From Candidatus Woesebacteria bacterium GW2011_GWF1_31_35 (lineage in GTDB: Bacteria; Patescibacteriota; Microgenomatia; UBA8517): a DNA stretch of 64,000 nucleotides. The notes beneath the pieces are model-generated. The model was not told the DNA's origin. It did not search any database and worked only from the letters and a program-made list of their open reading frames with translations. A program made the position numbers and the translations under genes. The stretch spans positions 1,754 to 65,753 of the forward strand of contig CP011214.1 of the NCBI GenBank assembly GCA_001029755.1, read 5' to 3'. Below are positions 1 through 64,000 of the stretch, in pieces (positions within the stretch are counted from its first letter, which is position 1; every line of letters begins with the position of its first letter).

Positions 1-607
1 AAGTTCCACCCAACCATGCTTTTATTTTTTCTTCAGGTTGACTATCATAAACCCTTGTTTTAGTATATCCAGGAGCAATCGCATTTACTAAAATCTTTGG
101 TGCAACAATCTTTGCAAATGTACGAGTAAAACTATTTACTCCAGCTTTAGAAACAGCATAGCCGACACTTCCCCCACCATATTCCCAACCTTTAATAGAA
201 GATGTATTAATTATTTTTCCTTCATCCATTATTTTTACAGCCATTTTAGAACACATCATTACCGAAGTTGTGTTTACATGTAGAAGTTTAAGTAGATCTT
301 CACTAGTTGCTGTTTCAAATGGAACGTATTCTGAAGGATTGGCTGCATTGTTAATTAAAATATCCAATTTACCAAATTTGCCTTTTACAAAATCAAATAG
401 GTTTTTTATTTCTTCATCTTTCTGTAAATCAACTTTAAATTTAAATCCGTTTTCTCCTAATTTACTTAAGGTTTCATTTGATCCGTCCTCATTTATGTTA
501 TAAGTAAAAACGATTTTACATCCTTCTTTCGCAAGAGCTATACATAAAGCTTTACCTATTCCACTACTACCACCGGTAACTACTGCAATTTTATTTTTTA
601 AATTCAT
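1..607 (-). CDS. SDR-family short-chain dehydrogenase/reductase (FabG-like); N-terminal part only, C-terminus lies beyond the window start
   Basis: The reverse-strand translation from an ATG at 607..605 reads MNLKNKIAVVTGGSSGIGKA... (TGxxxGxG Rossmann motif), with a later YAVSKAG (YxxxK catalytic motif). It is absent from the ORF track because it is truncated by the window edge. The track's plus-strand ORF 270..503 is its antisense shadow. Confidence 0.8.
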   Translation of the reverse strand, partial: MNLKNKIAVVTGGSSGIGKALCIALAKEGCKIVFTYNINEDGSNETLSKLGENGFKFKVDLQKDEEIKNLFDFVKGKFGKLDILINNAANPSEYVPFETATSEDLLKLLHVNTTSVMMCSKMAVKIMDEGKIINTSSIKGWEYGGGSVGYAVSKAGVNSFTRTFAKIVAPKILVNAIAPGYTKTRVYDSQPEEKIKAWLGGT

Positions 608-637
608 CTTTACAATAATAACATTTTTTAAATTATA

Positions 638-889
638 TTATTTATAAACTTCTTTTCTATGACCAAGTAATAGAATAGTTATCATTTTACCATCAATATC
701 ATATATCAAACGATAATCACCTATTCTTAATCTAAATGAACCCAATTTAAATTTTGTTAATCGTTTATTACTAAATAGAATTTCCTCTTTAGATATTAAA
801 TCTAATCTTTCAAGAATTTTCCTTTGGGTAGATTTATCTAATTTTTTTAATTGTCTTAATGCTTTTGTTTTGAATTCGTAAGAATACAC
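638..889 (-). CDS. Type II toxin, RelE/ParE (YoeB/RelE-like) family
   Basis: It is an 83 aa basic protein ending ...RLIYDIDGKMITILLLGHRKEVYK, which is typical RelE/ParE fold sequence. It lies immediately downstream of a Phd/YefM-like antitoxin in antitoxin-toxin order. Confidence 0.7.
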   Translation of the reverse strand: MYSYEFKTKALRQLKKLDKSTQRKILERLDLISKEEILFSNKRLTKFKLGSFRLRIGDYRLIYDIDGKMITILLLGHRKEVYK

Positions 890-896
890 AAATTAA

Positions 897-1178
897 TTAT
901 ATACCCAACATTTCTTTAACCACATCTGAAGAATAAGATCTTTTAGATTTTCTAGAAGAAGCAATAGCTTTTAAATAACTTGGACTAGAAAGAGCTTCCA
1001 TGTCCTCAATTAAAGATTCCCATATGTTATTTGGGATCAATACACCAAGAGGTTCCTGATTTCTCATCACTCTTACAAATTTACCTTTATCTTTTGCTCT
1101 TGCAAACAATTTTGTTATTCCTGCTTGAGCTTCCTGAACGGAAGCAAAAGATTCCATCCTAATTAATTGTTGAGTCAT
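897..1178 (-). CDS. Type II antitoxin, Phd/YefM family
   Basis: It is a 93 aa protein with a Phd/YefM-like N-terminus (...FVRVMRNQEPLGVLIPNNIWESLIEDME...). It is 8 bp upstream of the toxin gene. Confidence 0.65.
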   Translation of the reverse strand: MTQQLIRMESFASVQEAQAGITKLFARAKDKGKFVRVMRNQEPLGVLIPNNIWESLIEDMEALSSPSYLKAIASSRKSKRSYSSDVVKEMLGI

Positions 1179-1179
1179 A

Positions 1180-1206
1180 TGTCATAATTATGACATAATT
1201 ATGACA
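1180..1206. promoter_or_regulatory. Perfect 16-bp palindrome TGTCATAATTATGACA followed by a direct repeat of the half-site TAATTATGACA; putative autoregulatory operator of the Phd/RelE pair
   Basis: It is seen directly in the sequence, one nucleotide upstream of the antitoxin start codon (1178). Phd/YefM antitoxins classically bind palindromes that overlap their own promoter. Confidence 0.4.
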
Positions 1207-1210
1207 GGTG

Positions 1211-2050
1211 TCAAGAGGTTGTATACTTAAAGTAGGCAATGGGAAAATGAAGACTAGATAGAAAGCTCCAAAGGAATCCATTTACACCATCAAGTATCCC
1301 CAAGTGTCTAAAATATAAATTAAAAAATGTAAAAGTTGGTTTAATAAATATATAACTCAAAAATTCAGCTAAACCTTTTGAAACTTTTTTATCTTTTAAT
1401 TCTTTTGCATGTAAATCTGTATAACGATTCATTCTCCAAAAATATTTTTTTAAAGTTGGAGAATCAAAATGTAACAAATCATTATTTAACCAGCCTACTT
1501 TCCCATTAATTTCTATTTGTTCATGCACTGATTTTTGAGGAAACTTGGCAAAACCATTTTTAACAAGTCTTATTACCCCATCAGGATAAACACCTGCATG
1601 AATTAATGGTTTCCCTAAAAACATATTCCTTCTTGGTATAAAATACCCAGTTATTTCACCCCTATCTCTTCCTATTTTTCCATCTCTTTCTTCAATTAAC
1701 ATTTGGTGTCTTAAAAAAAGTTCGGAAGGTTTATTTTGTTTTAATTTATTAGTTATTACATCCTTTATTTCTTTTGAAAGTTCTGGAGTTAATGCTTCAT
1801 CAGCATCCATTTGTAAAATCCATTCATTTGAAGCTTTTTCTAATGCAATTTGTTTTGTTATATGAAAAATATCATGATGTGGTTCAAGATATACTTTTGC
1901 TCCAAAACTTTCTGCAATCTTTTTTGTTTTATCTTTAGAATATTCATCAACAATAATTATTTCATCTGCAATTGTCTTTACAGATTCTAAACATCTCCCA
2001 ATATTTTCTTCTTCGTTTCTTGTTGCAAGTACTACAGATAGTTTATTCAT
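1211..2050 (-). CDS. GT2 family glycosyltransferase
   Basis: The N-terminus reads LSVVLATRNEEENIGRCLESV...IIIVDEYSKDKT...MDADE (GT-A DxD architecture). Confidence 0.8.
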   Translation of the reverse strand: MNKLSVVLATRNEEENIGRCLESVKTIADEIIIVDEYSKDKTKKIAESFGAKVYLEPHHDIFHITKQIALEKASNEWILQMDADEALTPELSKEIKDVITNKLKQNKPSELFLRHQMLIEERDGKIGRDRGEITGYFIPRRNMFLGKPLIHAGVYPDGVIRLVKNGFAKFPQKSVHEQIEINGKVGWLNNDLLHFDSPTLKKYFWRMNRYTDLHAKELKDKKVSKGLAEFLSYIFIKPTFTFFNLYFRHLGILDGVNGFLWSFLSSLHFPIAYFKYTTS

Positions 2051-2052
2051 AT

Positions 2053-3372
2053 TTATTTAGCTATAATTCCTTTGATTTTAAAATAATCTGCAATTGACTT
2101 ATTAATCCAATCACTTTGATCTGATTTTGTTTGTGCATTAGCAACCAATCCAGCTTCTGGTAATTTATTTATGACAACTAATTCATCTTTACCAGAACTT
2201 GAAGCTTCTTTAATTTTTAAAATCATTTGATCAAAAGCTAAACTATAATTTCTTGCAATATAGACATCTCCACCTAAAGTAGAAGTTAAACTAAAAGAAG
2301 AAATAAAAAGAATAAATGAAAACAATAATGTCAATAATTTATTTTGCATTATACCTCTTGCATGCCAAGAAACAATAAAAACAGACATTAGTACTAAAAA
2401 CATTAAAGTAATATCTGACCTATCAGGTGGGAGCCTACCTAATGTTTTAAAGGCAGGGAAAACATAAAGAATACTTGCTATCACCAATAAACTTAAAATT
2501 GATCCTATGTTTAAATATATCTTTTCTTTATCAATATAAATCCTTTTATTAAATTGGCTAAATACGTACGATAAAACTGCAGTTAATGATGAAAGAAAAA
2601 TAATATTTTTAATAATTAAATAATAAAGTAGTTTTGGACCTTCTTGAACAGAATAAAAGATACTTCCTAATATATTCATCGAATCAGATCCTCCACCAAC
2701 TGCTCTTATACTATTTCCAGGTGACAAATAAACTATTAACAGAGAAGTTATTGATGAAATAAACATAATAAGTAAATATTTCTTCGATTTTTTGAAGATG
2801 AATACATAAACTAAACTTCCCAATAGTATTAAATTAACCATTAAACCAAATGTCTCATTTCCTCCGACCGCTAATAATGTAAATAAAAATACTAATAATA
2901 ATTTCTTTGAAGAAAGAGCCAGTAATATAAAAATAATTGGCCAAAGATAAGTTATGGTTCCTGAAAGCCAGTACCAAGTTTCCATTTTGTTAGGTGTAAT
3001 AAAATAAAGAGAAACTAAAGCCATGGATGATAATATATAAAGATAAACATTCTTTAATTTAAGATTTAAAAATGACCTGAAAAATGACAATAATGCGAAA
3101 AATAATAAAGAGAGAGTAATAATTGAAAAAAGAGAGGAATTTCCAGAATTAGAAGAATATGCTCCAAAGAAAGTTTGTAAAAATGTTGAGGTAAATCTTC
3201 CACTCCAAGACAGATACCAACTTAATTGCGCTTTCCAGAAACCTTGACTAAAAACCGTTGATCCATAGGCAAAATCATCAGCAGACATTCTATTAAATGG
3301 AATTATTGAAAAAATTTTTAAAAATCCCATTAAGGCTAATACTGACATTGAAAACCAAGCATATTTTTTCAT
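2053..3372 (-). CDS. Polytopic membrane protein, GT-C-like (acidic ADD motif in first external loop)
   Basis: It is 439 aa with at least 10 predicted hydrophobic helices. The motif ...NRMSADDFAYGS follows the first helix. Confidence 0.45.
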   Translation of the reverse strand: MKKYAWFSMSVLALMGFLKIFSIIPFNRMSADDFAYGSTVFSQGFWKAQLSWYLSWSGRFTSTFLQTFFGAYSSNSGNSSLFSIITLSLLFFALLSFFRSFLNLKLKNVYLYILSSMALVSLYFITPNKMETWYWLSGTITYLWPIIFILLALSSKKLLLVFLFTLLAVGGNETFGLMVNLILLGSLVYVFIFKKSKKYLLIMFISSITSLLIVYLSPGNSIRAVGGGSDSMNILGSIFYSVQEGPKLLYYLIIKNIIFLSSLTAVLSYVFSQFNKRIYIDKEKIYLNIGSILSLLVIASILYVFPAFKTLGRLPPDRSDITLMFLVLMSVFIVSWHARGIMQNKLLTLLFSFILFISSFSLTSTLGGDVYIARNYSLAFDQMILKIKEASSSGKDELVVINKLPEAGLVANAQTKSDQSDWINKSIADYFKIKGIIAK

Positions 3373-3377
3373 ATTAG

Positions 3378-5036
3378 TTAATTAGCTACTATTCTAAAGT
3401 ATTTAAAACTATTTGATCCATATATTTCTTTTACAATATTAGCTTCATTTGAAATTTCTTCAGGAGTCCCTACTAAAAGTGAGTTTGGATAAATTGGTCT
3501 CATCTCATCATATTTAATACTTAAAAAGTGATATTTGTCAAAATTTTTAACTGTTGAAAATCCATATCCATCTCTCGCTGTCAAAGTATGATTTTTTTGA
3601 AAAGTTAAAGGATCATACTTTGTATAGAAAAGAAATAGTATGTACGGTTGGTCATATCTATCAGTAACCACTATATTTTTATACTTATCTTTGTTTTCAT
3701 TAACATAAGTAACCAATTCTTTTAAACCATATTGACTAGAATATGGATATTCTTTTGCCATATGAACCCAATACATATGTTCATATCTTAAAAATCCCAA
3801 AATAGTAGCTACAGATATTAAAACTAACAATAAAATTCTTATTATTTTATTTTTATTTTTTGTTATTAAACCAATAATAGTCAGCAGTCCCAGGCTACTT
3901 ATAATAGTTAATGGTATTACCATGTTTTGAGCTCTAAGTGCGTGCGGTGATTGAAAAGTTAAAGCAGCTGCCATTGGTGCGATAATTAACCAATAAAATA
4001 TAAGTTTAATCGGCTTTTCTTTGAATCTTTTAATTAAAACTATAATTCCAACAGCTAAGAATAAAATATCGGTTAAATACATTTCCCCTGTTTCAGGAAC
4101 TTTATTTCTTTGAATGTCATCTCCTGATAAAAACAAGAATAAACCATGGAAGTGTTCACCCCAATTATCCATAAAAGCTAAACCATAATTAACTACTTTA
4201 TTATGAATTAACTTTGCAGGAAGACTCCTAAAATCACCATGTTCAGTTCTCTGTTCTTCAATTCTTGAAAGTGGTCCTGGATCTGCAAAAAGTCCTACCC
4301 CAGTGACTCTAGAAGATACAGCTCCCTTTGTGAAATCTAATATAAGAGGTATTAATAGTAAAAATGATACAGACAGGCTTATTATTATTACTTTAAGGTT
4401 CTTTTTAACAAATAAATCTCTAAAGTAGATTACCAACAGTCCTAAACCCAGTAGTGGAACTACAATTCTTGCAGCATGATATGTATATAAAGATAATATA
4501 AATGAAAAAAAGCTAAGTATTAAATAGTAAGCTTTTTCCCTGGTATTTATAAACTTAATAAATAACCAGGTTCCCAAAACTATAAAAAATGTAGCCAGAT
4601 TTACTTCCCAACCACCTCTACTAAAATGAATATGCCAAGGTGAGATTGCAAGCATACCACTTGTAATAAGTGCCAAATTTTCGTTTTCTTTAATATTTAA
4701 ATACTTTTTAAAAATCTCTAAAGTAAGATAATAGAGAACTAAAACTGTTAATACACCAGCAAAAGCTCCCGGAATTCTTACAGCCCACTCATTTAAACCT
4801 AATAATTTTACGAAAGGAATAACTGTATAAAAATAAAGCCCTGGTTTATAGTCATTAAATGATTGGAAATGGATAGGCCAAGAATTTCCATGTTCATCCA
4901 TTCCTGTTTTAATTAAAGAATATGCATTGTATCCAATAGCTGCCTCATCAGCGTTAAAGGCGGGGTAGGAATCAAGCCTCCAGAATCTTAATCCAAAAGC
5001 TAAGACAATAATTAAAATAAATAATAACTTTTTCAT
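3378..5036 (-). CDS. GT39/PMT/ArnT-like GT-C membrane glycosyltransferase (paralog 1)
   Basis: The N-terminus has ...NADEAAIGYNAYSLIKTGMDEHGNSWPIHFQSFNDYKPGLYFYT with the PMT/ArnT-family DE motif. It has many TM helices and a C-terminal soluble domain with ...YKNIVVTDRYDQPYILFLFYTKYDP. Confidence 0.8.
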   Translation of the reverse strand: MKKLLFILIIVLAFGLRFWRLDSYPAFNADEAAIGYNAYSLIKTGMDEHGNSWPIHFQSFNDYKPGLYFYTVIPFVKLLGLNEWAVRIPGAFAGVLTVLVLYYLTLEIFKKYLNIKENENLALITSGMLAISPWHIHFSRGGWEVNLATFFIVLGTWLFIKFINTREKAYYLILSFFSFILSLYTYHAARIVVPLLGLGLLVIYFRDLFVKKNLKVIIISLSVSFLLLIPLILDFTKGAVSSRVTGVGLFADPGPLSRIEEQRTEHGDFRSLPAKLIHNKVVNYGLAFMDNWGEHFHGLFLFLSGDDIQRNKVPETGEMYLTDILFLAVGIIVLIKRFKEKPIKLIFYWLIIAPMAAALTFQSPHALRAQNMVIPLTIISSLGLLTIIGLITKNKNKIIRILLLVLISVATILGFLRYEHMYWVHMAKEYPYSSQYGLKELVTYVNENKDKYKNIVVTDRYDQPYILFLFYTKYDPLTFQKNHTLTARDGYGFSTVKNFDKYHFLSIKYDEMRPIYPNSLLVGTPEEISNEANIVKEIYGSNSFKYFRIVAN

Positions 5037-6721
5037 TTAACTTCTATAATTCTAAATGCCGTATCCCTATTATTAAGATATTTAATTTCCTTAATTAGCC
5101 TAAACTCCTTTTCATCATTTGAGTCAGCTGGCGGAATACGAAGTGTATCTGCAACAAAAAGAGTTCCCCTATCTCCCCTATTTATAGACCAATCAATTGG
5201 ACCAAATTCAATATTGTCTAATTTTGTAATATAACCAACATCTCCAATGTACTCACTATTTACAAAACTTGTATTTTTTTGATATTTAGAAGGATCATAT
5301 TTTTGAAAAAATAGAAAGAAAATATATGGCTGTGCAAAACTTTGCTGAACAACAATTTTTTTGTAATTTCCTTGTATTGGTGTAATTGTCTCTACAACTT
5401 GTGAATAGCCATATGACCAAAGTTTGGAGTTGTGTGCTGAAACGTGTACAAAATAAGAATCTAAAAAGTAAGTTATGCTAACTAAATAAACCAAAAAGAC
5501 TATTGAGTAAAAATAAACTTTATATTTATTTTTGTTTATAAAGGTAATTAAACCACTAAGTCCAAATGTACAAATTATTATTAAAGGTATTGCCATATTA
5601 AAACTTCTAACTGCATGCACCTGATCACGTGACAAGACAGCAGGAAGAGGAGCTAATATTAGCCAAAAAAGAAAAAACAAATGTTCTTTCTTAAGCTTAT
5701 TTTTAAATATTTCAAAAAATCCTAAAATTAAAATTATTAAATCAGATAAAAGTAACATTCCTTGATAAGGTGCAGAATGCCTTAGATTTGAAAAATCTCC
5801 TTCGAAAAATAAAAACCTTCCTGAAAAATGATTAAACCAGCGTCCCATTATTCCCCGTTTAAAATTTAGATCTTCTGAATGGAATAGGTAATAACTTAAA
5901 CTTCCAATTTTCTCTTTTCCTTCATCAAGCATACTTTGTATGTATTCTTTAGGCCTTGGGTATGAAAAAACACTAAATACTTCAAGTCTTCCTGTTAAAC
6001 CAGTAAACATACTAAGAATTATTGGAGATGAAATTAATAGACCTAAAAGAAGCGATTGTGTTAAATATTTTTTTGGAAACTTAACTAAATCTTTAAAATA
6101 AAAAATTAATAAAAGTACTACCACCAAACCAGATGAAAGCTTTGCACCTTGGTAAGCTAAGAGTGTAAGAGCAAAGAAAAGAGAACTTATAATTAGGAAT
6201 TTATTCTTTTCTAGTGATTTAAGGAAAAAATAAATTCCTGCTAAAGTTAAAGTAAGTGACAAATTTACTTCCCACGCTCCACGAGAGAAATAAATAAGCC
6301 ATGGATTAAAAGCTCCTATAAAACCTGTAAATATGGCAAACTTTTTTCCAAAGAATCTATTTGCAATTAAATATATTAAATAAATTGAAATTACTCCAAA
6401 AATTGCAGAAGGTAAACGAACTGAAAATTCACTTAGACCTAAAACAGCAACAAATGGAACTGTCGTATAAATATATAGTCCAGGTTTATAATCCCCAAAT
6501 GATTTAAAAATTAAAGGCAAGGTTTTTCCATATTCATCTTTTCCTGTTTTCAAAATTGAATATGCGTTATACCCTAAGGAAGCTTCATCTGGAGTTAGAT
6601 GTGGAGGGATATTATCTAGGTTCCATACTCTAATAATTGCTGCCAATAAAATTATTAGCCACAATATATTTTTATTTAAAAGTTTAATTATTTTCATATA
6701 GTTCAAAGGCAACACTTCCAT
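5033..6721 (-). CDS. GT39/PMT/ArnT-like GT-C membrane glycosyltransferase (paralog 2)
   Basis: It carries TPDEASLGYNAYSILKTGKDEYGKTLPLIFKSFGDYKPGLYIY and the same C-terminal domain motif (QPYIFFLFFQKYDP). It overlaps the upstream gene by 4 bp. Confidence 0.8.
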   Translation of the reverse strand: MEVLPLNYMKIIKLLNKNILWLIILLAAIIRVWNLDNIPPHLTPDEASLGYNAYSILKTGKDEYGKTLPLIFKSFGDYKPGLYIYTTVPFVAVLGLSEFSVRLPSAIFGVISIYLIYLIANRFFGKKFAIFTGFIGAFNPWLIYFSRGAWEVNLSLTLTLAGIYFFLKSLEKNKFLIISSLFFALTLLAYQGAKLSSGLVVVLLLIFYFKDLVKFPKKYLTQSLLLGLLISSPIILSMFTGLTGRLEVFSVFSYPRPKEYIQSMLDEGKEKIGSLSYYLFHSEDLNFKRGIMGRWFNHFSGRFLFFEGDFSNLRHSAPYQGMLLLSDLIILILGFFEIFKNKLKKEHLFFLFWLILAPLPAVLSRDQVHAVRSFNMAIPLIIICTFGLSGLITFINKNKYKVYFYSIVFLVYLVSITYFLDSYFVHVSAHNSKLWSYGYSQVVETITPIQGNYKKIVVQQSFAQPYIFFLFFQKYDPSKYQKNTSFVNSEYIGDVGYITKLDNIEFGPIDWSINRGDRGTLFVADTLRIPPADSNDEKEFRLIKEIKYLNNRDTAFRIIEVK

Positions 6722-8360
6722 CCAAAAAATTAATTGTCTTTATTTTACTCCAATCTGCTGGAGCGTTTTTGGGACTTGTTACAAGAAGGCATTTTGCTTG
6801 CCTACAATCCACTATTCTTTTACTTTCTTGAATAAACTTATAACCTTCTTTAGGTATCTGCCAATCATTAACAAAATAGTATTTATCAAATCCATCAACC
6901 CAATACCAACCTGCTTGATAAAACCTATTTAAATTTTTATCATTCCTATACCAATTAGAATTAAATGCACTATAGAAAAGAATAAATTCATGCGGTTCTC
7001 CATATTTTTTAGTAATTATTATCTTTGCATAATTATCATTATTCTCTTTTATGTAACTAACTACTTCTAAATATCCATATTGCCAACTTTCGGAATATTT
7101 ATTTTTATAATCAGTAAAATATTTCATTAAATAATTTTCAAAAAATAAAAATAATATAACTACATATAAAAATATGAATAATAATCTATTTTTTCCTTTA
7201 ATTTTTTTAATAACATAGTTAACACCAAGCGAAGTTAAAATCATTGGTATTGGAAGCATAGTAATTGCACGTAATACATGTGGGTCTTCTCTAGTTAAAC
7301 TACTAGCAATTGGTCCTAATAAAATCCAAGATAAAAGTAAATAACTTTCTTTGGTTTTTAGTTTCAATAAATAAATAAACCCAATTATTAAAAATGGAAA
7401 ATTAATTAAATAAATAAGACCATTTTTTGGAAGACTAAATTGATAATTTGATCCACCTTCTAAAATCAAAAACTTCGGGGAAAAATGGCTAAAATAATTT
7501 TTAATAAATTCTTTCGAAAAATACGTAATTTTATTTGATAGTATTCTAGGGATTGGGTCAGGAGCCTTTATTTTTTTTCTTAATTCAATTATTTTATTTG
7601 TTGCCCCTTCATCTAATATTGCCACCTTAGAATACCTTGCAGATCCTGAAGAACTAACAAGTTGATAAAACATTGGAACAAAAAAAATTGCTAAGAAAAT
7701 TAGTATTTTTTTGGCTATAATTTTATTTCCTTCAAAAAAACCTTTAAATTCATTTTTATAAATTAATAATAAAGATAATAAAAATAACGGAGTAAAAATA
7801 CGATATGAGTTATATGTCCAAACAGTTAAGCTAAAGAAAAGCGTAGAAAATATTAAATACTTAACTTTTAAACTATTAATAAATTTAATAAGGAAATAAA
7901 CCCCTAAAATAAATAAGAATAAGGCTAAGTTAGCCTCAAAAGCAGGTCTTCCTAAAAAGAAAGTCCATGGTTCAATTGTAACCAAAAAAGCAGAAAACAA
8001 AGCTATCCTTTTATAACTTTTTACAAATTTAAGATTATCTTTTAAAAGTTCTACCATTAATAAATACGTTACCCAGATAGTTCCAATCCCAGCTAAAACT
8101 GAGGGTAATCTAACAGCAAAAGAATTAATTCCAAAGAAAAATTCTGAAATTGAAGTTAAATAAATATAAACAGGTAATTTAAAATCCCCATAAGCTTTAA
8201 AAATTAAAGGCATTATTTTCCCCCACTCATCTTTTCCTGAAGTTAGAATTGAAAAAGCATTATAACCATGACTAATTTCATCCCAATTTAAAGAAGGAGG
8301 GTTGGAATTTATAAACAAAAACCTTGTAACAACAGTTAAAATTAAAATTAAATAAATCAT
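6684..8360 (-). CDS. GT39/PMT/ArnT-like GT-C membrane glycosyltransferase (paralog 3)
   Basis: It carries NWDEISHGYNAFSILTSGKDEWGKIMPLIFKAYGDFKLPVYIY. It is polytopic. Confidence 0.8.
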   Translation of the reverse strand: MIYLILILTVVTRFLFINSNPPSLNWDEISHGYNAFSILTSGKDEWGKIMPLIFKAYGDFKLPVYIYLTSISEFFFGINSFAVRLPSVLAGIGTIWVTYLLMVELLKDNLKFVKSYKRIALFSAFLVTIEPWTFFLGRPAFEANLALFLFILGVYFLIKFINSLKVKYLIFSTLFFSLTVWTYNSYRIFTPLFLLSLLLIYKNEFKGFFEGNKIIAKKILIFLAIFFVPMFYQLVSSSGSARYSKVAILDEGATNKIIELRKKIKAPDPIPRILSNKITYFSKEFIKNYFSHFSPKFLILEGGSNYQFSLPKNGLIYLINFPFLIIGFIYLLKLKTKESYLLLSWILLGPIASSLTREDPHVLRAITMLPIPMILTSLGVNYVIKKIKGKNRLLFIFLYVVILFLFFENYLMKYFTDYKNKYSESWQYGYLEVVSYIKENNDNYAKIIITKKYGEPHEFILFYSAFNSNWYRNDKNLNRFYQAGWYWVDGFDKYYFVNDWQIPKEGYKFIQESKRIVDCRQAKCLLVTSPKNAPADWSKIKTINFLDGSVAFELYENN

Positions 8361-9937
8361 GGTTCAATTAATAGAAACGCTTCTTTTCCGTTTAAATAAT
8401 ATATTGTTTTTACAATTTTTCCCTTTTCTCTTGTCCCATCTAAAAAGTCCCAAGGAGAACCAATTAATAATACATTTTCTTTATTCATATAATCTTCTTG
8501 ATTTGGTCTTCTGAATTTAATCTCTGATCTATGATTTCCAGTCTCTAAAAAGAAATCCCTATCCCACTTACAATAAATTAAAACATAGAGATAAGGTAAA
8601 CCAGTATTTAAAGGCCCTTCTTCCCCAAAAGTATCTGTAATTACTATTTCTTTATATTTATCTATATTTTCACAAGCGTAAATAACAGCATCTTTATACC
8701 CATATTGCCAAGACTCAGAATAAAATCTTGGAAACTGTTTTGTGTAAATATCAAATAAATAAATAAAATTAACCAGAACTAATACAAAATAAATCAAAAC
8801 TACCTTTTTAAATTTAAATCTATTCAATAAGTATTCAAAACCAGAAGCCATAACTATTCCAAAAAAAGGAATCCATACCAAAGCTCTTAGGGGATGTTGT
8901 TCATTCATGGTTAGGGAAGCAGGAAACGGTCCTGCAAAAAACCAGAACAGGGCAAGTGATTTTAATTTGTTATTCTTTGATTTAGCTAAGTAATATATCC
9001 CTACTAAAAATAAGGGTAAATCTATTATCATTAATAAACCCAAATCAGGATATCCTGGAGGTGTAAATTGCATTCCTTTCCAAAACAAAAATCTTAAATC
9101 GTAGTAATTTAGATATTTACTCAACCAGTGACTGTAAACTAAATAGATATCATTGTTAAATAGCCTTTCACCCAAATTTTTATAATTTCCGTTGTGCATT
9201 ATTTTTACTAAAGAACTTTCTCTTAATATTGATGTTGAAAAAGCTCTTTGACTAATCGCAGGAGTGAAAAATGCGAGTTTAATAAAAGGAATTGCAAAAA
9301 TTAAAGTTATCAAAATAAACGTTATTATTTTTTTCTTGGGTTTAAAAATAAAGAAAAGAAAAATGACAATAAGTGGAACAAATAATCTTTCTGCATGATA
9401 TGACCAAACAGAAAGACTCATAAATACCGCTGCTAAAATTGCATTTAACATATTTTTATTTTTAGACCAGGAGATAAAAACTGTAGTACCCAAGACAAGA
9501 AAGAAAAGAGCCGTAACTGCCTCAAAAGAAGCTCTTGAAAAGTGTATATGCCAAGGTAAAATTGCTAACCAAAAACCTGCCAAGATAGAAGATTTAAAAG
9601 ACAATCCTAGATTAATTAACAATAAAATAAATACAACAACAGTTAGAGATCCTATCAGTGCTACTGGAAATCTAATTCCAAATTCATTTAAACCAAAGAC
9701 GGCAATTGATGGTACAGTTAAATAAATATTAACTGGTGGTTTATAATCACCCGCTGATCTAAAAGCTAAGGGTAATAACTCACCAAACTCGTCTCTGGCA
9801 GTTTTTAGGATTGAATATGCATTGTAACCAATAGCCACCTCATCCATTGAAAAAGACACTGGATATTTAGTTAAATTCCAAGTTCTTAAAAAGAATGCTA
9901 ACAGAAATATACTAATAATTATTAATTTTTTAGCCAT
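8357..9937 (-). CDS. GT39/PMT/ArnT-like GT-C membrane glycosyltransferase (paralog 4)
   Basis: It carries SMDEVAIGYNAYSILKTARDEFGELLPLAFRSAGDYKPPVNIY. Confidence 0.8.
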   Translation of the reverse strand: MAKKLIIISIFLLAFFLRTWNLTKYPVSFSMDEVAIGYNAYSILKTARDEFGELLPLAFRSAGDYKPPVNIYLTVPSIAVFGLNEFGIRFPVALIGSLTVVVFILLLINLGLSFKSSILAGFWLAILPWHIHFSRASFEAVTALFFLVLGTTVFISWSKNKNMLNAILAAVFMSLSVWSYHAERLFVPLIVIFLFFIFKPKKKIITFILITLIFAIPFIKLAFFTPAISQRAFSTSILRESSLVKIMHNGNYKNLGERLFNNDIYLVYSHWLSKYLNYYDLRFLFWKGMQFTPPGYPDLGLLMIIDLPLFLVGIYYLAKSKNNKLKSLALFWFFAGPFPASLTMNEQHPLRALVWIPFFGIVMASGFEYLLNRFKFKKVVLIYFVLVLVNFIYLFDIYTKQFPRFYSESWQYGYKDAVIYACENIDKYKEIVITDTFGEEGPLNTGLPYLYVLIYCKWDRDFFLETGNHRSEIKFRRPNQEDYMNKENVLLIGSPWDFLDGTREKGKIVKTIYYLNGKEAFLLIEP

Positions 9938-10515
9938 ATAACTCTTCCTATTATAAATAACATATACAAAACCGCCAATATTAAATATTTTCGATTTACA
10001 GATTTAGAAGCAATGTTAATATATATTAATAAAACAGGAAGAAGGAAGGCTAAATTTCTTTTACCAAGTAAAAATGTAAATAAAGATATTCCCAGTGTCC
10101 AAAAAATAAGTTTAAAGTTTCTATTTTTTATTAAGCTTATTAAACCCAAAACCCAAAATGGGAAAAGTATTCCTGCTATTGGTTCTACGCCAGAAGGTGA
10201 AAATCTAGTTCCATCTCCTGCCTGGAAATAAGGTCTAGGTGAGGTGTAACTTAAAAATGAGAAAAAGTTATCAAGCATTACATAGACTTTGTTATAATAA
10301 ATTTTTGATAATAAGTCTTCTTTTTCATTTCCAAAAGCATTCCACCTAACTTCTTGGATTTTCATAAGATTATCACTAGAAAAAATCGAACTAATATTTT
10401 TTTTGAAATATGAAGGTGCCATTTTCCATTCGAGTACTATACTTTTTAAATTAAATAAATTCCACCAAAATCCTGCTGTCAATATTATTAGTAATAGTGT
10501 TTTTTTATTCTTCAT
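9922..10515 (-). CDS. Short (197 aa) membrane ORF resembling only the central region of the GT39 paralogs; truncated paralog or possible pseudogene remnant
   Basis: The stretch ...SPRPYFQAGDGTRFSPSGVEPIAGILFPFWVLGLISLIKNRNFKL aligns by eye with YFSPSFLILDGPAETTYGMVKGFGVLSYIEIFGLFFLIINFKKFK of the paralog at 10528..11979. It lacks both the N-terminal DE-motif region and the C-terminal soluble domain. Confidence 0.4.
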   Translation of the reverse strand: MKNKKTLLLIILTAGFWWNLFNLKSIVLEWKMAPSYFKKNISSIFSSDNLMKIQEVRWNAFGNEKEDLLSKIYYNKVYVMLDNFFSFLSYTSPRPYFQAGDGTRFSPSGVEPIAGILFPFWVLGLISLIKNRNFKLIFWTLGISLFTFLLGKRNLAFLLPVLLIYINIASKSVNRKYLILAVLYMLFIIGRVIWLKN

Positions 10516-10527
10516 TTTTAAAAAAAA

Positions 10528-11979
10528 TTACTTGAATACGAACTTTCCAAGTTTATATTTTGGCATTTGATCCACCCAATTAACTCCAATTTCTTCAAAC
10601 TTCCAAAGTTTAGTTTCCTCTTGATAGAACTTGGGGTCAATCTTTCCTGCAAATGCAATATAAATATGAGGCTCTGAAAGTGTTTTAGAAACTATTATCT
10701 CATCAAATTTATCAGAATTATTAGTTATCTCAACTGCTTTTTCTAAATTACCTGAAAGCATACCGTCGGCTGATTTAGTTGGACTTTCAATTAAATATTT
10801 TTGAAAAAAGACAATAAAACCAAATAGAACAACTAGACCTAATAAGTATTTGACATTTTTGTTACTTTCTATTAATTTATAAATCCCTAACCCTGCTAAA
10901 ATTTGTAAAACAGGAATCATTGATATTGCTCGATTAGCAGCATAGCCTACTCCTGTTGATAAACTTGCTGGAAGTGGTGAAATTAAAAGCCATAATATTA
11001 AAAAATAAATAATTTTTTTGTCTTTAAATTTTTTAAAATTAATAATTAAAAAAAATAATCCAAATATTTCAATATAAGATAAAACTCCAAAACCTTTAAC
11101 CATTCCATAAGTTGTTTCGGCTGGACCATCTAAAATCAAAAAACTAGGAGAAAAGTATTGAAGATAATTATTTATAAATCTACTTATAACGACTTGGTAT
11201 TTATTATGAAGTAACTTTGCTAGAGTTGGGTTCATTCCATTTTGAATTAAAACAATTTTTGCCTTAGCACCATCTTCTAATGCACCACTGGTAATACTTC
11301 TTTCCGCGACTCTTGCACCAGCTCCTAGATTAAAGGTATAAATTGTTAATATTACAAACAATCCAAAAACTAATAGTGGTTTAAGTATTTTTTTAGATAA
11401 ATTGTTTTTAAAAAATACTAATAACAAAATTATTATTAAAGGTGTAATTAACTTGGCTGAATGATAAGTAAACATATTTACACCAAAGACAGTCATGGAT
11501 AAATAGTATTTTTCTACTAAAAATAAATAAATTCCCAAAGGAAGAAATAGTGTAATTAAATTGGCTTCAAACGCTCCTCTACTCATCATAATATGCCAAG
11601 GACTAATAGTTAGTAAAAACGCAATTAAAATACCATATTTTTTATCGGAAAAAAGTTTATTTGAAAGTAAGTACAAAACATAAACAGCTAAGGTACCAAT
11701 TAAAGCATTTGGAAGCCTTACTGCAAACTTAGTTAATCCAAATATAAAAACAGAAGGAATTGTTAAATAAGCATAAATAGGTGCTTTATAATCTCCAAAG
11801 GATTTTAGAACTAAAGGAAATGCATTCCCCCATTGGTCTTTACCTGTTTTTAAAATTGAATAAGCATCATATCCAAAAGAGGCTTCATCAGGCGTAAATC
11901 CTACTGGATATTTATCAAGTGCTACAACACGAAGAAGAAAAGATAAAGCTAAAATGAGAGGTAATATCCACTTTTTCAT
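10528..11979 (-). CDS. GT39/PMT/ArnT-like GT-C membrane glycosyltransferase (paralog 5)
   Basis: It carries TPDEASFGYDAYSILKTGKDQWGNAFPLVLKSFGDYKAPIYAY, and its C-terminus has SEPHIYIAFAGKIDPKFYQ. Confidence 0.8.
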   Translation of the reverse strand: MKKWILPLILALSFLLRVVALDKYPVGFTPDEASFGYDAYSILKTGKDQWGNAFPLVLKSFGDYKAPIYAYLTIPSVFIFGLTKFAVRLPNALIGTLAVYVLYLLSNKLFSDKKYGILIAFLLTISPWHIMMSRGAFEANLITLFLPLGIYLFLVEKYYLSMTVFGVNMFTYHSAKLITPLIIILLLVFFKNNLSKKILKPLLVFGLFVILTIYTFNLGAGARVAERSITSGALEDGAKAKIVLIQNGMNPTLAKLLHNKYQVVISRFINNYLQYFSPSFLILDGPAETTYGMVKGFGVLSYIEIFGLFFLIINFKKFKDKKIIYFLILWLLISPLPASLSTGVGYAANRAISMIPVLQILAGLGIYKLIESNKNVKYLLGLVVLFGFIVFFQKYLIESPTKSADGMLSGNLEKAVEITNNSDKFDEIIVSKTLSEPHIYIAFAGKIDPKFYQEETKLWKFEEIGVNWVDQMPKYKLGKFVFK

Positions 11980-13232
11980 TTAATCTCATTATATCGCGTG
12001 TAGAGCTTCAAGAGAAGGATAAACAATAAAAATCCTAAAATTCTTGGCATTAATCTGTCTCCAAATGATAAAAATGAAATAATTATATTTATCTTTGGAG
12101 TAAACCAAAAGTTATACATTCCTAATAAACTAATAGTTGTAATTAACCAATACTCCCAATTAGCTACAACGCCTGTTGTTAACAAAATGGTTAAATATGG
12201 GAAAAGTGGATAAAGATATCTTTCATGCATATTTGTCAAAAGCACAAAACTCGCAAAAGCTGTTAAAGCTAGCGTCCATGCAACTACTTTTAAATCACTA
12301 TTTTTATAAACTTTAAAAAGAAGTGGTATATAGGAAATAGTAAATAAAATATAACCCCAGATTTGATAGGTAAACCCAAAGAAAGGTAGAAAGTCTTTGA
12401 TTTCAACCGCAGAGTCCTTCACCCCAAAGATAGTTCCCCATAAATTAAATGCATTAGCAGTAACCACGTGTAATTGATCAATAAAAACTTTATCCTTATA
12501 AAGATAATAAAGCCAAAAGAAAGGTTCACCCTGTGAGAAAGGTAAGGTTATTAATGCAACCACAGTCAAAGACAACACTAATGACAAAATATACTTTTTG
12601 AAAGAATACTTTTGACGTATTGCAATAATTAAAAATATAGGAGCAAAAATTAAAAGGGAAGCTTTAATATAAATTGATAATACAAAGGCAATAATTGCAA
12701 ACAATAACTTTTTTTTATTGAGTAGATAAAATGCAAGAAGAGCAAAAAAATTAATCACTGAGTCATACTGTCCCCAAACTGATGAGTTATACCAAATAAC
12801 TGGGTTTATTAAAAAAATTAAACTTGCCCATTTTTTATTTGTCCATTTATAAATTAAATAGGCAATACCAAAATCCGCTAGAATGGCGGGGAGTTTAAGT
12901 ATGGCTGGATATAAATTTGTTTCAAAGAAAGTAATTACAATTGATGGAAATGCAGGAATTTTTGTATTAATTATCCAAAAGATGCCAAAGATAAATTCAA
13001 AAAATTTTCTAATCCCTGCAAACATATATATCGTCCCAGGAGGTTGATTTGGCCAAGTAAAATTCCAAACATTTTCTGTATAAAACTTTGCGGGACCATA
13101 CTGCCAAAACCTAATACCCCAATCAAAATGATTATTTAAATCAGGATGCCAAATTAAAAAGGATAATATAAGTCTAAAACAGAAAGCTACAAAAAAAATC
13201 CAAAATATCTTCGATCTAATTAGTTTTCGCAT
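11976..13232 (-). CDS. Polytopic membrane protein, GT-C-like (DUF2029/GT87-like); paralog of 13216..14472
   Basis: It is 418 aa. It shares the motif WYNSSVWGQYDS (versus WYNSSLWGQTES in its neighbour) and the C-terminal MHERYLYP (versus MHERYFYP). Confidence 0.5.
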   Translation of the reverse strand: MRKLIRSKIFWIFFVAFCFRLILSFLIWHPDLNNHFDWGIRFWQYGPAKFYTENVWNFTWPNQPPGTIYMFAGIRKFFEFIFGIFWIINTKIPAFPSIVITFFETNLYPAILKLPAILADFGIAYLIYKWTNKKWASLIFLINPVIWYNSSVWGQYDSVINFFALLAFYLLNKKKLLFAIIAFVLSIYIKASLLIFAPIFLIIAIRQKYSFKKYILSLVLSLTVVALITLPFSQGEPFFWLYYLYKDKVFIDQLHVVTANAFNLWGTIFGVKDSAVEIKDFLPFFGFTYQIWGYILFTISYIPLLFKVYKNSDLKVVAWTLALTAFASFVLLTNMHERYLYPLFPYLTILLTTGVVANWEYWLITTISLLGMYNFWFTPKINIIISFLSFGDRLMPRILGFLLFILLLKLYTRYNEIK

Positions 13233-14472
13233 AATCTTTTAAAAATAAATAGATTAGATAAATAAAAAATATCAGATTCAATGTTAGTAGAATTTTTTCA
13301 AAAAAATGATTCGAAAATATGCTAACCAATATATCAATTTTTGGTACCCACCAAAAATGATATAGGTTCAATAAATGCATTGTAGAAAAGAAGTAAAAAA
13401 GTTTCCTAATTTTTTTATCAGCTACAGCTACAGGAATCAAAAGAACCAAAACAGGGTAAAAATATCTTTCATGCATCCTTGGTAAAAACATGAATGCGAT
13501 AAATGATAAAATCGTTGCCATCAATAAAATAGACTTCGTTCCAAAATTCTTTTTTAGTAACAAAATAAATGGTGCAATAGCAGAAATGATATAAACTCCT
13601 TTTCCTAAAATATTTGCAGGTATTCCCAAAAATAGAGACGTATCAGGCCTATTATCAAAACCAAAAAATAATGCCCAAAAATTAAAGGCGTTGGCAACCA
13701 TATATCCAAGTACACCATTCAAACTTCTTAAATAAAATGATATTACCCATGTTAATAATCCATTTGGATGGAAAGGAAAATATAAACTAAGGATAAGAAT
13801 TAGAGAAAACAGCATACCAATAAATATTTCTTTAATTTTACCTTTCCTAAAAAGCCAATAAACAAATACAGGGAAAGCAAAAAACGCTGTTGGCTTAGTC
13901 AATAATGCCAAAGTATAAATAAGCATCGAACTTTTTAATTTTCCTTTATGAAGTAAATAAAACGCACCAATCATTGGAAGCGCAAAGATACTTTCTGTCT
14001 GTCCCCAAAGACTGGAGTTGTACCAAAAAACAGGAAAAAAGGCAAATATTTTGGCAGCCAAAAGTCCGGCTTTTTTATCTTTAAGATCTTTAGCAAAAAG
14101 ATATAAAACGTATATTATTCCTAAATCAGAAAATATTGCAGGTAGTTTGTTAAAAACATACCACCCCTGAGGTGATTCTAACCAGAAAATCAAATTTGAA
14201 GGGAAAATTTTAATGTTTACATTTAAAAACCAGACAACTTGCCAAAAGATATTGTGTAAAATACCTGTAAACCAAAAAAGATATGACGTCACTGGTGGAT
14301 AAATCGGTTGCGTGGCATTAGCAATATTATGATCATAAAAACCAGTTAATCCATTGGAAACTAGATCTCTTGTCCACCAATAAAAATCATTGACGTCTCC
14401 ATGATACCCTAAGAAAGAAACAACAAGTCTTAATAATAATGCCAGTAAAATTATCTTAAATATTTTTTTCAT
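13216..14472 (-). CDS. Polytopic membrane protein, GT-C-like (DUF2029/GT87-like); paralog of 11976..13232
   Basis: See the neighbouring paralog. The motif HGDVNDFYWW follows the first helix. Confidence 0.5.
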   Translation of the reverse strand: MKKIFKIILLALLLRLVVSFLGYHGDVNDFYWWTRDLVSNGLTGFYDHNIANATQPIYPPVTSYLFWFTGILHNIFWQVVWFLNVNIKIFPSNLIFWLESPQGWYVFNKLPAIFSDLGIIYVLYLFAKDLKDKKAGLLAAKIFAFFPVFWYNSSLWGQTESIFALPMIGAFYLLHKGKLKSSMLIYTLALLTKPTAFFAFPVFVYWLFRKGKIKEIFIGMLFSLILILSLYFPFHPNGLLTWVISFYLRSLNGVLGYMVANAFNFWALFFGFDNRPDTSLFLGIPANILGKGVYIISAIAPFILLLKKNFGTKSILLMATILSFIAFMFLPRMHERYFYPVLVLLIPVAVADKKIRKLFYFFSTMHLLNLYHFWWVPKIDILVSIFSNHFFEKILLTLNLIFFIYLIYLFLKDYAKTN

Positions 14473-14499
14473 GAAATATTAAATCTACTTGATTAATAA

Positions 14500-16218
14500 T
14501 CATTTTGCTTTTGTAAATAAGTAAAAAGCTGGTTCACCTGATGGAAATGCTATTGATTTAATCAAGGTCAGTCCATTTGGTTTTTTAGTAGGATCCATAA
14601 TCAGGTTCCAAGGAATTTCTTTTGCAGAAGCTAAATATAAATCTTTTTCTGTAATTACTTTTTCTAACCCATAAATTCCATTTTCATCTTTATTCGGAGA
14701 CCCAAAATAAAATTTACCGGTATGAGAAATTTTTCCAAAACCGGCAACTTCTACATCATTTCCTATAGGAAACTCTTTTTGCCAAAGAGAAGGTGGATAC
14801 TCATACCAACCAGCAAAAAATATCCAAGCAGGTTCATCTGCCATTGTAATTATTACTTTATCGTAATCTTTTTCAATTCCTTTAATGGTTTGGATTGATT
14901 CTTTCCAACCTGTGTGCCACCAACGTTCAGAATCCCAAGGATAGTGAATATAATATAAATGTAAGTAACTTCCAAACTCTAAAATTAAAATAGCAAAATA
15001 AATAATTATTACTATTTTTTTCATTTCAAATAACTTTTTAACTCCATATGAAATTAAAAATATTAGTGGTGGAAGAATCAAGATAAGACGAGTGGCATGA
15101 TTTCCGCCATCACGTGTTATGGAAGCCGGAATAATTCCTGCAATAATCCAAAATAGAATAAATAACTTTAATTTGAAATTTTGATTTTTGTCTGAAATAA
15201 ATAGAATTAAACCTAATATTATTGCAATAAATTCTACTTTATAAAATTCTCCTACCCCAGTTGACGAATGTCTTGGATTAGGATCTCCCTTGGCAAACAA
15301 AAATTCAACTGAAAGGCTTTCTAAAAAATTATTTGAAATAGTATTTCCCCAAAATACAAATTTATTATGCATTATCCTATCTAATAGTTTTGGAGATAAG
15401 CCAGTTCCAGTTTCACCTCTAAACCTACTATCTTGTAATCTTAATGTCCCCACTTCAGGTTCCACAATTGGATCTGAAAAAACACTTATATAATTAAATC
15501 TTTGTCCTCCACCAGAAAATAAAACTGCATAAGAAGTAATTCCGCCTAAAATTAAAAGAGTTATTAATGTATTTATTAAATATTTTTTTGGAAGAGAAAA
15601 TATTTCTTTCTTAAAAAAAATAATTAAAAATACTAAAAGAAAAGGAGTAAATAATTTCGCAGTACTATAAATTAATGGTGTTAAAACTAAAAGTCCTGCA
15701 GAAAGCCATAAATATTTCCCATTCTTCAAACTTTTAAAGAAGATATAAAGTCCAAAAAGTAAAAACGTTAATAACATTGTAACTTCAAAGCCAGTGCGGG
15801 AATATTGTAAATGCCAAGGATTAATTGCTAAAATTGCTGCTGAAATTAAACCCAAATTTTTATTATCAGTTAATTCTTTAATTAAAAGATAAATTCCTAA
15901 AATTCCTAATATCCCAAAAATGGCAGCAGGTAGACGAACACCTAAGGCGTTTATTCCAAAAATTGCTACGGTTGGAACTGCAGAGTATAGATATAAAGGT
16001 GTCCTCCATTCAGCTAAACTTTGAAAATGCAGTGGCATAAAATTTCCTGAATAATCTTTCCCTGTTTTTAAAATAGAATATGCATGATATCCAACATCTA
16101 ACTCGTCCCCAAAAAGTGAGACAGGATCAGAAGAAATCTTGTATAACCTCAAAAATGAAGCTACTAATAAAATTACTATTAATATGACGTTTTTAAAAAT
16201 TATCTTTTTCAAATTCAC
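14500..16218 (-). CDS. GT39/PMT/ArnT-like GT-C membrane glycosyltransferase (paralog 6)
   Basis: It carries FGDELDVGYHAYSILKTGKDYSGNFMPLHFQSLAEWRTPLYLY. It is polytopic with a C-terminal soluble domain. Confidence 0.75.
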   Translation of the reverse strand: MNLKKIIFKNVILIVILLVASFLRLYKISSDPVSLFGDELDVGYHAYSILKTGKDYSGNFMPLHFQSLAEWRTPLYLYSAVPTVAIFGINALGVRLPAAIFGILGILGIYLLIKELTDNKNLGLISAAILAINPWHLQYSRTGFEVTMLLTFLLFGLYIFFKSLKNGKYLWLSAGLLVLTPLIYSTAKLFTPFLLVFLIIFFKKEIFSLPKKYLINTLITLLILGGITSYAVLFSGGGQRFNYISVFSDPIVEPEVGTLRLQDSRFRGETGTGLSPKLLDRIMHNKFVFWGNTISNNFLESLSVEFLFAKGDPNPRHSSTGVGEFYKVEFIAIILGLILFISDKNQNFKLKLFILFWIIAGIIPASITRDGGNHATRLILILPPLIFLISYGVKKLFEMKKIVIIIYFAILILEFGSYLHLYYIHYPWDSERWWHTGWKESIQTIKGIEKDYDKVIITMADEPAWIFFAGWYEYPPSLWQKEFPIGNDVEVAGFGKISHTGKFYFGSPNKDENGIYGLEKVITEKDLYLASAKEIPWNLIMDPTKKPNGLTLIKSIAFPSGEPAFYLFTKAK

Positions 16219-16280
16219 ACTTAAATAATACCACTATTTTAGTAGTTTAATAATTTAAAGTTAAAAAATTTTAATAAGTT

Positions 16281-17171
16281 TTAAGAAAACATAGAAAGGA
16301 TTGCCTCATCACTAACTTTCCCTTCCTTAATCTCTTTCTTTCTAGCCTTTAAAACAATCTTAAGACGCATCAATGCCATGAAAACTACTCTTAAGTAACC
16401 AGGGTGTTTTAAACTTCTACTTAATAATCCTACAATGTGTTTTTTGATTAAATTTTTACTGTGAATATTTTTCCAAATTACTAATAATTGATTTCTTTCC
16501 TTTACTCTTCCAACATATTTTTGTGGAAGTTTTGATATTGTTGACTCATGATGATGGATACAATTACCATTTGGTTCCCAAAGATTAATATAGCCTCTTT
16601 TGATTGCTCTATAACCTAAATCTACATCTTCCCAATAAAAAGGAGATAATAATTTTTCATCCATACCACCTAGTTCTTTCCATAAAGATTTTCTAAATAA
16701 TCCACTTCCACCGCTAACATAAAGGCAGGGATGAAGTGCATTATCCTCTTTTCCCATGGCAAGTTGAATATATCCGTCTCCAAAATATCCTTTTTCATAT
16801 CCATAATCTTTTTCATGCAAAGAAACCGCAAATACTTTCTTATTATCAAAATGGGGCAAAGAAGACTCCAAAAAATTAACTTCTGGAATTACATCAATAT
16901 TTATAAGAAGAATCAAATCTCCAGTGGATGCTCTAACTCCTGTATTTACACTAGCTGAAAACCCTCTATTTTTGGTATGTTTTATAAGTTTAATTCTTCC
17001 TTTAAAATTTTGAGTTAAAAATGAAACACTATCATCCCAAGAACCATCATCAACAATAATAATTTCACAAATATTATTTTTAGGGTTATTAGAGGCAGCT
17101 AAAAGTATTGGAAGATTTTTCTCCAAGATAGTTTTACCGTTTAAACTAGGCATTACAACAGATACTTTCAT
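16281..17171 (-). CDS. GT2 family glycosyltransferase
   Basis: It carries VSVVMPSLNGKT...IIIVDDGSWDDS...INIDV. Confidence 0.8.
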   Translation of the reverse strand: MKVSVVMPSLNGKTILEKNLPILLAASNNPKNNICEIIIVDDGSWDDSVSFLTQNFKGRIKLIKHTKNRGFSASVNTGVRASTGDLILLINIDVIPEVNFLESSLPHFDNKKVFAVSLHEKDYGYEKGYFGDGYIQLAMGKEDNALHPCLYVSGGSGLFRKSLWKELGGMDEKLLSPFYWEDVDLGYRAIKRGYINLWEPNGNCIHHHESTISKLPQKYVGRVKERNQLLVIWKNIHSKNLIKKHIVGLLSRSLKHPGYLRVVFMALMRLKIVLKARKKEIKEGKVSDEAILSMFS

Positions 17172-17176
17172 ATTAT

Positions 17177-17848
17177 TTATTTTCTAACCTTTACCAAGTG
17201 TAACATTTTTAAATGAAATTTTTTATCCACTTCCACCTTAAAACCGGCTTTTTTACAAAGTGTAGGAAGAAAGTTTTCTCTATATGTTTGAATATGAGTA
17301 TCTTTCCATACCCAACCTCTTGGATAAAAGGTTAACCATAACCACCAAACTATTTTAAATAAATCATTATCAGAAGGAACTAAAAATACCCCAAAACCAT
17401 TTTTCTTTAATACTCTTTTAACTTCAAGTAATACTTTTAAAGGATTCTCAACATGTTCTAATACTTCCATAATATAAACAGCATCAAATTCATCTGATTT
17501 AAATTTGAGTTCCTGTGCATCCCCCACTATAAATTTCATTTTTTTATTTTTCTTCCAATGTTTCTTTGCCCAATTAATTGAAGTCTTAATTACATCAATA
17601 CCAATTAAAGAAGAAGCATTAGTTGCATCCAATATTACTTTTGAAAACATTCCATCTGCACATCCTATGTCTAAAACTTTATCGACAGGTTCTGATATTT
17701 TGGTTACTTCCTCAAACCTTCTTTTGTGCCAATATCTTTGAAAAATATCTACCTTTAAAGACTGATAATACCAATCAGCAGGAACATTCTCATGAAGTTC
17801 AACAGCTTTTGATTTTTTTTTAATTTTATTCACTTTAATATTTGACAT
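17177..17848 (-). CDS. Class I SAM-dependent methyltransferase
   Basis: It carries VLDIGCADGMF (motif I) ...FDAVYIMEVLEHVENP...LKKNGFGVF. Confidence 0.8.
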   Translation of the reverse strand: MSNIKVNKIKKKSKAVELHENVPADWYYQSLKVDIFQRYWHKRRFEEVTKISEPVDKVLDIGCADGMFSKVILDATNASSLIGIDVIKTSINWAKKHWKKNKKMKFIVGDAQELKFKSDEFDAVYIMEVLEHVENPLKVLLEVKRVLKKNGFGVFLVPSDNDLFKIVWWLWLTFYPRGWVWKDTHIQTYRENFLPTLCKKAGFKVEVDKKFHLKMLHLVKVRK

Positions 17849-18867
17849 ACATTTTTTTTAAAAAACTCATAACTATATTTTAAAGATGATTTTTTAGCTT
17901 CTGTTGAAATATCTTTATAAAGTCCACCTGTTTTTGTGATTTTTTCTGTAATCCTTATTAAATCTTTCTTATTTTGCCACAAAAAACCATTTTCACCACT
18001 AGTAATTATTTCTTTATAACCACCGGCATTATAAACAACAGGAACACATCCTGCTGACATGCTTTCAATTAAACTAATTCCAAAATGTTCTACTTTTTCA
18101 GGACTACTTGTTTCATTCACCTCGTAACCAGCAGCTGACCAAAAAAATTTGGATTTCCCATATATTTCTTTTAGTTTATTAAAATCAGGACTTTCTACAA
18201 ACTCAATATTAATATTTTTATTTAAAGTCTTTAATCTATTCAAATAGTTTCCAACACCAACTTCAATTCCACCTGCTAAAATTAATTTCCAATCAGTAAA
18301 ACCTTTCTCTTTTATTAAGTTTTTAAAAACATCAATTAAAATTTCATGACCTTTATTCTGAACAAGATTTGAAAATCTTCCGACATATAAAATTATATTT
18401 TCTTTTCTTTTAGATTTAATAGAAAGAATATCAACAGGTGGGTAAATAACCAAGCTATTAACTCCATATTCTTTATCAATCACTTTCTTTGTAAAATTTG
18501 AATTACAAATTATTTTATTAATCCTAAAAAGTTTCATCTTATTTAAAAGTGTTTTTCCGTTAACATTTTTAAAAGGAACTTGAAAATGAAGAAAATTAGT
18601 TCTAGCTCTTAATGTTGGAATACTTCCATCGCTTATCCAAAAACAAATATCATAGTTTTCACCCCTTTTGATATCATCAACAAAATTGATATTTTCCGAT
18701 AATTTAATACCGAATCGATTTTGTATTTTTTCTTTCATTGATTTATCTTTCCACTCAATATCAACGACATACCCCTCATCTGCCAAAACTTTAGCAAAAA
18801 ATATTGTGTATCTTTCCCCACCCCCAAGTGTATCTAGATACGGGTTGAAAATTGCTGCTTTTCCCAT
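17830..18867 (-). CDS. GT4 (GT-B fold) glycosyltransferase
   Basis: The C-terminal half has VEHFGISLIESMSAGCVPVV, an E-x7-E / EXFG-type GT4 motif. Confidence 0.75.
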   Translation of the reverse strand: MGKAAIFNPYLDTLGGGERYTIFFAKVLADEGYVVDIEWKDKSMKEKIQNRFGIKLSENINFVDDIKRGENYDICFWISDGSIPTLRARTNFLHFQVPFKNVNGKTLLNKMKLFRINKIICNSNFTKKVIDKEYGVNSLVIYPPVDILSIKSKRKENIILYVGRFSNLVQNKGHEILIDVFKNLIKEKGFTDWKLILAGGIEVGVGNYLNRLKTLNKNINIEFVESPDFNKLKEIYGKSKFFWSAAGYEVNETSSPEKVEHFGISLIESMSAGCVPVVYNAGGYKEIITSGENGFLWQNKKDLIRITEKITKTGGLYKDISTEAKKSSLKYSYEFFKKNVCQILK

Positions 18868-19565
18868 AATTTAGAATATGAAATTAACCTGCTGTAAACT
18901 TGATAGAATGCATATATTACTCCTAATGAACCATCCATAAAAGCCCTTTGTTTAAAAAATCTTAAATAAAATTCGCGACACCCTGCTGAAAAGAATCTAA
19001 AAATATTCATTTTAGGATGATTTGCGCTAAACATTAACTGTCCTTCAATTTCGGACCAATTATTTGTTTTATCTAACATTTCACTAATTGTTAGATCTTT
19101 ATGATGAATTATAGAATTATCAATTTTACCTAATTTTCCCTCAAATTCAGGTGTCTCATGAAGATCACCTTGCCATTTTTTAAAATTCTTCTTTAAAAAA
19201 AGTCTCTTTTGATAATCAGGATATTGTCCGCCATATTTAAATTCTTTACCAAAAATAATATTTTTCCTAGGTATTTTAAATCCCGTAAACATAATTTTTG
19301 GATTATTAATAATATTATTAATTTCTTTTTGTAAACTCGTGGTTACTTCTTCATCAGTATCAATGTAAAGAATCCAATCACCAATTGCTTTTTTATGTCC
19401 TAAGTTTCTCCATTCAGAAAAACTTCCCTGTTGGTTTTTTGTTTCAACTCGAACTATTTCGTCAGCCCATGAAACTGAATTTAGACATTTTTTAAATAAA
19501 CCATCATTAATTTTTTCTCCTACTAAAATAATTACTGAAATTTTCATTTTTTGCTGTTTAGCCAT
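18834..19565 (-). CDS. GT2-like glycosyltransferase
   Basis: It carries KISVIILVGEKINDGLFKKCLNSV...YIDTDEEV. Confidence 0.5.
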   Translation of the reverse strand: MAKQQKMKISVIILVGEKINDGLFKKCLNSVSWADEIVRVETKNQQGSFSEWRNLGHKKAIGDWILYIDTDEEVTTSLQKEINNIINNPKIMFTGFKIPRKNIIFGKEFKYGGQYPDYQKRLFLKKNFKKWQGDLHETPEFEGKLGKIDNSIIHHKDLTISEMLDKTNNWSEIEGQLMFSANHPKMNIFRFFSAGCREFYLRFFKQRAFMDGSLGVIYAFYQVYSRLISYSKLWEKQQFSTRI

Positions 19566-20494
19566 CTACCTGAACCAAATCGATGAAGATAATAATCAGT
19601 TACACCTTTTTTCTGCCATTCACGACCTGTAAATAAAAGTCTAATGCTATCTCTTAAAAGTGCAAACTTAGTCCTTAAACTTGAGTATCGAGATCCAAAG
19701 ATAAGTCTATTTCTAATTAAAAAATAATCATTTGAAGGACTTCCGGAATTTCCTGTACTTACTGAAACCATATGCCAAAGCTTTGTTTCTGGAGTATAGA
19801 CTACTCTGAAACCAGCTTTTTTAACTTGTTCTGAATAATCTGCATCTTCCCAATAAAGAAAAAATGTTTCATCCATTGTTCCAATTTTTTTAATAACTTC
19901 TTTAGTAATTAACATACAAGCCCCATTTGCAAAGTCTGTATCTTCAATTTTTTCATATTGACCTTTATCTACTTCATCAACTCCCCTATGTGATGAGTAA
20001 ACATTGTTTCTATCTAAAATTCCTCCTGCATACCAAATCACTTTCCCTTTTTCACTTTCCTTGTATCTATCCTTATGAAATTCAAACCCTGGAGCAAAAT
20101 ACATCTTGGGGGAGATTAATCCTATGGTTTTGTCTTTCTCAGCTAAAGAAACAATTTTAGTTAAAATATCTTCAGATAAGATCAAATCATTGTTCATTAA
20201 AATTACATAGTCAGCTCCACGTTTTATTGCATCTTTAATTCCATAATTATTTCCCCCAGCAAAACCCTTATTTGACCCAGTCTCGATAAATTTATAACCC
20301 ATATTGGAAAGTGTGTATTTTGAAAGTTCCTCTATAGTTTCATCCGTCGAACCATTATCAACAATAATCGTTTCAGCAATTAAACCTTTTGTATCAAGCT
20401 TGGATACATCTTTAAGTTGATCTTTAGTCATCTTGAGGGCATTCCAAGTTAAGATTACTATCGATACTTTAGGGATTTTGTTATTTTTAGCCAT
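19544..20494 (-). CDS. GT2 family glycosyltransferase
   Basis: It carries VSIVILTWNALKMT...IIVDNGSTDET...GFAGGNNYG...ILMNNDLIL. Confidence 0.8.
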   Translation of the reverse strand: MAKNNKIPKVSIVILTWNALKMTKDQLKDVSKLDTKGLIAETIIVDNGSTDETIEELSKYTLSNMGYKFIETGSNKGFAGGNNYGIKDAIKRGADYVILMNNDLILSEDILTKIVSLAEKDKTIGLISPKMYFAPGFEFHKDRYKESEKGKVIWYAGGILDRNNVYSSHRGVDEVDKGQYEKIEDTDFANGACMLITKEVIKKIGTMDETFFLYWEDADYSEQVKKAGFRVVYTPETKLWHMVSVSTGNSGSPSNDYFLIRNRLIFGSRYSSLRTKFALLRDSIRLLFTGREWQKKGVTDYYLHRFGSGRWLNSKK

Positions 20495-21369
20495 AATTTT
20501 TTAAAAAAGTTGGTACTTTCTAATATTTTTGAATTAATTATCCACCAAGAAAAATCTTTGTAAGATTTTTCAAATATTTCATGAACTTCGGTGATATCTA
20601 GTTTTTTCTTTTTAAAATCCTGTTTTTGCCACAGTTTTGAATAAAGAACGATTTCTGAAAATGCCTGTAATAGAGAAAGGTTTAACCCATGAAGACCATC
20701 TTTAAAGCCTTCCTCTGCAAAATATCTTCTTAAAAATTCTGCAGTTGGTTTAATTATTAAATCTTTCCAAGAAAACTCCACTCCTTTTTTATTTAATTCT
20801 CTTGCCTGAATGGTAGTATATCTATTCATCCTTGTAATATATTCTTCCAATGATGAATAGGTCTTATGTTTAATTGCTAATTCCTCACTACAGTCAATAT
20901 CCATGCCTTTCCCAGAAGTTACGGGGACAGAATGAATTATTTCGTTCCAAGAAACAGTTCCTTTTTTAAAAAACCTAATATTAAGGTCAGGCCACCAACC
21001 AGTATGCTTCATCCATTTACCAAAAATTATGTTACGACGAGGAATTCTATAGAAATTGGCCTGTGGCTCTTTAATTTCATTTTTAAGATAAATTTTTAAT
21101 GTTTCAGGTATTTCTTCATCAGCGTCTAAAATAAAAACCCATTCATACTTAGCCTTCTCAATTGCAAAATTTCTAGCAGGCTCAACATAACCTATTTTTT
21201 TATGCTTAAATACTCTTGCTTTAAATTTTTTAGCAATTTCTCTAGTTTGATCCGTTGACATCATGTCAACCACTACAATCTCATTTGCAAAGCCTTTTAG
21301 AGAAGAAAGGGCACGAGATAGCCTCTTTTCCTCATTATAAGTGTTAACTACGACAGAAATCTTAGCCAT
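20458..21369 (-). CDS. GT2 family glycosyltransferase
   Basis: It carries ISVVVNTYNEEKRLSRAL...VVVDMMSTDQT...ILDADEEI. Confidence 0.75.
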   Translation of the reverse strand: MAKISVVVNTYNEEKRLSRALSSLKGFANEIVVVDMMSTDQTREIAKKFKARVFKHKKIGYVEPARNFAIEKAKYEWVFILDADEEIPETLKIYLKNEIKEPQANFYRIPRRNIIFGKWMKHTGWWPDLNIRFFKKGTVSWNEIIHSVPVTSGKGMDIDCSEELAIKHKTYSSLEEYITRMNRYTTIQARELNKKGVEFSWKDLIIKPTAEFLRRYFAEEGFKDGLHGLNLSLLQAFSEIVLYSKLWQKQDFKKKKLDITEVHEIFEKSYKDFSWWIINSKILESTNFFKKLWLKITKSLKYR

Positions 21370-21397
21370 ACCCTTAATTGTATCAAAGAAGCCAAAA

Positions 21398-23008
21398 CTA
21401 TTCGACTTGGAATATATCTACAGAAGAATTTTCAAATATTTTAGTTATACCCAATTGTCCTTCTCCATAGAATGCCCTTTGGCCCTTTAACCAGTAAACA
21501 TATTTAATATTATTTACTTTTAAAAAGTTTTTAGCTTTTACTAAATCGGTTTCTTTATACCAACCTTGAATTTCTAAAAGTCTTTCTTTCCAGTTATATC
21601 CTAATATATCTAAATTGACTTCATCTTCTAAAGATACAGGTTTATTTGTATAGGCTGAAACATATGATGTTGAATCATATAAATAAAGTGGTCTTGGAGG
21701 GTTATTTATTGCATCTTTGGCTTTTTGACTATCAAAAGGATAAGTTAAAACAACACCAGTCGGTTTTTCTCTTAAATAACTTAAAGCAGAAAGTTCTTCT
21801 GGAGAAACTTTGGCAGGAGGTCTATTTGGAATATAAACATCTTTTAATGTTAAAAGGGTTGTTGGAATAGTTAAAAGAATAATTACTAACACAATATACT
21901 TTTTAGCTTTTGAGAGAACTATTCCAGATAAAATACTTGAAAAGAATAAAGAATAGTAAAAAAATTGAATAGTATTCCATGGAGTTCCCTTTTGCACAAA
22001 GAATGTAGGTATTAAAATACCGGCTAAAATAACGGAATAGAAAAATAGATCCATTTTCGTTAATTTAATTTTTCGTTTTAGTAGATTAAATAGAAAAATT
22101 ATTCTAGTTCCAAAATTTCCAACAATAAAAATTGTAAATGCTAAACCATAAGCTAAAATTCCTTTAATCCAAATATGTCCGGTTTTATATGTTGTCATTG
22201 CAGAATAAAATTTATCCCAACCTAATCTATCACTATAACTGGCCATTGTTTCTAAAAACCAAAATGGTTGCCAGGAAATCGAAGAAGTAGCTTCTTTATT
22301 AAAAGGAATAAATATTAAACTTGATATTAATAATGCTCCTATAAATATTTGAAAATAACCAGAAACAAGTAATGCTCCTAATACTAATAGCCCAGCATAA
22401 ACTTTAATTTGAATCAAAAGTCCAAAAAAAACAATTGCAAGTATTTTTTTATCTTTCAAAATAGCAATTAATCCTAATAAAATAAATATTAAAGACAGGG
22501 CAAACGGAGGATTTATTAAAGTTGAAATCCCTTGTTGTGACCAAAATGTTGATTCCCCTTTTCCTAAAATCCAAGATAAAGATCCGCCGAAATATACAAA
22601 GAACATTGAAAGAGTAGCCGATAACTTATTTTTTATCCAAATATTCACAAACTTATAAGTCAAAAGTCCAATTAATAATGCAAAAATTGGTGGAAGAATT
22701 TGAAAATATATTAAACTTATCGGAATTTTGGTTAATTTATTTATCAATACCAAAAGTAAATCAAAACCTATATGATAATTTTTTAAAAGCTCTCCAGAAA
22801 AAACAGAGTTTTCGAATGAACCTCTCGCTAAACCTTGGGAAAGAGCAATATGCCAAATTCCATCATGTCCATTTGGCCCCCAAAAACCTTGACCGAAGGA
22901 ATAATTAAGGCCACTTTTAACCATTGTCAAAGACAATGATAAAGATCCTAACAAAAGAATTGTTAGAAATAATATATTTCTTTTAATTTTCTGGCCAATA
23001 GTTTCCAT
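21398..23008 (-). CDS. Polytopic membrane protein with C-terminal extracytoplasmic domain, GT-C-like
   Basis: It is 536 aa with at least 10 hydrophobic helices followed by a roughly 150 aa soluble tail. No family-level motif is certain. Confidence 0.4.
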   Translation of the reverse strand: METIGQKIKRNILFLTILLLGSLSLSLTMVKSGLNYSFGQGFWGPNGHDGIWHIALSQGLARGSFENSVFSGELLKNYHIGFDLLLVLINKLTKIPISLIYFQILPPIFALLIGLLTYKFVNIWIKNKLSATLSMFFVYFGGSLSWILGKGESTFWSQQGISTLINPPFALSLIFILLGLIAILKDKKILAIVFFGLLIQIKVYAGLLVLGALLVSGYFQIFIGALLISSLIFIPFNKEATSSISWQPFWFLETMASYSDRLGWDKFYSAMTTYKTGHIWIKGILAYGLAFTIFIVGNFGTRIIFLFNLLKRKIKLTKMDLFFYSVILAGILIPTFFVQKGTPWNTIQFFYYSLFFSSILSGIVLSKAKKYIVLVIILLTIPTTLLTLKDVYIPNRPPAKVSPEELSALSYLREKPTGVVLTYPFDSQKAKDAINNPPRPLYLYDSTSYVSAYTNKPVSLEDEVNLDILGYNWKERLLEIQGWYKETDLVKAKNFLKVNNIKYVYWLKGQRAFYGEGQLGITKIFENSSVDIFQVE

Positions 23009-24638
23009 TTAAGTTAATTTTACTTGGTTCTTCATTCCATTCCAATCTTTTTGGAAGTGGACCAAATTGTTTTTCATTAAAATCAACTAAAATAATTGCA
23101 GGAAGACCATCTTTGTATCTAAAAACTTCAATAATTCTTCCCGCTTTCGGTACTTTATAACCAAAACAAACGTAAAGAGTGTTTTTTTGTCCAGTTGGAG
23201 GGCAATCATATGGCATGTTAAATATTAGTTTTTCAAATATGCCTTTTTTATTTATAAAATCGTTAGGATTTTCTTTTCCATAAAATAAAAATGGAACATA
23301 ATGACCTCTTGAAACAACAATCTTTTGATATCTATCTTTATAAGTTTTGTTAATAGATAAAACCATTTCTTTAAGTCCCACATCATTGTTCCACGGATGA
23401 TGATAAATTTTATGAACCGTGTATTGGTGAAAGAAAAAAATAAAATTACCAACATATAAAAACGCCAAGATTCCGATTACATATTTTTTGAACTTTTTTT
23501 GTTCAAATAAAAATCCAAAACCTACTCCGATTATTAGCGACAATGCATAAACCAAAAATACAGACCTTGTTATACTTCTTACTCCAACTATTGTTGCTGA
23601 AGCAAGTGGAGCCGAAAAAAGCATAATAAATGGCACTAAAATTAATTTATTTTTCTTAAGTTTTGAAAAAGCGTAAATTGAAATTAATAAAATTGGCAAT
23701 TCAATTAAAAAGATAAGACCTACTTTTGGTATCGAATGTCTTTCAGATGTAATACTTGTTTCCAAAAATAAAAAACTTGGATCAAAATATGAAAAGTATC
23801 TATTTGCAAAATCAAGGGAAAAAGAAGTAATTTTATTATGAATAATACGAGTAAGTAATAAATTAGTTCCAGCACTATTGTCTTCGGCTGCGTTTTCAAA
23901 AAGAGCTGGTTTATCTATAATTGTTAATATACTCTGAGACCTAGCTCTAGACTCAACAGGAACAAAAGAAATTATTACTGTAGTAAGTACTATTCCAAGA
24001 AGCATTAACAATTTTTTTGAAAACTGTCTATATAAAATAATTGTTAAAGTTAAAAATATTACAGGGATTAATATTCTATATGCTTGATATGAAAAAATTG
24101 CCAAAACAAATGGAACTAATGTTAATATGAAATTTCTAATATTTTTAGACTTAATAAATTTTAAGAAAAATGTTATTGCAAGAACTGTAAAAAACGCTCC
24201 CATTATGTTGCCATAGGAAACTCTAGAAAAATGAATGTGTGTTGGGTTAATTGCCAAAACAAAAGATGAAGCTAGTGCATAGGTTTTATTATTAAATATA
24301 GTCAGCGCTAAAAAATATATTGCTATTATTGATAAAGCACCGAAGACGGCAGAAGGAAATCTTGTAGTAAAAGTGTTTAACCCAAAAATTTTAACTATTG
24401 GGGCTACTGCATATGAATAAAGTCCATATTTATAATCCCCCACAGATTTAAAATAAATTGGAAATTTATTCCCATATTCATCTACACCAAAATTTGAAAG
24501 AGAATAACCATAATAACCTAAAGCCATTTCATCTTCATCAATTGCTTCAGGGTAAGTTTCCAGTTTCCAAAGTCGAAAAAATAGAGCTAGTAAAAATATT
24601 AATATTAAAATCCAATTTTTTTTCACTTTTGTCCCCAT
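22983..24638 (-). CDS. GT39/PMT/ArnT-like GT-C membrane glycosyltransferase (paralog 7)
   Basis: It carries IDEDEMALGYYGYSLSNFGVDEYGNKFPIYFKSVGDYKYGLYSY. Confidence 0.8.
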   Translation of the reverse strand: MGTKVKKNWILILIFLLALFFRLWKLETYPEAIDEDEMALGYYGYSLSNFGVDEYGNKFPIYFKSVGDYKYGLYSYAVAPIVKIFGLNTFTTRFPSAVFGALSIIAIYFLALTIFNNKTYALASSFVLAINPTHIHFSRVSYGNIMGAFFTVLAITFFLKFIKSKNIRNFILTLVPFVLAIFSYQAYRILIPVIFLTLTIILYRQFSKKLLMLLGIVLTTVIISFVPVESRARSQSILTIIDKPALFENAAEDNSAGTNLLLTRIIHNKITSFSLDFANRYFSYFDPSFLFLETSITSERHSIPKVGLIFLIELPILLISIYAFSKLKKNKLILVPFIMLFSAPLASATIVGVRSITRSVFLVYALSLIIGVGFGFLFEQKKFKKYVIGILAFLYVGNFIFFFHQYTVHKIYHHPWNNDVGLKEMVLSINKTYKDRYQKIVVSRGHYVPFLFYGKENPNDFINKKGIFEKLIFNMPYDCPPTGQKNTLYVCFGYKVPKAGRIIEVFRYKDGLPAIILVDFNEKQFGPLPKRLEWNEEPSKINLNGNYWPEN

Positions 24639-25519
24639 GCTTCAATTTCTCCTGTATATGCCTTAAAGGCAAAATCCTTTAATTTACTTCCATTTATAAT
24701 TTTAAGTAAATTTTCAAAAATAAATGGAGAATAATATTTAAGTCTATTTAATACATATTCGATACTTAATACATTGTAAGTTTTTCTAGTTTCTATATTT
24801 TTAAAACCAGCTTTCTCTAAAATTAATCTTAAAGATTTCTGGGAAAAATACATGATATGTTCTCCTGGTTTATAGTGATACCACAAAGGTCCAAGTAATT
24901 TATGCCATAAACCCCCAACATCCGGTGTAACAACTAAAACTAAACCATCCTTTTTTAAAACTTTGTGAACTAATTTCATTTCTATTAAGGGATCTTTAAT
25001 ATGTTCTATGACGTCTTGATAAGTGACAGCGTTAAAAGAATTAGGTTTAATGGTAGTTTTATCTAAAGTAGAATTTATTACATCTAAACCTCTTTTTTTT
25101 GCAAAATCATATGCAAATTTAGAAACTTCTAAACCCATTATATTTTTCCAACCTAATTTTCTTGCCCCATCTAAACAATCTCCCAAAGCAGAACCAACAT
25201 CTAATAATAATTCTTTTTTACCCAATTTTTTATATAATTTATTTAATCTGTCTGAAAAAGTTTTTCTATTTACTTTCATTCCTTCAAAATAATTTGCATA
25301 ACCCCCTTTTGGATTTTCATTTTGAAAATATGATTTATCGTATTGAGCTATGATATTCTCTGCAGGGTAAAAATCCCAAACCATGCTGCACTCATTACAT
25401 TTTGCTAATTTGTAACCACTCATGGCCCAATACTCAGAAGAGTTATTGTTTCCACATATCGGACAGGTATGTTTAATTCGTTTTACCATTTTGTATCCAT
25501 CTAGTACAAAAATCATCAT
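24623..25519 (-). CDS. Class I SAM-dependent methyltransferase with N-terminal Cys4 zinc ribbon
   Basis: It carries CPICGNNNS...CNECSMVW, then LLDVGSALGDCL...FNAVTYQDVIEHIKDP. Confidence 0.75.
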   Translation of the reverse strand: MMIFVLDGYKMVKRIKHTCPICGNNNSSEYWAMSGYKLAKCNECSMVWDFYPAENIIAQYDKSYFQNENPKGGYANYFEGMKVNRKTFSDRLNKLYKKLGKKELLLDVGSALGDCLDGARKLGWKNIMGLEVSKFAYDFAKKRGLDVINSTLDKTTIKPNSFNAVTYQDVIEHIKDPLIEMKLVHKVLKKDGLVLVVTPDVGGLWHKLLGPLWYHYKPGEHIMYFSQKSLRLILEKAGFKNIETRKTYNVLSIEYVLNRLKYYSPFIFENLLKIINGSKLKDFAFKAYTGEIEAWGQK

Positions 25520-27224
25520 TATTCATTTTCTCTATATTATAGTCTGACACCAGATGATTTCTGCGATATGTTGTCAGATTAGATTCTTCGCACAATTTAT
25601 CGTTATAAATTCTAAAAACTACACCAGAATCACTTTGATTTTGTATAACTACATAATTTTTGCCATTAAAATTACAATTGACCTTACTATCGAACATATA
25701 CGTTCCTTCTAAACTAGTTATTGGACAATTTTTGATGATAATAATGTTCCCAACAAAATAACTGTCTTTTTCCTTTGATAGTAATTTTTCTGTTTCTAAT
25801 ATTTTGTTTGAATAAAACAAATATTCATTAAATATTGAATATGGAGACGTTGTCACAACTACAACCTTTTGATTTAAATTATTTCTGGCTAAATAACTTG
25901 CAACAATTCTACCATTTAAAAAATTATTATCCTGTTGTTTTACTGGATATCTAAAAAAATAAAAAATCAAGAAATTAACAAATAAAGAGAAATAAATTAG
26001 AAAAACTGATATTGTAATAATTGATTTGTAATTCTTTTTTAAATTTTTGTACATGTATGTTAAACCTAGAGAGATTAGAATAATTAAAGCAGGAATTAAT
26101 AAAAATCCTCTATAAAAAAATGAATCTCCATGAAGACTTAATGCGGGAGGTATAGAAGAAACAATAAAAAGAGTAATTAGTAATGGAATGAGTTTTTTAT
26201 AATTGCTAATTCCATATATTCCAATAACGATAAATAAAAGATCTAATACATATATTAAACCATGGTCTTCAAATGTATACATTCCTCTAGCATCACCCTT
26301 CCAAAATAGAAAATCTGATGAAATCCAAGACATATATTTTTTGGAAAACTCTAATAAAGTAACTGTATATTTATTTATTAATACGTTTTTTAATGGGTAA
26401 TCAATCGAGGCTCTTCTGTATTCATTAACCTTATCTGAAAAATAATCTGCATTTAAAATTAATATCTCATCTTGGCTTCTGGCAGAAAATGTATTGAGGT
26501 TCAACTTTTTAGATACCCCAAAATAAATTCCTGCAAAAAGTATAAAGGAAAGCAAAAAAAAGATATAGATTTTTATATTACGTTTATTATTAATAAAATA
26601 ATGTATTATCAAAAGGACAGGTACTAATAATAGTAGTAATGGTTTCGCCCCAAAATACGAATAAAATGCTCCAACAAAAAATAATAACGAATAGAAAATT
26701 TTATATCCTTTAAATTTAAATAAGAAATACATACCTACAATAATTAGTAATAAAGAAAAAGGTGCTTCAGTAGGAACTCTTGAATATGCAAACATCCATG
26801 GATTAATAAAACCTATTAACAGAGTAAATATAATAATTATTTTTTCTTTAGTTAATTCAAACACCAAAAGAGACAAAAATATAATAGTAATAACATTTAT
26901 TATTACAAAAGGAATCCTAATATTTGTCAGATTAAGTTTACTAAAATAATAAAGGGGTGAAATCATTATTGATGGTAAACCCGCAATCCCAGCTTTTGTA
27001 TTATTACCAAAAATCATAGTTTTCCAACCAGTACCAGAAGAGTCGACCCCAAATAAACCAATCGTTTTTGCACTTAATGAGACTTCAACTTGATCTGCAT
27101 CCATTCCACCTGGAAATCTATCAATCCAAGTAAATCTTAATATTAATGAAAACAGAATTATTAATAACGGTATTATTAATAACTTATTTTTTACTAAATA
27201 TTGTTTTAAAACTTTTTTTAACAT
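25473..27224 (-). CDS. Polytopic membrane protein with C-terminal soluble domain, GT-C-like
   Basis: It is 583 aa. The motif FPGGMDADQVE follows the first helix. It has many TM helices. Confidence 0.45.
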   Translation of the reverse strand: MLKKVLKQYLVKNKLLIIPLLIILFSLILRFTWIDRFPGGMDADQVEVSLSAKTIGLFGVDSSGTGWKTMIFGNNTKAGIAGLPSIMISPLYYFSKLNLTNIRIPFVIINVITIIFLSLLVFELTKEKIIIIFTLLIGFINPWMFAYSRVPTEAPFSLLLIIVGMYFLFKFKGYKIFYSLLFFVGAFYSYFGAKPLLLLLVPVLLIIHYFINNKRNIKIYIFFLLSFILFAGIYFGVSKKLNLNTFSARSQDEILILNADYFSDKVNEYRRASIDYPLKNVLINKYTVTLLEFSKKYMSWISSDFLFWKGDARGMYTFEDHGLIYVLDLLFIVIGIYGISNYKKLIPLLITLFIVSSIPPALSLHGDSFFYRGFLLIPALIILISLGLTYMYKNLKKNYKSIITISVFLIYFSLFVNFLIFYFFRYPVKQQDNNFLNGRIVASYLARNNLNQKVVVVTTSPYSIFNEYLFYSNKILETEKLLSKEKDSYFVGNIIIIKNCPITSLEGTYMFDSKVNCNFNGKNYVVIQNQSDSGVVFRIYNDKLCEESNLTTYRRNHLVSDYNIEKMNNDDFCTRWIQNGKTN

Positions 27225-28647
27225 CCTGAATTAAAGATAACCCCATCATTGATACCATGGAAGTAGAATAAACAATTAAACCTACAAGAGCTAAAGTAAG
27301 CATAGAATTAATATTTAATGGTAGGTATCTTCTGATAATCAAGAGTGTTATACCCATGACAAAGGATCCTACAATTGGTTTAATCATGGAATTCATAATT
27401 GAAAAATTTACATATTTTTTTGCAACAATAATTGCAACCACTGATGAAAAACCAACTAAAGAGTAGCCTACTGATGCTCCAATTACTGAATATTTAATAG
27501 CTAAAAATGGAATAAAGGCCCAGGTTAAAACTGTCCACATAATCATTAAGTAAAATGTTATTTTGATTTTTCCAATTGCATTTAAAAGATTTGTCAATTG
27601 AGTTGTAGCTGCAGCAAAAAGAAAGTTAATTGAAATAAAAATTAGAGGAACAAGTGCTGGAATCCATTGATTATATCTAGGAACTATCCTAACTAAGATT
27701 GGAGCTAAAATTACTATTCCAACTAAACTTGGAAAAACTAAAAGACAGATAAAAAATATTGACCTTGTTACACTTTTTTCAAGGTCGGTTTTATGATCCT
27801 GCATTCTTGAAAATGCAGGAAAAGTCACACGAGTCACCGTATCCATAAAAAAGGTCAAAGGAAGTCTTGCTAATTTTTGAGCAAAGGAAAGTATTCCAAT
27901 GCCAACTGGACCAATTATTCCCCCTAGTATAATTGTCATCCCATCATCTTTAAAGGTTGCTAGAAATGTATTAATTTGAAAAGGAATACCAAATTTGAAA
28001 AGCCCCTTTAAAGTGTTTTTTGAAAAAGCAAGACCAGGTTTCCATGGTTGAAGTGCATAAATTGCAACAAGTCCTACCAATCCTCTTAATATTACTGCAA
28101 CAGTAAAGCTTTTTAATCCAAAACCTTTCATTGCTAAAATTACTAAAACAACGTTATATACAATTTGTTCCAGAATTTGTGGAAACACTAATTTAACAAA
28201 TTCAAGTTTTCTTTCAAGCAAAATTGAGGGAATACTTTTTAAAGAAGAGAAAATAAGTGATAAAGAAAGAGCATAGAGAAGTATTTGTCCATCATGAGTA
28301 AGTGAGTATTTTTGTACAAAAAATGGAGTTAAAAGAAAAACTATTCCAATTATTGTAAAGATTAATATTTGTTGAACAAAAAAAGTTGTCTTTAAATCAG
28401 TTTCTGTGGGGGTTTCTTTTTTCTGGATCAGTGCCGCAGCCAAACCAATGTCAGAAAAATAGACCAAAAAATTAATTATTGCACTAACAATTGCAAAAAC
28501 TCCAAATTCATATCCACCTAAATAGGCAAATAGAAAAAACTGTGCAACAAGACCAATAATCTGAAGTAAAAACGTTCTGCCAGTTAAAATGACAACTCCA
28601 CGTACAGATCTTTCTTTAACTGTCTCAATGCCTATTTCTTCTTCCAC
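27184..28647 (-). CDS. Wzx-type oligosaccharide flippase (MOP superfamily, Polysacc_synt-like)
   Basis: It is 487 aa with about 12-14 TM helices. Its N-terminus RGVVILTGRTFLLQIIGLVAQFFLFAYLGGYEFGVFAIVSAIINFLVYFSDIGLAAALIQKKE is typical of Wzx/RfbX. Confidence 0.7.
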   Translation of the reverse strand: MEEEIGIETVKERSVRGVVILTGRTFLLQIIGLVAQFFLFAYLGGYEFGVFAIVSAIINFLVYFSDIGLAAALIQKKETPTETDLKTTFFVQQILIFTIIGIVFLLTPFFVQKYSLTHDGQILLYALSLSLIFSSLKSIPSILLERKLEFVKLVFPQILEQIVYNVVLVILAMKGFGLKSFTVAVILRGLVGLVAIYALQPWKPGLAFSKNTLKGLFKFGIPFQINTFLATFKDDGMTIILGGIIGPVGIGILSFAQKLARLPLTFFMDTVTRVTFPAFSRMQDHKTDLEKSVTRSIFFICLLVFPSLVGIVILAPILVRIVPRYNQWIPALVPLIFISINFLFAAATTQLTNLLNAIGKIKITFYLMIMWTVLTWAFIPFLAIKYSVIGASVGYSLVGFSSVVAIIVAKKYVNFSIMNSMIKPIVGSFVMGITLLIIRRYLPLNINSMLTLALVGLIVYSTSMVSMMGLSLIQDVKKSFKTIFSKK

Positions 28648-30449
28648 TTCTTAAATTGTAGCATTAAATAGGCTCCAAGTCCTAGCCACGAAACAAGAGA
28701 GATTAAATTTGAAACTGTCCTTACAGGAGTATTTACAAATTTAGCTTCAACTGAATGTTTCCCACTAGGAACCTCTATCCACATTCTTCCCCATGTTTCT
28801 TCTTTTGGTACAAAATAATCTACCTCTTTTCCATCTATATATACTTTCCAGCCTGGAAACTTAAATATATTAATTCTGACTATTGATCCTGTTGTTTCAA
28901 TTTTAAATTTTGCAAAATTAGTTTTTTCTTCTGTATTGGTAATTTCACCCATACCATTAACTATTTCAGCTACTACCTTTTGGGGTTCTTTAGGAGCCGT
29001 TTCAGCCCAAATAGGTAGGTAATCATAAATTCCTGCAGTTTGCTGCATATCCCAAGCTACTCCCGAAAGTTTTTCCTCATCAGTTAACTTGCCCAGTTTC
29101 CCATGCTCTGGTAGAAAATAGTTCCAATTAAATAATATTACAAAAAATATTAATGCCGAAAGAAAATATTTATTTTTTACAAAGATAGTAATTGCACCAG
29201 CTAAAAATGAGAATGAAAAAATAACTATAGTTAGAAATCTCCAAGGAAATTGAACTAAAGCCAAAGGTGAGACCAATTTATAAATTGGTGTTGATTTATT
29301 GTGTGTCATAAAAACAGCAAACCAACCAACCAAAAATAAAAACAGTATCAGGTAGTCAGTAGTTTTTAAATTTTTTAATTTTATTTTTTTGTTTTTAACT
29401 AGATAAAAACCAATAAGCCAAAGAGCTAGAATTACTAAGGTAATAACCCAATGAACATGGCCAACCTGAAAAGGCATTCCGTCATCCTTTACTCCCCAAA
29501 CAGAAGGACCATATCCCCAAAACCTGGTTATTAAAAGTTGTTTGATACTTACAAAATGTGCAATGTATTCATAGTATCCAGTAAGTTGGGATTTTACTTG
29601 TGTAAATTTATTTTCAAATATTGCAGGTAATGAAAAATAAGATGAAAGACCTAAAGCTAAAATTCCACTTATTATTAGCTTAGGAATTATTTTAAAATTT
29701 TTCTCTTTCCACATCCAAAGAAGACACCAAAACCCAAATATTGGTGTAAAAATAATAACCATCAAGTTATGTGTAATTAAAAGTCCAAACCAAGAAAGAG
29801 CAAGTAATATTAACCACTTAATAGTTTCGTTTTTTTTCTTACTAATTAACTTATATGAGTATAGAAATATTAACGGAAAGAAAATTAATGCCCAAGCCTC
29901 ATTCATTGCTCCTCTCACATAAACATCAACTGAGTGGTATGGTGCCCAAATATAAAAGATTGCTGAAATAATTCCACCAAAACGATCAAAAAATTGTTTT
30001 GCTAAATAATACATTCCAATACCACTTGCGATTAAAGATAGTGCAAAAGTTAGTTTTACAGTTACAATAAATGAAAACCCTAATAATCTAAATATCTCCC
30101 CCACTAGATAGGGAAGTGGTGGATAAAAATTATAAAGTGGAAATCCAAAACCATATCCCATATCTGGTACCCATCTACAAGGAATTTGGAAATCTTTAAA
30201 ACACTTCTCCATTTCAAGTTGTCTCATTATTTGAAGGTCATCATGCATATTAAAATAACCTTTTTGAAAAAGAAGAGTACGAGATGCTAATAATCCGGCG
30301 ATTAAAACTACCATTATAGCTAAAAATTCTTTTGATTTAAATAAATTTTTAATAAATTTCATAGAAAATAAATTATATACCCTGCCAAATAAGACCAATA
30401 CCATCAATTTCTTTGTAAGAGACAATTCCATCAAATCCAGCAGGGACAA
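28632..30449 (-). CDS. Polytopic membrane protein (YfhO/DUF2206-like, GT-C-like). An alternative start at 30362 (MKFIKNLF...) would remove the 77-bp overlap with the upstream gene
   Basis: It is 605 aa. The motif NMHDDLQIMRQLE follows the first helix, followed by W-PD-GYGFGFPLYNFYPPLPY. Confidence 0.4.
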   Translation of the reverse strand: MSLLDLMELSLTKKLMVLVLFGRVYNLFSMKFIKNLFKSKEFLAIMVVLIAGLLASRTLLFQKGYFNMHDDLQIMRQLEMEKCFKDFQIPCRWVPDMGYGFGFPLYNFYPPLPYLVGEIFRLLGFSFIVTVKLTFALSLIASGIGMYYLAKQFFDRFGGIISAIFYIWAPYHSVDVYVRGAMNEAWALIFFPLIFLYSYKLISKKKNETIKWLILLALSWFGLLITHNLMVIIFTPIFGFWCLLWMWKEKNFKIIPKLIISGILALGLSSYFSLPAIFENKFTQVKSQLTGYYEYIAHFVSIKQLLITRFWGYGPSVWGVKDDGMPFQVGHVHWVITLVILALWLIGFYLVKNKKIKLKNLKTTDYLILFLFLVGWFAVFMTHNKSTPIYKLVSPLALVQFPWRFLTIVIFSFSFLAGAITIFVKNKYFLSALIFFVILFNWNYFLPEHGKLGKLTDEEKLSGVAWDMQQTAGIYDYLPIWAETAPKEPQKVVAEIVNGMGEITNTEEKTNFAKFKIETTGSIVRINIFKFPGWKVYIDGKEVDYFVPKEETWGRMWIEVPSGKHSVEAKFVNTPVRTVSNLISLVSWLGLGAYLMLQFKKWKKK

Positions 30450-31761
30450 TGACTGAAAATATTTTTGTCTCTTCTTTTTTAGGTGGAACGTCAGCTTTAA
30501 TTTTCAAATAATCAAAAATATATTTAAAACCAAACGCATCACCTAGTTTTGTTGTTAATGAAATTCCATAACCTTCTTTACCACCTTTTTCTATTATAAA
30601 TTTAGTAATCTCTTTTTTAGCACTTAAGTTATATAGCCTCTTTTGATCTTTTAAAGAAATAAGGTTTAGAAACAAAGCAATAATCAAAACAGTTATTATT
30701 AAAAATTTTCTTTTTAAGATTTGTTTAATAAATATGCCCAATAATAATATTAAAGAAGGAACTGTCATCATTAAATAGTATTCTGAGAATTTCCCCTGTT
30801 GAACATAAAAAAATATTGCTGGAATAGTAATTGTAAATAATAAAAGGAGTGAAAGATTTCTTTCTTTTTTGTTTAATAAAAGTTTAATACCGCTAACTAA
30901 AAGTAAGGCTAAAAATCCTTTTGAAATTATACTGTCTAATAAATTTATTTGTCTTGGATAAACAATTGAAGAAACATTATATGCAATAGTTTTTATTATC
31001 TTTCCAAGACCAGTAAAGTAATCTAATCCATCTCCTTTAAAAATTAATATAAATCTTTTAAGGTTTGTAAAATTATTAAATACATCAAAAGTAATATTTG
31101 GTAAAAGGCCTATAAATAAAATACCTAAAGACATCAATAGTATTTTAAGACTTGGTTTTTTAGGTTTTATAAGAATATAATAAATTAAAATTGATAATAA
31201 ACTTAAAAATATTCCAAAATGTGACTGGAATCCAACAATAAAACCTACAGCTAAAAATAAATAACCTAAATCATTTTTTATCGAAAGATATGCACCAGCT
31301 AAAAGAATTATTTGGGAAAGATAAAAAAGTGATGGAGCCCAAGGTATCTGGTCCCAAAAAATAAGTGATGATGAAATAGATACTAAAAATAAAAGAATAA
31401 ATGCTACTTTTTCATTTATAAAGTATTTGGCAAAAATAAAAATTGCTAAACAAGTTAAAATTCCTAAAGATACTGAAAGGTATACTCCAGAAACAGGATT
31501 GCCATGAGTTAATAATGCAAAAAAACTCCAAAGATAAATAAATCCTGGACCTATTGAAAAATTTCCAACAGAAGTAACAGGTCCTAATAAAACTAAATCT
31601 CCACTTAAAATATCTTTTGCTCTAAATGCTAACCATTCCTGATCAGCATCAAATAATGTCTTTGATTCAAGATTGTTAAGTCTTAAAAATAATCCAACAG
31701 TTAAAAGAAGTAAGACCAATAAAGTTTTATAATTTAGAAATCGTTTCATTTGTAATCTCAA
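30373..31761 (-). CDS. Polytopic membrane protein, GT-C-like
   Basis: It is 462 aa. The motif LFDADQEWLAFRAKD follows the first helix. Confidence 0.4.
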   Translation of the reverse strand: MRLQMKRFLNYKTLLVLLLLTVGLFLRLNNLESKTLFDADQEWLAFRAKDILSGDLVLLGPVTSVGNFSIGPGFIYLWSFFALLTHGNPVSGVYLSVSLGILTCLAIFIFAKYFINEKVAFILLFLVSISSSLIFWDQIPWAPSLFYLSQIILLAGAYLSIKNDLGYLFLAVGFIVGFQSHFGIFLSLLSILIYYILIKPKKPSLKILLMSLGILFIGLLPNITFDVFNNFTNLKRFILIFKGDGLDYFTGLGKIIKTIAYNVSSIVYPRQINLLDSIISKGFLALLLVSGIKLLLNKKERNLSLLLLFTITIPAIFFYVQQGKFSEYYLMMTVPSLILLLGIFIKQILKRKFLIITVLIIALFLNLISLKDQKRLYNLSAKKEITKFIIEKGGKEGYGISLTTKLGDAFGFKYIFDYLKIKADVPPKKEETKIFSVIVPAGFDGIVSYKEIDGIGLIWQGI

Positions 31762-33253
31762 ATAACATTAATGATTGATATGATCCATCTGGTCTAATTG
31801 CTTTTGGGTAAGCTGTAATAAGTTTTAAATTTAGATCTTTGTAATTTGCATTCATCCGTTCATTATTGGCAACTAAATAAGTTAAGTTACCAAATTTTCT
31901 AGATTCAATTAGTTGTGTTGGTACTTTATTTAACTCTAATCCAATACCTATGACCAAAACATTAGGATTTTTCTCAAAATTAATTTGCAATCCATCAGGT
32001 AATGTTCCAAAGTACCCTTCAGTTCCTACAACTATCTTACTACCAGGGTTATTAACTACCTCATCTTTTAAATATTTTGTAATTTCAGAAATTCCTTGTC
32101 CAGCAGTCCATCCTTCTAGATATTCTGCTCTCTCACCTCTAGGTAAATTTGCTTTTTCGGGGCTTACAAATAGCTTAAAATCAAACCAAATGCTATGAAA
32201 GGTAAAAATAACAAAAAGTAAAATCGCTAATTTACTTAATATTTTATCTTTGTTTAAAAATAATGATGAAACCAAAATTATAAAATATGGTAGGGTAAAA
32301 TAAACATATCTTGCAGTCATTGTCTTACTAAACTCGGCTGAAACAAATATTGGAAATAGCATCCAAATAGATAATATAAGTGCCTCTTTTTTGTATTTTT
32401 TCCAATTTGTAAAGTAACTTAATAACCAAGTGACAAAAATTGCCCATCCTCCATAAATAACGTAAAACTGTCTGATTCTATCTAAAAATGGTTTTAATGG
32501 ATCAAAAAATGAAGTTAAAATATGACTTACTGGATAAACATAATCCAAGTTCCTAATTGCTATCATTTGAAAGTTAGGACCAAGGCGAAGTATATTGTAA
32601 ATTCCAAAACCTATTAAATAAGTTGGAATTAAAAGTAAAATAAGTTTTACTAATTCTTTTTTAGATTTTGCAAAAATTAAACCTAATGGGACCATTAAAG
32701 AAAAGTAAAGAGCGGGAGATTTGGTGAGCCATGCTCCCCCAAGGAAAAAGCCTGTAATCATAGCAAGGTCTAATCTTTTAAATTTAACAGTTAATATTGA
32801 GAAAAATAATATCCAAACTCCAAAGAAAGATAGCATAGAATCAGCAAGAGCTATCCGATCATAAAATACACTGAAAGGAAAAATTGCATAAATAAAAGAA
32901 GAAATTAAAGAAACTTTAAATGATTTAAATAATAGATGTGATAATGCAAATATTCCAACTAATGTTCCAATTCCAAAAAAAACTGACACTATTCTTCCTG
33001 CAATTAAAGGGTTTGAAAATACTTTCAAAAAAGGAATCATAATCCACATAAATAAAGGTTGTTTTCCATCAGACAGTGGTAAGAATCTTAAAGTAGATTC
33101 TGATCTCATTACTTGTGCCCACCTAATATAAATTGCCTCATCGCAAAAAATAGGTAAACTAGTTAAATTGTAAATTCTGATTCCAAACCCAACCGCAATA
33201 ATTACCAAGAGTCCCAATATCACCCATCTCCATTCTTTAAATATTTTCTTCAT
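31727..33253 (-). CDS. GT39/ArnT-like GT-C membrane glycosyltransferase (divergent paralog)
   Basis: It carries IFCDEAIYIRWAQVM after TM1. It has an ArnT-like topology and a C-terminal soluble domain. Confidence 0.6.
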   Translation of the reverse strand: MKKIFKEWRWVILGLLVIIAVGFGIRIYNLTSLPIFCDEAIYIRWAQVMRSESTLRFLPLSDGKQPLFMWIMIPFLKVFSNPLIAGRIVSVFFGIGTLVGIFALSHLLFKSFKVSLISSFIYAIFPFSVFYDRIALADSMLSFFGVWILFFSILTVKFKRLDLAMITGFFLGGAWLTKSPALYFSLMVPLGLIFAKSKKELVKLILLLIPTYLIGFGIYNILRLGPNFQMIAIRNLDYVYPVSHILTSFFDPLKPFLDRIRQFYVIYGGWAIFVTWLLSYFTNWKKYKKEALILSIWMLFPIFVSAEFSKTMTARYVYFTLPYFIILVSSLFLNKDKILSKLAILLFVIFTFHSIWFDFKLFVSPEKANLPRGERAEYLEGWTAGQGISEITKYLKDEVVNNPGSKIVVGTEGYFGTLPDGLQINFEKNPNVLVIGIGLELNKVPTQLIESRKFGNLTYLVANNERMNANYKDLNLKLITAYPKAIRPDGSYQSLMLFEITNETISKL

Positions 33254-34077
33254 TTAAGTAGTTTATCTTTTTTTTCTTCAAAACGATATTTACTAATAAC
33301 TTTCCTTCTTGTTTTTCCTTCAATCTGTCTTCTCGCACTTCCAGCAATCCCCCCGCCTTCTCTTGCTACAATCCTATTTTGACTAAAATTTTGCGGTTTT
33401 TTACTTTCTGATATCTCAGTTGTTGCTGTTTCTGCTAACATATTTAAAACTAATTCTAAATTGGTCATATTATCTCTCAAATTCTCTTTCTTTAAACTTT
33501 TATATTTTTTATAATCCTTCGTTCGAAGTCCGGCCCAAGCAAATGTAATATCATCAGTTAATATTGCATATTCGTTTGAATTTTTAACACCTCGTTCATC
33601 CCATTCATTAGTCAAGTCTTTCCTAATTTCAATACTTTTAAGTCTTAAATCAACCCATGACTTTGTATAACCTTTTTTAAGATATGTAGCTAGAGCTCTT
33701 TGAATTGCTTTTTCTGGATCTTCTGTTTCTTCAATTCTTTCATAACCAACTCTTGCAAGCCACAATTTGAAAGGCTCTGCACTTGGAGAAGGAATTGATT
33801 GAATTAATCTTAGAATTATTTCAGTGTCTGCAACATCAGTAACACGCATTTTTCCATCAGACGCTATCATTTTCAAACCGTTACATTTTGTAACGGTTTC
33901 ATTGGACCCTTCGTTAAGCAATCTTTTTTTTAAAACTCTCCAATAAACTTGAGGATTTGAACTTGAAGTTAGAGCTAAAACAACATCTACAACAGAAAAA
34001 TACCATTTTTCTTTCTTCTCATTCCAATGTCTACGAATTTTATTTTGTTTAAATAAAACGACCTTATTTTTTTTCAT
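33250..34077 (-). CDS. DinD/RhuM-like (Bro-N / KilA-N-type DNA-binding) protein
   Basis: The N-terminus ...IRRHWNEKKEKWYFSVVDVVLALTSSSNPQVYWRVLKKRL resembles the Bro-N/ORF6N-type domain. The C-terminal half (...AIQRALATYLKKGYTKSWVDLRL...) resembles RhuM/DinD (COG3943) proteins. It overlaps both neighbours by 4 bp. Confidence 0.4.
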   Translation of the reverse strand: MKKNKVVLFKQNKIRRHWNEKKEKWYFSVVDVVLALTSSSNPQVYWRVLKKRLLNEGSNETVTKCNGLKMIASDGKMRVTDVADTEIILRLIQSIPSPSAEPFKLWLARVGYERIEETEDPEKAIQRALATYLKKGYTKSWVDLRLKSIEIRKDLTNEWDERGVKNSNEYAILTDDITFAWAGLRTKDYKKYKSLKKENLRDNMTNLELVLNMLAETATTEISESKKPQNFSQNRIVAREGGGIAGSARRQIEGKTRRKVISKYRFEEKKDKLLK

Positions 34078-35396
34078 CTTTTGTTTAATATCAGAATTTT
34101 ATCTCTATCTTTTGCAATTAAAGTATATTCCTTTGCATTGATTTTTTCCTCAGTTAGTCTCCAATCTCTGGTAATTAATAAAAATTCTTTTTGGCTATTA
34201 AAGGTCATCCTGATACCATCTCTACCCATAATTCTTTCTACTCTATCTTTTCCACTATAAAAAATTGCTTCTGGAACTGCATCATCATCAAGATATAAAG
34301 GCAAATTATATTCTTTTGATTTTGTAGAAAGTATATTTATATCTGAAATATATGCAGGTACATTAATTATTTCATACCAATTTCTTTTAATTTGATTCCA
34401 TGAAATTAACATAAACAAAATAAACATAAGAATATATTTGTATTTTTTTACAGTTAATTCGATTAAACCAAAAAAAACTAAAATCCAAAATGGATGTAGA
34501 GGTATTAAATGCCATATATGACCCTTATTAGAAAATGCGAAAGGCAACAAAAAAGTAATAATAAAAACAATTATTGGGAAATATTTTTTTCTAAAGAGTA
34601 AAAGACCAAAACCAAATGACAATATTCCCCACCAAAACCAATTTCCAATACCATTGTGTAAATATATTTTTGTTAACAAAATATTCTGCCAAATATTTGT
34701 ACCACTTTTATTACCCGGATACCCAATTGCAAAATATCTGCTAATCAAATCTGGGTTATTAAAATAATTAACAACAAACCAAGGCAAAACTATTATTAAA
34801 AATAATAAAAATGGAAAAAATAAATTCTTTAAAGTCACTTTCTTCCAAAGTATAATTATTAATGCTGGAATAATTGTAAATGGAACTAAAGTCTTAGTTA
34901 AGAAAAGAAACCCCAAGCTAACTGATAAAGGAATTAAATATGTAAAGTTTTTACTAGCTTTAATGCATAAATAAAATGAAAGAACAAATAAAAAGGTTAG
35001 TGGTACATCTAAGTTTCCCGATCTTGCTCTAAACAAAAACCAAGGAGAAGTAGCTAAGGAAATTGCAGCAAAAAAACCAGCCGATTTACCAAAGATCTCT
35101 CTTCCCAAAAGATAAAGAACAATTATCGTTAGAAAACCTAAAATTGCAGAGGGAAACCTTACTGAAAAATCACTTATTCCAAATATTTTATAAGCGATAT
35201 CTTGTAGCCAAAAACCAAACGGTGGATGGTCATAAAAAGCTCTTCCATTAAAACTTAAATTTAGTAAATCACCTTTTAAATAGATGTTTCTTGCAATAAC
35301 TCCATACCATGCTTCATCCCACGAAGAAAGAGATACAGCACTTAATTTATAAAAAAATACTGGTAGTAAAAAAAATAAAGAAAATAAGAGTATCAC
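34074..35396 (-). CDS. ArnT/PMT-like GT-C (GT39/GT83) membrane glycosyltransferase
   Basis: It carries SLSSWDEAWYGVIARNIYLKGDLLNLSFNGRAFYDHPPFGFWLQ, an ArnT-like first loop. Confidence 0.75.
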   Translation of the reverse strand: MILLFSLFFLLPVFFYKLSAVSLSSWDEAWYGVIARNIYLKGDLLNLSFNGRAFYDHPPFGFWLQDIAYKIFGISDFSVRFPSAILGFLTIIVLYLLGREIFGKSAGFFAAISLATSPWFLFRARSGNLDVPLTFLFVLSFYLCIKASKNFTYLIPLSVSLGFLFLTKTLVPFTIIPALIIILWKKVTLKNLFFPFLLFLIIVLPWFVVNYFNNPDLISRYFAIGYPGNKSGTNIWQNILLTKIYLHNGIGNWFWWGILSFGFGLLLFRKKYFPIIVFIITFLLPFAFSNKGHIWHLIPLHPFWILVFFGLIELTVKKYKYILMFILFMLISWNQIKRNWYEIINVPAYISDINILSTKSKEYNLPLYLDDDAVPEAIFYSGKDRVERIMGRDGIRMTFNSQKEFLLITRDWRLTEEKINAKEYTLIAKDRDKILILNKR

Positions 35397-36148
35397 TTTA
35401 TTTGATATTTTCCTGAAACCGCATTTAATTTTACTTTTAATAAATCTCTAAATCCTTCATATGAATCTTTAATTGGATTTACTTTTGTTCCCTCTTTATG
35501 ATGCCAATCAACAGGAACATCGCAAATTTTATATCCCAACTTATTGGCTACATATAAAATTTCCAAATCAAATCCAGCAGACACTGAAGCTCCTTGCATT
35601 TTTCCATTTTCTTTAAAAACTTTTAATCTTTTAAATATTTCTCTACTAGCTTCATTTTTAAAAGCTTTAAAACCACATTGTGTATCTTTGTATGGAAGTT
35701 GTAAAAATAAATATCTTAACAAAGAAAAACCATAAGCCATGATTTTTCTTACAATTGGAGCTCCCTCTCTTCCACTTCTAGAACCAATTACTACCTCGTA
35801 TCCTTCTTTAACTTTATTAATTACTTTTTCTACTTGATCAATCGGAGTTGCTTGATCCATATCAGTAAAAAGAACTATTTCTCCTTCTGCTTTAAGCATT
35901 CCTGTAATTACTGTTCTCCCTTTTCCTCTATGGGGTTCTTTTAGTACTTTAAACCCTACATGTTTTCTTGAAAACTCTTCTGCTATTTTCACTGTTTCAT
36001 CCATTGATCCGTCATCAACAACTATTACCTCCCAAGTATATTCTTGGCTTGATAAATAATCATGAACACTATCCAATACTCCTGTACGAAGATTGTATTC
36101 TTCGTTGTATGAAGGTATGACTACACTTAAATATGGTCTATTATTCAT
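35393..36148 (-). CDS. GT2 polyprenyl-phosphate sugar synthase (DPM1/ArnC-like)
   Basis: It carries LSVVIPSYNEEYNL...VIVVDDGSMDET...LFTDMDQATPIDQ. Confidence 0.8.
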   Translation of the reverse strand: MNNRPYLSVVIPSYNEEYNLRTGVLDSVHDYLSSQEYTWEVIVVDDGSMDETVKIAEEFSRKHVGFKVLKEPHRGKGRTVITGMLKAEGEIVLFTDMDQATPIDQVEKVINKVKEGYEVVIGSRSGREGAPIVRKIMAYGFSLLRYLFLQLPYKDTQCGFKAFKNEASREIFKRLKVFKENGKMQGASVSAGFDLEILYVANKLGYKICDVPVDWHHKEGTKVNPIKDSYEGFRDLLKVKLNAVSGKYQIK

Positions 36149-37629
36149 ATTCTAATTCTTCTTTGGACTATTATTCCTCCAAACTTAATTTCTTTTTCCA
36201 CCTTACCAATTCCTTTTTGCCTTGCTAGCCAAGCTTCAAGCCTATCAGGGTGTGGCGGATCCACCTCATATAAAGTATAGAGTAAATCAAACTTTTCTGT
36301 AAATTTAAGATTATCATTATTTCTAATATTTTTTTCCCATAAAAATAAGTAGTCATATGAGTAAGGAATTACAGGTGGAACATAGACATCAACATTAAAA
36401 TTATTACCAATTGAATCTTCATAAATCCAATTTATTGCTTCTAGCTGATTTTGAATAAATATTTCGTTAGAGTTATTAACGTTGGTTGTTAGTTTAATTT
36501 TTATTTGAATTAAATTTAATAAAATTAATAAGATGAACATTAAAACAATTCTTTTTGGACTAATTTTAAAAAAATAGGAAATTCCCCAAGAAAAAAATAG
36601 TACGAAAATTAAAAAATATCCTGTTAAATAATAATTATATAAATTTCCATAATTTCCTCTATATAATAAGTAACCTATTAATGGAATCCCTAAAAAAATT
36701 GCAAAAAGTTTACTAATTTCATTATTCTTTTTCAATTTTAATATTCCAAATAATGAAATAGTTAAAAATATACTAGCTATTAATATATTATTGTTAAATA
36801 TTAATGAACTTATAATATCCCATATTCTTTTTATTCTAGTTTGTAAAAATTGTAAGAAGTTAATTTCTATTTGACTATCCTTATGATTAGTAATTTGAAG
36901 CAAAATATTATTAAATAAAATATTTTCGTGTCTAAAATTAAAAATTACTTGTGGAAGAAAAGTTGTAATTAATAAACTTAATGATAAAACTGCAGTTAAT
37001 TTATTTAATTTTTTCTTTTGCCAAAAGCTAAAAATTAAAAGTATAGGTAAATAAAATATTGCACTAGCAAGTTCAAAGTGAAATGAAATCCCAACTAATA
37101 AAAACATTAATATCCAAAATATTGGTTTATTATCTTTTTCTTTTATAATTTTAATCATTAAATAGAAAATTAAAATTGATGTTAAATAAATCGGAGTAGG
37201 GTTTGATAACCACCTACTAGATAAAATTAAATAATTTGAAAATGATCCAATTAAAAGTGCTATAAAACCAACCACCTTTCCACCTATCTCTTCCCCTGAC
37301 TTATAAAGAAAAAATAAAGAAATTGTCACCAAAGATGATAGAAATATTGATGGAATTGCCGGATTTCCGTTGCCAATAAAATAAAATGGGGCAATTAAAT
37401 AATAATAAAATGGACCTAGAAATACTCCTTCAAGTCCAGTAACAGGTCCTATTAGAAAAAATTTATGGTTTTTTATTAATTCCCAAATAATTAACGCGTC
37501 TCTTCCTTGATCATAATGAAAATCCAACAAGTCTCCTATTCTATAAATTCTTAAGATAAATGCAAAGAGCAAAATTATTAGAATTAATAAATTCCACGGA
37601 GTAAATTGTTTTCTAAGATTTTTTAGCAT
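36145..37629 (-). CDS. Polytopic GT-C-like membrane protein; paralog of 38629..40116
   Basis: It carries FHYDQGRDALIIWELIKNHKFFLIGPVTGLEGVFLGPFYYYLIAPF, which matches LGDEGRDVIVVRNLLVKADPILIGPGTSIGSMYLGPLYYYFIAPF in 38629..40116. Confidence 0.5.
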   Translation of the reverse strand: MLKNLRKQFTPWNLLILIILLFAFILRIYRIGDLLDFHYDQGRDALIIWELIKNHKFFLIGPVTGLEGVFLGPFYYYLIAPFYFIGNGNPAIPSIFLSSLVTISLFFLYKSGEEIGGKVVGFIALLIGSFSNYLILSSRWLSNPTPIYLTSILIFYLMIKIIKEKDNKPIFWILMFLLVGISFHFELASAIFYLPILLIFSFWQKKKLNKLTAVLSLSLLITTFLPQVIFNFRHENILFNNILLQITNHKDSQIEINFLQFLQTRIKRIWDIISSLIFNNNILIASIFLTISLFGILKLKKNNEISKLFAIFLGIPLIGYLLYRGNYGNLYNYYLTGYFLIFVLFFSWGISYFFKISPKRIVLMFILLILLNLIQIKIKLTTNVNNSNEIFIQNQLEAINWIYEDSIGNNFNVDVYVPPVIPYSYDYLFLWEKNIRNNDNLKFTEKFDLLYTLYEVDPPHPDRLEAWLARQKGIGKVEKEIKFGGIIVQRRIRI

Positions 37630-38608
37630 ACTTTCTCACAACATCCAATACTTTTTCTGAAGCTTTTTCAAAAGACAATCCTTCTATTTTTGCAGCTGAT
37701 GCAATTTTATGACCTCCTCCACCAAGTTCTTTAGTAATAGCTGATGTATCAAAATCTGTTCGTCCTCTAAAACTAATTGTCATATATTTAGGTCGTTCTT
37801 CTACTCCTATAAATCCAAAATCTGTTCCTTTAACAATCGGAGCAAAAAGACTTGAAGATTTAGCCTTTACATCTTCTAAATCTCCACCTGTTTTATAGAC
37901 TTCATAAGGCACAAAAGACCAAACAAATCTTCTTTCTTTATCTATTTCCATTCTGGAAAGTACTTTTGAATAAAATTTCAAAATATCAAAATTTTCACTT
38001 CGATAAATTTTATTTACTACCATATTCTTATCAGCTCCAAGCTCCATAAGTTTAGAAACTATTAATAAAGTCTTAGAAGTAACGTTTGGATAAGCTAATG
38101 CGCCAGTATCTCCAATAATTGATGTCAATAAACATTCAGCAATTTTTTTGTCTAGTAATATTCCCCAATCTTTATATATATCAAAAAGAATTTCTCCTAC
38201 TGACGTAGCTTTACTATCTAAAAGTTTTATATCTCCAGTTAAAGTACTTATAAAATGATGGTCTATTACTATTGTGAAAATATCAGCTTTAAAAAAAATA
38301 TCTTTATCAATTAAGAGTGATAGATTCGGGGTATCTAAAGTAATAAATAATTCATATTCAGAAAAATCAAATTTTTCAAAATCAATTCCGACCTTTATAT
38401 CTTGATAACCTTTTAGATAATCTACTTGTCTAGTTACTTTTTTTGAAGGACAAATTACATCAACCTTTTTTCCCATATCTTCTAAAACCAGTTTCAACGA
38501 AAGAGTACTACCAATCCCATCCGGGTCTGCTCCTCTATGACAATTTAATAAAATTGTATTTGCTTTTTTTATTTTATCTAGAATTAATATTGATTCTTCG
38601 TAGTTCAT
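37613..38608 (-). CDS. DHH-family phosphoesterase (NrnA-like bifunctional oligoribonuclease/pAp phosphatase)
   Basis: It carries NCHRGADPDGIGSTLSL...IVIDHH... and a DHHA1-like C-terminus with GGGH. Confidence 0.75.
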   Translation of the reverse strand: MNYEESILILDKIKKANTILLNCHRGADPDGIGSTLSLKLVLEDMGKKVDVICPSKKVTRQVDYLKGYQDIKVGIDFEKFDFSEYELFITLDTPNLSLLIDKDIFFKADIFTIVIDHHFISTLTGDIKLLDSKATSVGEILFDIYKDWGILLDKKIAECLLTSIIGDTGALAYPNVTSKTLLIVSKLMELGADKNMVVNKIYRSENFDILKFYSKVLSRMEIDKERRFVWSFVPYEVYKTGGDLEDVKAKSSSLFAPIVKGTDFGFIGVEERPKYMTISFRGRTDFDTSAITKELGGGGHKIASAAKIEGLSFEKASEKVLDVVRKYAKKS

Positions 38609-38628
38609 AATTTATTTTTTAACTATGC

Positions 38629-40116
38629 TTATTTTGTATGAATTAACTTATATATTATAACTCCATCAACTTCCCACATACTATCAATCTTGCTCCAACC
38701 AAAATTAGCTACTTCTGCTTTTGACGAATGTGTTGGATCGCATTTTTTCTCCTCCATCTCACAAACTACGAAAAGTTGAGCTTTAACACTTTCTGGAATT
38801 TGTGGATCAATCTCAACCATCTTTGAATTTTCTTTTTCTAGAAAATACTGATATCCATCTTCATAATTTCTTTCAGCAACAACCGCGAAATTAAAAGCTT
38901 CTCCTAAAGATTTATTAATAATATCTTTAGAAACATTTTCACTTCTTTGAAGTTGTCTATTAGGACTAAATAGTATTGGACTATTTTTTAAATTAACAAA
39001 GACTAATATTAAAAATATTAAAATTGCTAATATTTTAAATTTAGTTTTATAAACAAATTGCAAAATAAAACCTAATAATATAAATAGTGCCGGAAATATA
39101 AATCCAAAATAATGATCATAAATGTGTTGTTTATATAATGCCAAACCTAAAAGTGCAAAGCCTAACCATATTATTAAAACCAGTAAGGGTTTATTAAATT
39201 GTTTTATTCTTTTTCTGACTGCAATAAACCACGCCAAAGATAAGATGATTAGAGGTGTAATAATTTTGCCAACAAGTAGATTTTTTCCTGTTAGAAGTGA
39301 TGTATTAATATCAACAAATATTGGATATACATTAGGTATAGCCTTCCAGGGTTTTATAGAAACAGTTTCTTGTCTTACTGTCAAAAATTTATAAAAAGCC
39401 TTGGTATTCATCCAATCATGTCTAATATCAAAAATAAAAAGGGGACTCATTAAAAATAAAAATACTGATCCGGCAATTAAAGTGTATTTAACCGGAACTT
39501 TAGAAATTAGCCAAAAAATAAATAGTACTGGAGCAAGAAGTAAACCTAAGTAATGGGATTGTAAAACAAAAGCATATGAAATCACTGTAACTATTAACCA
39601 ATTGTATTTTTTTTCTTTCCATACTTTCCAAATTGAATAAATAGAGAACAGTGCAAAAAAAGGCATAATATTAGGATTCCAGGATGACCTTGAATAAATA
39701 ATTACTACTGGAGAAATTGCATAAAGTATTGAAGAGAAAATTGAAGCAGTCTCTCCAAACCATTCTTTAGATACTTTATAAATTAGAAAAATTGTAATAA
39801 CACCTAAAAATGCAATCTCAACTGCAGGCCCAACTGGAGAAAAATTAAAAAGAAATAAAAAAGGTGCTATAAAATAATAATAAAGTGGGCCTAAGTACAT
39901 ACTTCCAATTGATGTTCCAGGACCTATTAAAATAGGGTCAGCCTTAACTAATAAATTCCTAACAACTATTACATCACGTCCTTCATCTCCTAAAAAGGTC
40001 ATAAACTCATTTATCTTATAAAGCCTTAAAAAGGCACCAACTAATAAAATTAATACCAATATCCAATTATTTTTTAACCAACTAATAATTCTTTTTTTCA
40101 TCTTAATTTTCTCCAA
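38629..40116 (-). CDS. Polytopic GT-C-like membrane protein; paralog of 36145..37629
   Basis: See 36145..37629. Confidence 0.5.
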   Translation of the reverse strand: MEKIKMKKRIISWLKNNWILVLILLVGAFLRLYKINEFMTFLGDEGRDVIVVRNLLVKADPILIGPGTSIGSMYLGPLYYYFIAPFLFLFNFSPVGPAVEIAFLGVITIFLIYKVSKEWFGETASIFSSILYAISPVVIIYSRSSWNPNIMPFFALFSIYSIWKVWKEKKYNWLIVTVISYAFVLQSHYLGLLLAPVLFIFWLISKVPVKYTLIAGSVFLFLMSPLFIFDIRHDWMNTKAFYKFLTVRQETVSIKPWKAIPNVYPIFVDINTSLLTGKNLLVGKIITPLIILSLAWFIAVRKRIKQFNKPLLVLIIWLGFALLGLALYKQHIYDHYFGFIFPALFILLGFILQFVYKTKFKILAILIFLILVFVNLKNSPILFSPNRQLQRSENVSKDIINKSLGEAFNFAVVAERNYEDGYQYFLEKENSKMVEIDPQIPESVKAQLFVVCEMEEKKCDPTHSSKAEVANFGWSKIDSMWEVDGVIIYKLIHTK

Positions 40117-40817
40117 AGTTTAAATAGATCTAAAAAACTTTTAATTATTACCTTAATATTTCTTCCCGTACCTTTTCCTTTAGTTCTTGGATAATGAGTT
40201 ACTGGAATTTCAATAATCTTGTAATTTGCTCTCTTTACTTTTATTAAAAACTCACTTGAAATAAAAGCTCCTCTTTCTGATTCTAATTTTGGAATTTTAT
40301 CAATTACTGATTTTGAAACTAATTTAAAACCACAATCAATATCATGAACATGAAGTCCAAAAAGAATCATAACAGCAAGTTCCCACATTCTAGAAGTTAT
40401 TATTTTAAACTTAGAAACCTGTCTTTTTTTATAATAACCAATAACTAAATCTGCATTTGTTTCTTTTTGTTTTTCTATAAACTTGGTAATCTCATTAAAA
40501 TCAAACTGTCCATCTGAATCAGTAAAGGCAACCCAAGAATATTTTGCATTATAAAAACCACTTTTAAGGCTCGCTCCATAACCTTTATTTTCATTGTGAG
40601 TTATTACTTTAATTCGAGAGTCCTTTGCTAGATTATTACTAATTTCTCCAGTTCTATCAGAAGATCCATCATTAACTATAATTATTTCCCAATTTTTAGC
40701 CACTTTTTCTAAGATTTTTTTAGTTTTTTCTACAGTTTCTTCAATACTACCTTCTTCATTAAAAGTGGGGAAAAAGACTGATAATTCATCAATTTTATAA
40801 TCATTCATAGATATCAA
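40098..40817 (-). CDS. GT2 polyprenyl-phosphate sugar synthase (DPM1/ArnC-like). The track start is a TTG codon; the first ATG is at about 40808
   Basis: It carries LSVFFPTFNEEGSI...IIIVNDGSSDRT...FTDSDGQFD. Confidence 0.8.
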   Translation of the reverse strand: MISMNDYKIDELSVFFPTFNEEGSIEETVEKTKKILEKVAKNWEIIIVNDGSSDRTGEISNNLAKDSRIKVITHNENKGYGASLKSGFYNAKYSWVAFTDSDGQFDFNEITKFIEKQKETNADLVIGYYKKRQVSKFKIITSRMWELAVMILFGLHVHDIDCGFKLVSKSVIDKIPKLESERGAFISSEFLIKVKRANYKIIEIPVTHYPRTKGKGTGRNIKVIIKSFLDLFKLWRKLR

Positions 40818-40857
40818 ATTCTACCACGAAAAGGTAGTTTTGTGATATGATTTAAGC

Positions 40858-42018
40858 GTGCAGAAGAAAATTTTAAAGATAACTATTTTAATATTATTAA
40901 CCATAATTCCTACTTTTTTGATCTGGATTCCATTTTTTGCCAGAGTTAAGTCTTTTTGGACTATTCCACTTCCCCAACAAGGAATGGCTACAATTGTCTC
41001 TAACTTTGATGGTCCACTTTATCTTATAATAGCCAAGACTTTTTATAACCCAGATTTAATTGGAGCAAATTATCAATTTCCACTATCAAATGAATACTAT
41101 TCAGCCCATTTTCCACTTTTTCCAATTTTTATTAAAACTTTTGCAATTTTTTTGGGACACCCCTATTCAATGCTTTTTGTAACCTTAATCTCCTCATTTT
41201 TAGCATTGTTTTTCTTCAACAAACATGCAAGAAAATTATTAGATAAAAATAATGCCATGTGGTTAACCTTTATTTTTGCGATTTTTCCTGCAAGATGGTT
41301 AATAGTAAGGTCGGTTGGTTCTCCTGAACCATTTTTCATTGCAGCAATCCTGGCTTCTACATATTTTTTTGGAAAGAAAAAATATATTTGGGCTGGAATT
41401 TGGGGAGCTTTAGCTCAAATGACCAAATCCCCTGGAATACTTTTATTTTTAGCTTACCTTATTCAAATTTCAATCCCGCATTTTAAAGAATTAGCCACAG
41501 GTGGAATAAAAAAATTTATATTAAAGCTGGATCTTAAAAATACCTATCCAATATTTTTTATACCACTAGGCCTTTTGGTTGTGTTTACAATTTATGGATT
41601 TACCTATGGCGATTTTTTCACCTATTTTAAATCAGGGGATAATATTCATCTTTTCTTCCCACCTTTTCAGATTTTTAATTTTTCAGCTCCTTGGGTAGGA
41701 ACTTTTTGGCTTGAAGAAATAATATTTATCTACACGATAGGAGTTTTAGGAGTTTATAAACTTTATCAAGAAAAATTATTTAATTATTTTTACTTTTCAT
41801 TAATATTTTTTATATCTTTACTATTCGTAGCTCACAGAGATTTATTAAGATATGCCCTTCCATTAATCCCTTTTTTAATTTTAGCCTTTAGAGAAACATT
41901 AATTAAAAAGGAATTTAAGATCGCTATGGCTGTTATTATAATTCCAATTTATCTTTATTCACTTGCTTTCATATCCCAAAATGCTATGCCAATTGCAAAT
42001 TGGGCTCCATTCCTATAA
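40858..42018 (+). CDS. Polytopic membrane protein (GT-C-like), GTG start; the only large plus-strand gene inside the glycosylation locus
   Basis: It is 386 aa with about 11 TM helices, and is divergent from 40098..40817. Confidence 0.4.
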   Translation: MQKKILKITILILLTIIPTFLIWIPFFARVKSFWTIPLPQQGMATIVSNFDGPLYLIIAKTFYNPDLIGANYQFPLSNEYYSAHFPLFPIFIKTFAIFLGHPYSMLFVTLISSFLALFFFNKHARKLLDKNNAMWLTFIFAIFPARWLIVRSVGSPEPFFIAAILASTYFFGKKKYIWAGIWGALAQMTKSPGILLFLAYLIQISIPHFKELATGGIKKFILKLDLKNTYPIFFIPLGLLVVFTIYGFTYGDFFTYFKSGDNIHLFFPPFQIFNFSAPWVGTFWLEEIIFIYTIGVLGVYKLYQEKLFNYFYFSLIFFISLLFVAHRDLLRYALPLIPFLILAFRETLIKKEFKIAMAVIIIPIYLYSLAFISQNAMPIANWAPFL

Positions 42019-42064
42019 TTCGATAGTGTTTGAGAGGAAAAATACTTTTAAAATATGCTCTTAT

Positions 42065-42274
42065 ATGGAAATTCCTAGGCATTGGAGACTAAAACAATCA
42101 AGGTACAATCTTTTGGGGGAAATGTGTCCCAATCCTGATTGCCAAGAATTTATATTTCCTCCTAGAGATGTCTGTCCAAACTGTAAAGGTGAGGCAAAAA
42201 TTAAACCTAATGAAATCAGTGGAGCAATATATGATAGAACTCTTAGATTAGCTGGTAGTACCAAGCAAGGCTAA
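42065..42274 (+). CDS. Short Zn-ribbon protein resembling the N-terminal part of DUF35 (thiolase/HMG-CoA-synthase-associated Zn-ribbon/OB-fold) proteins; probably truncated
   Basis: MEIPRHWRLKQSRYNLLGEMCPNPDCQEFIFPPRDVCPNCKG matches the DUF35_N pattern (PRFWR...RY.L.G.KC..C....FPPR..CP.C). The ORF stops about 25 aa later, before any OB-fold. The true start is an internal ATG of track ORF 41963..42274. Confidence 0.35.
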   Translation: MEIPRHWRLKQSRYNLLGEMCPNPDCQEFIFPPRDVCPNCKGEAKIKPNEISGAIYDRTLRLAGSTKQG

Positions 42275-43105
42275 ATTTAATTCTGATACTTGTTCATATA
42301 TTTTGTCTTCATCTTTTATATATTCATTATATTTAGTAATTATTTCTTTTACCCCAGATCTAACAACTTCTTTTGATAATAAAATTTCTTTAGAAGAAAT
42401 AAACGAATGGTCTTTGACCTTAAAACTTGAAAAATCATTTGAATTTAAAAAATTATCAGAAATTTCCAAATGATATACAGAAACTTTAATATCAGCGATA
42501 GAAAGATGCATAAAAGGCTTTGGATTTTCAGGAATAATCTCAGTTGGGATATTTTTATTAACTGCCAATTCTGAATATACTTCTTGTTGAAGCACTCTTA
42601 ATATTGACGTCTTTGGATCTTCACTATCACTTGAATAGGTCATTGGTAAAGTTTTAGATCCTGTAGGTTTTCCTAATTCTATCTTTGGTGGAGTTATATC
42701 CTCACCCATTAAGATACTGTTTTTCTGATTCTTAGGTGTAATTACTAAAGCTGTACCAAATCTTCTGGTTACTCCAGTTTTTACATTATGTAGGATTCTA
42801 TGCATTGTAGAAAGAGAAGTTTTAAATGATGGAGGAAGCTTTTTAAAAAGTCTTTCCATTGGAATTTGATTGTCTGAAAGAAGTGTTAAAAAAGTTAAAG
42901 TTTCAGATAATTTACTATTAGGTCCTGCTGATTTAATAATCCCCCATCTTTTAATTAAATGGTGCATTCCAGGATATGATATTGGTAAATCATAATTAGT
43001 AACCCTAAAAACTTCATCAACCGAACCATATTTAAGATAAAGTCTAATTATATTTTTGTAAAAATCATTTTCTCTTTCTCTAATTTCTGTTTCTTGAAAC
43101 ATCAT
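42248..43105 (-). CDS. Hypothetical protein
   Basis: It is a 285 aa soluble ORF in a consistent coding frame. No family was recognised. Confidence 0.4.
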   Translation of the reverse strand: MMFQETEIRERENDFYKNIIRLYLKYGSVDEVFRVTNYDLPISYPGMHHLIKRWGIIKSAGPNSKLSETLTFLTLLSDNQIPMERLFKKLPPSFKTSLSTMHRILHNVKTGVTRRFGTALVITPKNQKNSILMGEDITPPKIELGKPTGSKTLPMTYSSDSEDPKTSILRVLQQEVYSELAVNKNIPTEIIPENPKPFMHLSIADIKVSVYHLEISDNFLNSNDFSSFKVKDHSFISSKEILLSKEVVRSGVKEIITKYNEYIKDEDKIYEQVSELNLALLGTTS

Positions 43106-43121
43106 ATGAGTGAAGATATTA

Positions 43122-44243
43122 CTACTTTTTCTTCCAAATTACCTTTGTATACATAAGGTAGTTATATGGTAAGACTAGAAATGCAACAACAAAAGCAAGA
43201 ACTAAAAAGTCGTACTTTTCTCCAACTAATTTTGTCCCAATTGGTCCTGCAATTGATTGAATAATTAAAGCCCCTGCTGAAGTTAAATTAAATTGTAAAA
43301 ACTTTAAAACTATCGCCTTTACGCCTTTAATTTCACTATCTTTAAATGTCCAAATATTATTAAAAATATAATTGTTAAAAATTGCAAGCTCTGTTGATAA
43401 AAGCCAAACTAAAACTTCTGTTAATCCTAAATTTCTAAATACTCTTAAAAATATAAAATTAACAATAAACCCAGTTCCTCCAACTATTCCAAACTTTATA
43501 ATTTTTTGTTTATCTTTTATTCCTAAAATAATTGCAACTTTAAAAGTTGAAATCATTTCTTTAGGATTAAACTTTGATTTTTCCATTGTACGAGGTGCAA
43601 ATTCCAAAGGAACTTCAACTGTTTTTTTAGAAAGTTTTATTGATTGATATAAAAGATCTACTTTATAAGCAAATCTAGTAGGTTCCATTAATTTTTCAAG
43701 CTTAATTTTATCAAGCACCCCTTTTACTCTAGTTAGTCTAAAACCAGTAGTTAAATCATGAAGAGATGGTTTAAGTAAAACTAACCTAATAAAAAGATTA
43801 CCAAAAAAACTTACAGCTTTTCGAGATAGCGCCCATTCTTTTGGAACAGATCCTCCTTTAACATAACGGCTTCCAATACAATAATCAGCACCACTTAAAT
43901 ATGCCTCTACCATTGGTTTAACAAATCTTGGAGGATGTTGAAAATCAGCATCCATTTCCATTACAGCATCAGCATTGAGTTTTTCCATTGCAAATTGCAT
44001 TCCTCTAATATAAGCCCAACCTAATCCTTCCTTTTGTTTTTGAAGTAAATGTAAGTTTTTATATTTAGATTGATATCCTTCTACCTTTTTTCCTGTTCCG
44101 TCTGGAGAATAATCGTCAACTATCAAAAGATGCATATCAGCATCTTTTATCTTTGGAAATTCTTCTCCAAAAAGAGCTTCAATCATCCTCCCAATATTTT
44201 CTGCCTCGTTATAGGCAGGCATTACTATTACTATCTTTTGCAT
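43122..44243 (-). CDS. GT2 polyprenyl-phosphate sugar synthase fused to a C-terminal GtrA-like 4-TM domain (GtrB-GtrA-type fusion)
   Basis: The N-terminus has IVIVMPAYNEAENIGRMIEAL...LIVDDYSPDGT...MDADFQHPP. The C-terminus GIVGGTGFIVNFIFLRVF...ELAIFNNYIFNNIWTF is GtrA-like. Confidence 0.7.
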   Translation of the reverse strand: MQKIVIVMPAYNEAENIGRMIEALFGEEFPKIKDADMHLLIVDDYSPDGTGKKVEGYQSKYKNLHLLQKQKEGLGWAYIRGMQFAMEKLNADAVMEMDADFQHPPRFVKPMVEAYLSGADYCIGSRYVKGGSVPKEWALSRKAVSFFGNLFIRLVLLKPSLHDLTTGFRLTRVKGVLDKIKLEKLMEPTRFAYKVDLLYQSIKLSKKTVEVPLEFAPRTMEKSKFNPKEMISTFKVAIILGIKDKQKIIKFGIVGGTGFIVNFIFLRVFRNLGLTEVLVWLLSTELAIFNNYIFNNIWTFKDSEIKGVKAIVLKFLQFNLTSAGALIIQSIAGPIGTKLVGEKYDFLVLAFVVAFLVLPYNYLMYTKVIWKKK

Positions 44244-44288
44244 ATTAAATTAAACTTTATCATCTTAAACTGGTAAAATACAAGAGAC

Positions 44289-44939
44289 ATGTTAAAAATC
44301 GATATAATTACACTTTTTTCAAAAATGTTTGTTGGTCCATTAAATGAATCAATTATGTGGAGAGCGCAAGATAAAAAATTTATTGAGTTAAACATAGTTG
44401 ACCTAAGACAATTTGGAATAACAGAAAGAAAAACTGTAGACAATAGACCATATGGGGGTGGTGCTGGAATGATTTTAAGAATTGATGTAATTGATAATTG
44501 TCTTAAATCAATTAAGGCAAAACCAAAAACTAAAGATACCAAAATTGTTCTTTTAGATGCTGGGGGAGAAAAGTTTACCCAAAAGAAAGCTTATGAATAT
44601 TCTAGTTTAAAAAGACTGATTTTAATTTGTGGCCATTATGAAGGAATTGATCACAGGGTTCATGAAAATTTAGTAGACGAAATAATATCAATTGGAGATT
44701 ATGTTTTAACAGGTGGGGAAATTCCTGCTATGGTTGTTGCAGATACAGTAACAAGATTGGTTCCTGGAGTTATTAAAGAAAAATCTTTGAAAGAAGAATC
44801 TTTTTCAGATTCTTTAGAAGAAGTGACTGAATACCCCCAATATACTAGACCAGAAATATATAAAAACTTAAAAGTACCGAGTGTTCTATTAACTGGAAAT
44901 CATAAAAAAATTGATAAATGGAGAAAAATAAAGAAATAA
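44289..44939 (+). CDS. trmD: tRNA (guanine37-N1)-methyltransferase
   Basis: It carries IDIITLFSKMFVGPL...DNRPYGGGAGMIL...LICGHYEGIDHRV...SIGDYVLTGGE, canonical TrmD motifs. Confidence 0.9.
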   Translation: MLKIDIITLFSKMFVGPLNESIMWRAQDKKFIELNIVDLRQFGITERKTVDNRPYGGGAGMILRIDVIDNCLKSIKAKPKTKDTKIVLLDAGGEKFTQKKAYEYSSLKRLILICGHYEGIDHRVHENLVDEIISIGDYVLTGGEIPAMVVADTVTRLVPGVIKEKSLKEESFSDSLEEVTEYPQYTRPEIYKNLKVPSVLLTGNHKKIDKWRKIKK

Positions 44940-44944
44940 ATCTT

Positions 44945-45856
44945 TTAAACTTTACTTCTTTTTATAAACTCATCAACCATTTCTCTCCAGGTTTTAAATT
45001 TAATTCCTAATTTTTCTTGAGTAATTTCAGTCTTTAAACCTCCAAGTCTTGAACGTGGAGTTCGTCCTTCTACTTTTAAAAATTCTTCCATTGATCCTTT
45101 TTGAACAACATTAGTAACTCCCCTAGCTTTTTCAAGTAAATAACTAACAAATTCAAATGGAGTTGTAGTATCAGATGAAACAACATGATAAATTCCAGTT
45201 TGTTTAATTTCGATAATTTTTTCTAATGCCGGAGTTAAATCGTCAATCAAAAGAGGTGTTAAAATTTGATCTGTAAAAATTGGGAATAATTTTCCTTCAT
45301 CAAAGAGTTTTAAATAACTTTTTGCGTAATCTAACTTCAAATCACAATTTTCTCCATAAAAAGGATATGCGATTCTAACAATTGCATACTTACATCCTGA
45401 ATTTCTAACTACAAACTCAGATCTATTTTTAGTCCATCCATACCAACCCATTTTTTCAGTTAATTTGTCAGGTGTTAATGATCTTTCGGAATATGGACCA
45501 GGATAATCAGAGGTTCCATTGAAAACAAAGTCAGTCGAAATTTGTATTAAAAATTTATTATATTTTTTACATGCTTTTGCTAAATTTTCAGGACCATCCA
45601 CATTTAATCTATAACAAAAACCATTTTCATCTCCTCTTTCTTTTTCAGCTACATCAACATTAGTAAAACCAGCAAAGTTAACAACTGCATCAAAATTATC
45701 TTTTTCCATTTCAAAAAAATCATTAACTATCTTTTCATCAGTTATGTCTAATTCAATTTCATTTGGAGCCACCTTTCTATTAGATAAAATAGATGAAGCA
45801 AATTTAGAACCCACTAAGCCGGAAGATCCAATTATAAGTAACTTTTTCATATTCAT
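44945..45856 (-). CDS. rmlD: dTDP-4-dehydrorhamnose reductase
   Basis: It carries an N-terminal LLIIGSSGLVGSKF Rossmann motif and the Y-x3-K motif YGWTK. It sits in an rml gene cluster. Confidence 0.75.
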   Translation of the reverse strand: MNMKKLLIIGSSGLVGSKFASSILSNRKVAPNEIELDITDEKIVNDFFEMEKDNFDAVVNFAGFTNVDVAEKERGDENGFCYRLNVDGPENLAKACKKYNKFLIQISTDFVFNGTSDYPGPYSERSLTPDKLTEKMGWYGWTKNRSEFVVRNSGCKYAIVRIAYPFYGENCDLKLDYAKSYLKLFDEGKLFPIFTDQILTPLLIDDLTPALEKIIEIKQTGIYHVVSSDTTTPFEFVSYLLEKARGVTNVVQKGSMEEFLKVEGRTPRSRLGGLKTEITQEKLGIKFKTWREMVDEFIKRSKV

Positions 45857-46431
45857 TTAAATTTATCTGGAAAAAGTTCTCTTAATTTAGGATTGTTTTG
45901 ATCACGTTCTGAAAGAATTGGGTTATCAACTGGCCATTTTATAGCAAGGTCTGGATCATCCCATGCAACCCCTTTGGCTTTTGCATCGTCCCAATATTCA
46001 TCAATTAAATAAAAATAATGCATCATCTCGTTCCCAAGTGTACAGATTGAATTACCAATTCCACCAGAAGGCAGGAATAATGCCTGCCTTGGGGAATCTT
46101 CTTTTGTATTATCAATTGTTATATATTCTACTTTTCCAAAAGTAGAAGATTCTGGTCTCAAATCCACAATTGGAGCATATAGAATTCCAGTTACAGGATA
46201 AATTAATTTATTCCAATCTTCACTATGAACTGCCTTAATTACTCCTGGTTTTATATAGGCATGTGTCCACTGGACAGGATTAAACTCAATGCCTGTTGCT
46301 GCCTTTAATTCTTCTTTATTATAAGGCTCATGAAGAAATCCTCGACTATCACCCAAGATTGGTCTTTGAATCAAAACAACCCCATCAATTGAAGTCTTGA
46401 TAATATGTTTCTCTGGATCAAATCTCATCAT
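45853..46431 (-). CDS. rmlC: dTDP-4-dehydrorhamnose 3,5-epimerase (cupin)
   Basis: It is a 192 aa RmlC-like cupin with RGFLHEPYN. It overlaps rmlD by 4 bp. Confidence 0.75.
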   Translation of the reverse strand: MMRFDPEKHIIKTSIDGVVLIQRPILGDSRGFLHEPYNKEELKAATGIEFNPVQWTHAYIKPGVIKAVHSEDWNKLIYPVTGILYAPIVDLRPESSTFGKVEYITIDNTKEDSPRQALFLPSGGIGNSICTLGNEMMHYFYLIDEYWDDAKAKGVAWDDPDLAIKWPVDNPILSERDQNNPKLRELFPDKFK

Positions 46432-46447
46432 ACTTATAAATATGATT

Positions 46448-47035
46448 TTAGTTTAAATTGGTGTTAATTTCAACGAGGTTATTAGTTTTTTCTAATAAAT
46501 TTTGAAAATATTCTTTACCATCATCAGTATTTTCCTCAGGTGCCCAACTGGCAAACTCCTTATCAGTTTCTGCTATATATCCACCCTTTGCCTGCCTTTT
46601 TGACTCCAATATTACAAATGGCTCATCAGATATGATAGTATGCCAAATATTTGGTCTTATTGTAACAATGTTTTTTCCCACTTCTGACAACTTAACAACT
46701 TTATTAACTTTTCCATCATCATCAAACATGACAACTGAAGCTTTTCCTTTTAATAGTCTAAAAGATTCTGTTTTTTCAAGCTCATTATGTTTATGGGGTC
46801 TAACATAGTTCTCGGTAGAAATTGCATTAATCATTAAGTGTTGTTCTGCCTTAAGTGAATCATGAATTCTAAAAATAAATCTTCCTCTTTCAGAAACCTT
46901 GGCAATTCCTAATGCTAAATTTGCTAAATCTTTTGAAAGATAATCGCCTTTGTGTGATTTAATATATTTATCTAAATCAACAGCAGAAGGTATTGATCCA
47001 TCAAAATCTTTTTTAATTGAATCCAGAGGTTCCAT
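46448..47035 (-). CDS. WbuC-like cupin-fold protein
   Basis: It is 195 aa with His-rich cupin-like motifs (PHKHNE...). It lies within a nucleotide-sugar operon. Confidence 0.4.
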   Translation of the reverse strand: MEPLDSIKKDFDGSIPSAVDLDKYIKSHKGDYLSKDLANLALGIAKVSERGRFIFRIHDSLKAEQHLMINAISTENYVRPHKHNELEKTESFRLLKGKASVVMFDDDGKVNKVVKLSEVGKNIVTIRPNIWHTIISDEPFVILESKRQAKGGYIAETDKEFASWAPEENTDDGKEYFQNLLEKTNNLVEINTNLN

Positions 47036-47051
47036 TTTTAAATTAAAGAAA

Positions 47052-47930
47052 TTATTTACCAGAACGAATTAAGCCTAATTCCTCACGAGCAAAATTAACT
47101 GATTCAGCAACCATTGCATCAGGAGTTCTAAAAACATCTATCCGAACTGCCATTTTGCCAAAAAGTTTCTCACCTTCCTGTTTTATTTCATCCCCCACTC
47201 TTTCAAATTTTGAAAAACCTACTCCTACCAAACTAGCAACACTTGCCCTATTAAACGATTTTTTATCAAAAACAGGTTTATCTATGGCTATTCCAGCTTC
47301 TTCCATTGCCTCTCTTTTTGCAACATCTTCAGTTGTATCTCCTACAAATTGTGCAAAACCACCAGGTACTGTTAAAAACCACATACCTGTTTTCAATGCT
47401 TTGTATTCTTCAATTTCTTTAGGATCAGTTAGATTATCTGGAATGATTATTTTTGCATCCCAAGCAGCTGGTCTCCATTGCCAAAAACAATGGACATAAT
47501 AGTCATCATTAATTTTTTCAATTGGGGCAACTAAAGATCCTGGAGTTGCAATACCTGTTCTTGTGTCTAACTTTCCATCTTGCCACAAAAGACCATCATT
47601 AAGATAGTTGATAAGATTTCCCTCAGTATCATACTCTACAACGGCGTAGTGTTGTACTGAACCAAAGTTTGGATTTTTTAATCCAGAGTTATCAATATTC
47701 CAACCAATACCCTTTTTCTTTTCATTTTCAGAATTATGATTGTCAATAAAATCATTAATCCAATCCTTTATTAATGTAACTGGTAGTAAAGTTTGCCTTG
47801 GTCTTTCTATTGGCTCGGAAGGAAGAACATCATAATATGAAACCTCCCCAATTTTAAAATTAGGCTCAATAGAAATCGTTTTCCTATTTTCAGAACTATA
47901 TTTTTCAATAGGTAATTTAACTTCTACCAT
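47052..47930 (-). CDS. Nudix hydrolase with a roughly 170 aa N-terminal domain
   Basis: It has a Nudix-box-like segment GGFAQFVGDTTEDVAKREAMEEAGIAI (REx2EExGI). Confidence 0.6.
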   Translation of the reverse strand: MVEVKLPIEKYSSENRKTISIEPNFKIGEVSYYDVLPSEPIERPRQTLLPVTLIKDWINDFIDNHNSENEKKKGIGWNIDNSGLKNPNFGSVQHYAVVEYDTEGNLINYLNDGLLWQDGKLDTRTGIATPGSLVAPIEKINDDYYVHCFWQWRPAAWDAKIIIPDNLTDPKEIEEYKALKTGMWFLTVPGGFAQFVGDTTEDVAKREAMEEAGIAIDKPVFDKKSFNRASVASLVGVGFSKFERVGDEIKQEGEKLFGKMAVRIDVFRTPDAMVAESVNFAREELGLIRSGK

Positions 47931-47986
47931 ATTTGTGTATTTTACTTAAAAAAATGAATCTAGTCAAGACTACAGGGTGTATTTTA

Positions 47987-49903
47987 TTAAAGTTTCAACC
48001 CTTTAATTTCCATGAGATTAAGGCGTGTTAATGCCGAAAGAAAGTATGCATCATCACATTTATTAATTAAATCAGAAAGTTTTTCAATAGGCCAAAGAAC
48101 TATTCCCTCATCTTCTTCAAATTTATCTCCTTTTTTGACATCTGTATAAAGTTCATTTGAAAGATCAACAACAATTGCATATAAATTAGGTTTATTGTTT
48201 GTCATACCGGAATCAGGGTTGAGTCTTCCTAAAGAAATTATTTGATCTAAAACAGCATCATTATTCGCAACACTTAAATTTAAATCTTTTTGTAAAGACC
48301 TAACTATAAAATCCAAAACTGACTCATTTAGGGTTGGAAGTCCTCCTGGAAGAGTGTATTCAATTGCTCCTGTTGGAAATTTTAATTCTCTTTGTGTCGC
48401 CAAATGTGTAATTTCTCCCCTTCTTTTAATCAAAACTAATAGTTTTGCACCTGATTTGGGTCCCCAACCCCAAGAATAGTACCCTTCCATTCTTTTCTCT
48501 TTCTTGGTATTTTCAACTTCAAACCAAGATCCAATACCATATATCCCATATTTTGGATCTCCATGTTCAATTTTTTCTAGGCTTAGGATAGTGTCCCCAT
48601 CTAAATGGTCTTCTCTTCCTGCTAAATCTTCAACATAACCAAAAGTTGAAGGGTTAATTCCTAGAGATTTAATTTCCTTTTTAATTTTCTCTGAACTATT
48701 TTGGTACCATTTTTTACTTTCCAGATTTCTAATAACAATTTCATATCTAATTAGATTTTGTTCAACAAAATGTTTCTCGGTATCAATTTTTCCTACAGAA
48801 CTAGCTACACCCTTGCTATCATCATTTTTTTCAACTTTTCCGAAAACAAATTTAGTTTTACCCGATTCTCTATCAAGAGAGATATAGGCTGAAATAGTCT
48901 TTGAAGAATCCATTATCATTGCTTTCCTTTTAAGAAGAGGTCTCCACCAATCTTGGTTTTCCCTATACCATTTGATTGTTTCTTTTAACCCTTCATTAAA
49001 ATCATCTCTTCCAATTTTTGGCTTCCAACCTAATTCTTCTATAATTTTTGTAGCATCAATTGCGTATCTTCTATCATTACTATGGCGATCAGAAACGTTA
49101 CGAATCATATTTTCATTAGCACCATATAGATTAACTATCTTTTTAGCAATATAACCATTACTTCTGTCATTATTAGATCCCACTAAATATGTTTCTCCCT
49201 TTTTACCTTTTTCTAAAATTAATTCAATTGCAGAGGAATGATCTCTGGTATGAATCCAATCTCTGACATTTCTACCATCTCCATGAAGTGGAACTTTAAT
49301 ATTGTCAATTAGATTACAAATAACTATTGGTGCAAACTTTTCAGGAAATTGAAATGGTCCATAATTATTTGAACAGTTTGAAATTGTAATATACATTTTA
49401 GTTTTTTCATAAAAATCCATAACAATCCTATCTGCTTCAGCTTTTGACAATGCATATAAATTATCAGGTCTTGGAGAATATGGAGTTTTTTCAGTAAATT
49501 TAAGATCTGAATCTAAAGGAAGTTCTCCGTAAACTTCATCAGTTGATATTTGATGGAACCTGGTAACTCCTGCTTTTTCTGCTTCTTCCAGTAAAGTTAA
49601 TGTTCCATGAACATTTGTTTGCCAATAAGTTGAAGGATCAAAAACAGATCTATCAACATGACTTTCAGCAGCAAAATGAACCAAAGTGTCAACCCCCTTT
49701 AAGCTTTCTGAAACTATTTTTCTGTTATTGATATCTCCTTCAATAAACTCAATTTTTTTTGAAATTGGTCGAAGTGTTTCAAAATTTCCAGCATAGGTTA
49801 ACGAATCCAATACTTTAATTTTATCTTTAGGATGTTTTTCTAGCCAATAATAGGTAAAATTTGAACCAATGAATCCTGCACCCCCTGTTATTAAAATATT
49901 CAT
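47987..49903 (-). CDS. rmlB: dTDP-glucose 4,6-dehydratase fused to a roughly 300 aa C-terminal degenerate Nudix-like domain
   Basis: The N-terminal 330 aa are canonical RmlB (MNILITGGAGFIGSNF...YxxxK...). The C-terminal extension contains KLLVLIKRRGEITHLATQRELKFPTGAIEYTLPGGLPTLNESVLDFIVRSLQKDLNL, a Nudix-box pattern with RE changed to RS and EE changed to KD. Confidence 0.75.
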   Translation of the reverse strand: MNILITGGAGFIGSNFTYYWLEKHPKDKIKVLDSLTYAGNFETLRPISKKIEFIEGDINNRKIVSESLKGVDTLVHFAAESHVDRSVFDPSTYWQTNVHGTLTLLEEAEKAGVTRFHQISTDEVYGELPLDSDLKFTEKTPYSPRPDNLYALSKAEADRIVMDFYEKTKMYITISNCSNNYGPFQFPEKFAPIVICNLIDNIKVPLHGDGRNVRDWIHTRDHSSAIELILEKGKKGETYLVGSNNDRSNGYIAKKIVNLYGANENMIRNVSDRHSNDRRYAIDATKIIEELGWKPKIGRDDFNEGLKETIKWYRENQDWWRPLLKRKAMIMDSSKTISAYISLDRESGKTKFVFGKVEKNDDSKGVASSVGKIDTEKHFVEQNLIRYEIVIRNLESKKWYQNSSEKIKKEIKSLGINPSTFGYVEDLAGREDHLDGDTILSLEKIEHGDPKYGIYGIGSWFEVENTKKEKRMEGYYSWGWGPKSGAKLLVLIKRRGEITHLATQRELKFPTGAIEYTLPGGLPTLNESVLDFIVRSLQKDLNLSVANNDAVLDQIISLGRLNPDSGMTNNKPNLYAIVVDLSNELYTDVKKGDKFEEDEGIVLWPIEKLSDLINKCDDAYFLSALTRLNLMEIKGLKL

Positions 49904-50781
49904 TTTAAATCGAGAGTTTTTAGATACTCTCTAAAATCACCATTTAGATCTTTGTGTTTTAGAGCGAACTCAACAACAGTTTTTAGATATTCCAATTTAT
50001 TACCTGTGTCATAGTAAACTCCGTTTTCAATTTCACAAGCATATATTGGAATTCCTTGTTTTCTTAAGACATTAATTGCATCAACTAACCATATTTCTCC
50101 ACCCTTGGAAGGTTTTAGGTCTCTTAATGCTGGAAAAATTTCGGGAGGTAAAATATAGGCTCCATGTGTAGCTAAATTGGAAGGAGCTTCTTCAGGAAGT
50201 GGTTTTTCAATTATTTCTTTAATCTTAAAGACTCTATCCTCAACTGGTTCCAAGTCTGCAATGCCATATCTTGATAGTCTATCTTTAGACTCAATCCTAA
50301 CCCCAGAGATAACAACTCCTCCATATTTTTCATATACTTTCATCATTTGTTGTAGTCTTGGAGGATTAGAACTAATAAATTCATCGCCCCAAAGGACTGC
50401 AAAACTTTCCTTCCCTATAACAGACTCAGCAGATAAAACTGGGGTTCCATTACCATAAAGGCCTTTCTGTCTTACATATATAAAATTAGCCATTTCAGCA
50501 ATTCTTTTAACTTCTTCCAAGAGCTTTTCTTTGCCACCTTGAATAAGATTATTAATTAAATCGGCATTTGGCATATCGAAATGATCTTCAATTGCTCTTT
50601 TTGAAGAACCAGTAACAATTACAATGTCTTTAATTCCACTCTCAACAGCTTCTTCAACAACATATTGAATAACAGGTTTATCTACGATTGGAAGCATTTC
50701 CTTTGGCATAGCTTTAGTTTGGGGTAGAAATCTAGTTCCAAAGCCTGCTGCGGGTATTACTGCCTTTGTTACCTTTTTCAT
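49900..50781 (-). CDS. galU: Sugar-1-phosphate nucleotidyltransferase of the GalU (UTP-glucose-1-phosphate uridylyltransferase) type
   Basis: KAVIPAAGFGTRFLPQTKAMPKEMLPIVDKPVIQYVVEEAVESGIKDIVIVTG matches the GalU signature rather than short-form RmlA. Confidence 0.7.
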   Translation of the reverse strand: MKKVTKAVIPAAGFGTRFLPQTKAMPKEMLPIVDKPVIQYVVEEAVESGIKDIVIVTGSSKRAIEDHFDMPNADLINNLIQGGKEKLLEEVKRIAEMANFIYVRQKGLYGNGTPVLSAESVIGKESFAVLWGDEFISSNPPRLQQMMKVYEKYGGVVISGVRIESKDRLSRYGIADLEPVEDRVFKIKEIIEKPLPEEAPSNLATHGAYILPPEIFPALRDLKPSKGGEIWLVDAINVLRKQGIPIYACEIENGVYYDTGNKLEYLKTVVEFALKHKDLNGDFREYLKTLDLK

Positions 50782-50827
50782 AAGCTTAGCTTGTCTTTCA
50801 TATAGGGTACTTGTGATTATACAGAAC

Positions 50828-51088
50828 CTAACCTCTTAAAATCAATGATAGGATCATAACAAGACCTAAAATTGCAACAGCTACGTATTCTAAAATTACG
50901 GAAAGGTATATATCTTTATGAATTACATGATGAATTATTCCCCAAGAAACATATGATCCGGCTAATGCAATAGCTACTCCAATTTGAAAACTTTTATCAT
51001 ATGAGAATAAATAAAATCCTAAAACTCCTGCAAAAAATATTGCAAATAAAGAAATATAGTGAGGTATATGTTTTTTAAATGATTTCAT
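50828..51088 (-). CDS. Small membrane protein (86 aa, 2-3 TM)
   Basis: It is a hydrophobic ORF in an operonic position. Confidence 0.35.
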   Translation of the reverse strand: MKSFKKHIPHYISLFAIFFAGVLGFYLFSYDKSFQIGVAIALAGSYVSWGIIHHVIHKDIYLSVILEYVAVAILGLVMILSLILRG

Positions 51089-51120
51089 ATTAATTTTTAA
51101 AAAATTTTATTTATAAATGT

Positions 51121-52080
51121 TTATAATATTTTACCTGCTTTTAAGATTAAAATAATTGCCATAATCATACCTAAAAATGATACATGAGCAAAACTTCTGC
51201 CTGCAATTCTAGCAATACCTTTTTTTGATACAAAAAAACTATCAACCAAAAATACCACCACCAAAAGTCCCACAACACTTAAAGATATTGCCCTAGTTGT
51301 TGCAAATGGAGATATTATAAATTGTTGTATTTTTGATGTAGTAAAAATAGCCTCAACAGTAGAAACAGGTGAAGCTATTGCAATAATCGGAATTGGAGAA
51401 CTAGTTGGAGAAATAGTCGCAGCAATAGTAGGCTTTATTGTTGGTTTAATAGTTGGATTATCATTTATAGGATTGTTGGCAGCTACAGGCTGGGCAATAT
51501 TATCAACATAGGTTGATCCAAAAAATTGAACTATTATAGTTGTATCAACTCCAGCTAAATCTCCTTCAACTACCCCAATCCCAATTTCTTTGTATTTTGA
51601 ATTTAAAATATTTTCCCTATGAGTTGGGGAATTCATCCAAGCATCAACTGCAGAAGAAGCACTACTAAAGTCTCTTGCTAAATTTTCACCAGCGTATCTA
51701 TATCTATAACCAGCACTTGTAAAAAAACTCCAAGGCTGTGTTCCATCTGGAGCTATATGTGCCCAATAATCCTTTATAATCATATCATTTCCCTTAGATT
51801 GGGCAGCTACAGAAAGTGTTCCATTTAATGTTAATGAAGGTAAGCCTGCTTGGGCTCTTTTTTCGTTTGTAAGCCTTATAATTTCATCAGGTGAGATCTG
51901 GGAGGCATATCCTAAGATAGATGGACCCAATTTAGGTATAAAATTTAAAACAGCTTGGAAAAGAATAAAAAATGAGGCTAAAACTAATAAACCACTTGGA
52001 TGTAAAATTTTAGCCTTGTGGTTATTACTTGCTCGAGGCAAAAATAAATGAAGTGTTTTTTCTATAAAATCCATACACAT
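51121..52080 (-). CDS. CAP/SCP/PR-1 domain protein with Pro/Thr-rich linker (PTIKPTIKPTI) and C-terminal TM anchor
   Basis: It carries ...AAQSKGNDMIIKDYWAHIAPDGTQPWSFFTSAGYRYRYAGENLARDFSS...WMNSPTHRENIL. Confidence 0.65.
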   Translation of the reverse strand: MCMDFIEKTLHLFLPRASNNHKAKILHPSGLLVLASFFILFQAVLNFIPKLGPSILGYASQISPDEIIRLTNEKRAQAGLPSLTLNGTLSVAAQSKGNDMIIKDYWAHIAPDGTQPWSFFTSAGYRYRYAGENLARDFSSASSAVDAWMNSPTHRENILNSKYKEIGIGVVEGDLAGVDTTIIVQFFGSTYVDNIAQPVAANNPINDNPTIKPTIKPTIAATISPTSSPIPIIAIASPVSTVEAIFTTSKIQQFIISPFATTRAISLSVVGLLVVVFLVDSFFVSKKGIARIAGRSFAHVSFLGMIMAIILILKAGKIL

Positions 52081-52129
52081 TCATCATATCTTTTCGATTA
52101 GGAGAATTCAATCATTCTTCAATGAAAGT

Positions 52130-53509
52130 TTAGTTATTTTCAAACAAAATTGTTGGAGATGGTTCAGGACTTGGAGACGGACTTAGTGTCGGTGTTGGAA
52201 AAACTTCTGGAATAGGCGTAGGTGATGGACTTGAACTTGATTCAGATTCTACAGTTTGTGTAGAAAAAGAAGAAATTAAATCTTCTTCTGAAAGATTTGT
52301 ATATCCTGGTGTTCCATAATTATTTCCTTCAATATCCCAATATTTAGTACTATTGCAAGCAATATTTGTACAGGTATGCCATCCAGATGATAGATCACTA
52401 TTTCTTTCCATAGACTGTTCGACAGTTGCCGGCGAAGTATGTGTACCAGCAACCCATGACCCCATAGGGGTTTGGTCAATAATATTACCTGAAGCATCCT
52501 TAAGTATTAATTGCTCCCCAGGACTTTTAGTCAAATGTAGACTACTATCAATTTGATCTACTACCAATGAATGACTCAACGCAGATTTATCATCTATTGA
52601 TGCATAATGACTTAGAAGAAAATAACCATTAGCTTCAATCTTTCCATTTAAAATTATTTCGTTAGGGCCAGGACCTGCACCATAAAGTTTCCAGCCCGTT
52701 ATATCAATAACTTCATTAGTAGTATTTCTTAGTTCTATCCATTTATCTAATTCATGTACAGTTGAACCCATCCACATTATTTCATTAATAACAACACTCC
52801 CTATAACATCAGGTGTTGACCAATTACTAGTCGCTGAAAAAGTACTACCCCCAATTACAGCCACATCAGAAAAATAAGCATTTATAGGTTTGATTTGAAA
52901 AAGACCGAATCCTAATAAAAAGTAAATAAGTAACAAATCAATGGGTTTGTTTTTATGCAATTTTTCAGATTCTTCATATTTTTTTTCTACTTCTTTTTCA
53001 ATTGTCTTTTTAATATTTAATAATTCACTAATAATAATGAGAAGGGCAGGTAAAACCACCAAAAGACCAAAACCTAAAGGTTTTTTTATCCAAACAGATA
53101 AATAACCTAAAAAGGGTAAGGAAAAAATAACTTTACCTTTTATTTGAAATGAAGAAATTTCAGCAATATCTTCAATACTATTAGCATCCCCTTTTGTTTT
53201 AAAGACAGTCTCACCATTCTTCTTTTCAACTGCTACCAATCGGTGAGTAATTGATACGTTTGGATCTTCTGCTGAAATATATGTAATAATCTCTCCTTTT
53301 TTTAAAATTTCAGGATCAACTTTTTGAGTAAAAACTACTGAACCTACTTTGATTGCAGGTTCCATCGAACCGGACATGACTCTTAAAACTTGAAAGCTCT
53401 TAATTGGGTTAAAAGCAGTAAAAACCAACAATAAAACTATCGAAATCAAAACAACAGTTAATAACCATTGAAAAATATTAATTATTTTTTTTAATATATT
53501 TTTAAGCAT
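52130..53509 (-). CDS. sipW: SipW-type (archaeal/eukaryotic-type S26) signal peptidase I fused to a C-terminal lamin-tail domain (LTD) and Pro/Ser-rich tail
   Basis: The N-terminus has a TM helix then ...LRVMSGSMEPAIKVGSVVF...ITHRLVAV...GDAN (SipW/Sec11-like Ser/His). The C-terminus has VVINEIMWMGSTVHELDKWIELRNTTNEVIDITGWKLYG (LTD pattern), then SPSPTPIPEVFPTPTLSPSPSPEPSP. Confidence 0.7.
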   Translation of the reverse strand: MLKNILKKIINIFQWLLTVVLISIVLLLVFTAFNPIKSFQVLRVMSGSMEPAIKVGSVVFTQKVDPEILKKGEIITYISAEDPNVSITHRLVAVEKKNGETVFKTKGDANSIEDIAEISSFQIKGKVIFSLPFLGYLSVWIKKPLGFGLLVVLPALLIIISELLNIKKTIEKEVEKKYEESEKLHKNKPIDLLLIYFLLGFGLFQIKPINAYFSDVAVIGGSTFSATSNWSTPDVIGSVVINEIMWMGSTVHELDKWIELRNTTNEVIDITGWKLYGAGPGPNEIILNGKIEANGYFLLSHYASIDDKSALSHSLVVDQIDSSLHLTKSPGEQLILKDASGNIIDQTPMGSWVAGTHTSPATVEQSMERNSDLSSGWHTCTNIACNSTKYWDIEGNNYGTPGYTNLSEEDLISSFSTQTVESESSSSPSPTPIPEVFPTPTLSPSPSPEPSPTILFENN

Positions 53510-53526
53510 ATTTAAAACCTTTTATA

Positions 53527-53569
53527 AGTTACCCAAATCAGACCTATATTCTAGGCCCTTTCTGGGTAA
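53527..53569 (-). promoter_or_regulatory. Compound inverted repeat (GTTACCCA ... TGGGTAAC enclosing CCTA-tattc-TAGG) between the TasA-like gene and sipW; possible attenuator/partial terminator
   Basis: It was seen in the sequence. On the transcribed strand it is followed by an A/T-rich stretch, but there is no clean U-run. Confidence 0.25.
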
Positions 53570-53591
53570 CCTAAAAAACCTCAAACATAGT

Positions 53592-54227
53592 TTAAGGTGT
53601 TTGTACAAGGCCAAATACCGCATTCATGGTAACACTATCTCCTTGTATACTATTCCCTGCAGTAGTAGGAATTGACCACTCAATTTTAACACTGGCTGTT
53701 GTATTCATTTCCCCAACACTTTCACCAATCATTGGACCAAGTGTATAAGGACCATTGAATTGATCAACAGTACCATTTAAACCAGTATCTACAAAAAAAC
53801 CATTATGATCACCATCATAATAAACACGGAAATTTAAAACTCCAGCAAGATCACTCCAACCAGAAGTTCTATTTAAATCAATTGTTGCATTGCCATTAAT
53901 AGTACCATCATTCGCAATGTCTATTATTTGTACTCTAGTATCACCTGGTTTTAAATTATTTAGACCTGCCTGAGCCATAAAGTTATCATAACCTATCCCA
54001 ATTGTTGTATCCAAATAAGTTCTATAATCAGTACTAGAAATATCAAATCCATCAACCCAATTATAAGTGGCTGATCTTGGATCTTGATCTATCTTAAGAT
54101 CCATAGTTCCAGAAGAGAAAGTGGTTCCAAGAATTGACGCTGTATCACTAAAATAAGCAACTGTAGCAGTTGTTACTCCAGCGATAACCAAAGCAATCAT
54201 TGTTAGACTTAATAATATTTTTTTCAT
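53592..54227 (-). CDS. Secreted TasA/camelysin-like protein with SipW-cognate-class signal peptide
   Basis: The N-terminus MKKILLSLTMIALVIAGVTTATVAYFSDTASILGTTFSSGTMDLKI matches the SipW-cognate signal pattern (..GATGAYFSDTE...NTF.AGTLDL). A strong SD (AAGGAGGTGA) lies upstream. It is adjacent to sipW. Confidence 0.65.
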   Translation of the reverse strand: MKKILLSLTMIALVIAGVTTATVAYFSDTASILGTTFSSGTMDLKIDQDPRSATYNWVDGFDISSTDYRTYLDTTIGIGYDNFMAQAGLNNLKPGDTRVQIIDIANDGTINGNATIDLNRTSGWSDLAGVLNFRVYYDGDHNGFFVDTGLNGTVDQFNGPYTLGPMIGESVGEMNTTASVKIEWSIPTTAGNSIQGDSVTMNAVFGLVQTP

Positions 54228-54440
54228 GTTTTTTAATTATTCACCTCCTTTCATATATCCAAAAGAAATATGGAGAATTTTTAAAAAAAGAGTAATATCC
54301 TGAAGAAAAACAGGCTTTTCATCAACTGACAATGTATTTAACATACCAGTCATGAAACAAAGCCTTTTGGGGACAGTCAAAAAGTTAATTACAATATACA
54401 CTAACCATTAGAATAGTTGTCAAGTAGTATCCGTGTTATG

Positions 54441-54965
54441 TTATTGTAATCTATATGAAATAAATTGTCTGGGTTCACCAAACATTTGAACAATTACAGT
54501 ACGTGTCTGACCATTTACTACTCCAGTTGCTAAAGCTATTCCAGTTTCTTTGTAACGATTAGAAAGAAGGTTTTGTTTATGAGTAGGTGATGCTAACCAC
54601 GCACCTATTAAAGATCCAGTATCACCATAATCTCTCCCTAAATTTTCTCCAGCTAATCTACCTCTATATCCTGTTGCTAATATAAATTTCCAAGGAGTAG
54701 CCCCAGTTGTTGGATTATTATGAGCCCAATAACCATAGGAAATTAAATCTTGTGCTTTTCGTTGTGCAGCTAAAGTTAATAAATTATTTTTCTTTAAAGC
54801 TAATTGTCCATTTTGGATACGTGTCTGATTTACTTCATTATAAACATTTTCAACAGAAAGACCTGAAGCCTTTACTAAATTGGGTATAGCTAAAAATACA
54901 AATGCAAAAATAAAAATAGCACTTGAGATAATTATGCTTTTAAAAAAGTTATTCTTGTTCATCAA
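54441..54965 (-). CDS. CAP/SCP/PR-1 domain secreted protein
   Basis: It carries ...AAQRKAQDLISYGYWAHNNPTTGATPWKFILATGYRGRLAGENLGRDYGD...WLASPTHKQNLL. It has an N-terminal signal/TM. Confidence 0.65.
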   Translation of the reverse strand: MMNKNNFFKSIIISSAIFIFAFVFLAIPNLVKASGLSVENVYNEVNQTRIQNGQLALKKNNLLTLAAQRKAQDLISYGYWAHNNPTTGATPWKFILATGYRGRLAGENLGRDYGDTGSLIGAWLASPTHKQNLLSNRYKETGIALATGVVNGQTRTVIVQMFGEPRQFISYRLQ

Positions 54966-54970
54966 TGTAA

Positions 54971-55036
54971 GTGTGAAGATTAGTGAAGTAGCTTGCGTGA
55001 TGAGATAACTGACAAAAATATGTCAAAAAATGCAAA
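54971..55036. repeat. Copy 1 of a roughly 65-bp direct repeat carrying GTGAAGAT...TTGCGTGAT...AACTGACAAAAATATGTCAAAAAATG (TGACA-N6-TGTCA palindrome)
   Basis: It aligns by eye at roughly 75% identity with copy 2 (about 55189..55263). It lies in the 5' region of the CAP gene 54441..54965. Confidence 0.4.
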
Positions 55037-55062
55037 GTTTATTACTATCTATTTGTCCTTTT

Positions 55063-55158
55063 TTACTCTCCCAACATGTTTGGCTTAGATGGAATAATTG
55101 CCAAAGCAGCAAATACACCTAAAATATAGCCAACTGTAACCAATGCAAAATAAATCAT
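55063..55158 (-). CDS. Possible 31 aa single-TM micro-protein (MIYFALVTVGYILGVFAALAIIPSKPNMLGE)
   Basis: It is an ORF between the two repeat copies. It is hydrophobic, has no convincing SD, and is below the track size cutoff. Confidence 0.2.
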   Translation of the reverse strand: MIYFALVTVGYILGVFAALAIIPSKPNMLGE

Positions 55159-55188
55159 AATAATTATATTTTTTCTAACTTACTACTA

Positions 55189-55263
55189 TTGTGAAGATAA
55201 TTAAAATAGGTTGCGTGATAAACAAACTGACAAAAAATAGTCAAAATTGACAAAAAATGATAC
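55189..55263. repeat. Copy 2 of the roughly 65-bp direct repeat (…TTGCGTGATAAACAAACTGACAAAAAATAGTCAAAATTGACAAAAAATG), containing a TTGACA -35-like hexamer; immediately upstream of the plus-strand regulator gene
   Basis: See copy 1. Confidence 0.4.
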
Positions 55264-55276
55264 CATATGCTCCTAA

Positions 55277-56476
55277 ATGTCAAAACTTGAAAAATTAGTA
55301 GTCACCAAACAATATCTTGATGCCGAAAATAAGTGGGGACAAATACTTAATAATGGAGAAAGTCTTTCAATCCTATTTCCCCCTGTTTCAGATTGCCAAC
55401 GTAGAATTAGCCAATTTATTAGTGAACACAACAATGAATTTCTATTCTCAGAAGTAAACCCCCTTGATCTAGCTACTGAAGAATTAATTGACCTTGAAGC
55501 AAGTTTACTGATTCAAGCTAGGTTATTGTCTGAATTTAAAAAATTCCAAAGTTTTGAATCTTTAATTCATCATTTAGATAAAAACAAACGGCATTTAATA
55601 ATAACCTGTCCACTAGCTGATTTTTTGTTTACTCAAAAAGGCAAACAATATCTATCTTTAATTCAAAAAATTATTTTTCAATATACACCAACTCTTACTT
55701 GTTTTTTAGCATTTGAGACTGACATTATTCACCCTGATAATGCTGAATTGGTACGTAATTACCACATGCTTTTTCAACATATTGGTTATTACCCACTTTA
55801 CTCATCTACTGATACATCCACCTTTATTAATTATCTATGTCTAAAATGGGAAATTAAAATAAAAACAAAGGTTAAACAAGAAATTATTGAAAAATGTGGT
55901 GGATATTTTTGGTTAGTAAAAGAGGCTTTAAGACAAATTCGTGATAATGGTTCTTGGGAGATAAACTCAGAATCTTTCCAATATCGTTTGCAAACAATCG
56001 CCCAATCTTTAAAAGAGAGTGAATATATAACTATCGCCAAAATCTTAAGTAAAAGCCGTGGATTTGATGATGTTCAATTACACAGCAGAAAATATCTACA
56101 AAAGATAGGATTATTAGATAATAAATTCAATTTAACTGTCCCACTTTTAAAAGATACAATAATTAAGCTTGGAGCAAGTAAAAGAAAACTTATACTTATC
56201 AAAAATGAAATCTTTTTAAACCAAGTGCCTGTTAGTAATTTCTTTTCTCGAAAGGAATTCCGCATTATTAAATTACTTTTATCTCGCGAAGGAGAAACTG
56301 TCACTCGTGACGAAATTGCAGATGTAATTTGGTTAATGGATGTTAAGGAAAAATATTCAGAATGGGCAATTGATCAATTAGTTAAAAGATTACGAAATCG
56401 TTTGTCAGAACTTTTAATACCAAAAACAGTATTACGTTCTGTTCGTGGAAAAGGATATTGCTATGTTCAATCATGA
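55277..56476 (+). CDS. Transcriptional regulator with C-terminal OmpR/PhoB-type winged-helix DNA-binding domain and a roughly 300 aa N-terminal domain of unknown (possibly degenerate P-loop-like) fold
   Basis: The C-terminus FSRKEFRIIKLLLSREGETVTRDEIADVIW...AIDQLVKRLRNRL...VRGKGYCY is a trans_reg_C signature. The N-terminal region has no receiver-domain residues and no Walker A motif. Confidence 0.6.
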   Translation: MSKLEKLVVTKQYLDAENKWGQILNNGESLSILFPPVSDCQRRISQFISEHNNEFLFSEVNPLDLATEELIDLEASLLIQARLLSEFKKFQSFESLIHHLDKNKRHLIITCPLADFLFTQKGKQYLSLIQKIIFQYTPTLTCFLAFETDIIHPDNAELVRNYHMLFQHIGYYPLYSSTDTSTFINYLCLKWEIKIKTKVKQEIIEKCGGYFWLVKEALRQIRDNGSWEINSESFQYRLQTIAQSLKESEYITIAKILSKSRGFDDVQLHSRKYLQKIGLLDNKFNLTVPLLKDTIIKLGASKRKLILIKNEIFLNQVPVSNFFSRKEFRIIKLLLSREGETVTRDEIADVIWLMDVKEKYSEWAIDQLVKRLRNRLSELLIPKTVLRSVRGKGYCYVQS

Positions 56477-58457
56477 AATAGAAATAAATATTGACCAAAA
56501 TAAAGAATCGCAAAATGATAGGGGTAATCTTTTTTCTTTATTAAAAAGAAATATATTAATAAATACAATTAAAGAAAACCCTGGCAGTTGTAATTTACCA
56601 GAAGTCGTCGAAAACATATTAAAAGAAACTCTAATTTTTCCCCAAACTGAAAAGGTAGAATTAACAGGAAGTTTGGCCAGATTTGCGATTGGATTTGGTT
56701 CAATGGAAAGACACAATCAAGGAAAAGATGGTGCGAGTAAATTACTAAGAGAGGTTAATATTTCAACAAATAAAAATAATTTTGAAAACAATCCATGGAA
56801 AAACATTATTACTGATCTTTCTGAAAGTGATTTGGATATGGATACTTGTTTTTATTTTAGACCAGGTTATTCATTATTGGATTTATATAATTCATTGGAA
56901 GAAAAACACAAAGATTCTAACAATTTAAAGGTAGAAAAAACAGATATTATTAGCACTTTTTCATTTAATCTAATGGATAACTTTCAACTAGCCATTACTC
57001 ATGAACCAATTATCACTAACCCTGGACTTAATAAATTAACTATTGATATATCTTACAAACCAGTAAATGAAGATTATAAACAAATCATGCATATTGATGT
57101 TAGTGAATCCCCGATAGATGCAGAAAAAGCAAGAAGACAAAAAAGACATGGTGGCAGAACTACAAAATCGCAAGATAGAGGTCGTCTAACATTAAAAATA
57201 GAAAATAAAAAAATAATTTATGAGGTAACAAATGAAGCTAAAATGGCACTTAAGGGGAGAGAGAGAATTAGTACTTCTGGAAAAAATATGAAAGATATTT
57301 TTGAATTATCACTGCGTTCCTTGCGAATAAGATTAATTCATACACCTGATGATCTTTCTATTAAAATAAATCATCTTTTCCCACTTTTCGATTCTAAAAG
57401 TTTATTTTCAATTAGAAAAAATGTTCAAGAATATGTATCAACAAATAATAACAAGTTGACTACAAAAGAAATGTCTCTTCCTTTAAAAGACTTAATTTTA
57501 TGTTTTAACTACGATCCATATATCACATTACATTTCTTGCAAGATAGTAATTTTTATTTATTATTTCCAGGACTAAATAATATTACTTCCAAGGGTTGGC
57601 GTAATTTATATTTGAGCGATTGGTTAAATCTAACAACCGTTGATGGTAATTTTTTAGAACCTGACAAAAGATCGTTAAATAGTTTAGTTAAAGATCAAGA
57701 TGAATATAGTAAGAGAAATTTATCCAATGGATTCATTTCAATACTACACGCAATTAGTGAATTAAAATATCCTAAAAAAGAATTTGATTTAATGAATTCT
57801 TTTAATTACTTTGATACATCAAAGATAGTTGAATTTAATCAAGAAAGAATAAAATCAAATAAACCTACTAAAGCTATTTCTTACCTTTTAAATTTCTTTA
57901 ATGGTGGTCTAACTGAAATAGAAATTCAAAGACTTTATAATTTATATTCAGATAAAAAAATTGAGACTGAAGAATTTAGAAAAGTATTGCGTGAACTTAA
58001 ATTGGAATCAAAAATAGATAAACAATTACGTACAGTAAACATCCAAGGAAGAAAAAGATCAGTAATCTTATATGGTTTAAGAACTGTAAAATCACAAAAC
58101 CCGTTACAATTAGATAATTTAATAGATAAAACTAGTGAAGTTACAAAGCATCCATGTTTAGATCGTGCTAATGAATACTTGATTAAAAACTTTAAAAATT
58201 TAGAATTTAATGATAAAACCATAACTTTAAAAAGTATTCATAACTTTCTAAAAAGTAATGGAGTATTAACCTTAGAAGCGCTTAGATCATTTTCTTACAA
58301 AGATTTTTCAGATTTTTATAATAAATATAATAACGAAGAAAAAAATAAATTAAATCAAGGAAACTTTCAGATTTATTGCAGAGGCCTTCAAATTATTTCT
58401 GAAGATGTTTTAAGATATCCACTATTTTCAAATTATTTACGTTTAGATAAAAAATAG
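56445..58457 (+). CDS. Large hypothetical protein (670 aa), translationally coupled to the upstream regulator
   Basis: It overlaps the regulator by 32 bp. It is soluble and K/N-rich. GS...SDLDMD segments are at best a weak nucleotidyltransferase-like hint. No family was recognised. Confidence 0.45.
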   Translation: MEKDIAMFNHEIEINIDQNKESQNDRGNLFSLLKRNILINTIKENPGSCNLPEVVENILKETLIFPQTEKVELTGSLARFAIGFGSMERHNQGKDGASKLLREVNISTNKNNFENNPWKNIITDLSESDLDMDTCFYFRPGYSLLDLYNSLEEKHKDSNNLKVEKTDIISTFSFNLMDNFQLAITHEPIITNPGLNKLTIDISYKPVNEDYKQIMHIDVSESPIDAEKARRQKRHGGRTTKSQDRGRLTLKIENKKIIYEVTNEAKMALKGRERISTSGKNMKDIFELSLRSLRIRLIHTPDDLSIKINHLFPLFDSKSLFSIRKNVQEYVSTNNNKLTTKEMSLPLKDLILCFNYDPYITLHFLQDSNFYLLFPGLNNITSKGWRNLYLSDWLNLTTVDGNFLEPDKRSLNSLVKDQDEYSKRNLSNGFISILHAISELKYPKKEFDLMNSFNYFDTSKIVEFNQERIKSNKPTKAISYLLNFFNGGLTEIEIQRLYNLYSDKKIETEEFRKVLRELKLESKIDKQLRTVNIQGRKRSVILYGLRTVKSQNPLQLDNLIDKTSEVTKHPCLDRANEYLIKNFKNLEFNDKTITLKSIHNFLKSNGVLTLEALRSFSYKDFSDFYNKYNNEEKNKLNQGNFQIYCRGLQIISEDVLRYPLFSNYLRLDKK

Positions 58458-59347
58458 AAATAAAGAACTGGGAGAACAATTATTAGAGTAATAATTCCAA
58501 GTGTTATTTTAGTTCTATCCTTCGCAAATTTAACTACCTTTCCAATAATTCCATTGGGAGTTTCTGTTGCAGATGGATTATTAATAGTTTCAAGATTTGC
58601 TTCCTCACCCAACACCTGTCCAGTACCTTCTTTAGGAAGTACTGTAACCTTACCAGATCCATTTTGAGATGGAACAGGTGTTATAACTGTAACAGTTGTA
58701 CTTCCATCCCCTACTAAACTTGATGAATTATCTGCTTTATCTAAAGCTCTTAATGCATAAAAGTAAGTTTTGTTAAAATCTGGTGTATGTTCATCATAGG
58801 TCATATCAGAATTTGAAGATCCTGATATTCTAGCAATTTCATGTTGGTTATCTGCTGAAAAGTCTACAGTCTCTCCTCTATAAATAACTACTTTTGAAAA
58901 ATCAGTGTCATTAGGATTTATCCAATGAATTTTAAAATCATCACTATCAATTGTATCTTTATAATAACCAGTTACAGGTGATGGTCCTGAAATATCATAG
59001 AAAGAACTTGTTTCATCTGTAGCACCAGAAATTTCTACTTTAAAATAGTATTTTGTTTGATCACTAACTTGTGAACTTGTAACTTCAACTTGGCCAGAAG
59101 CTCCATTTATAATTGGACCTAATGTTACATAACTTCCACCCTCTTTTCTGTAATAAAACTGAGCTGAAATACTTGTTGGATCACTAGTTACTGCAGAATA
59201 TGAAAGTTTAAAATTATTTGTATTAAAGTAACTTGGAAGTTTACTTATTGAAACCTCAGGTGTTATTTCTGCAACAGCTGGTCTAACCAAAAGTCCTAGA
59301 CCTAATAATAAAGAGATTAAAAATGTTATAACTTTACTTTTTTGCAT
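58433..59347 (-). CDS. Secreted, C-terminally membrane-anchored protein with two Fn3-like beta-sandwich domains
   Basis: It has the signal peptide MQKSKVITFLISLLLGLGLLVRPAVA, Fn3-like segments (...FKIHWINPNDTDFSKVVIYRGETVDF...), and a C-terminal TM helix plus KRK. Confidence 0.5.
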   Translation of the reverse strand: MQKSKVITFLISLLLGLGLLVRPAVAEITPEVSISKLPSYFNTNNFKLSYSAVTSDPTSISAQFYYRKEGGSYVTLGPIINGASGQVEVTSSQVSDQTKYYFKVEISGATDETSSFYDISGPSPVTGYYKDTIDSDDFKIHWINPNDTDFSKVVIYRGETVDFSADNQHEIARISGSSNSDMTYDEHTPDFNKTYFYALRALDKADNSSSLVGDGSTTVTVITPVPSQNGSGKVTVLPKEGTGQVLGEEANLETINNPSATETPNGIIGKVVKFAKDRTKITLGIITLIIVLPVLYFYFLSKRK

Positions 59348-62300
59348 ATTTTCTATTTATATAAATCCCTATACCCAACATTGTAAGTGCCATTATAATC
59401 CATAGAGTATCACTTCCTGTATCGGGTAATTCTATAGAAGCTCCTAAAACTTGTCCCAATAGATTTCCACCATAACCTATTCCTGTTCCTATAACTACAC
59501 TTGAATTAGCTACATTACATTCAATAGTTTCTAAACTTTCTTCTCTTTCTTCTGACCCAATTGTTCCTTTACAAGTTGCAAAGTTTTTATATGATGATCC
59601 TTGAAATACACTTGATAACACTTTTGCTTTGTAGGTAATTTTAATTTCCTGACCACTTATTATGTCTCCAATACTCCATTTCAAAACGCCTGAGGTTATT
59701 GTCGGATCTGAGGTTGACACATCATTTATTAAGCTAGATCCTGAAACATATTCAAAACCACCAGGTAAAATATCAATTACTTCCAAGTTATTAATTGTTA
59801 CATTACCAGTATTTTTAACTTTTAAAGTATAAATTACTTCATCGCCAATTCTTGCTCCAAATAATTTATCATTACTTTTTTCAATCTTAACCTCTTTTGA
59901 TGGTACAAATCCAAAATCTGCTGCATCAAAGTTTGCCCCAGAGACAACTGCAATTGGACCATATGGATCGGTTGTAGTTGGTGCATATCCTGTAGGTACT
60001 GTTAAATCAACAACATCAACCCAATAATTACCTGGTAAAAGATTGGTAAATAGATATATACCTGATCCATCCGTTGTAGTTGATCCTACTAATATATCAG
60101 CCTCACCTAAATCTTGAATTCCATCACCATTATCTAAATAAAGATCAGTCTGAACTCCAGAAATTCCAGGTTCTCCAACATCTTGAATTCCATTACCATT
60201 ATAATCAGTCCAAACAAAGTCTCCAATTTCTGCAAGTTTGAAATTACCAAAATTTTGCACTACATTGTTATTATTTTGAGGTACATTAACAAAGTGACAA
60301 TTAGGATCTGTTGGATATGTTTGTGTCCAACCTGTCTTTAATTCCTCACAAACTTTATATGTAGCTGGGAATAGATGATTAAACCAATACCATCCTAAAT
60401 CAGAGCCAATAGTTGTGTCAGTTGTGGTTGTTTTTACTAACTTTGTATAATCGTTTGTCCCATTATCCCAACCATATAAATTAATAGCCCAATTACCAAG
60501 TGGATTGTCATCAATATTTTCAATTCCATTTCCATCTTTATCTTCCCATTTATATCCGTGAATTGAACCATTTGGAGTATTTATAAATGTACAAATTATA
60601 GTTTCACCTTCTCCTAGAATTATTCCATTTACACTATCTAAATTATCATATGTACCTTTAAAAGTTTCTCCTAATTTACAATAAGCGGTAACTAAATCGT
60701 ATCCATCTTGTTTAGATTCAATTGCCAAATATTCTCCAGTTTTAATATCATCAGTTATATTTTCTCCATTCAAATCAGTTGTAAGTGGAGATGGATCTTC
60801 TGTGTCAGTACTGTTTCCATTTATATCAATAACCCAACCAACACCCGGTGTTTGATCTGAAGTAGTAGTAATATAACCATCTTCATCAATAATTTTCTTT
60901 ACTTCAATTTTTCCTAAATCTCTCGTATTTGTAACTGTACAAGTTTTATTTTCTCCCAAAGCTATGGATCCATCGCAATCATCTGAGAATGATGATGTAT
61001 ATCCTGTGACAACATCCTCGGAAACAATATAACTTCCTACATCCAAAGAAGCTGTTGTTCCAGCTGAAGATCCTGGGAAAGAATCCTCACTTACATTGTC
61101 TCCATCTATATACATTGTAAAGTCGCCAGATACTTTTGCACTACTTCCTACAACATTTTTGACAACTGTTAAATGTGGAGTTTTGTCATCATTATGAATT
61201 GTACAAGTAACATTTTCTCCTTCATCTAGTGTTAAACTTCCACCTAATACACTAGGACACTTACTATCACCTGTAATATTTACAAAATTATATCCTTCCA
61301 AAACTGTCTCATTTAGAGAGATTGAAGTATTAGCATCAACTGTAGTTGTGGATCCTGAAAGTACCAAATTTCCTCCAACCATTAAACTAAAATCATCTGG
61401 ATTTGCGTCCCCACCATTGTCATTTGTTACATCTTTAATAAGTGTAATTGTTGGGGCTATATCATTATTAGTTATCGTGCATGTTGCAGTTCCACCATTT
61501 GGAATAACTACATCAGTACAGTTATTATATCCGGTTGAATATCCTGAAACTGATGGCTCAACTACTGAATATGTTCCGGCATTAACATTTAAATCATTCT
61601 GACCGTCAGATTCAAATGCAACAGCTGTTCCACCATTTACTTTAAATGTAAAATTACCATATGTTTCATTTCCACCATTATCTTTTACGAGAACTTTTTT
61701 AACAATTAAGGTAGCTGATTGATCATCATTTGTAATAGTACAAGTTACATTACTATTAGCAGAAAGGGTTAAATTATCATTTACTAAATTTCCACCAGTA
61801 CATGACCAAGAACTTGCAGAATATCCAACTGGACCTGATTCTGAAAGAGAATATTGTTTATTTGCTAAAATTTTACCAGTAATTGAAGGTCCATTTCCTT
61901 GAACTTTTAATGAGTTAGAATCATATATTGCAGAGAGTTCCCAATCAGAAGGTTCTTTGGTTCCACCACTATTATTGTTTACAACTTTTTCTAAAGTTAA
62001 AGTTGCTGTGTCAATTGCATTACAAAGAGTAATGTTAGTATCAACATCTTTATTTACTGTGACTGTTACGGGAAGCGTAATTCCTTCAGGAGTATTACAA
62101 GAATATCCTGTACTCCCTGTAGTAAACCATCCAACAAAATGATAATCAGAAACATCATCATTCTCGGTAACAGTGTGGGTTACTCCAGTTATAGTAGTTT
62201 CAATGCCACTTACAGTAGAGCCCATGCTATACGCTTGACTTGTGTCAACTTTAAAAGAAAAACCTAAAGTATTAGCTTGACTATTACCACCTTCAAATGT

Positions 62301-64000
62301 GTTGTCTCCATCACTATCAACTTTTTTATTAACTGTTACACTTCCAGTATCTCGAGTATTTGTAAATGTACAAGTTCCACCACTTTCTGTAACATCTAAA
62401 GAAGCAGTTGAACCTACAAATGTAGGACAAACTCCACCAGTTGAAGTTAATGTGTATCCTAATACAGAACTTGTTTCCTCAACTGTATATGATCCTGTAT
62501 TAAGTAAGGCACTATCTTCATCATGTAAACCACCTTGAACAAGATTTGTTATATTTTTGAAAATTGTAAATGTCCAATCAGAATCATTTGCAGTGCCTCC
62601 AATAAATATTTTATCAAAGAAAATATTCCCTGTTTTTCGAGTATTGTAGATTGTACAAGTAACATTATCTCCTGCAGAAAGATTTACTTCTCCATTAGCA
62701 CAATTTGAAGAATATGATATGTTGTAATCAGAAAGGCTTGTATCAGTTCCGGCAGTTTCACTAACTTGATATTGACCGGCGTTTAATATTAATGATCCTG
62801 TTGTACCTCCATCACCAACATTGGAAGCATAAACAGTAGATCCTATTAGAAGATTGAATTTACCAGGATCATTTGATGGAGTTAAATCTTTTATCACAGT
62901 TAATTTTGGATATTTAAAATTATTGAATGTACAAGTTACTGTTTCTCCCAAAGAAAGTGAAATATTATTAATAGAACTACCATCATTACAGGTTGCTGAT
63001 GTTAAATCCCAACCAGTGAGTTCATCTTCAACCAATGAATAATTCCCCGCTGAGAGTGGGCCACTATCATATGGTGTATCTAAATCATTTAATTGAAATG
63101 AATCAACTAAATTAGTAGATTTTGAGAGTGTAAAATCAAATTTTTGAGGATCTTCCAAAGGATTTGTCACTTTATCTACAATTATTTTTCCTGGAATATC
63201 ATCATTTGTAATAGTACAAATAATATCTTGTCCAGGATTTAAAGTAACTGTTCCACCAAGACTAGTTGGGCAACCAGTTCCTGCAATAGAAGTGAAAGAA
63301 TAACCAGCAAGTCCTGCCTCATTAATAGCATATTCCTTATTTGCATCAACTGAATACTTTTGTCCAGAATTTGCAGCTACCCCACCAATAGTTAGACCAA
63401 AATCATTAACTCCTGCAGTTCCACCATTATCTTTAATTACATTTTTAATTAAAGTAATAGTTGGGGCAATATCATCATTTGTAATAGTGCATGATTTAGT
63501 ATCTCCTAATCCAAGAGTGATTGATCCATTAGAAGCACAATTACCACTAATTGTCCCTGTATATCCTTCCTGATCTGTTTCAGAAATAATATAGGTACCT
63601 ACATTAAATCCATTTTCAATTCCACTTATTACACCAGTGTTATCAACAAAAAGTGGGAAATCACTAATTTCTTTGTTTCCACCATTGTCATTAACAACAA
63701 CTTTTATAACCGTCAATTTTGGTTGAATGTCGTTATTTGTAATAGTACAAGTTGTTATTTGATCAGTAACCACAGTAACATTTGTACAATTATCATAAGT
63801 AGTTGCATAACCAGAAACACCCGGTTCAATCACACTATAAGTTCCAGGAACAACTGTTAAATCATTTGTTCCACCTGTTTCAAATGCAATTAAACTTCCT
63901 CCATTTACTTGGAATGAAAAATCAGAGGCAACTTTTGTACCCCCGTTATTATTATTAACCACTTTAGTAACTCTAAGTGTTCCTTGACTATGTTTATTGT
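59334..64000 (-). CDS. Giant LPXTG-anchored surface protein (>1540 aa; N-terminus outside the window) built from more than 12 repeated roughly 100 aa prealbumin/SpaA-like two-Cys domains plus a DUF11-type domain
   Basis: The C-terminus ...ELPDTGSDTLWIIMALTMLGIGIYINRKYAKK is an LPXTG motif plus TM plus basic tail. The repeats carry K-rich first strands (TLIKNVIKDNGG / TVIKVVVNDNGG) and C-x15-20-CTITNDD ends. Near the C-terminus VKIEKSNDKLFGARIGDEVIYTLKVKNTGNVTINNLEVIDILPGGFEYV is DUF11-like. The ORF is open to the window end. Confidence 0.75.
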   Translation of the reverse strand, partial: NKHSQGTLRVTKVVNNNNGGTKVASDFSFQVNGGSLIAFETGGTNDLTVVPGTYSVIEPGVSGYATTYDNCTNVTVVTDQITTCTITNNDIQPKLTVIKVVVNDNGGNKEISDFPLFVDNTGVISGIENGFNVGTYIISETDQEGYTGTISGNCASNGSITLGLGDTKSCTITNDDIAPTITLIKNVIKDNGGTAGVNDFGLTIGGVAANSGQKYSVDANKEYAINEAGLAGYSFTSIAGTGCPTSLGGTVTLNPGQDIICTITNDDIPGKIIVDKVTNPLEDPQKFDFTLSKSTNLVDSFQLNDLDTPYDSGPLSAGNYSLVEDELTGWDLTSATCNDGSSINNISLSLGETVTCTFNNFKYPKLTVIKDLTPSNDPGKFNLLIGSTVYASNVGDGGTTGSLILNAGQYQVSETAGTDTSLSDYNISYSSNCANGEVNLSAGDNVTCTIYNTRKTGNIFFDKIFIGGTANDSDWTFTIFKNITNLVQGGLHDEDSALLNTGSYTVEETSSVLGYTLTSTGGVCPTFVGSTASLDVTESGGTCTFTNTRDTGSVTVNKKVDSDGDNTFEGGNSQANTLGFSFKVDTSQAYSMGSTVSGIETTITGVTHTVTENDDVSDYHFVGWFTTGSTGYSCNTPEGITLPVTVTVNKDVDTNITLCNAIDTATLTLEKVVNNNSGGTKEPSDWELSAIYDSNSLKVQGNGPSITGKILANKQYSLSESGPVGYSASSWSCTGGNLVNDNLTLSANSNVTCTITNDDQSATLIVKKVLVKDNGGNETYGNFTFKVNGGTAVAFESDGQNDLNVNAGTYSVVEPSVSGYSTGYNNCTDVVIPNGGTATCTITNNDIAPTITLIKDVTNDNGGDANPDDFSLMVGGNLVLSGSTTTVDANTSISLNETVLEGYNFVNITGDSKCPSVLGGSLTLDEGENVTCTIHNDDKTPHLTVVKNVVGSSAKVSGDFTMYIDGDNVSEDSFPGSSAGTTASLDVGSYIVSEDVVTGYTSSFSDDCDGSIALGENKTCTVTNTRDLGKIEVKKIIDEDGYITTTSDQTPGVGWVIDINGNSTDTEDPSPLTTDLNGENITDDIKTGEYLAIESKQDGYDLVTAYCKLGETFKGTYDNLDSVNGIILGEGETIICTFINTPNGSIHGYKWEDKDGNGIENIDDNPLGNWAINLYGWDNGTNDYTKLVKTTTTDTTIGSDLGWYWFNHLFPATYKVCEELKTGWTQTYPTDPNCHFVNVPQNNNNVVQNFGNFKLAEIGDFVWTDYNGNGIQDVGEPGISGVQTDLYLDNGDGIQDLGEADILVGSTTTDGSGIYLFTNLLPGNYWVDVVDLTVPTGYAPTTTDPYGPIAVVSGANFDAADFGFVPSKEVKIEKSNDKLFGARIGDEVIYTLKVKNTGNVTINNLEVIDILPGGFEYVSGSSLINDVSTSDPTITSGVLKWSIGDIISGQEIKITYKAKVLSSVFQGSSYKNFATCKGTIGSEEREESLETIECNVANSSVVIGTGIGYGGNLLGQVLGASIELPDTGSDTLWIIMALTMLGIGIYINRKYAKK

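What the first reader, a model, noticed from the sequence alone, without database searches (positions are those of the whole stretch)
58433..64000. Giant Ser/Thr/Asn-rich LPXTG surface protein made of repeated two-cysteine prealbumin-like domains: likely adhesin and candidate substrate of the PMT-like glycosyltransferases
The >1540 aa minus-strand ORF ends in LPDTG plus a TM helix plus a basic tail (sortase sorting signal). Its N-terminus continues past the window. It contains at least 12 tandem roughly 100 aa units. Each unit starts with a Lys-rich strand ([TV]LIK.V[IV].DNGG) and ends C-x15-20-C-T-[IF]-[TN]-N-DD. This is consistent with the established SpaA-type prealbumin fold, in which a Lys-Asn intramolecular isopeptide forms, plus a possible disulfide. 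The protein also has a DUF11-type domain near the anchor. Composition is extremely rich in Thr, Ser, Asn and Gly. PMT-family GT-C enzymes O-mannosylate Ser/Thr-rich secreted proteins, so this protein and the adjacent Fn3-like protein are plausible acceptors for the upstream glycosylation locus.
Basis: partly seen in the sequence, partly recalled or inferred. Interest (0 to 1): 0.55.

Follow-up and report, generated by a model that had tools for sequence, protein, structure and literature searches.

The report
Sortase-anchored giant stalk adhesin
This is three quarters of the gene for a 2,047-residue cell-surface fibre protein of an ultra-small groundwater bacterium (Candidatus Woesebacteria), built from 14 probably self-locking beta-sandwich domains and processed by a sortase encoded next to it; it is a clear example of a known kind of adhesin, and nothing ties it specifically to the nearby sugar-transferase genes.

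Summary
Window 59334-63998 (minus strand) encodes the last 1,554 residues of a 2,047-aa protein. An identical contig supplies the missing start, with a signal peptide. NCBI names the identical protein 'hypothetical protein, Candidatus Woesebacteria'.

Layout: a Pro/Thr/Glu/Ser-rich linker, two beta-sandwich tip domains of no known family, 14 CnaB-type units (Pfam SpaA_2, 1e-77), one SdrD_B domain, one CLIPPER/DUF11 domain, then LPDTG, a membrane helix and a basic tail.

Every unit keeps the Lys/Glu/Asn(Asp) isopeptide triad and a cysteine pair. These are the five most conserved columns across 1,672 homologous units. A two-unit AlphaFold model (pLDDT 98) matches isopeptide-bearing pilins.

The glycosylation-substrate idea has no support beyond adjacency. 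PMT-like genes flank 0 of 13 and 1 of 67 related loci.

Extra finding: the adjacent Fn3-like membrane protein always travels with a sortase (58/58 loci) and an LPXTG protein (40/40). It is often fused in-frame behind the sorting signal.

Verdict: a new member of a known kind, of modest interest.

The parts
59334..63998 (-). C-terminal 1,554 residues (aa 494-2047) plus the stop codon of the 2,047-aa surface protein. The first 493 aa lie beyond the window end.
   Evidence: Identical to L001 2134-8277. Identical to NCBI 'hypothetical protein A2422_02770, Candidatus Woesebacteria bacterium RIFOXYC1_FULL_31_51' (P0001).
60279..63989 (-). Stalk: 13 tandem CnaB-type beta-sandwich units (units 2-14, aa 497-1733). 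Each carries an invariant Lys (first strand), Glu (Y-x-V-x-E) and Asn (C-T-I-x-N; Asp in unit 8), plus a Cys pair. Unit borders in nt: 63729-63989, 63471-63728, 63198-63470, 62913-63197, 62637-62912, 62352-62636, 62004-62351, 61722-62003, 61461-61721, 61185-61460, 60921-61184, 60573-60920, 60279-60572.
   Evidence: Alignment; coordinates. Pfam gives 8 SpaA_2 stretches and 1 SpaA_4 stretch. My reading is that the second SdrD_B stretch is unit 14.
63198..63728 (-). Units 3-4 (aa 584-760), the stretch that was modelled.
   Evidence: AlphaFold2 gives mean pLDDT 98.0 and pTM 0.84, with two all-beta domains. Foldseek PDB top hits are isopeptide-bearing pilins and adhesins: 3B2M, 7VCR, 6FWV, 6M7C, 1D2O.
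59964..60272 (-). SdrD_B-type domain (aa 1736-1838) with D-x-N-G-N-G-x-x-D type loops. It has no Lys/Glu/Asn triad.
   Evidence: Pfam PF17210 at 2.6e-24. The only PDB sequence match is S. aureus SdrD, 10ps_A, 4e-15.
59565..59888 (-). CLIPPER/DUF11 domain (aa 1864-1971), a CnaA-like fold. Candidate residues are Lys in VKIEKS, Asp in VIDILP and Asn in CNVANS. A further Cys pair sits at aa 1969 and 1987, the second just outside this domain.
   Evidence: PF01345 at 4e-13, PF24346 at 9e-7 and TIGR01451 at 1e-12. A weak alignment to 9IFR places the Asp of VIDILP opposite an Asp of 9IFR that I take, by position counting, to be the catalytic Asp748. The triad assignment is inferred.
59442..59456 (-). 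G-Q-V-L-G motif four residues upstream of the sorting signal. It forms an extended signal [QE]VLGA[ST]x[ES]-LPxTG.
   Evidence: Present in about 30 of the 34 homologues that have a C-terminal LPXTG, and in all related cassette loci inspected.
59334..59429 (-). Cell-wall sorting signal: LPDTG (59415-59429), hydrophobic helix (59358-59405), basic tail NRKYAKK (59337-59357) and the stop codon.
   Evidence: It is the only LPXTG-type C-terminus among the window's ORFs.
58433..59347 (-). Partner gene (304 aa). It has a signal peptide and two beta-rich domains, the second with an Fn3-like W..P.D...Y...Y.Y.lRA.D..N.S pattern. An acidic linker carries G-Q-V-L-G-E-E, followed by a C-terminal membrane helix. 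There is no LPXTG. Its start overlaps the adhesin stop by 14 nt.
   Evidence: No Pfam or NCBIfam family. Always found with a sortase and an LPXTG protein. Often fused behind the sorting signal.

Best explanation
The ORF encodes a sortase-processed fibrillar surface protein of a Candidatus Woesebacteria bacterium (Patescibacteria/CPR), most probably an adhesin.

Proposed sequence of events:
1. The protein is exported by its Sec signal peptide.
2. It folds into a rod of about 18 beta-sandwich domains.
3. In each of the 14 CnaB-type stalk units, the first-strand Lys and the last-strand Asn (Asp in unit 8) are expected to form a spontaneous Glu-assisted isopeptide bond.
4. A disulfide is expected to clamp the final hairpin of each unit. 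Together these make the stalk resistant to pulling, heat and proteases.
5. A calcium-type SdrD_B domain and a CLIPPER domain form the base.
6. The sortase encoded 47 nt upstream cleaves LPDT|G and transfers the protein to the cell envelope. By analogy this would be to peptidoglycan.
7. The variable two-domain tip, carried on a Pro/Thr/Glu/Ser-rich linker, would bind the target.
8. The co-transcribed Fn3-like membrane protein belongs to the same conserved three-gene cassette. Its role is unknown.

Shown here: the domain families, conservation of the triad and cysteines, the fold, the sorting signal, the adjacent sortase and the conserved cassette.

Inferred: bond formation, wall linkage, adhesion and the target.
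For: - Full gene, signal peptide and operon layout.
- Pfam and NCBIfam domain calls.
- 14 of 14 units keep Lys, Glu, Asn/Asp and the Cys pair.
- Across 1,672 units from 120 homologues, these are the five most conserved columns: K 96%, E 99%, N 96%, C 97% and C 97%.
- The two-unit model has pLDDT 98. K9 and K95 lie in first strands, N84 and N175 in last strands.
- Foldseek top hits are Spy0128, PitA, the TIE protein, SpaC and the Cna B repeat.
- SpaA_2 is predicted to be a Lys/Glu/Asn isopeptide domain, and disulfides are prevalent in that family (PMC12617251).
- The sortase passes Pfam (89.5 bits against 26.6) and TIGR01076 (69.6 against 39.35). It has the IFAHS, TLQTC and KRLIV motifs.
- Six of six CPR relatives keep adhesin, partner and sortase together.
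- The tip module differs between orthologues that are 69% identical, as expected for a ligand-binding end.
Against:
- No curated LPXTG-anchor model was reported. TIGR01167 and PF00746 are absent, which listed families only down to E 0.01.
- The sortase reaches no class-specific cut-off (best is class C, 70.7 bits against 160). Its acceptor substrate is therefore unknown.
- The tip domains match no adhesive family (Pfam E > 0.04). The tip model is only moderately confident (pLDDT 65), and its matches are generic Ig-like or macroglobulin-like folds with TM-score below 0.3.
- A disulfide requires an oxidising envelope and an oxidoreductase. I did not look for one.
Confidence: 0.8

Rival explanations
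1. The protein is an O-glycoprotein whose Ser/Thr residues are mannosylated by one or more of the ten or so PMT/PMT_2 GT-C enzymes in the neighbouring locus. It is compatible with the anchoring model and adds to it.
For: - At least 10 PMT/PMT_2-type genes lie in window 1-40,000, together with GT2, GT1, a GT2-GtrA fusion, a Wzx-type flippase and dTDP-sugar genes.
- An epimerase gene overlaps the sortase start by 17 nt.
- The adhesin has a Pro/Thr/Glu/Ser-rich linker at aa 33-125: Thr 23%, Pro 15%, Ser 12%.
- Partner orthologues carry poly-Thr linkers.
- From general knowledge: actinobacterial Pmt modifies Thr/Pro-rich stretches of Sec substrates.
Against: - Adjacency is not conserved: 0 of 13 related genome loci and 1 of 67 related metagenome loci have a PMT homologue in the flanks.
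- From general knowledge, PF13231/PF02366 also cover ArnT-like and polysaccharide-building GT-C enzymes. A locus with a flippase, Rml genes and many GT-C paralogues looks more like a cell-envelope glycan locus.
- Most Thr, Ser and Asn of the stalk sit in folded beta-strands.
- N-x-S/T sequons occur at the chance level, 36 against 36.4 +/- 4.8.
Confidence: 0.2
2. The protein is a pilus subunit, polymerised head-to-tail by a class C-like sortase through a pilin-motif lysine.
For: - The sortase's best class-level scores and closest solved relatives are class C and class D enzymes.
- A YPK tripeptide occurs once, at aa 856-858, at the unit 5/6 junction.
- The structural neighbours of the stalk units are pilins.
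Against: - The class C score is far below its cut-off (70.7 against 160).
- The protein is 2,047 aa with 18 domains. From general knowledge, known pilins have 2-4 domains.
- The cassette holds only one LPXTG protein, and the window holds only one.
- The YPK lies inside a normal inter-unit linker. I did not check whether it is conserved.
Confidence: 0.05
3. The adhesin is not joined to peptidoglycan. Instead the sortase hands it to, or assembles it on, the Fn3-like membrane partner, so that the partner is the anchor or platform.
For: - Every partner locus has a sortase immediately downstream (58 of 58 loci with enough sequence).
- Every partner locus has an LPXTG protein immediately upstream or fused: 40 of 40, of which 13 are fused.
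- About 45% of the best 150 partner relatives sit at the C-terminus of giant proteins (my count).
- Both proteins share the G-x-[VI]-L-G motif.
Against: - Among seven aligned partners the only invariant Lys is K130. At 80% conservation across 22 partners, no Lys column appears at all.
- Co-occurrence shows functional linkage. It does not show the chemistry.
- From the literature, CPR bacteria generally make peptidoglycan, which is the usual acceptor.
Confidence: 0.15
4. It is a structural envelope fibre, such as a spacer, sheath or S-layer-like coat, with no specific ligand.
For: - The tip domains have no recognisable binding family.
- The family is very large in CPR: 2,440 proteins at E <= 1e-20 among the candidates scored.
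Against: - The tip module is swapped between close orthologues while the stalk is kept. This fits diversifying ligand recognition.
- The tip-stalk-anchor layout is the defining architecture of fibrillar adhesins (PMC12617251).
Confidence: 0.2

Closest known systems
Gram-positive fibrillar adhesins / MSCRAMMs with B-repeat stalks (S. aureus SdrD, Cna)
   Same: - Same order of parts: signal peptide, distal non-repeat region, stalk of tandem CnaB-type beta-sandwiches, LPXTG signal.
- One domain is a true SdrD_B match (PF17210, 2.6e-24). SdrD is the only PDB sequence hit.
- The Cna B repeat 1D2O is a structural neighbour.
   Different: - The stalk units belong to SpaA_2/SpaA_4, not Cna_B.
- Each unit carries a cysteine pair.
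- The tip is not an N2-N3 'dock, lock and latch' domain.
- The host is a CPR bacterium.
- The sortase cannot be assigned to a class.
- An obligate Fn3-like partner gene is present.
Pfam SpaA_2 (PF19403), a predicted CnaB-like isopeptide domain (Costa et al. 2025, PMC12617251)
   Same: - The HMM score is far above the cut-off.
- The residue types of the triad (Lys, Glu, Asn) and their order in the domain are the same as in the family.
- Disulfides are reported as prevalent in the family.
   Different: - That survey used AlphaFold DB, which is limited to 1,280 aa. Its main text does not mention Patescibacteria. Giant CPR proteins such as this one were therefore outside its sample.
- No SpaA_2 structure has been solved. 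No PDB sequence hit covers the stalk.
CLIPPER-stalk fibrillar adhesin B9T28_05395 of Acinetobacter silvestris (PDB 9IFR)
   Same: - A giant protein (2,129 aa) laid out as tip, stalk and anchor.
- Its CLIPPER domain carries both an isopeptide and a disulfide.
   Different: - There CLIPPER is the repeating stalk unit and the anchor is OmpA-like, in a Gram-negative bacterium.
- Here there is a single CLIPPER domain next to an LPXTG anchor, and the sequence similarity is weak (E 0.14).
Streptococcus pyogenes major pilin Spy0128 and other isopeptide pilins (PitA, PitB, SpaC, GBS52)
   Same: They are the best structural neighbours of the stalk units (Foldseek probability 1.00). They share the Lys-Asn isopeptide with a catalytic Glu.
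   Different: - TM-scores are low (0.33-0.55) and sequence identity is 11-19%.
- Those proteins are short subunits polymerised by class C sortases.
- This protein is a single long chain.
Actinobacterial Pmt (GT39) substrates
   Same: It is a secreted Sec substrate with a Thr/Pro-rich linker. PMT-family genes are present in the genome.
   Different: No evidence of modification exists. The gene neighbourhood is not conserved.

Membership tests
LPXTG sortase substrate | N-terminal Sec signal peptide | tested here: met
   MKEKLLRRLVSAISTFSLLFNSLFTPLAVLA|QE in the full ORF recovered from the identical contig. This was read by eye; no predictor was run.
LPXTG sortase substrate | C-terminal LPXTG, then a hydrophobic helix, then a basic tail | tested here: met
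   LPDTG, then SDT-LWIIMALTMLGIGIYI, then NRKYAKK-stop.
LPXTG sortase substrate | Match to a curated anchor model (TIGR01167 or PF00746) | tested here: not met
   Neither model is listed at E <= 0.01. These are short-motif models, and the motif itself is plainly present.
LPXTG sortase substrate | A sortase encoded in the genome | tested here: met
   A 208-aa sortase lies 47 nt upstream on the same strand (L001 1460-2086, outside the window). Pfam 89.5 bits against 26.6; TIGR01076 69.6 against 39.35.
LPXTG sortase substrate | Cleavage at T|G and covalent linkage to the wall | not testable with these tools
   Needs biochemistry.
SpaA_2 / CnaB-type isopeptide domain | Family HMM above the gathering score | tested here: met
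   PF19403 at 257.2 bits against 25, 8 stretches. PF24514 (SpaA_4) at 35.2 against 27.3.
SpaA_2 / CnaB-type isopeptide domain | Beta-sandwich (transthyretin/prealbumin-like) fold | tested here: met
   pLDDT 98, 8 strands per unit. Nearest solved folds are CnaB-type pilin and adhesin domains.
SpaA_2 / CnaB-type isopeptide domain | Lys in the first strand, catalytic Glu, and Asn/Asp in the last strand | tested here: met
   14 of 14 units, with unit 8 using Asp. K 96%, E 99% and N 96% across 1,672 homologous units. Invariant in the 27-sequence two-unit alignment.
SpaA_2 / CnaB-type isopeptide domain | Side chains within bonding distance, and the bond actually formed | not testable with these tools
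   Model coordinates are not returned, and Isopeptor or mass spectrometry would be needed.
Disulfide-clamped isopeptide domain | A conserved Cys pair placed to bridge | tested here: inconclusive
   Both Cys are 97% conserved. They flank the last hairpin: C64 follows strand 56-62 and C80 lies in strand 77-86. The S-S distance and the redox machinery were not assessed.
CLIPPER / DUF11 (CnaA-like isopeptide domain) | Family HMM above the cut-off | tested here: met
   PF01345 at 50 bits against 24.6. TIGR01451 at 47.9 against 24.
CLIPPER / DUF11 (CnaA-like isopeptide domain) | Lys/Asp/Asn triad | tested here: inconclusive
   The Asp of VIDILP aligns with an Asp of 9IFR that I take, by position counting, to be Asp748. 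The Lys and Asn candidates were assigned by eye. Costa et al. note that not all DUF11 domains keep the triad.
Fibrillar adhesin (tip-stalk-anchor) | A repeat stalk plus a surface anchor | tested here: met
Fibrillar adhesin (tip-stalk-anchor) | A recognisable adhesive domain, or demonstrated binding | tested here: not met
   The tip (aa 126-400) has no Pfam or NCBIfam family. Only generic Ig-like structural matches were found.
Class C (pilin-polymerising) sortase system | Sortase reaches the class C cut-off, and two or more LPXTG pilins with a pilin motif are present | tested here: not met
   70.7 bits against 160. Only one LPXTG protein is in the cassette.
PMT (GT39) protein O-mannosylation substrate | Demonstrated glycan on Ser/Thr, or conserved genetic linkage to a Pmt | tested here: not met
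   Linkage is absent in 13 of 13 and 66 of 67 related loci. The modification itself cannot be tested here.

The most novel reading that the evidence does not exclude
The adhesin is one leg of a CPR-wide three-part sorting module that has not been described: a giant LPXTG protein, an Fn3-like membrane protein and a sortase.

The LPXTG signal in this module is often internal. In 13 of 40 metagenome loci, and in about 45% of the best partner relatives, the 300-aa partner ectodomain is translated in-frame behind the sorting signal, a membrane helix, a basic loop and a second signal-like helix. Both halves carry a G-x-[VI]-L-G motif.

On this reading the sortase splits a pro-protein. The partner then acts as a dedicated docking platform, or as the covalent acceptor for the fibre, rather than being a bystander.
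Probability: 0.2. Interest if true: 0.6.

Novelty: new member of a known kind. Interest (0 to 1): 0.33.

Why it matters
CPR/Patescibacteria are ultra-small bacteria. The cultivated ones live attached to host cells, and in Saccharibacteria that growth needs several adhesins (PMC10633639).

A 6.1-kb gene for a covalently reinforced fibre is a large investment for such a small genome. It is a concrete candidate for host or surface attachment in Woesebacteria.

The domain families involved are already known, so the protein itself teaches little that is new. It does show that SpaA_2-type stalks with both an isopeptide triad and a cysteine pair are heavily used in CPR. The published AlphaFold-based survey could not sample this group because of its 1,280-aa limit.

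The conserved partner-sortase pairing could be a useful handle for finding sorted proteins in CPR genomes.

Tried and rejected
- **Tip domain.** The model was only moderately confident (pLDDT 65). Its PDB matches were generic Ig, macroglobulin or integrin-type sandwiches with TM-score below 0.3. No function could be assigned.
- **PDB sequence search.** The full protein found only SdrD, over the SdrD_B domain.
- **Genome scan.** The GTDB species-representative scan found relatives at 32-45% identity but not this genome itself. The organism name comes from NCBI's label on the identical protein.
- **Upstream context.** A second contig look-up with the full protein returned the same contig, which ends 2.1 kb upstream of the gene. 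Nothing beyond the epimerase could be seen.
- **Partner alignment.** The first partner alignment (A3) was too diverse for a collection scan. A closer three-sequence alignment (A4) worked.
- **N-glycosylation.** I considered this because of the Asn/Thr richness. Sequons are at the chance level.
- **Thioester domain at the tip.** I considered this because of Cys296 and Gln364. No family or fold match supports it.
- **Pilus reading.** Rejected for the reasons given under rival explanations.
- **Literature.** Searches for sortase or LPXTG in CPR returned only passing mentions.

Full report
**The observation**

The minus strand of the window is open from 63998 to a stop at 59334-59336. This gives 1,554 residues that end in LPDTG, a 16-residue hydrophobic stretch and NRKYAKK.

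The window has 29% G+C. The protein contains 28 cysteines in 14 pairs spaced 12-29 residues apart.

Against the other long ORFs of the window, it has 2.7-fold more Thr, 4-fold more Cys, 1.65-1.8-fold more Gly, Asn and Asp, and half the Lys.

Pfam finds SpaA_2 (PF19403; 8 stretches, E 1e-77), SpaA_4, SdrD_B (2 stretches), DUF11/CLIPPER, CLIPPER_2 and SpaA. NCBIfam finds TIGR01451. The description is therefore correct and far beyond chance.

**Recovering the whole gene and its organism**

I looked up the neighbouring 304-aa protein by exact sequence. This returned a 229.6-kb ENA contig (L001) that matches the window without a single mismatch over 15,568 nt and runs 3.6 kb past the window end.

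The full protein has 2,047 residues and a typical signal peptide. The identical sequence is in NCBI as 'hypothetical protein A2422_02770 [Candidatus Woesebacteria bacterium RIFOXYC1_FULL_31_51]' (P0001). The organism is thus a member of the Microgenomates group of CPR/Patescibacteria.

Directly upstream, 47 nt away on the same strand, lies a 208-aa sortase gene. An epimerase gene overlaps the sortase start by 17 nt. The 304-aa gene overlaps the adhesin stop by 14 nt.

The sortase passes the Pfam and general TIGR01076 cut-offs but no class cut-off. It carries the His (IFAHS), Cys (TLQTC) and Arg (KRLIV) motifs. Its closest solved relatives are class D and class C enzymes, at E around 1e-10.

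**Anatomy (residues of the full protein)**

| Residues | Feature |
|---|---|
| 1-32 | Signal peptide |
| 33-125 | Linker: Thr 23%, Glu 17%, Pro 15%, Ser 12% |
| 126-395 | Two beta-sandwich domains with no Pfam or NCBIfam family |
| 396-1733 | Fourteen CnaB-type units |
| 1736-1838 | SdrD_B domain |
| 1864-1971 | CLIPPER domain |
| 2008-2012 | GQVLG motif |
| 2017-2047 | Sorting signal |

The units are old duplicates, 20-54% identical to one another with a mean of 35%.

**The stalk units**

The alignment of the 14 units shows an invariant Lys in the first strand and an invariant Glu in a Y-x-V-x-E strand followed by G-Y. It also shows a Cys shortly after that, and a second Cys opening the last strand, C-T-[IF]-x-N. 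Unit 8 has Asp in place of the Asn.

I built an HMM from ten of the units and searched it against 120 homologous proteins. It found 1,672 units. The five most conserved columns are exactly these positions: Lys 96%, Glu 99%, Asn 96%, Cys 97% and Cys 97%.

An AlphaFold2 model of units 3-4, built from a 27-sequence alignment, has mean pLDDT 98.0 and pTM 0.84. It shows two all-beta domains. The conserved Lys lies in the first strand of each and the Asn in the last.

Foldseek against the PDB returns, at probability 1.00, proteins known to carry intramolecular isopeptide bonds (that they do is general knowledge, not something one search shows). They include:
- the S. pyogenes major pilin Spy0128 (3B2M);
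- PitA and PitB;
- the B. anthracis TIE protein (TMq 0.55);
- the SpaC C-terminal fragment;
- GBS52;
- the Cna B repeat.

Costa et al. 2025 (PMC12617251) list SpaA_2 among the families predicted to hold a Lys/Glu/Asn isopeptide. They also report that disulfides are prevalent in SpaA_2, SpaA_3 and SpaA_4.

I could not measure the side-chain distances themselves.

**The base and the tip**

The SdrD_B domain lacks the triad and has the usual Asp/Asn/Gly loops. It is the only part with a PDB sequence relative, SdrD.

In the CLIPPER domain, the Asp of VIDILP aligns with an Asp of 9IFR that I take, by position counting, to be the catalytic Asp. The similarity is weak (E 0.14), so its triad is only a suggestion.

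The first tip subdomain (TDKADYAPTD...) is shared by most homologues. The second is replaced by unrelated Cys-rich modules even in an orthologue that is 69% identical in the stalk (P0002). This is what one expects of the ligand-binding end of an adhesin.

Its model (pLDDT 65) gives only generic Ig-like matches.

**How widespread**

There are 2,440 proteins at E <= 1e-20 among the candidates scored. Among those that carry a source name, most come from CPR lineages: Woese-, Davies-, Gottesman-, Kerfeld-, Moranii- and Portnoybacteria, WWE3 and CPR1. Some come from Actinomycetota, Clostridia and archaea. Most are about 1,500-2,700 aa long.

The genome scan found relatives in Davies-, Collier-, Gottesman-, Dojka- and Saccharibacteria and in Actinomycetota.

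**The glycosylation idea**

The window does hold a striking glycan locus:
- at least ten PMT/PMT_2-type GT-C genes;
- several GT2 and GT1 genes;
- a GT2-GtrA fusion;
- a Wzx-type flippase;
- dTDP-sugar genes.

This locus is separated from the adhesin operon by CAP-domain, LTD and camelysin-like genes. A pair of opposite-strand genes, one of them a regulator, also lies between them.

No PMT homologue lies within 8 kb of the 13 related genome loci. Only one of 67 related metagenome loci has one within 9 kb.

The idea is not excluded, since GT-C enzymes act in trans and the N-terminal linker looks like a classical acceptor. But adjacency is the only evidence, and that adjacency is not conserved.

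**The partner protein (found in passing)**

The 304-aa protein has a signal peptide and two beta-rich domains. The second has an Fn3-like sequence pattern. An acidic linker and a C-terminal membrane helix follow. It has no LPXTG and no Pfam or NCBIfam family.

Gene linkage:
- In six of six CPR relatives from the genome scan it lies between the adhesin and a sortase.
- A metagenome scan seeded only with partner sequences gave 67 loci.
- A sortase follows immediately on the same strand in 58 of 58 loci with at least 700 nt downstream.
- An LPXTG protein precedes it in 40 of 40 loci with at least 2 kb upstream.
- In 13 of those 40 the two are one open reading frame under the standard code.

Further evidence of fusion:
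- 18 of 120 adhesin homologues carry the partner behind LPXTG, a helix, a basic loop and a second signal-like helix.
- By my count, about 45% of the best 150 of 625 partner relatives sit at the C-terminus of proteins of 700-3,000 aa.

Adhesins carry [QE]VLGA[ST]x[ES] directly before LPxTG. Partners carry G-x-[VI]-L-G-[EDQ]-[EA] in their juxtamembrane linker. I have no explanation for this shared motif.

**Verdict**

The adhesin function remains an inference from architecture. The Pmt-substrate idea remains unsupported.

The protein is a new, unannotated member of a known class: a fibrillar adhesin with an isopeptide-type stalk. The conserved sortase-partner module is the only part a specialist might find unexpected.

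Noticed in passing
window 58433-59347 (-); loci L005-L007, L013-L015, L019-L085: The Fn3-like membrane protein next to the adhesin forms an obligate cassette with a sortase (58/58 loci) and an LPXTG protein (40/40 loci). In 13 of those 40 loci it is fused in-frame behind the sorting signal. It shares a G-x-[VI]-L-G motif with the adhesin. It has no Pfam or NCBIfam family. It has 625 relatives among cluster representatives at E <= 0.001.
   Followed up: yes
window 1-50800 (-): A very large envelope-glycan locus. It holds at least ten PMT/PMT_2-type GT-C paralogues and several similar-sized membrane ORFs with no family. It also holds GT2, GT1, a GT2-GtrA fusion, methyltransferases, a Wzx-type flippase and dTDP-sugar (Rml-like) genes.
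   Followed up: partly
window 54441-54965 (-) and 51121-52080 (-): Two CAP/SCP-domain secreted proteins lie beside the adhesin cassette. A CAP homologue also lies within 9 kb of the cassette in 18 of 67 related loci, and in L006.
   Followed up: partly
window 53592-54227 (-) and 52130-53509 (-): Two further secreted or membrane proteins. One is a camelysin/TasA-like protein (faint Peptidase_M73 hit) with an ...AYFSDTAS... N-terminus. The other is a lamin-tail-domain (LTD) protein with a Pro/Ser/Thr-rich C-terminus.
   Followed up: no
window 55277-56476 (+) and 56445-58457 (+): A plus-strand gene pair lies between the adhesin cassette and the glycan locus. One is a 399-aa protein whose only hit is a C-terminal OmpR/PhoB-type Trans_reg_C domain, with no receiver domain found. 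The other is a 670-aa ORF with no family. The 3' end of the second overlaps the 3' end of the partner gene by 25 nt.
   Followed up: no
full protein aa 240-395 (outside the window; L001 about 2850-3320) compared with P0002: The second tip subdomain is exchanged for an unrelated Cys-rich module in an orthologue whose stalk is 69% identical. Only a few of the 120 homologues share this tip version: P0077 and P0059 in full, P0047 and P0090 in part.
   Followed up: partly
P0004 (homologue, 2,275 aa): One homologue carries a sortase domain (PF04203) fused at its own C-terminus.
   Followed up: no
window about 638-1178 (-), equal to L002 19338-19878: A PhdYeFM antitoxin / ParE toxin pair sits at the far end of the glycan locus.
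   Followed up: no
whole window: Proteins of this window occur with identical sequence in 73-102 blocks of the assembly collection. Many of those blocks hold contigs of 0.2-1 Mb, and the samples include Rifle-aquifer assemblies. Even so, the exact peptide patterns found no copy in the GTDB species-representative genomes.
   Followed up: no
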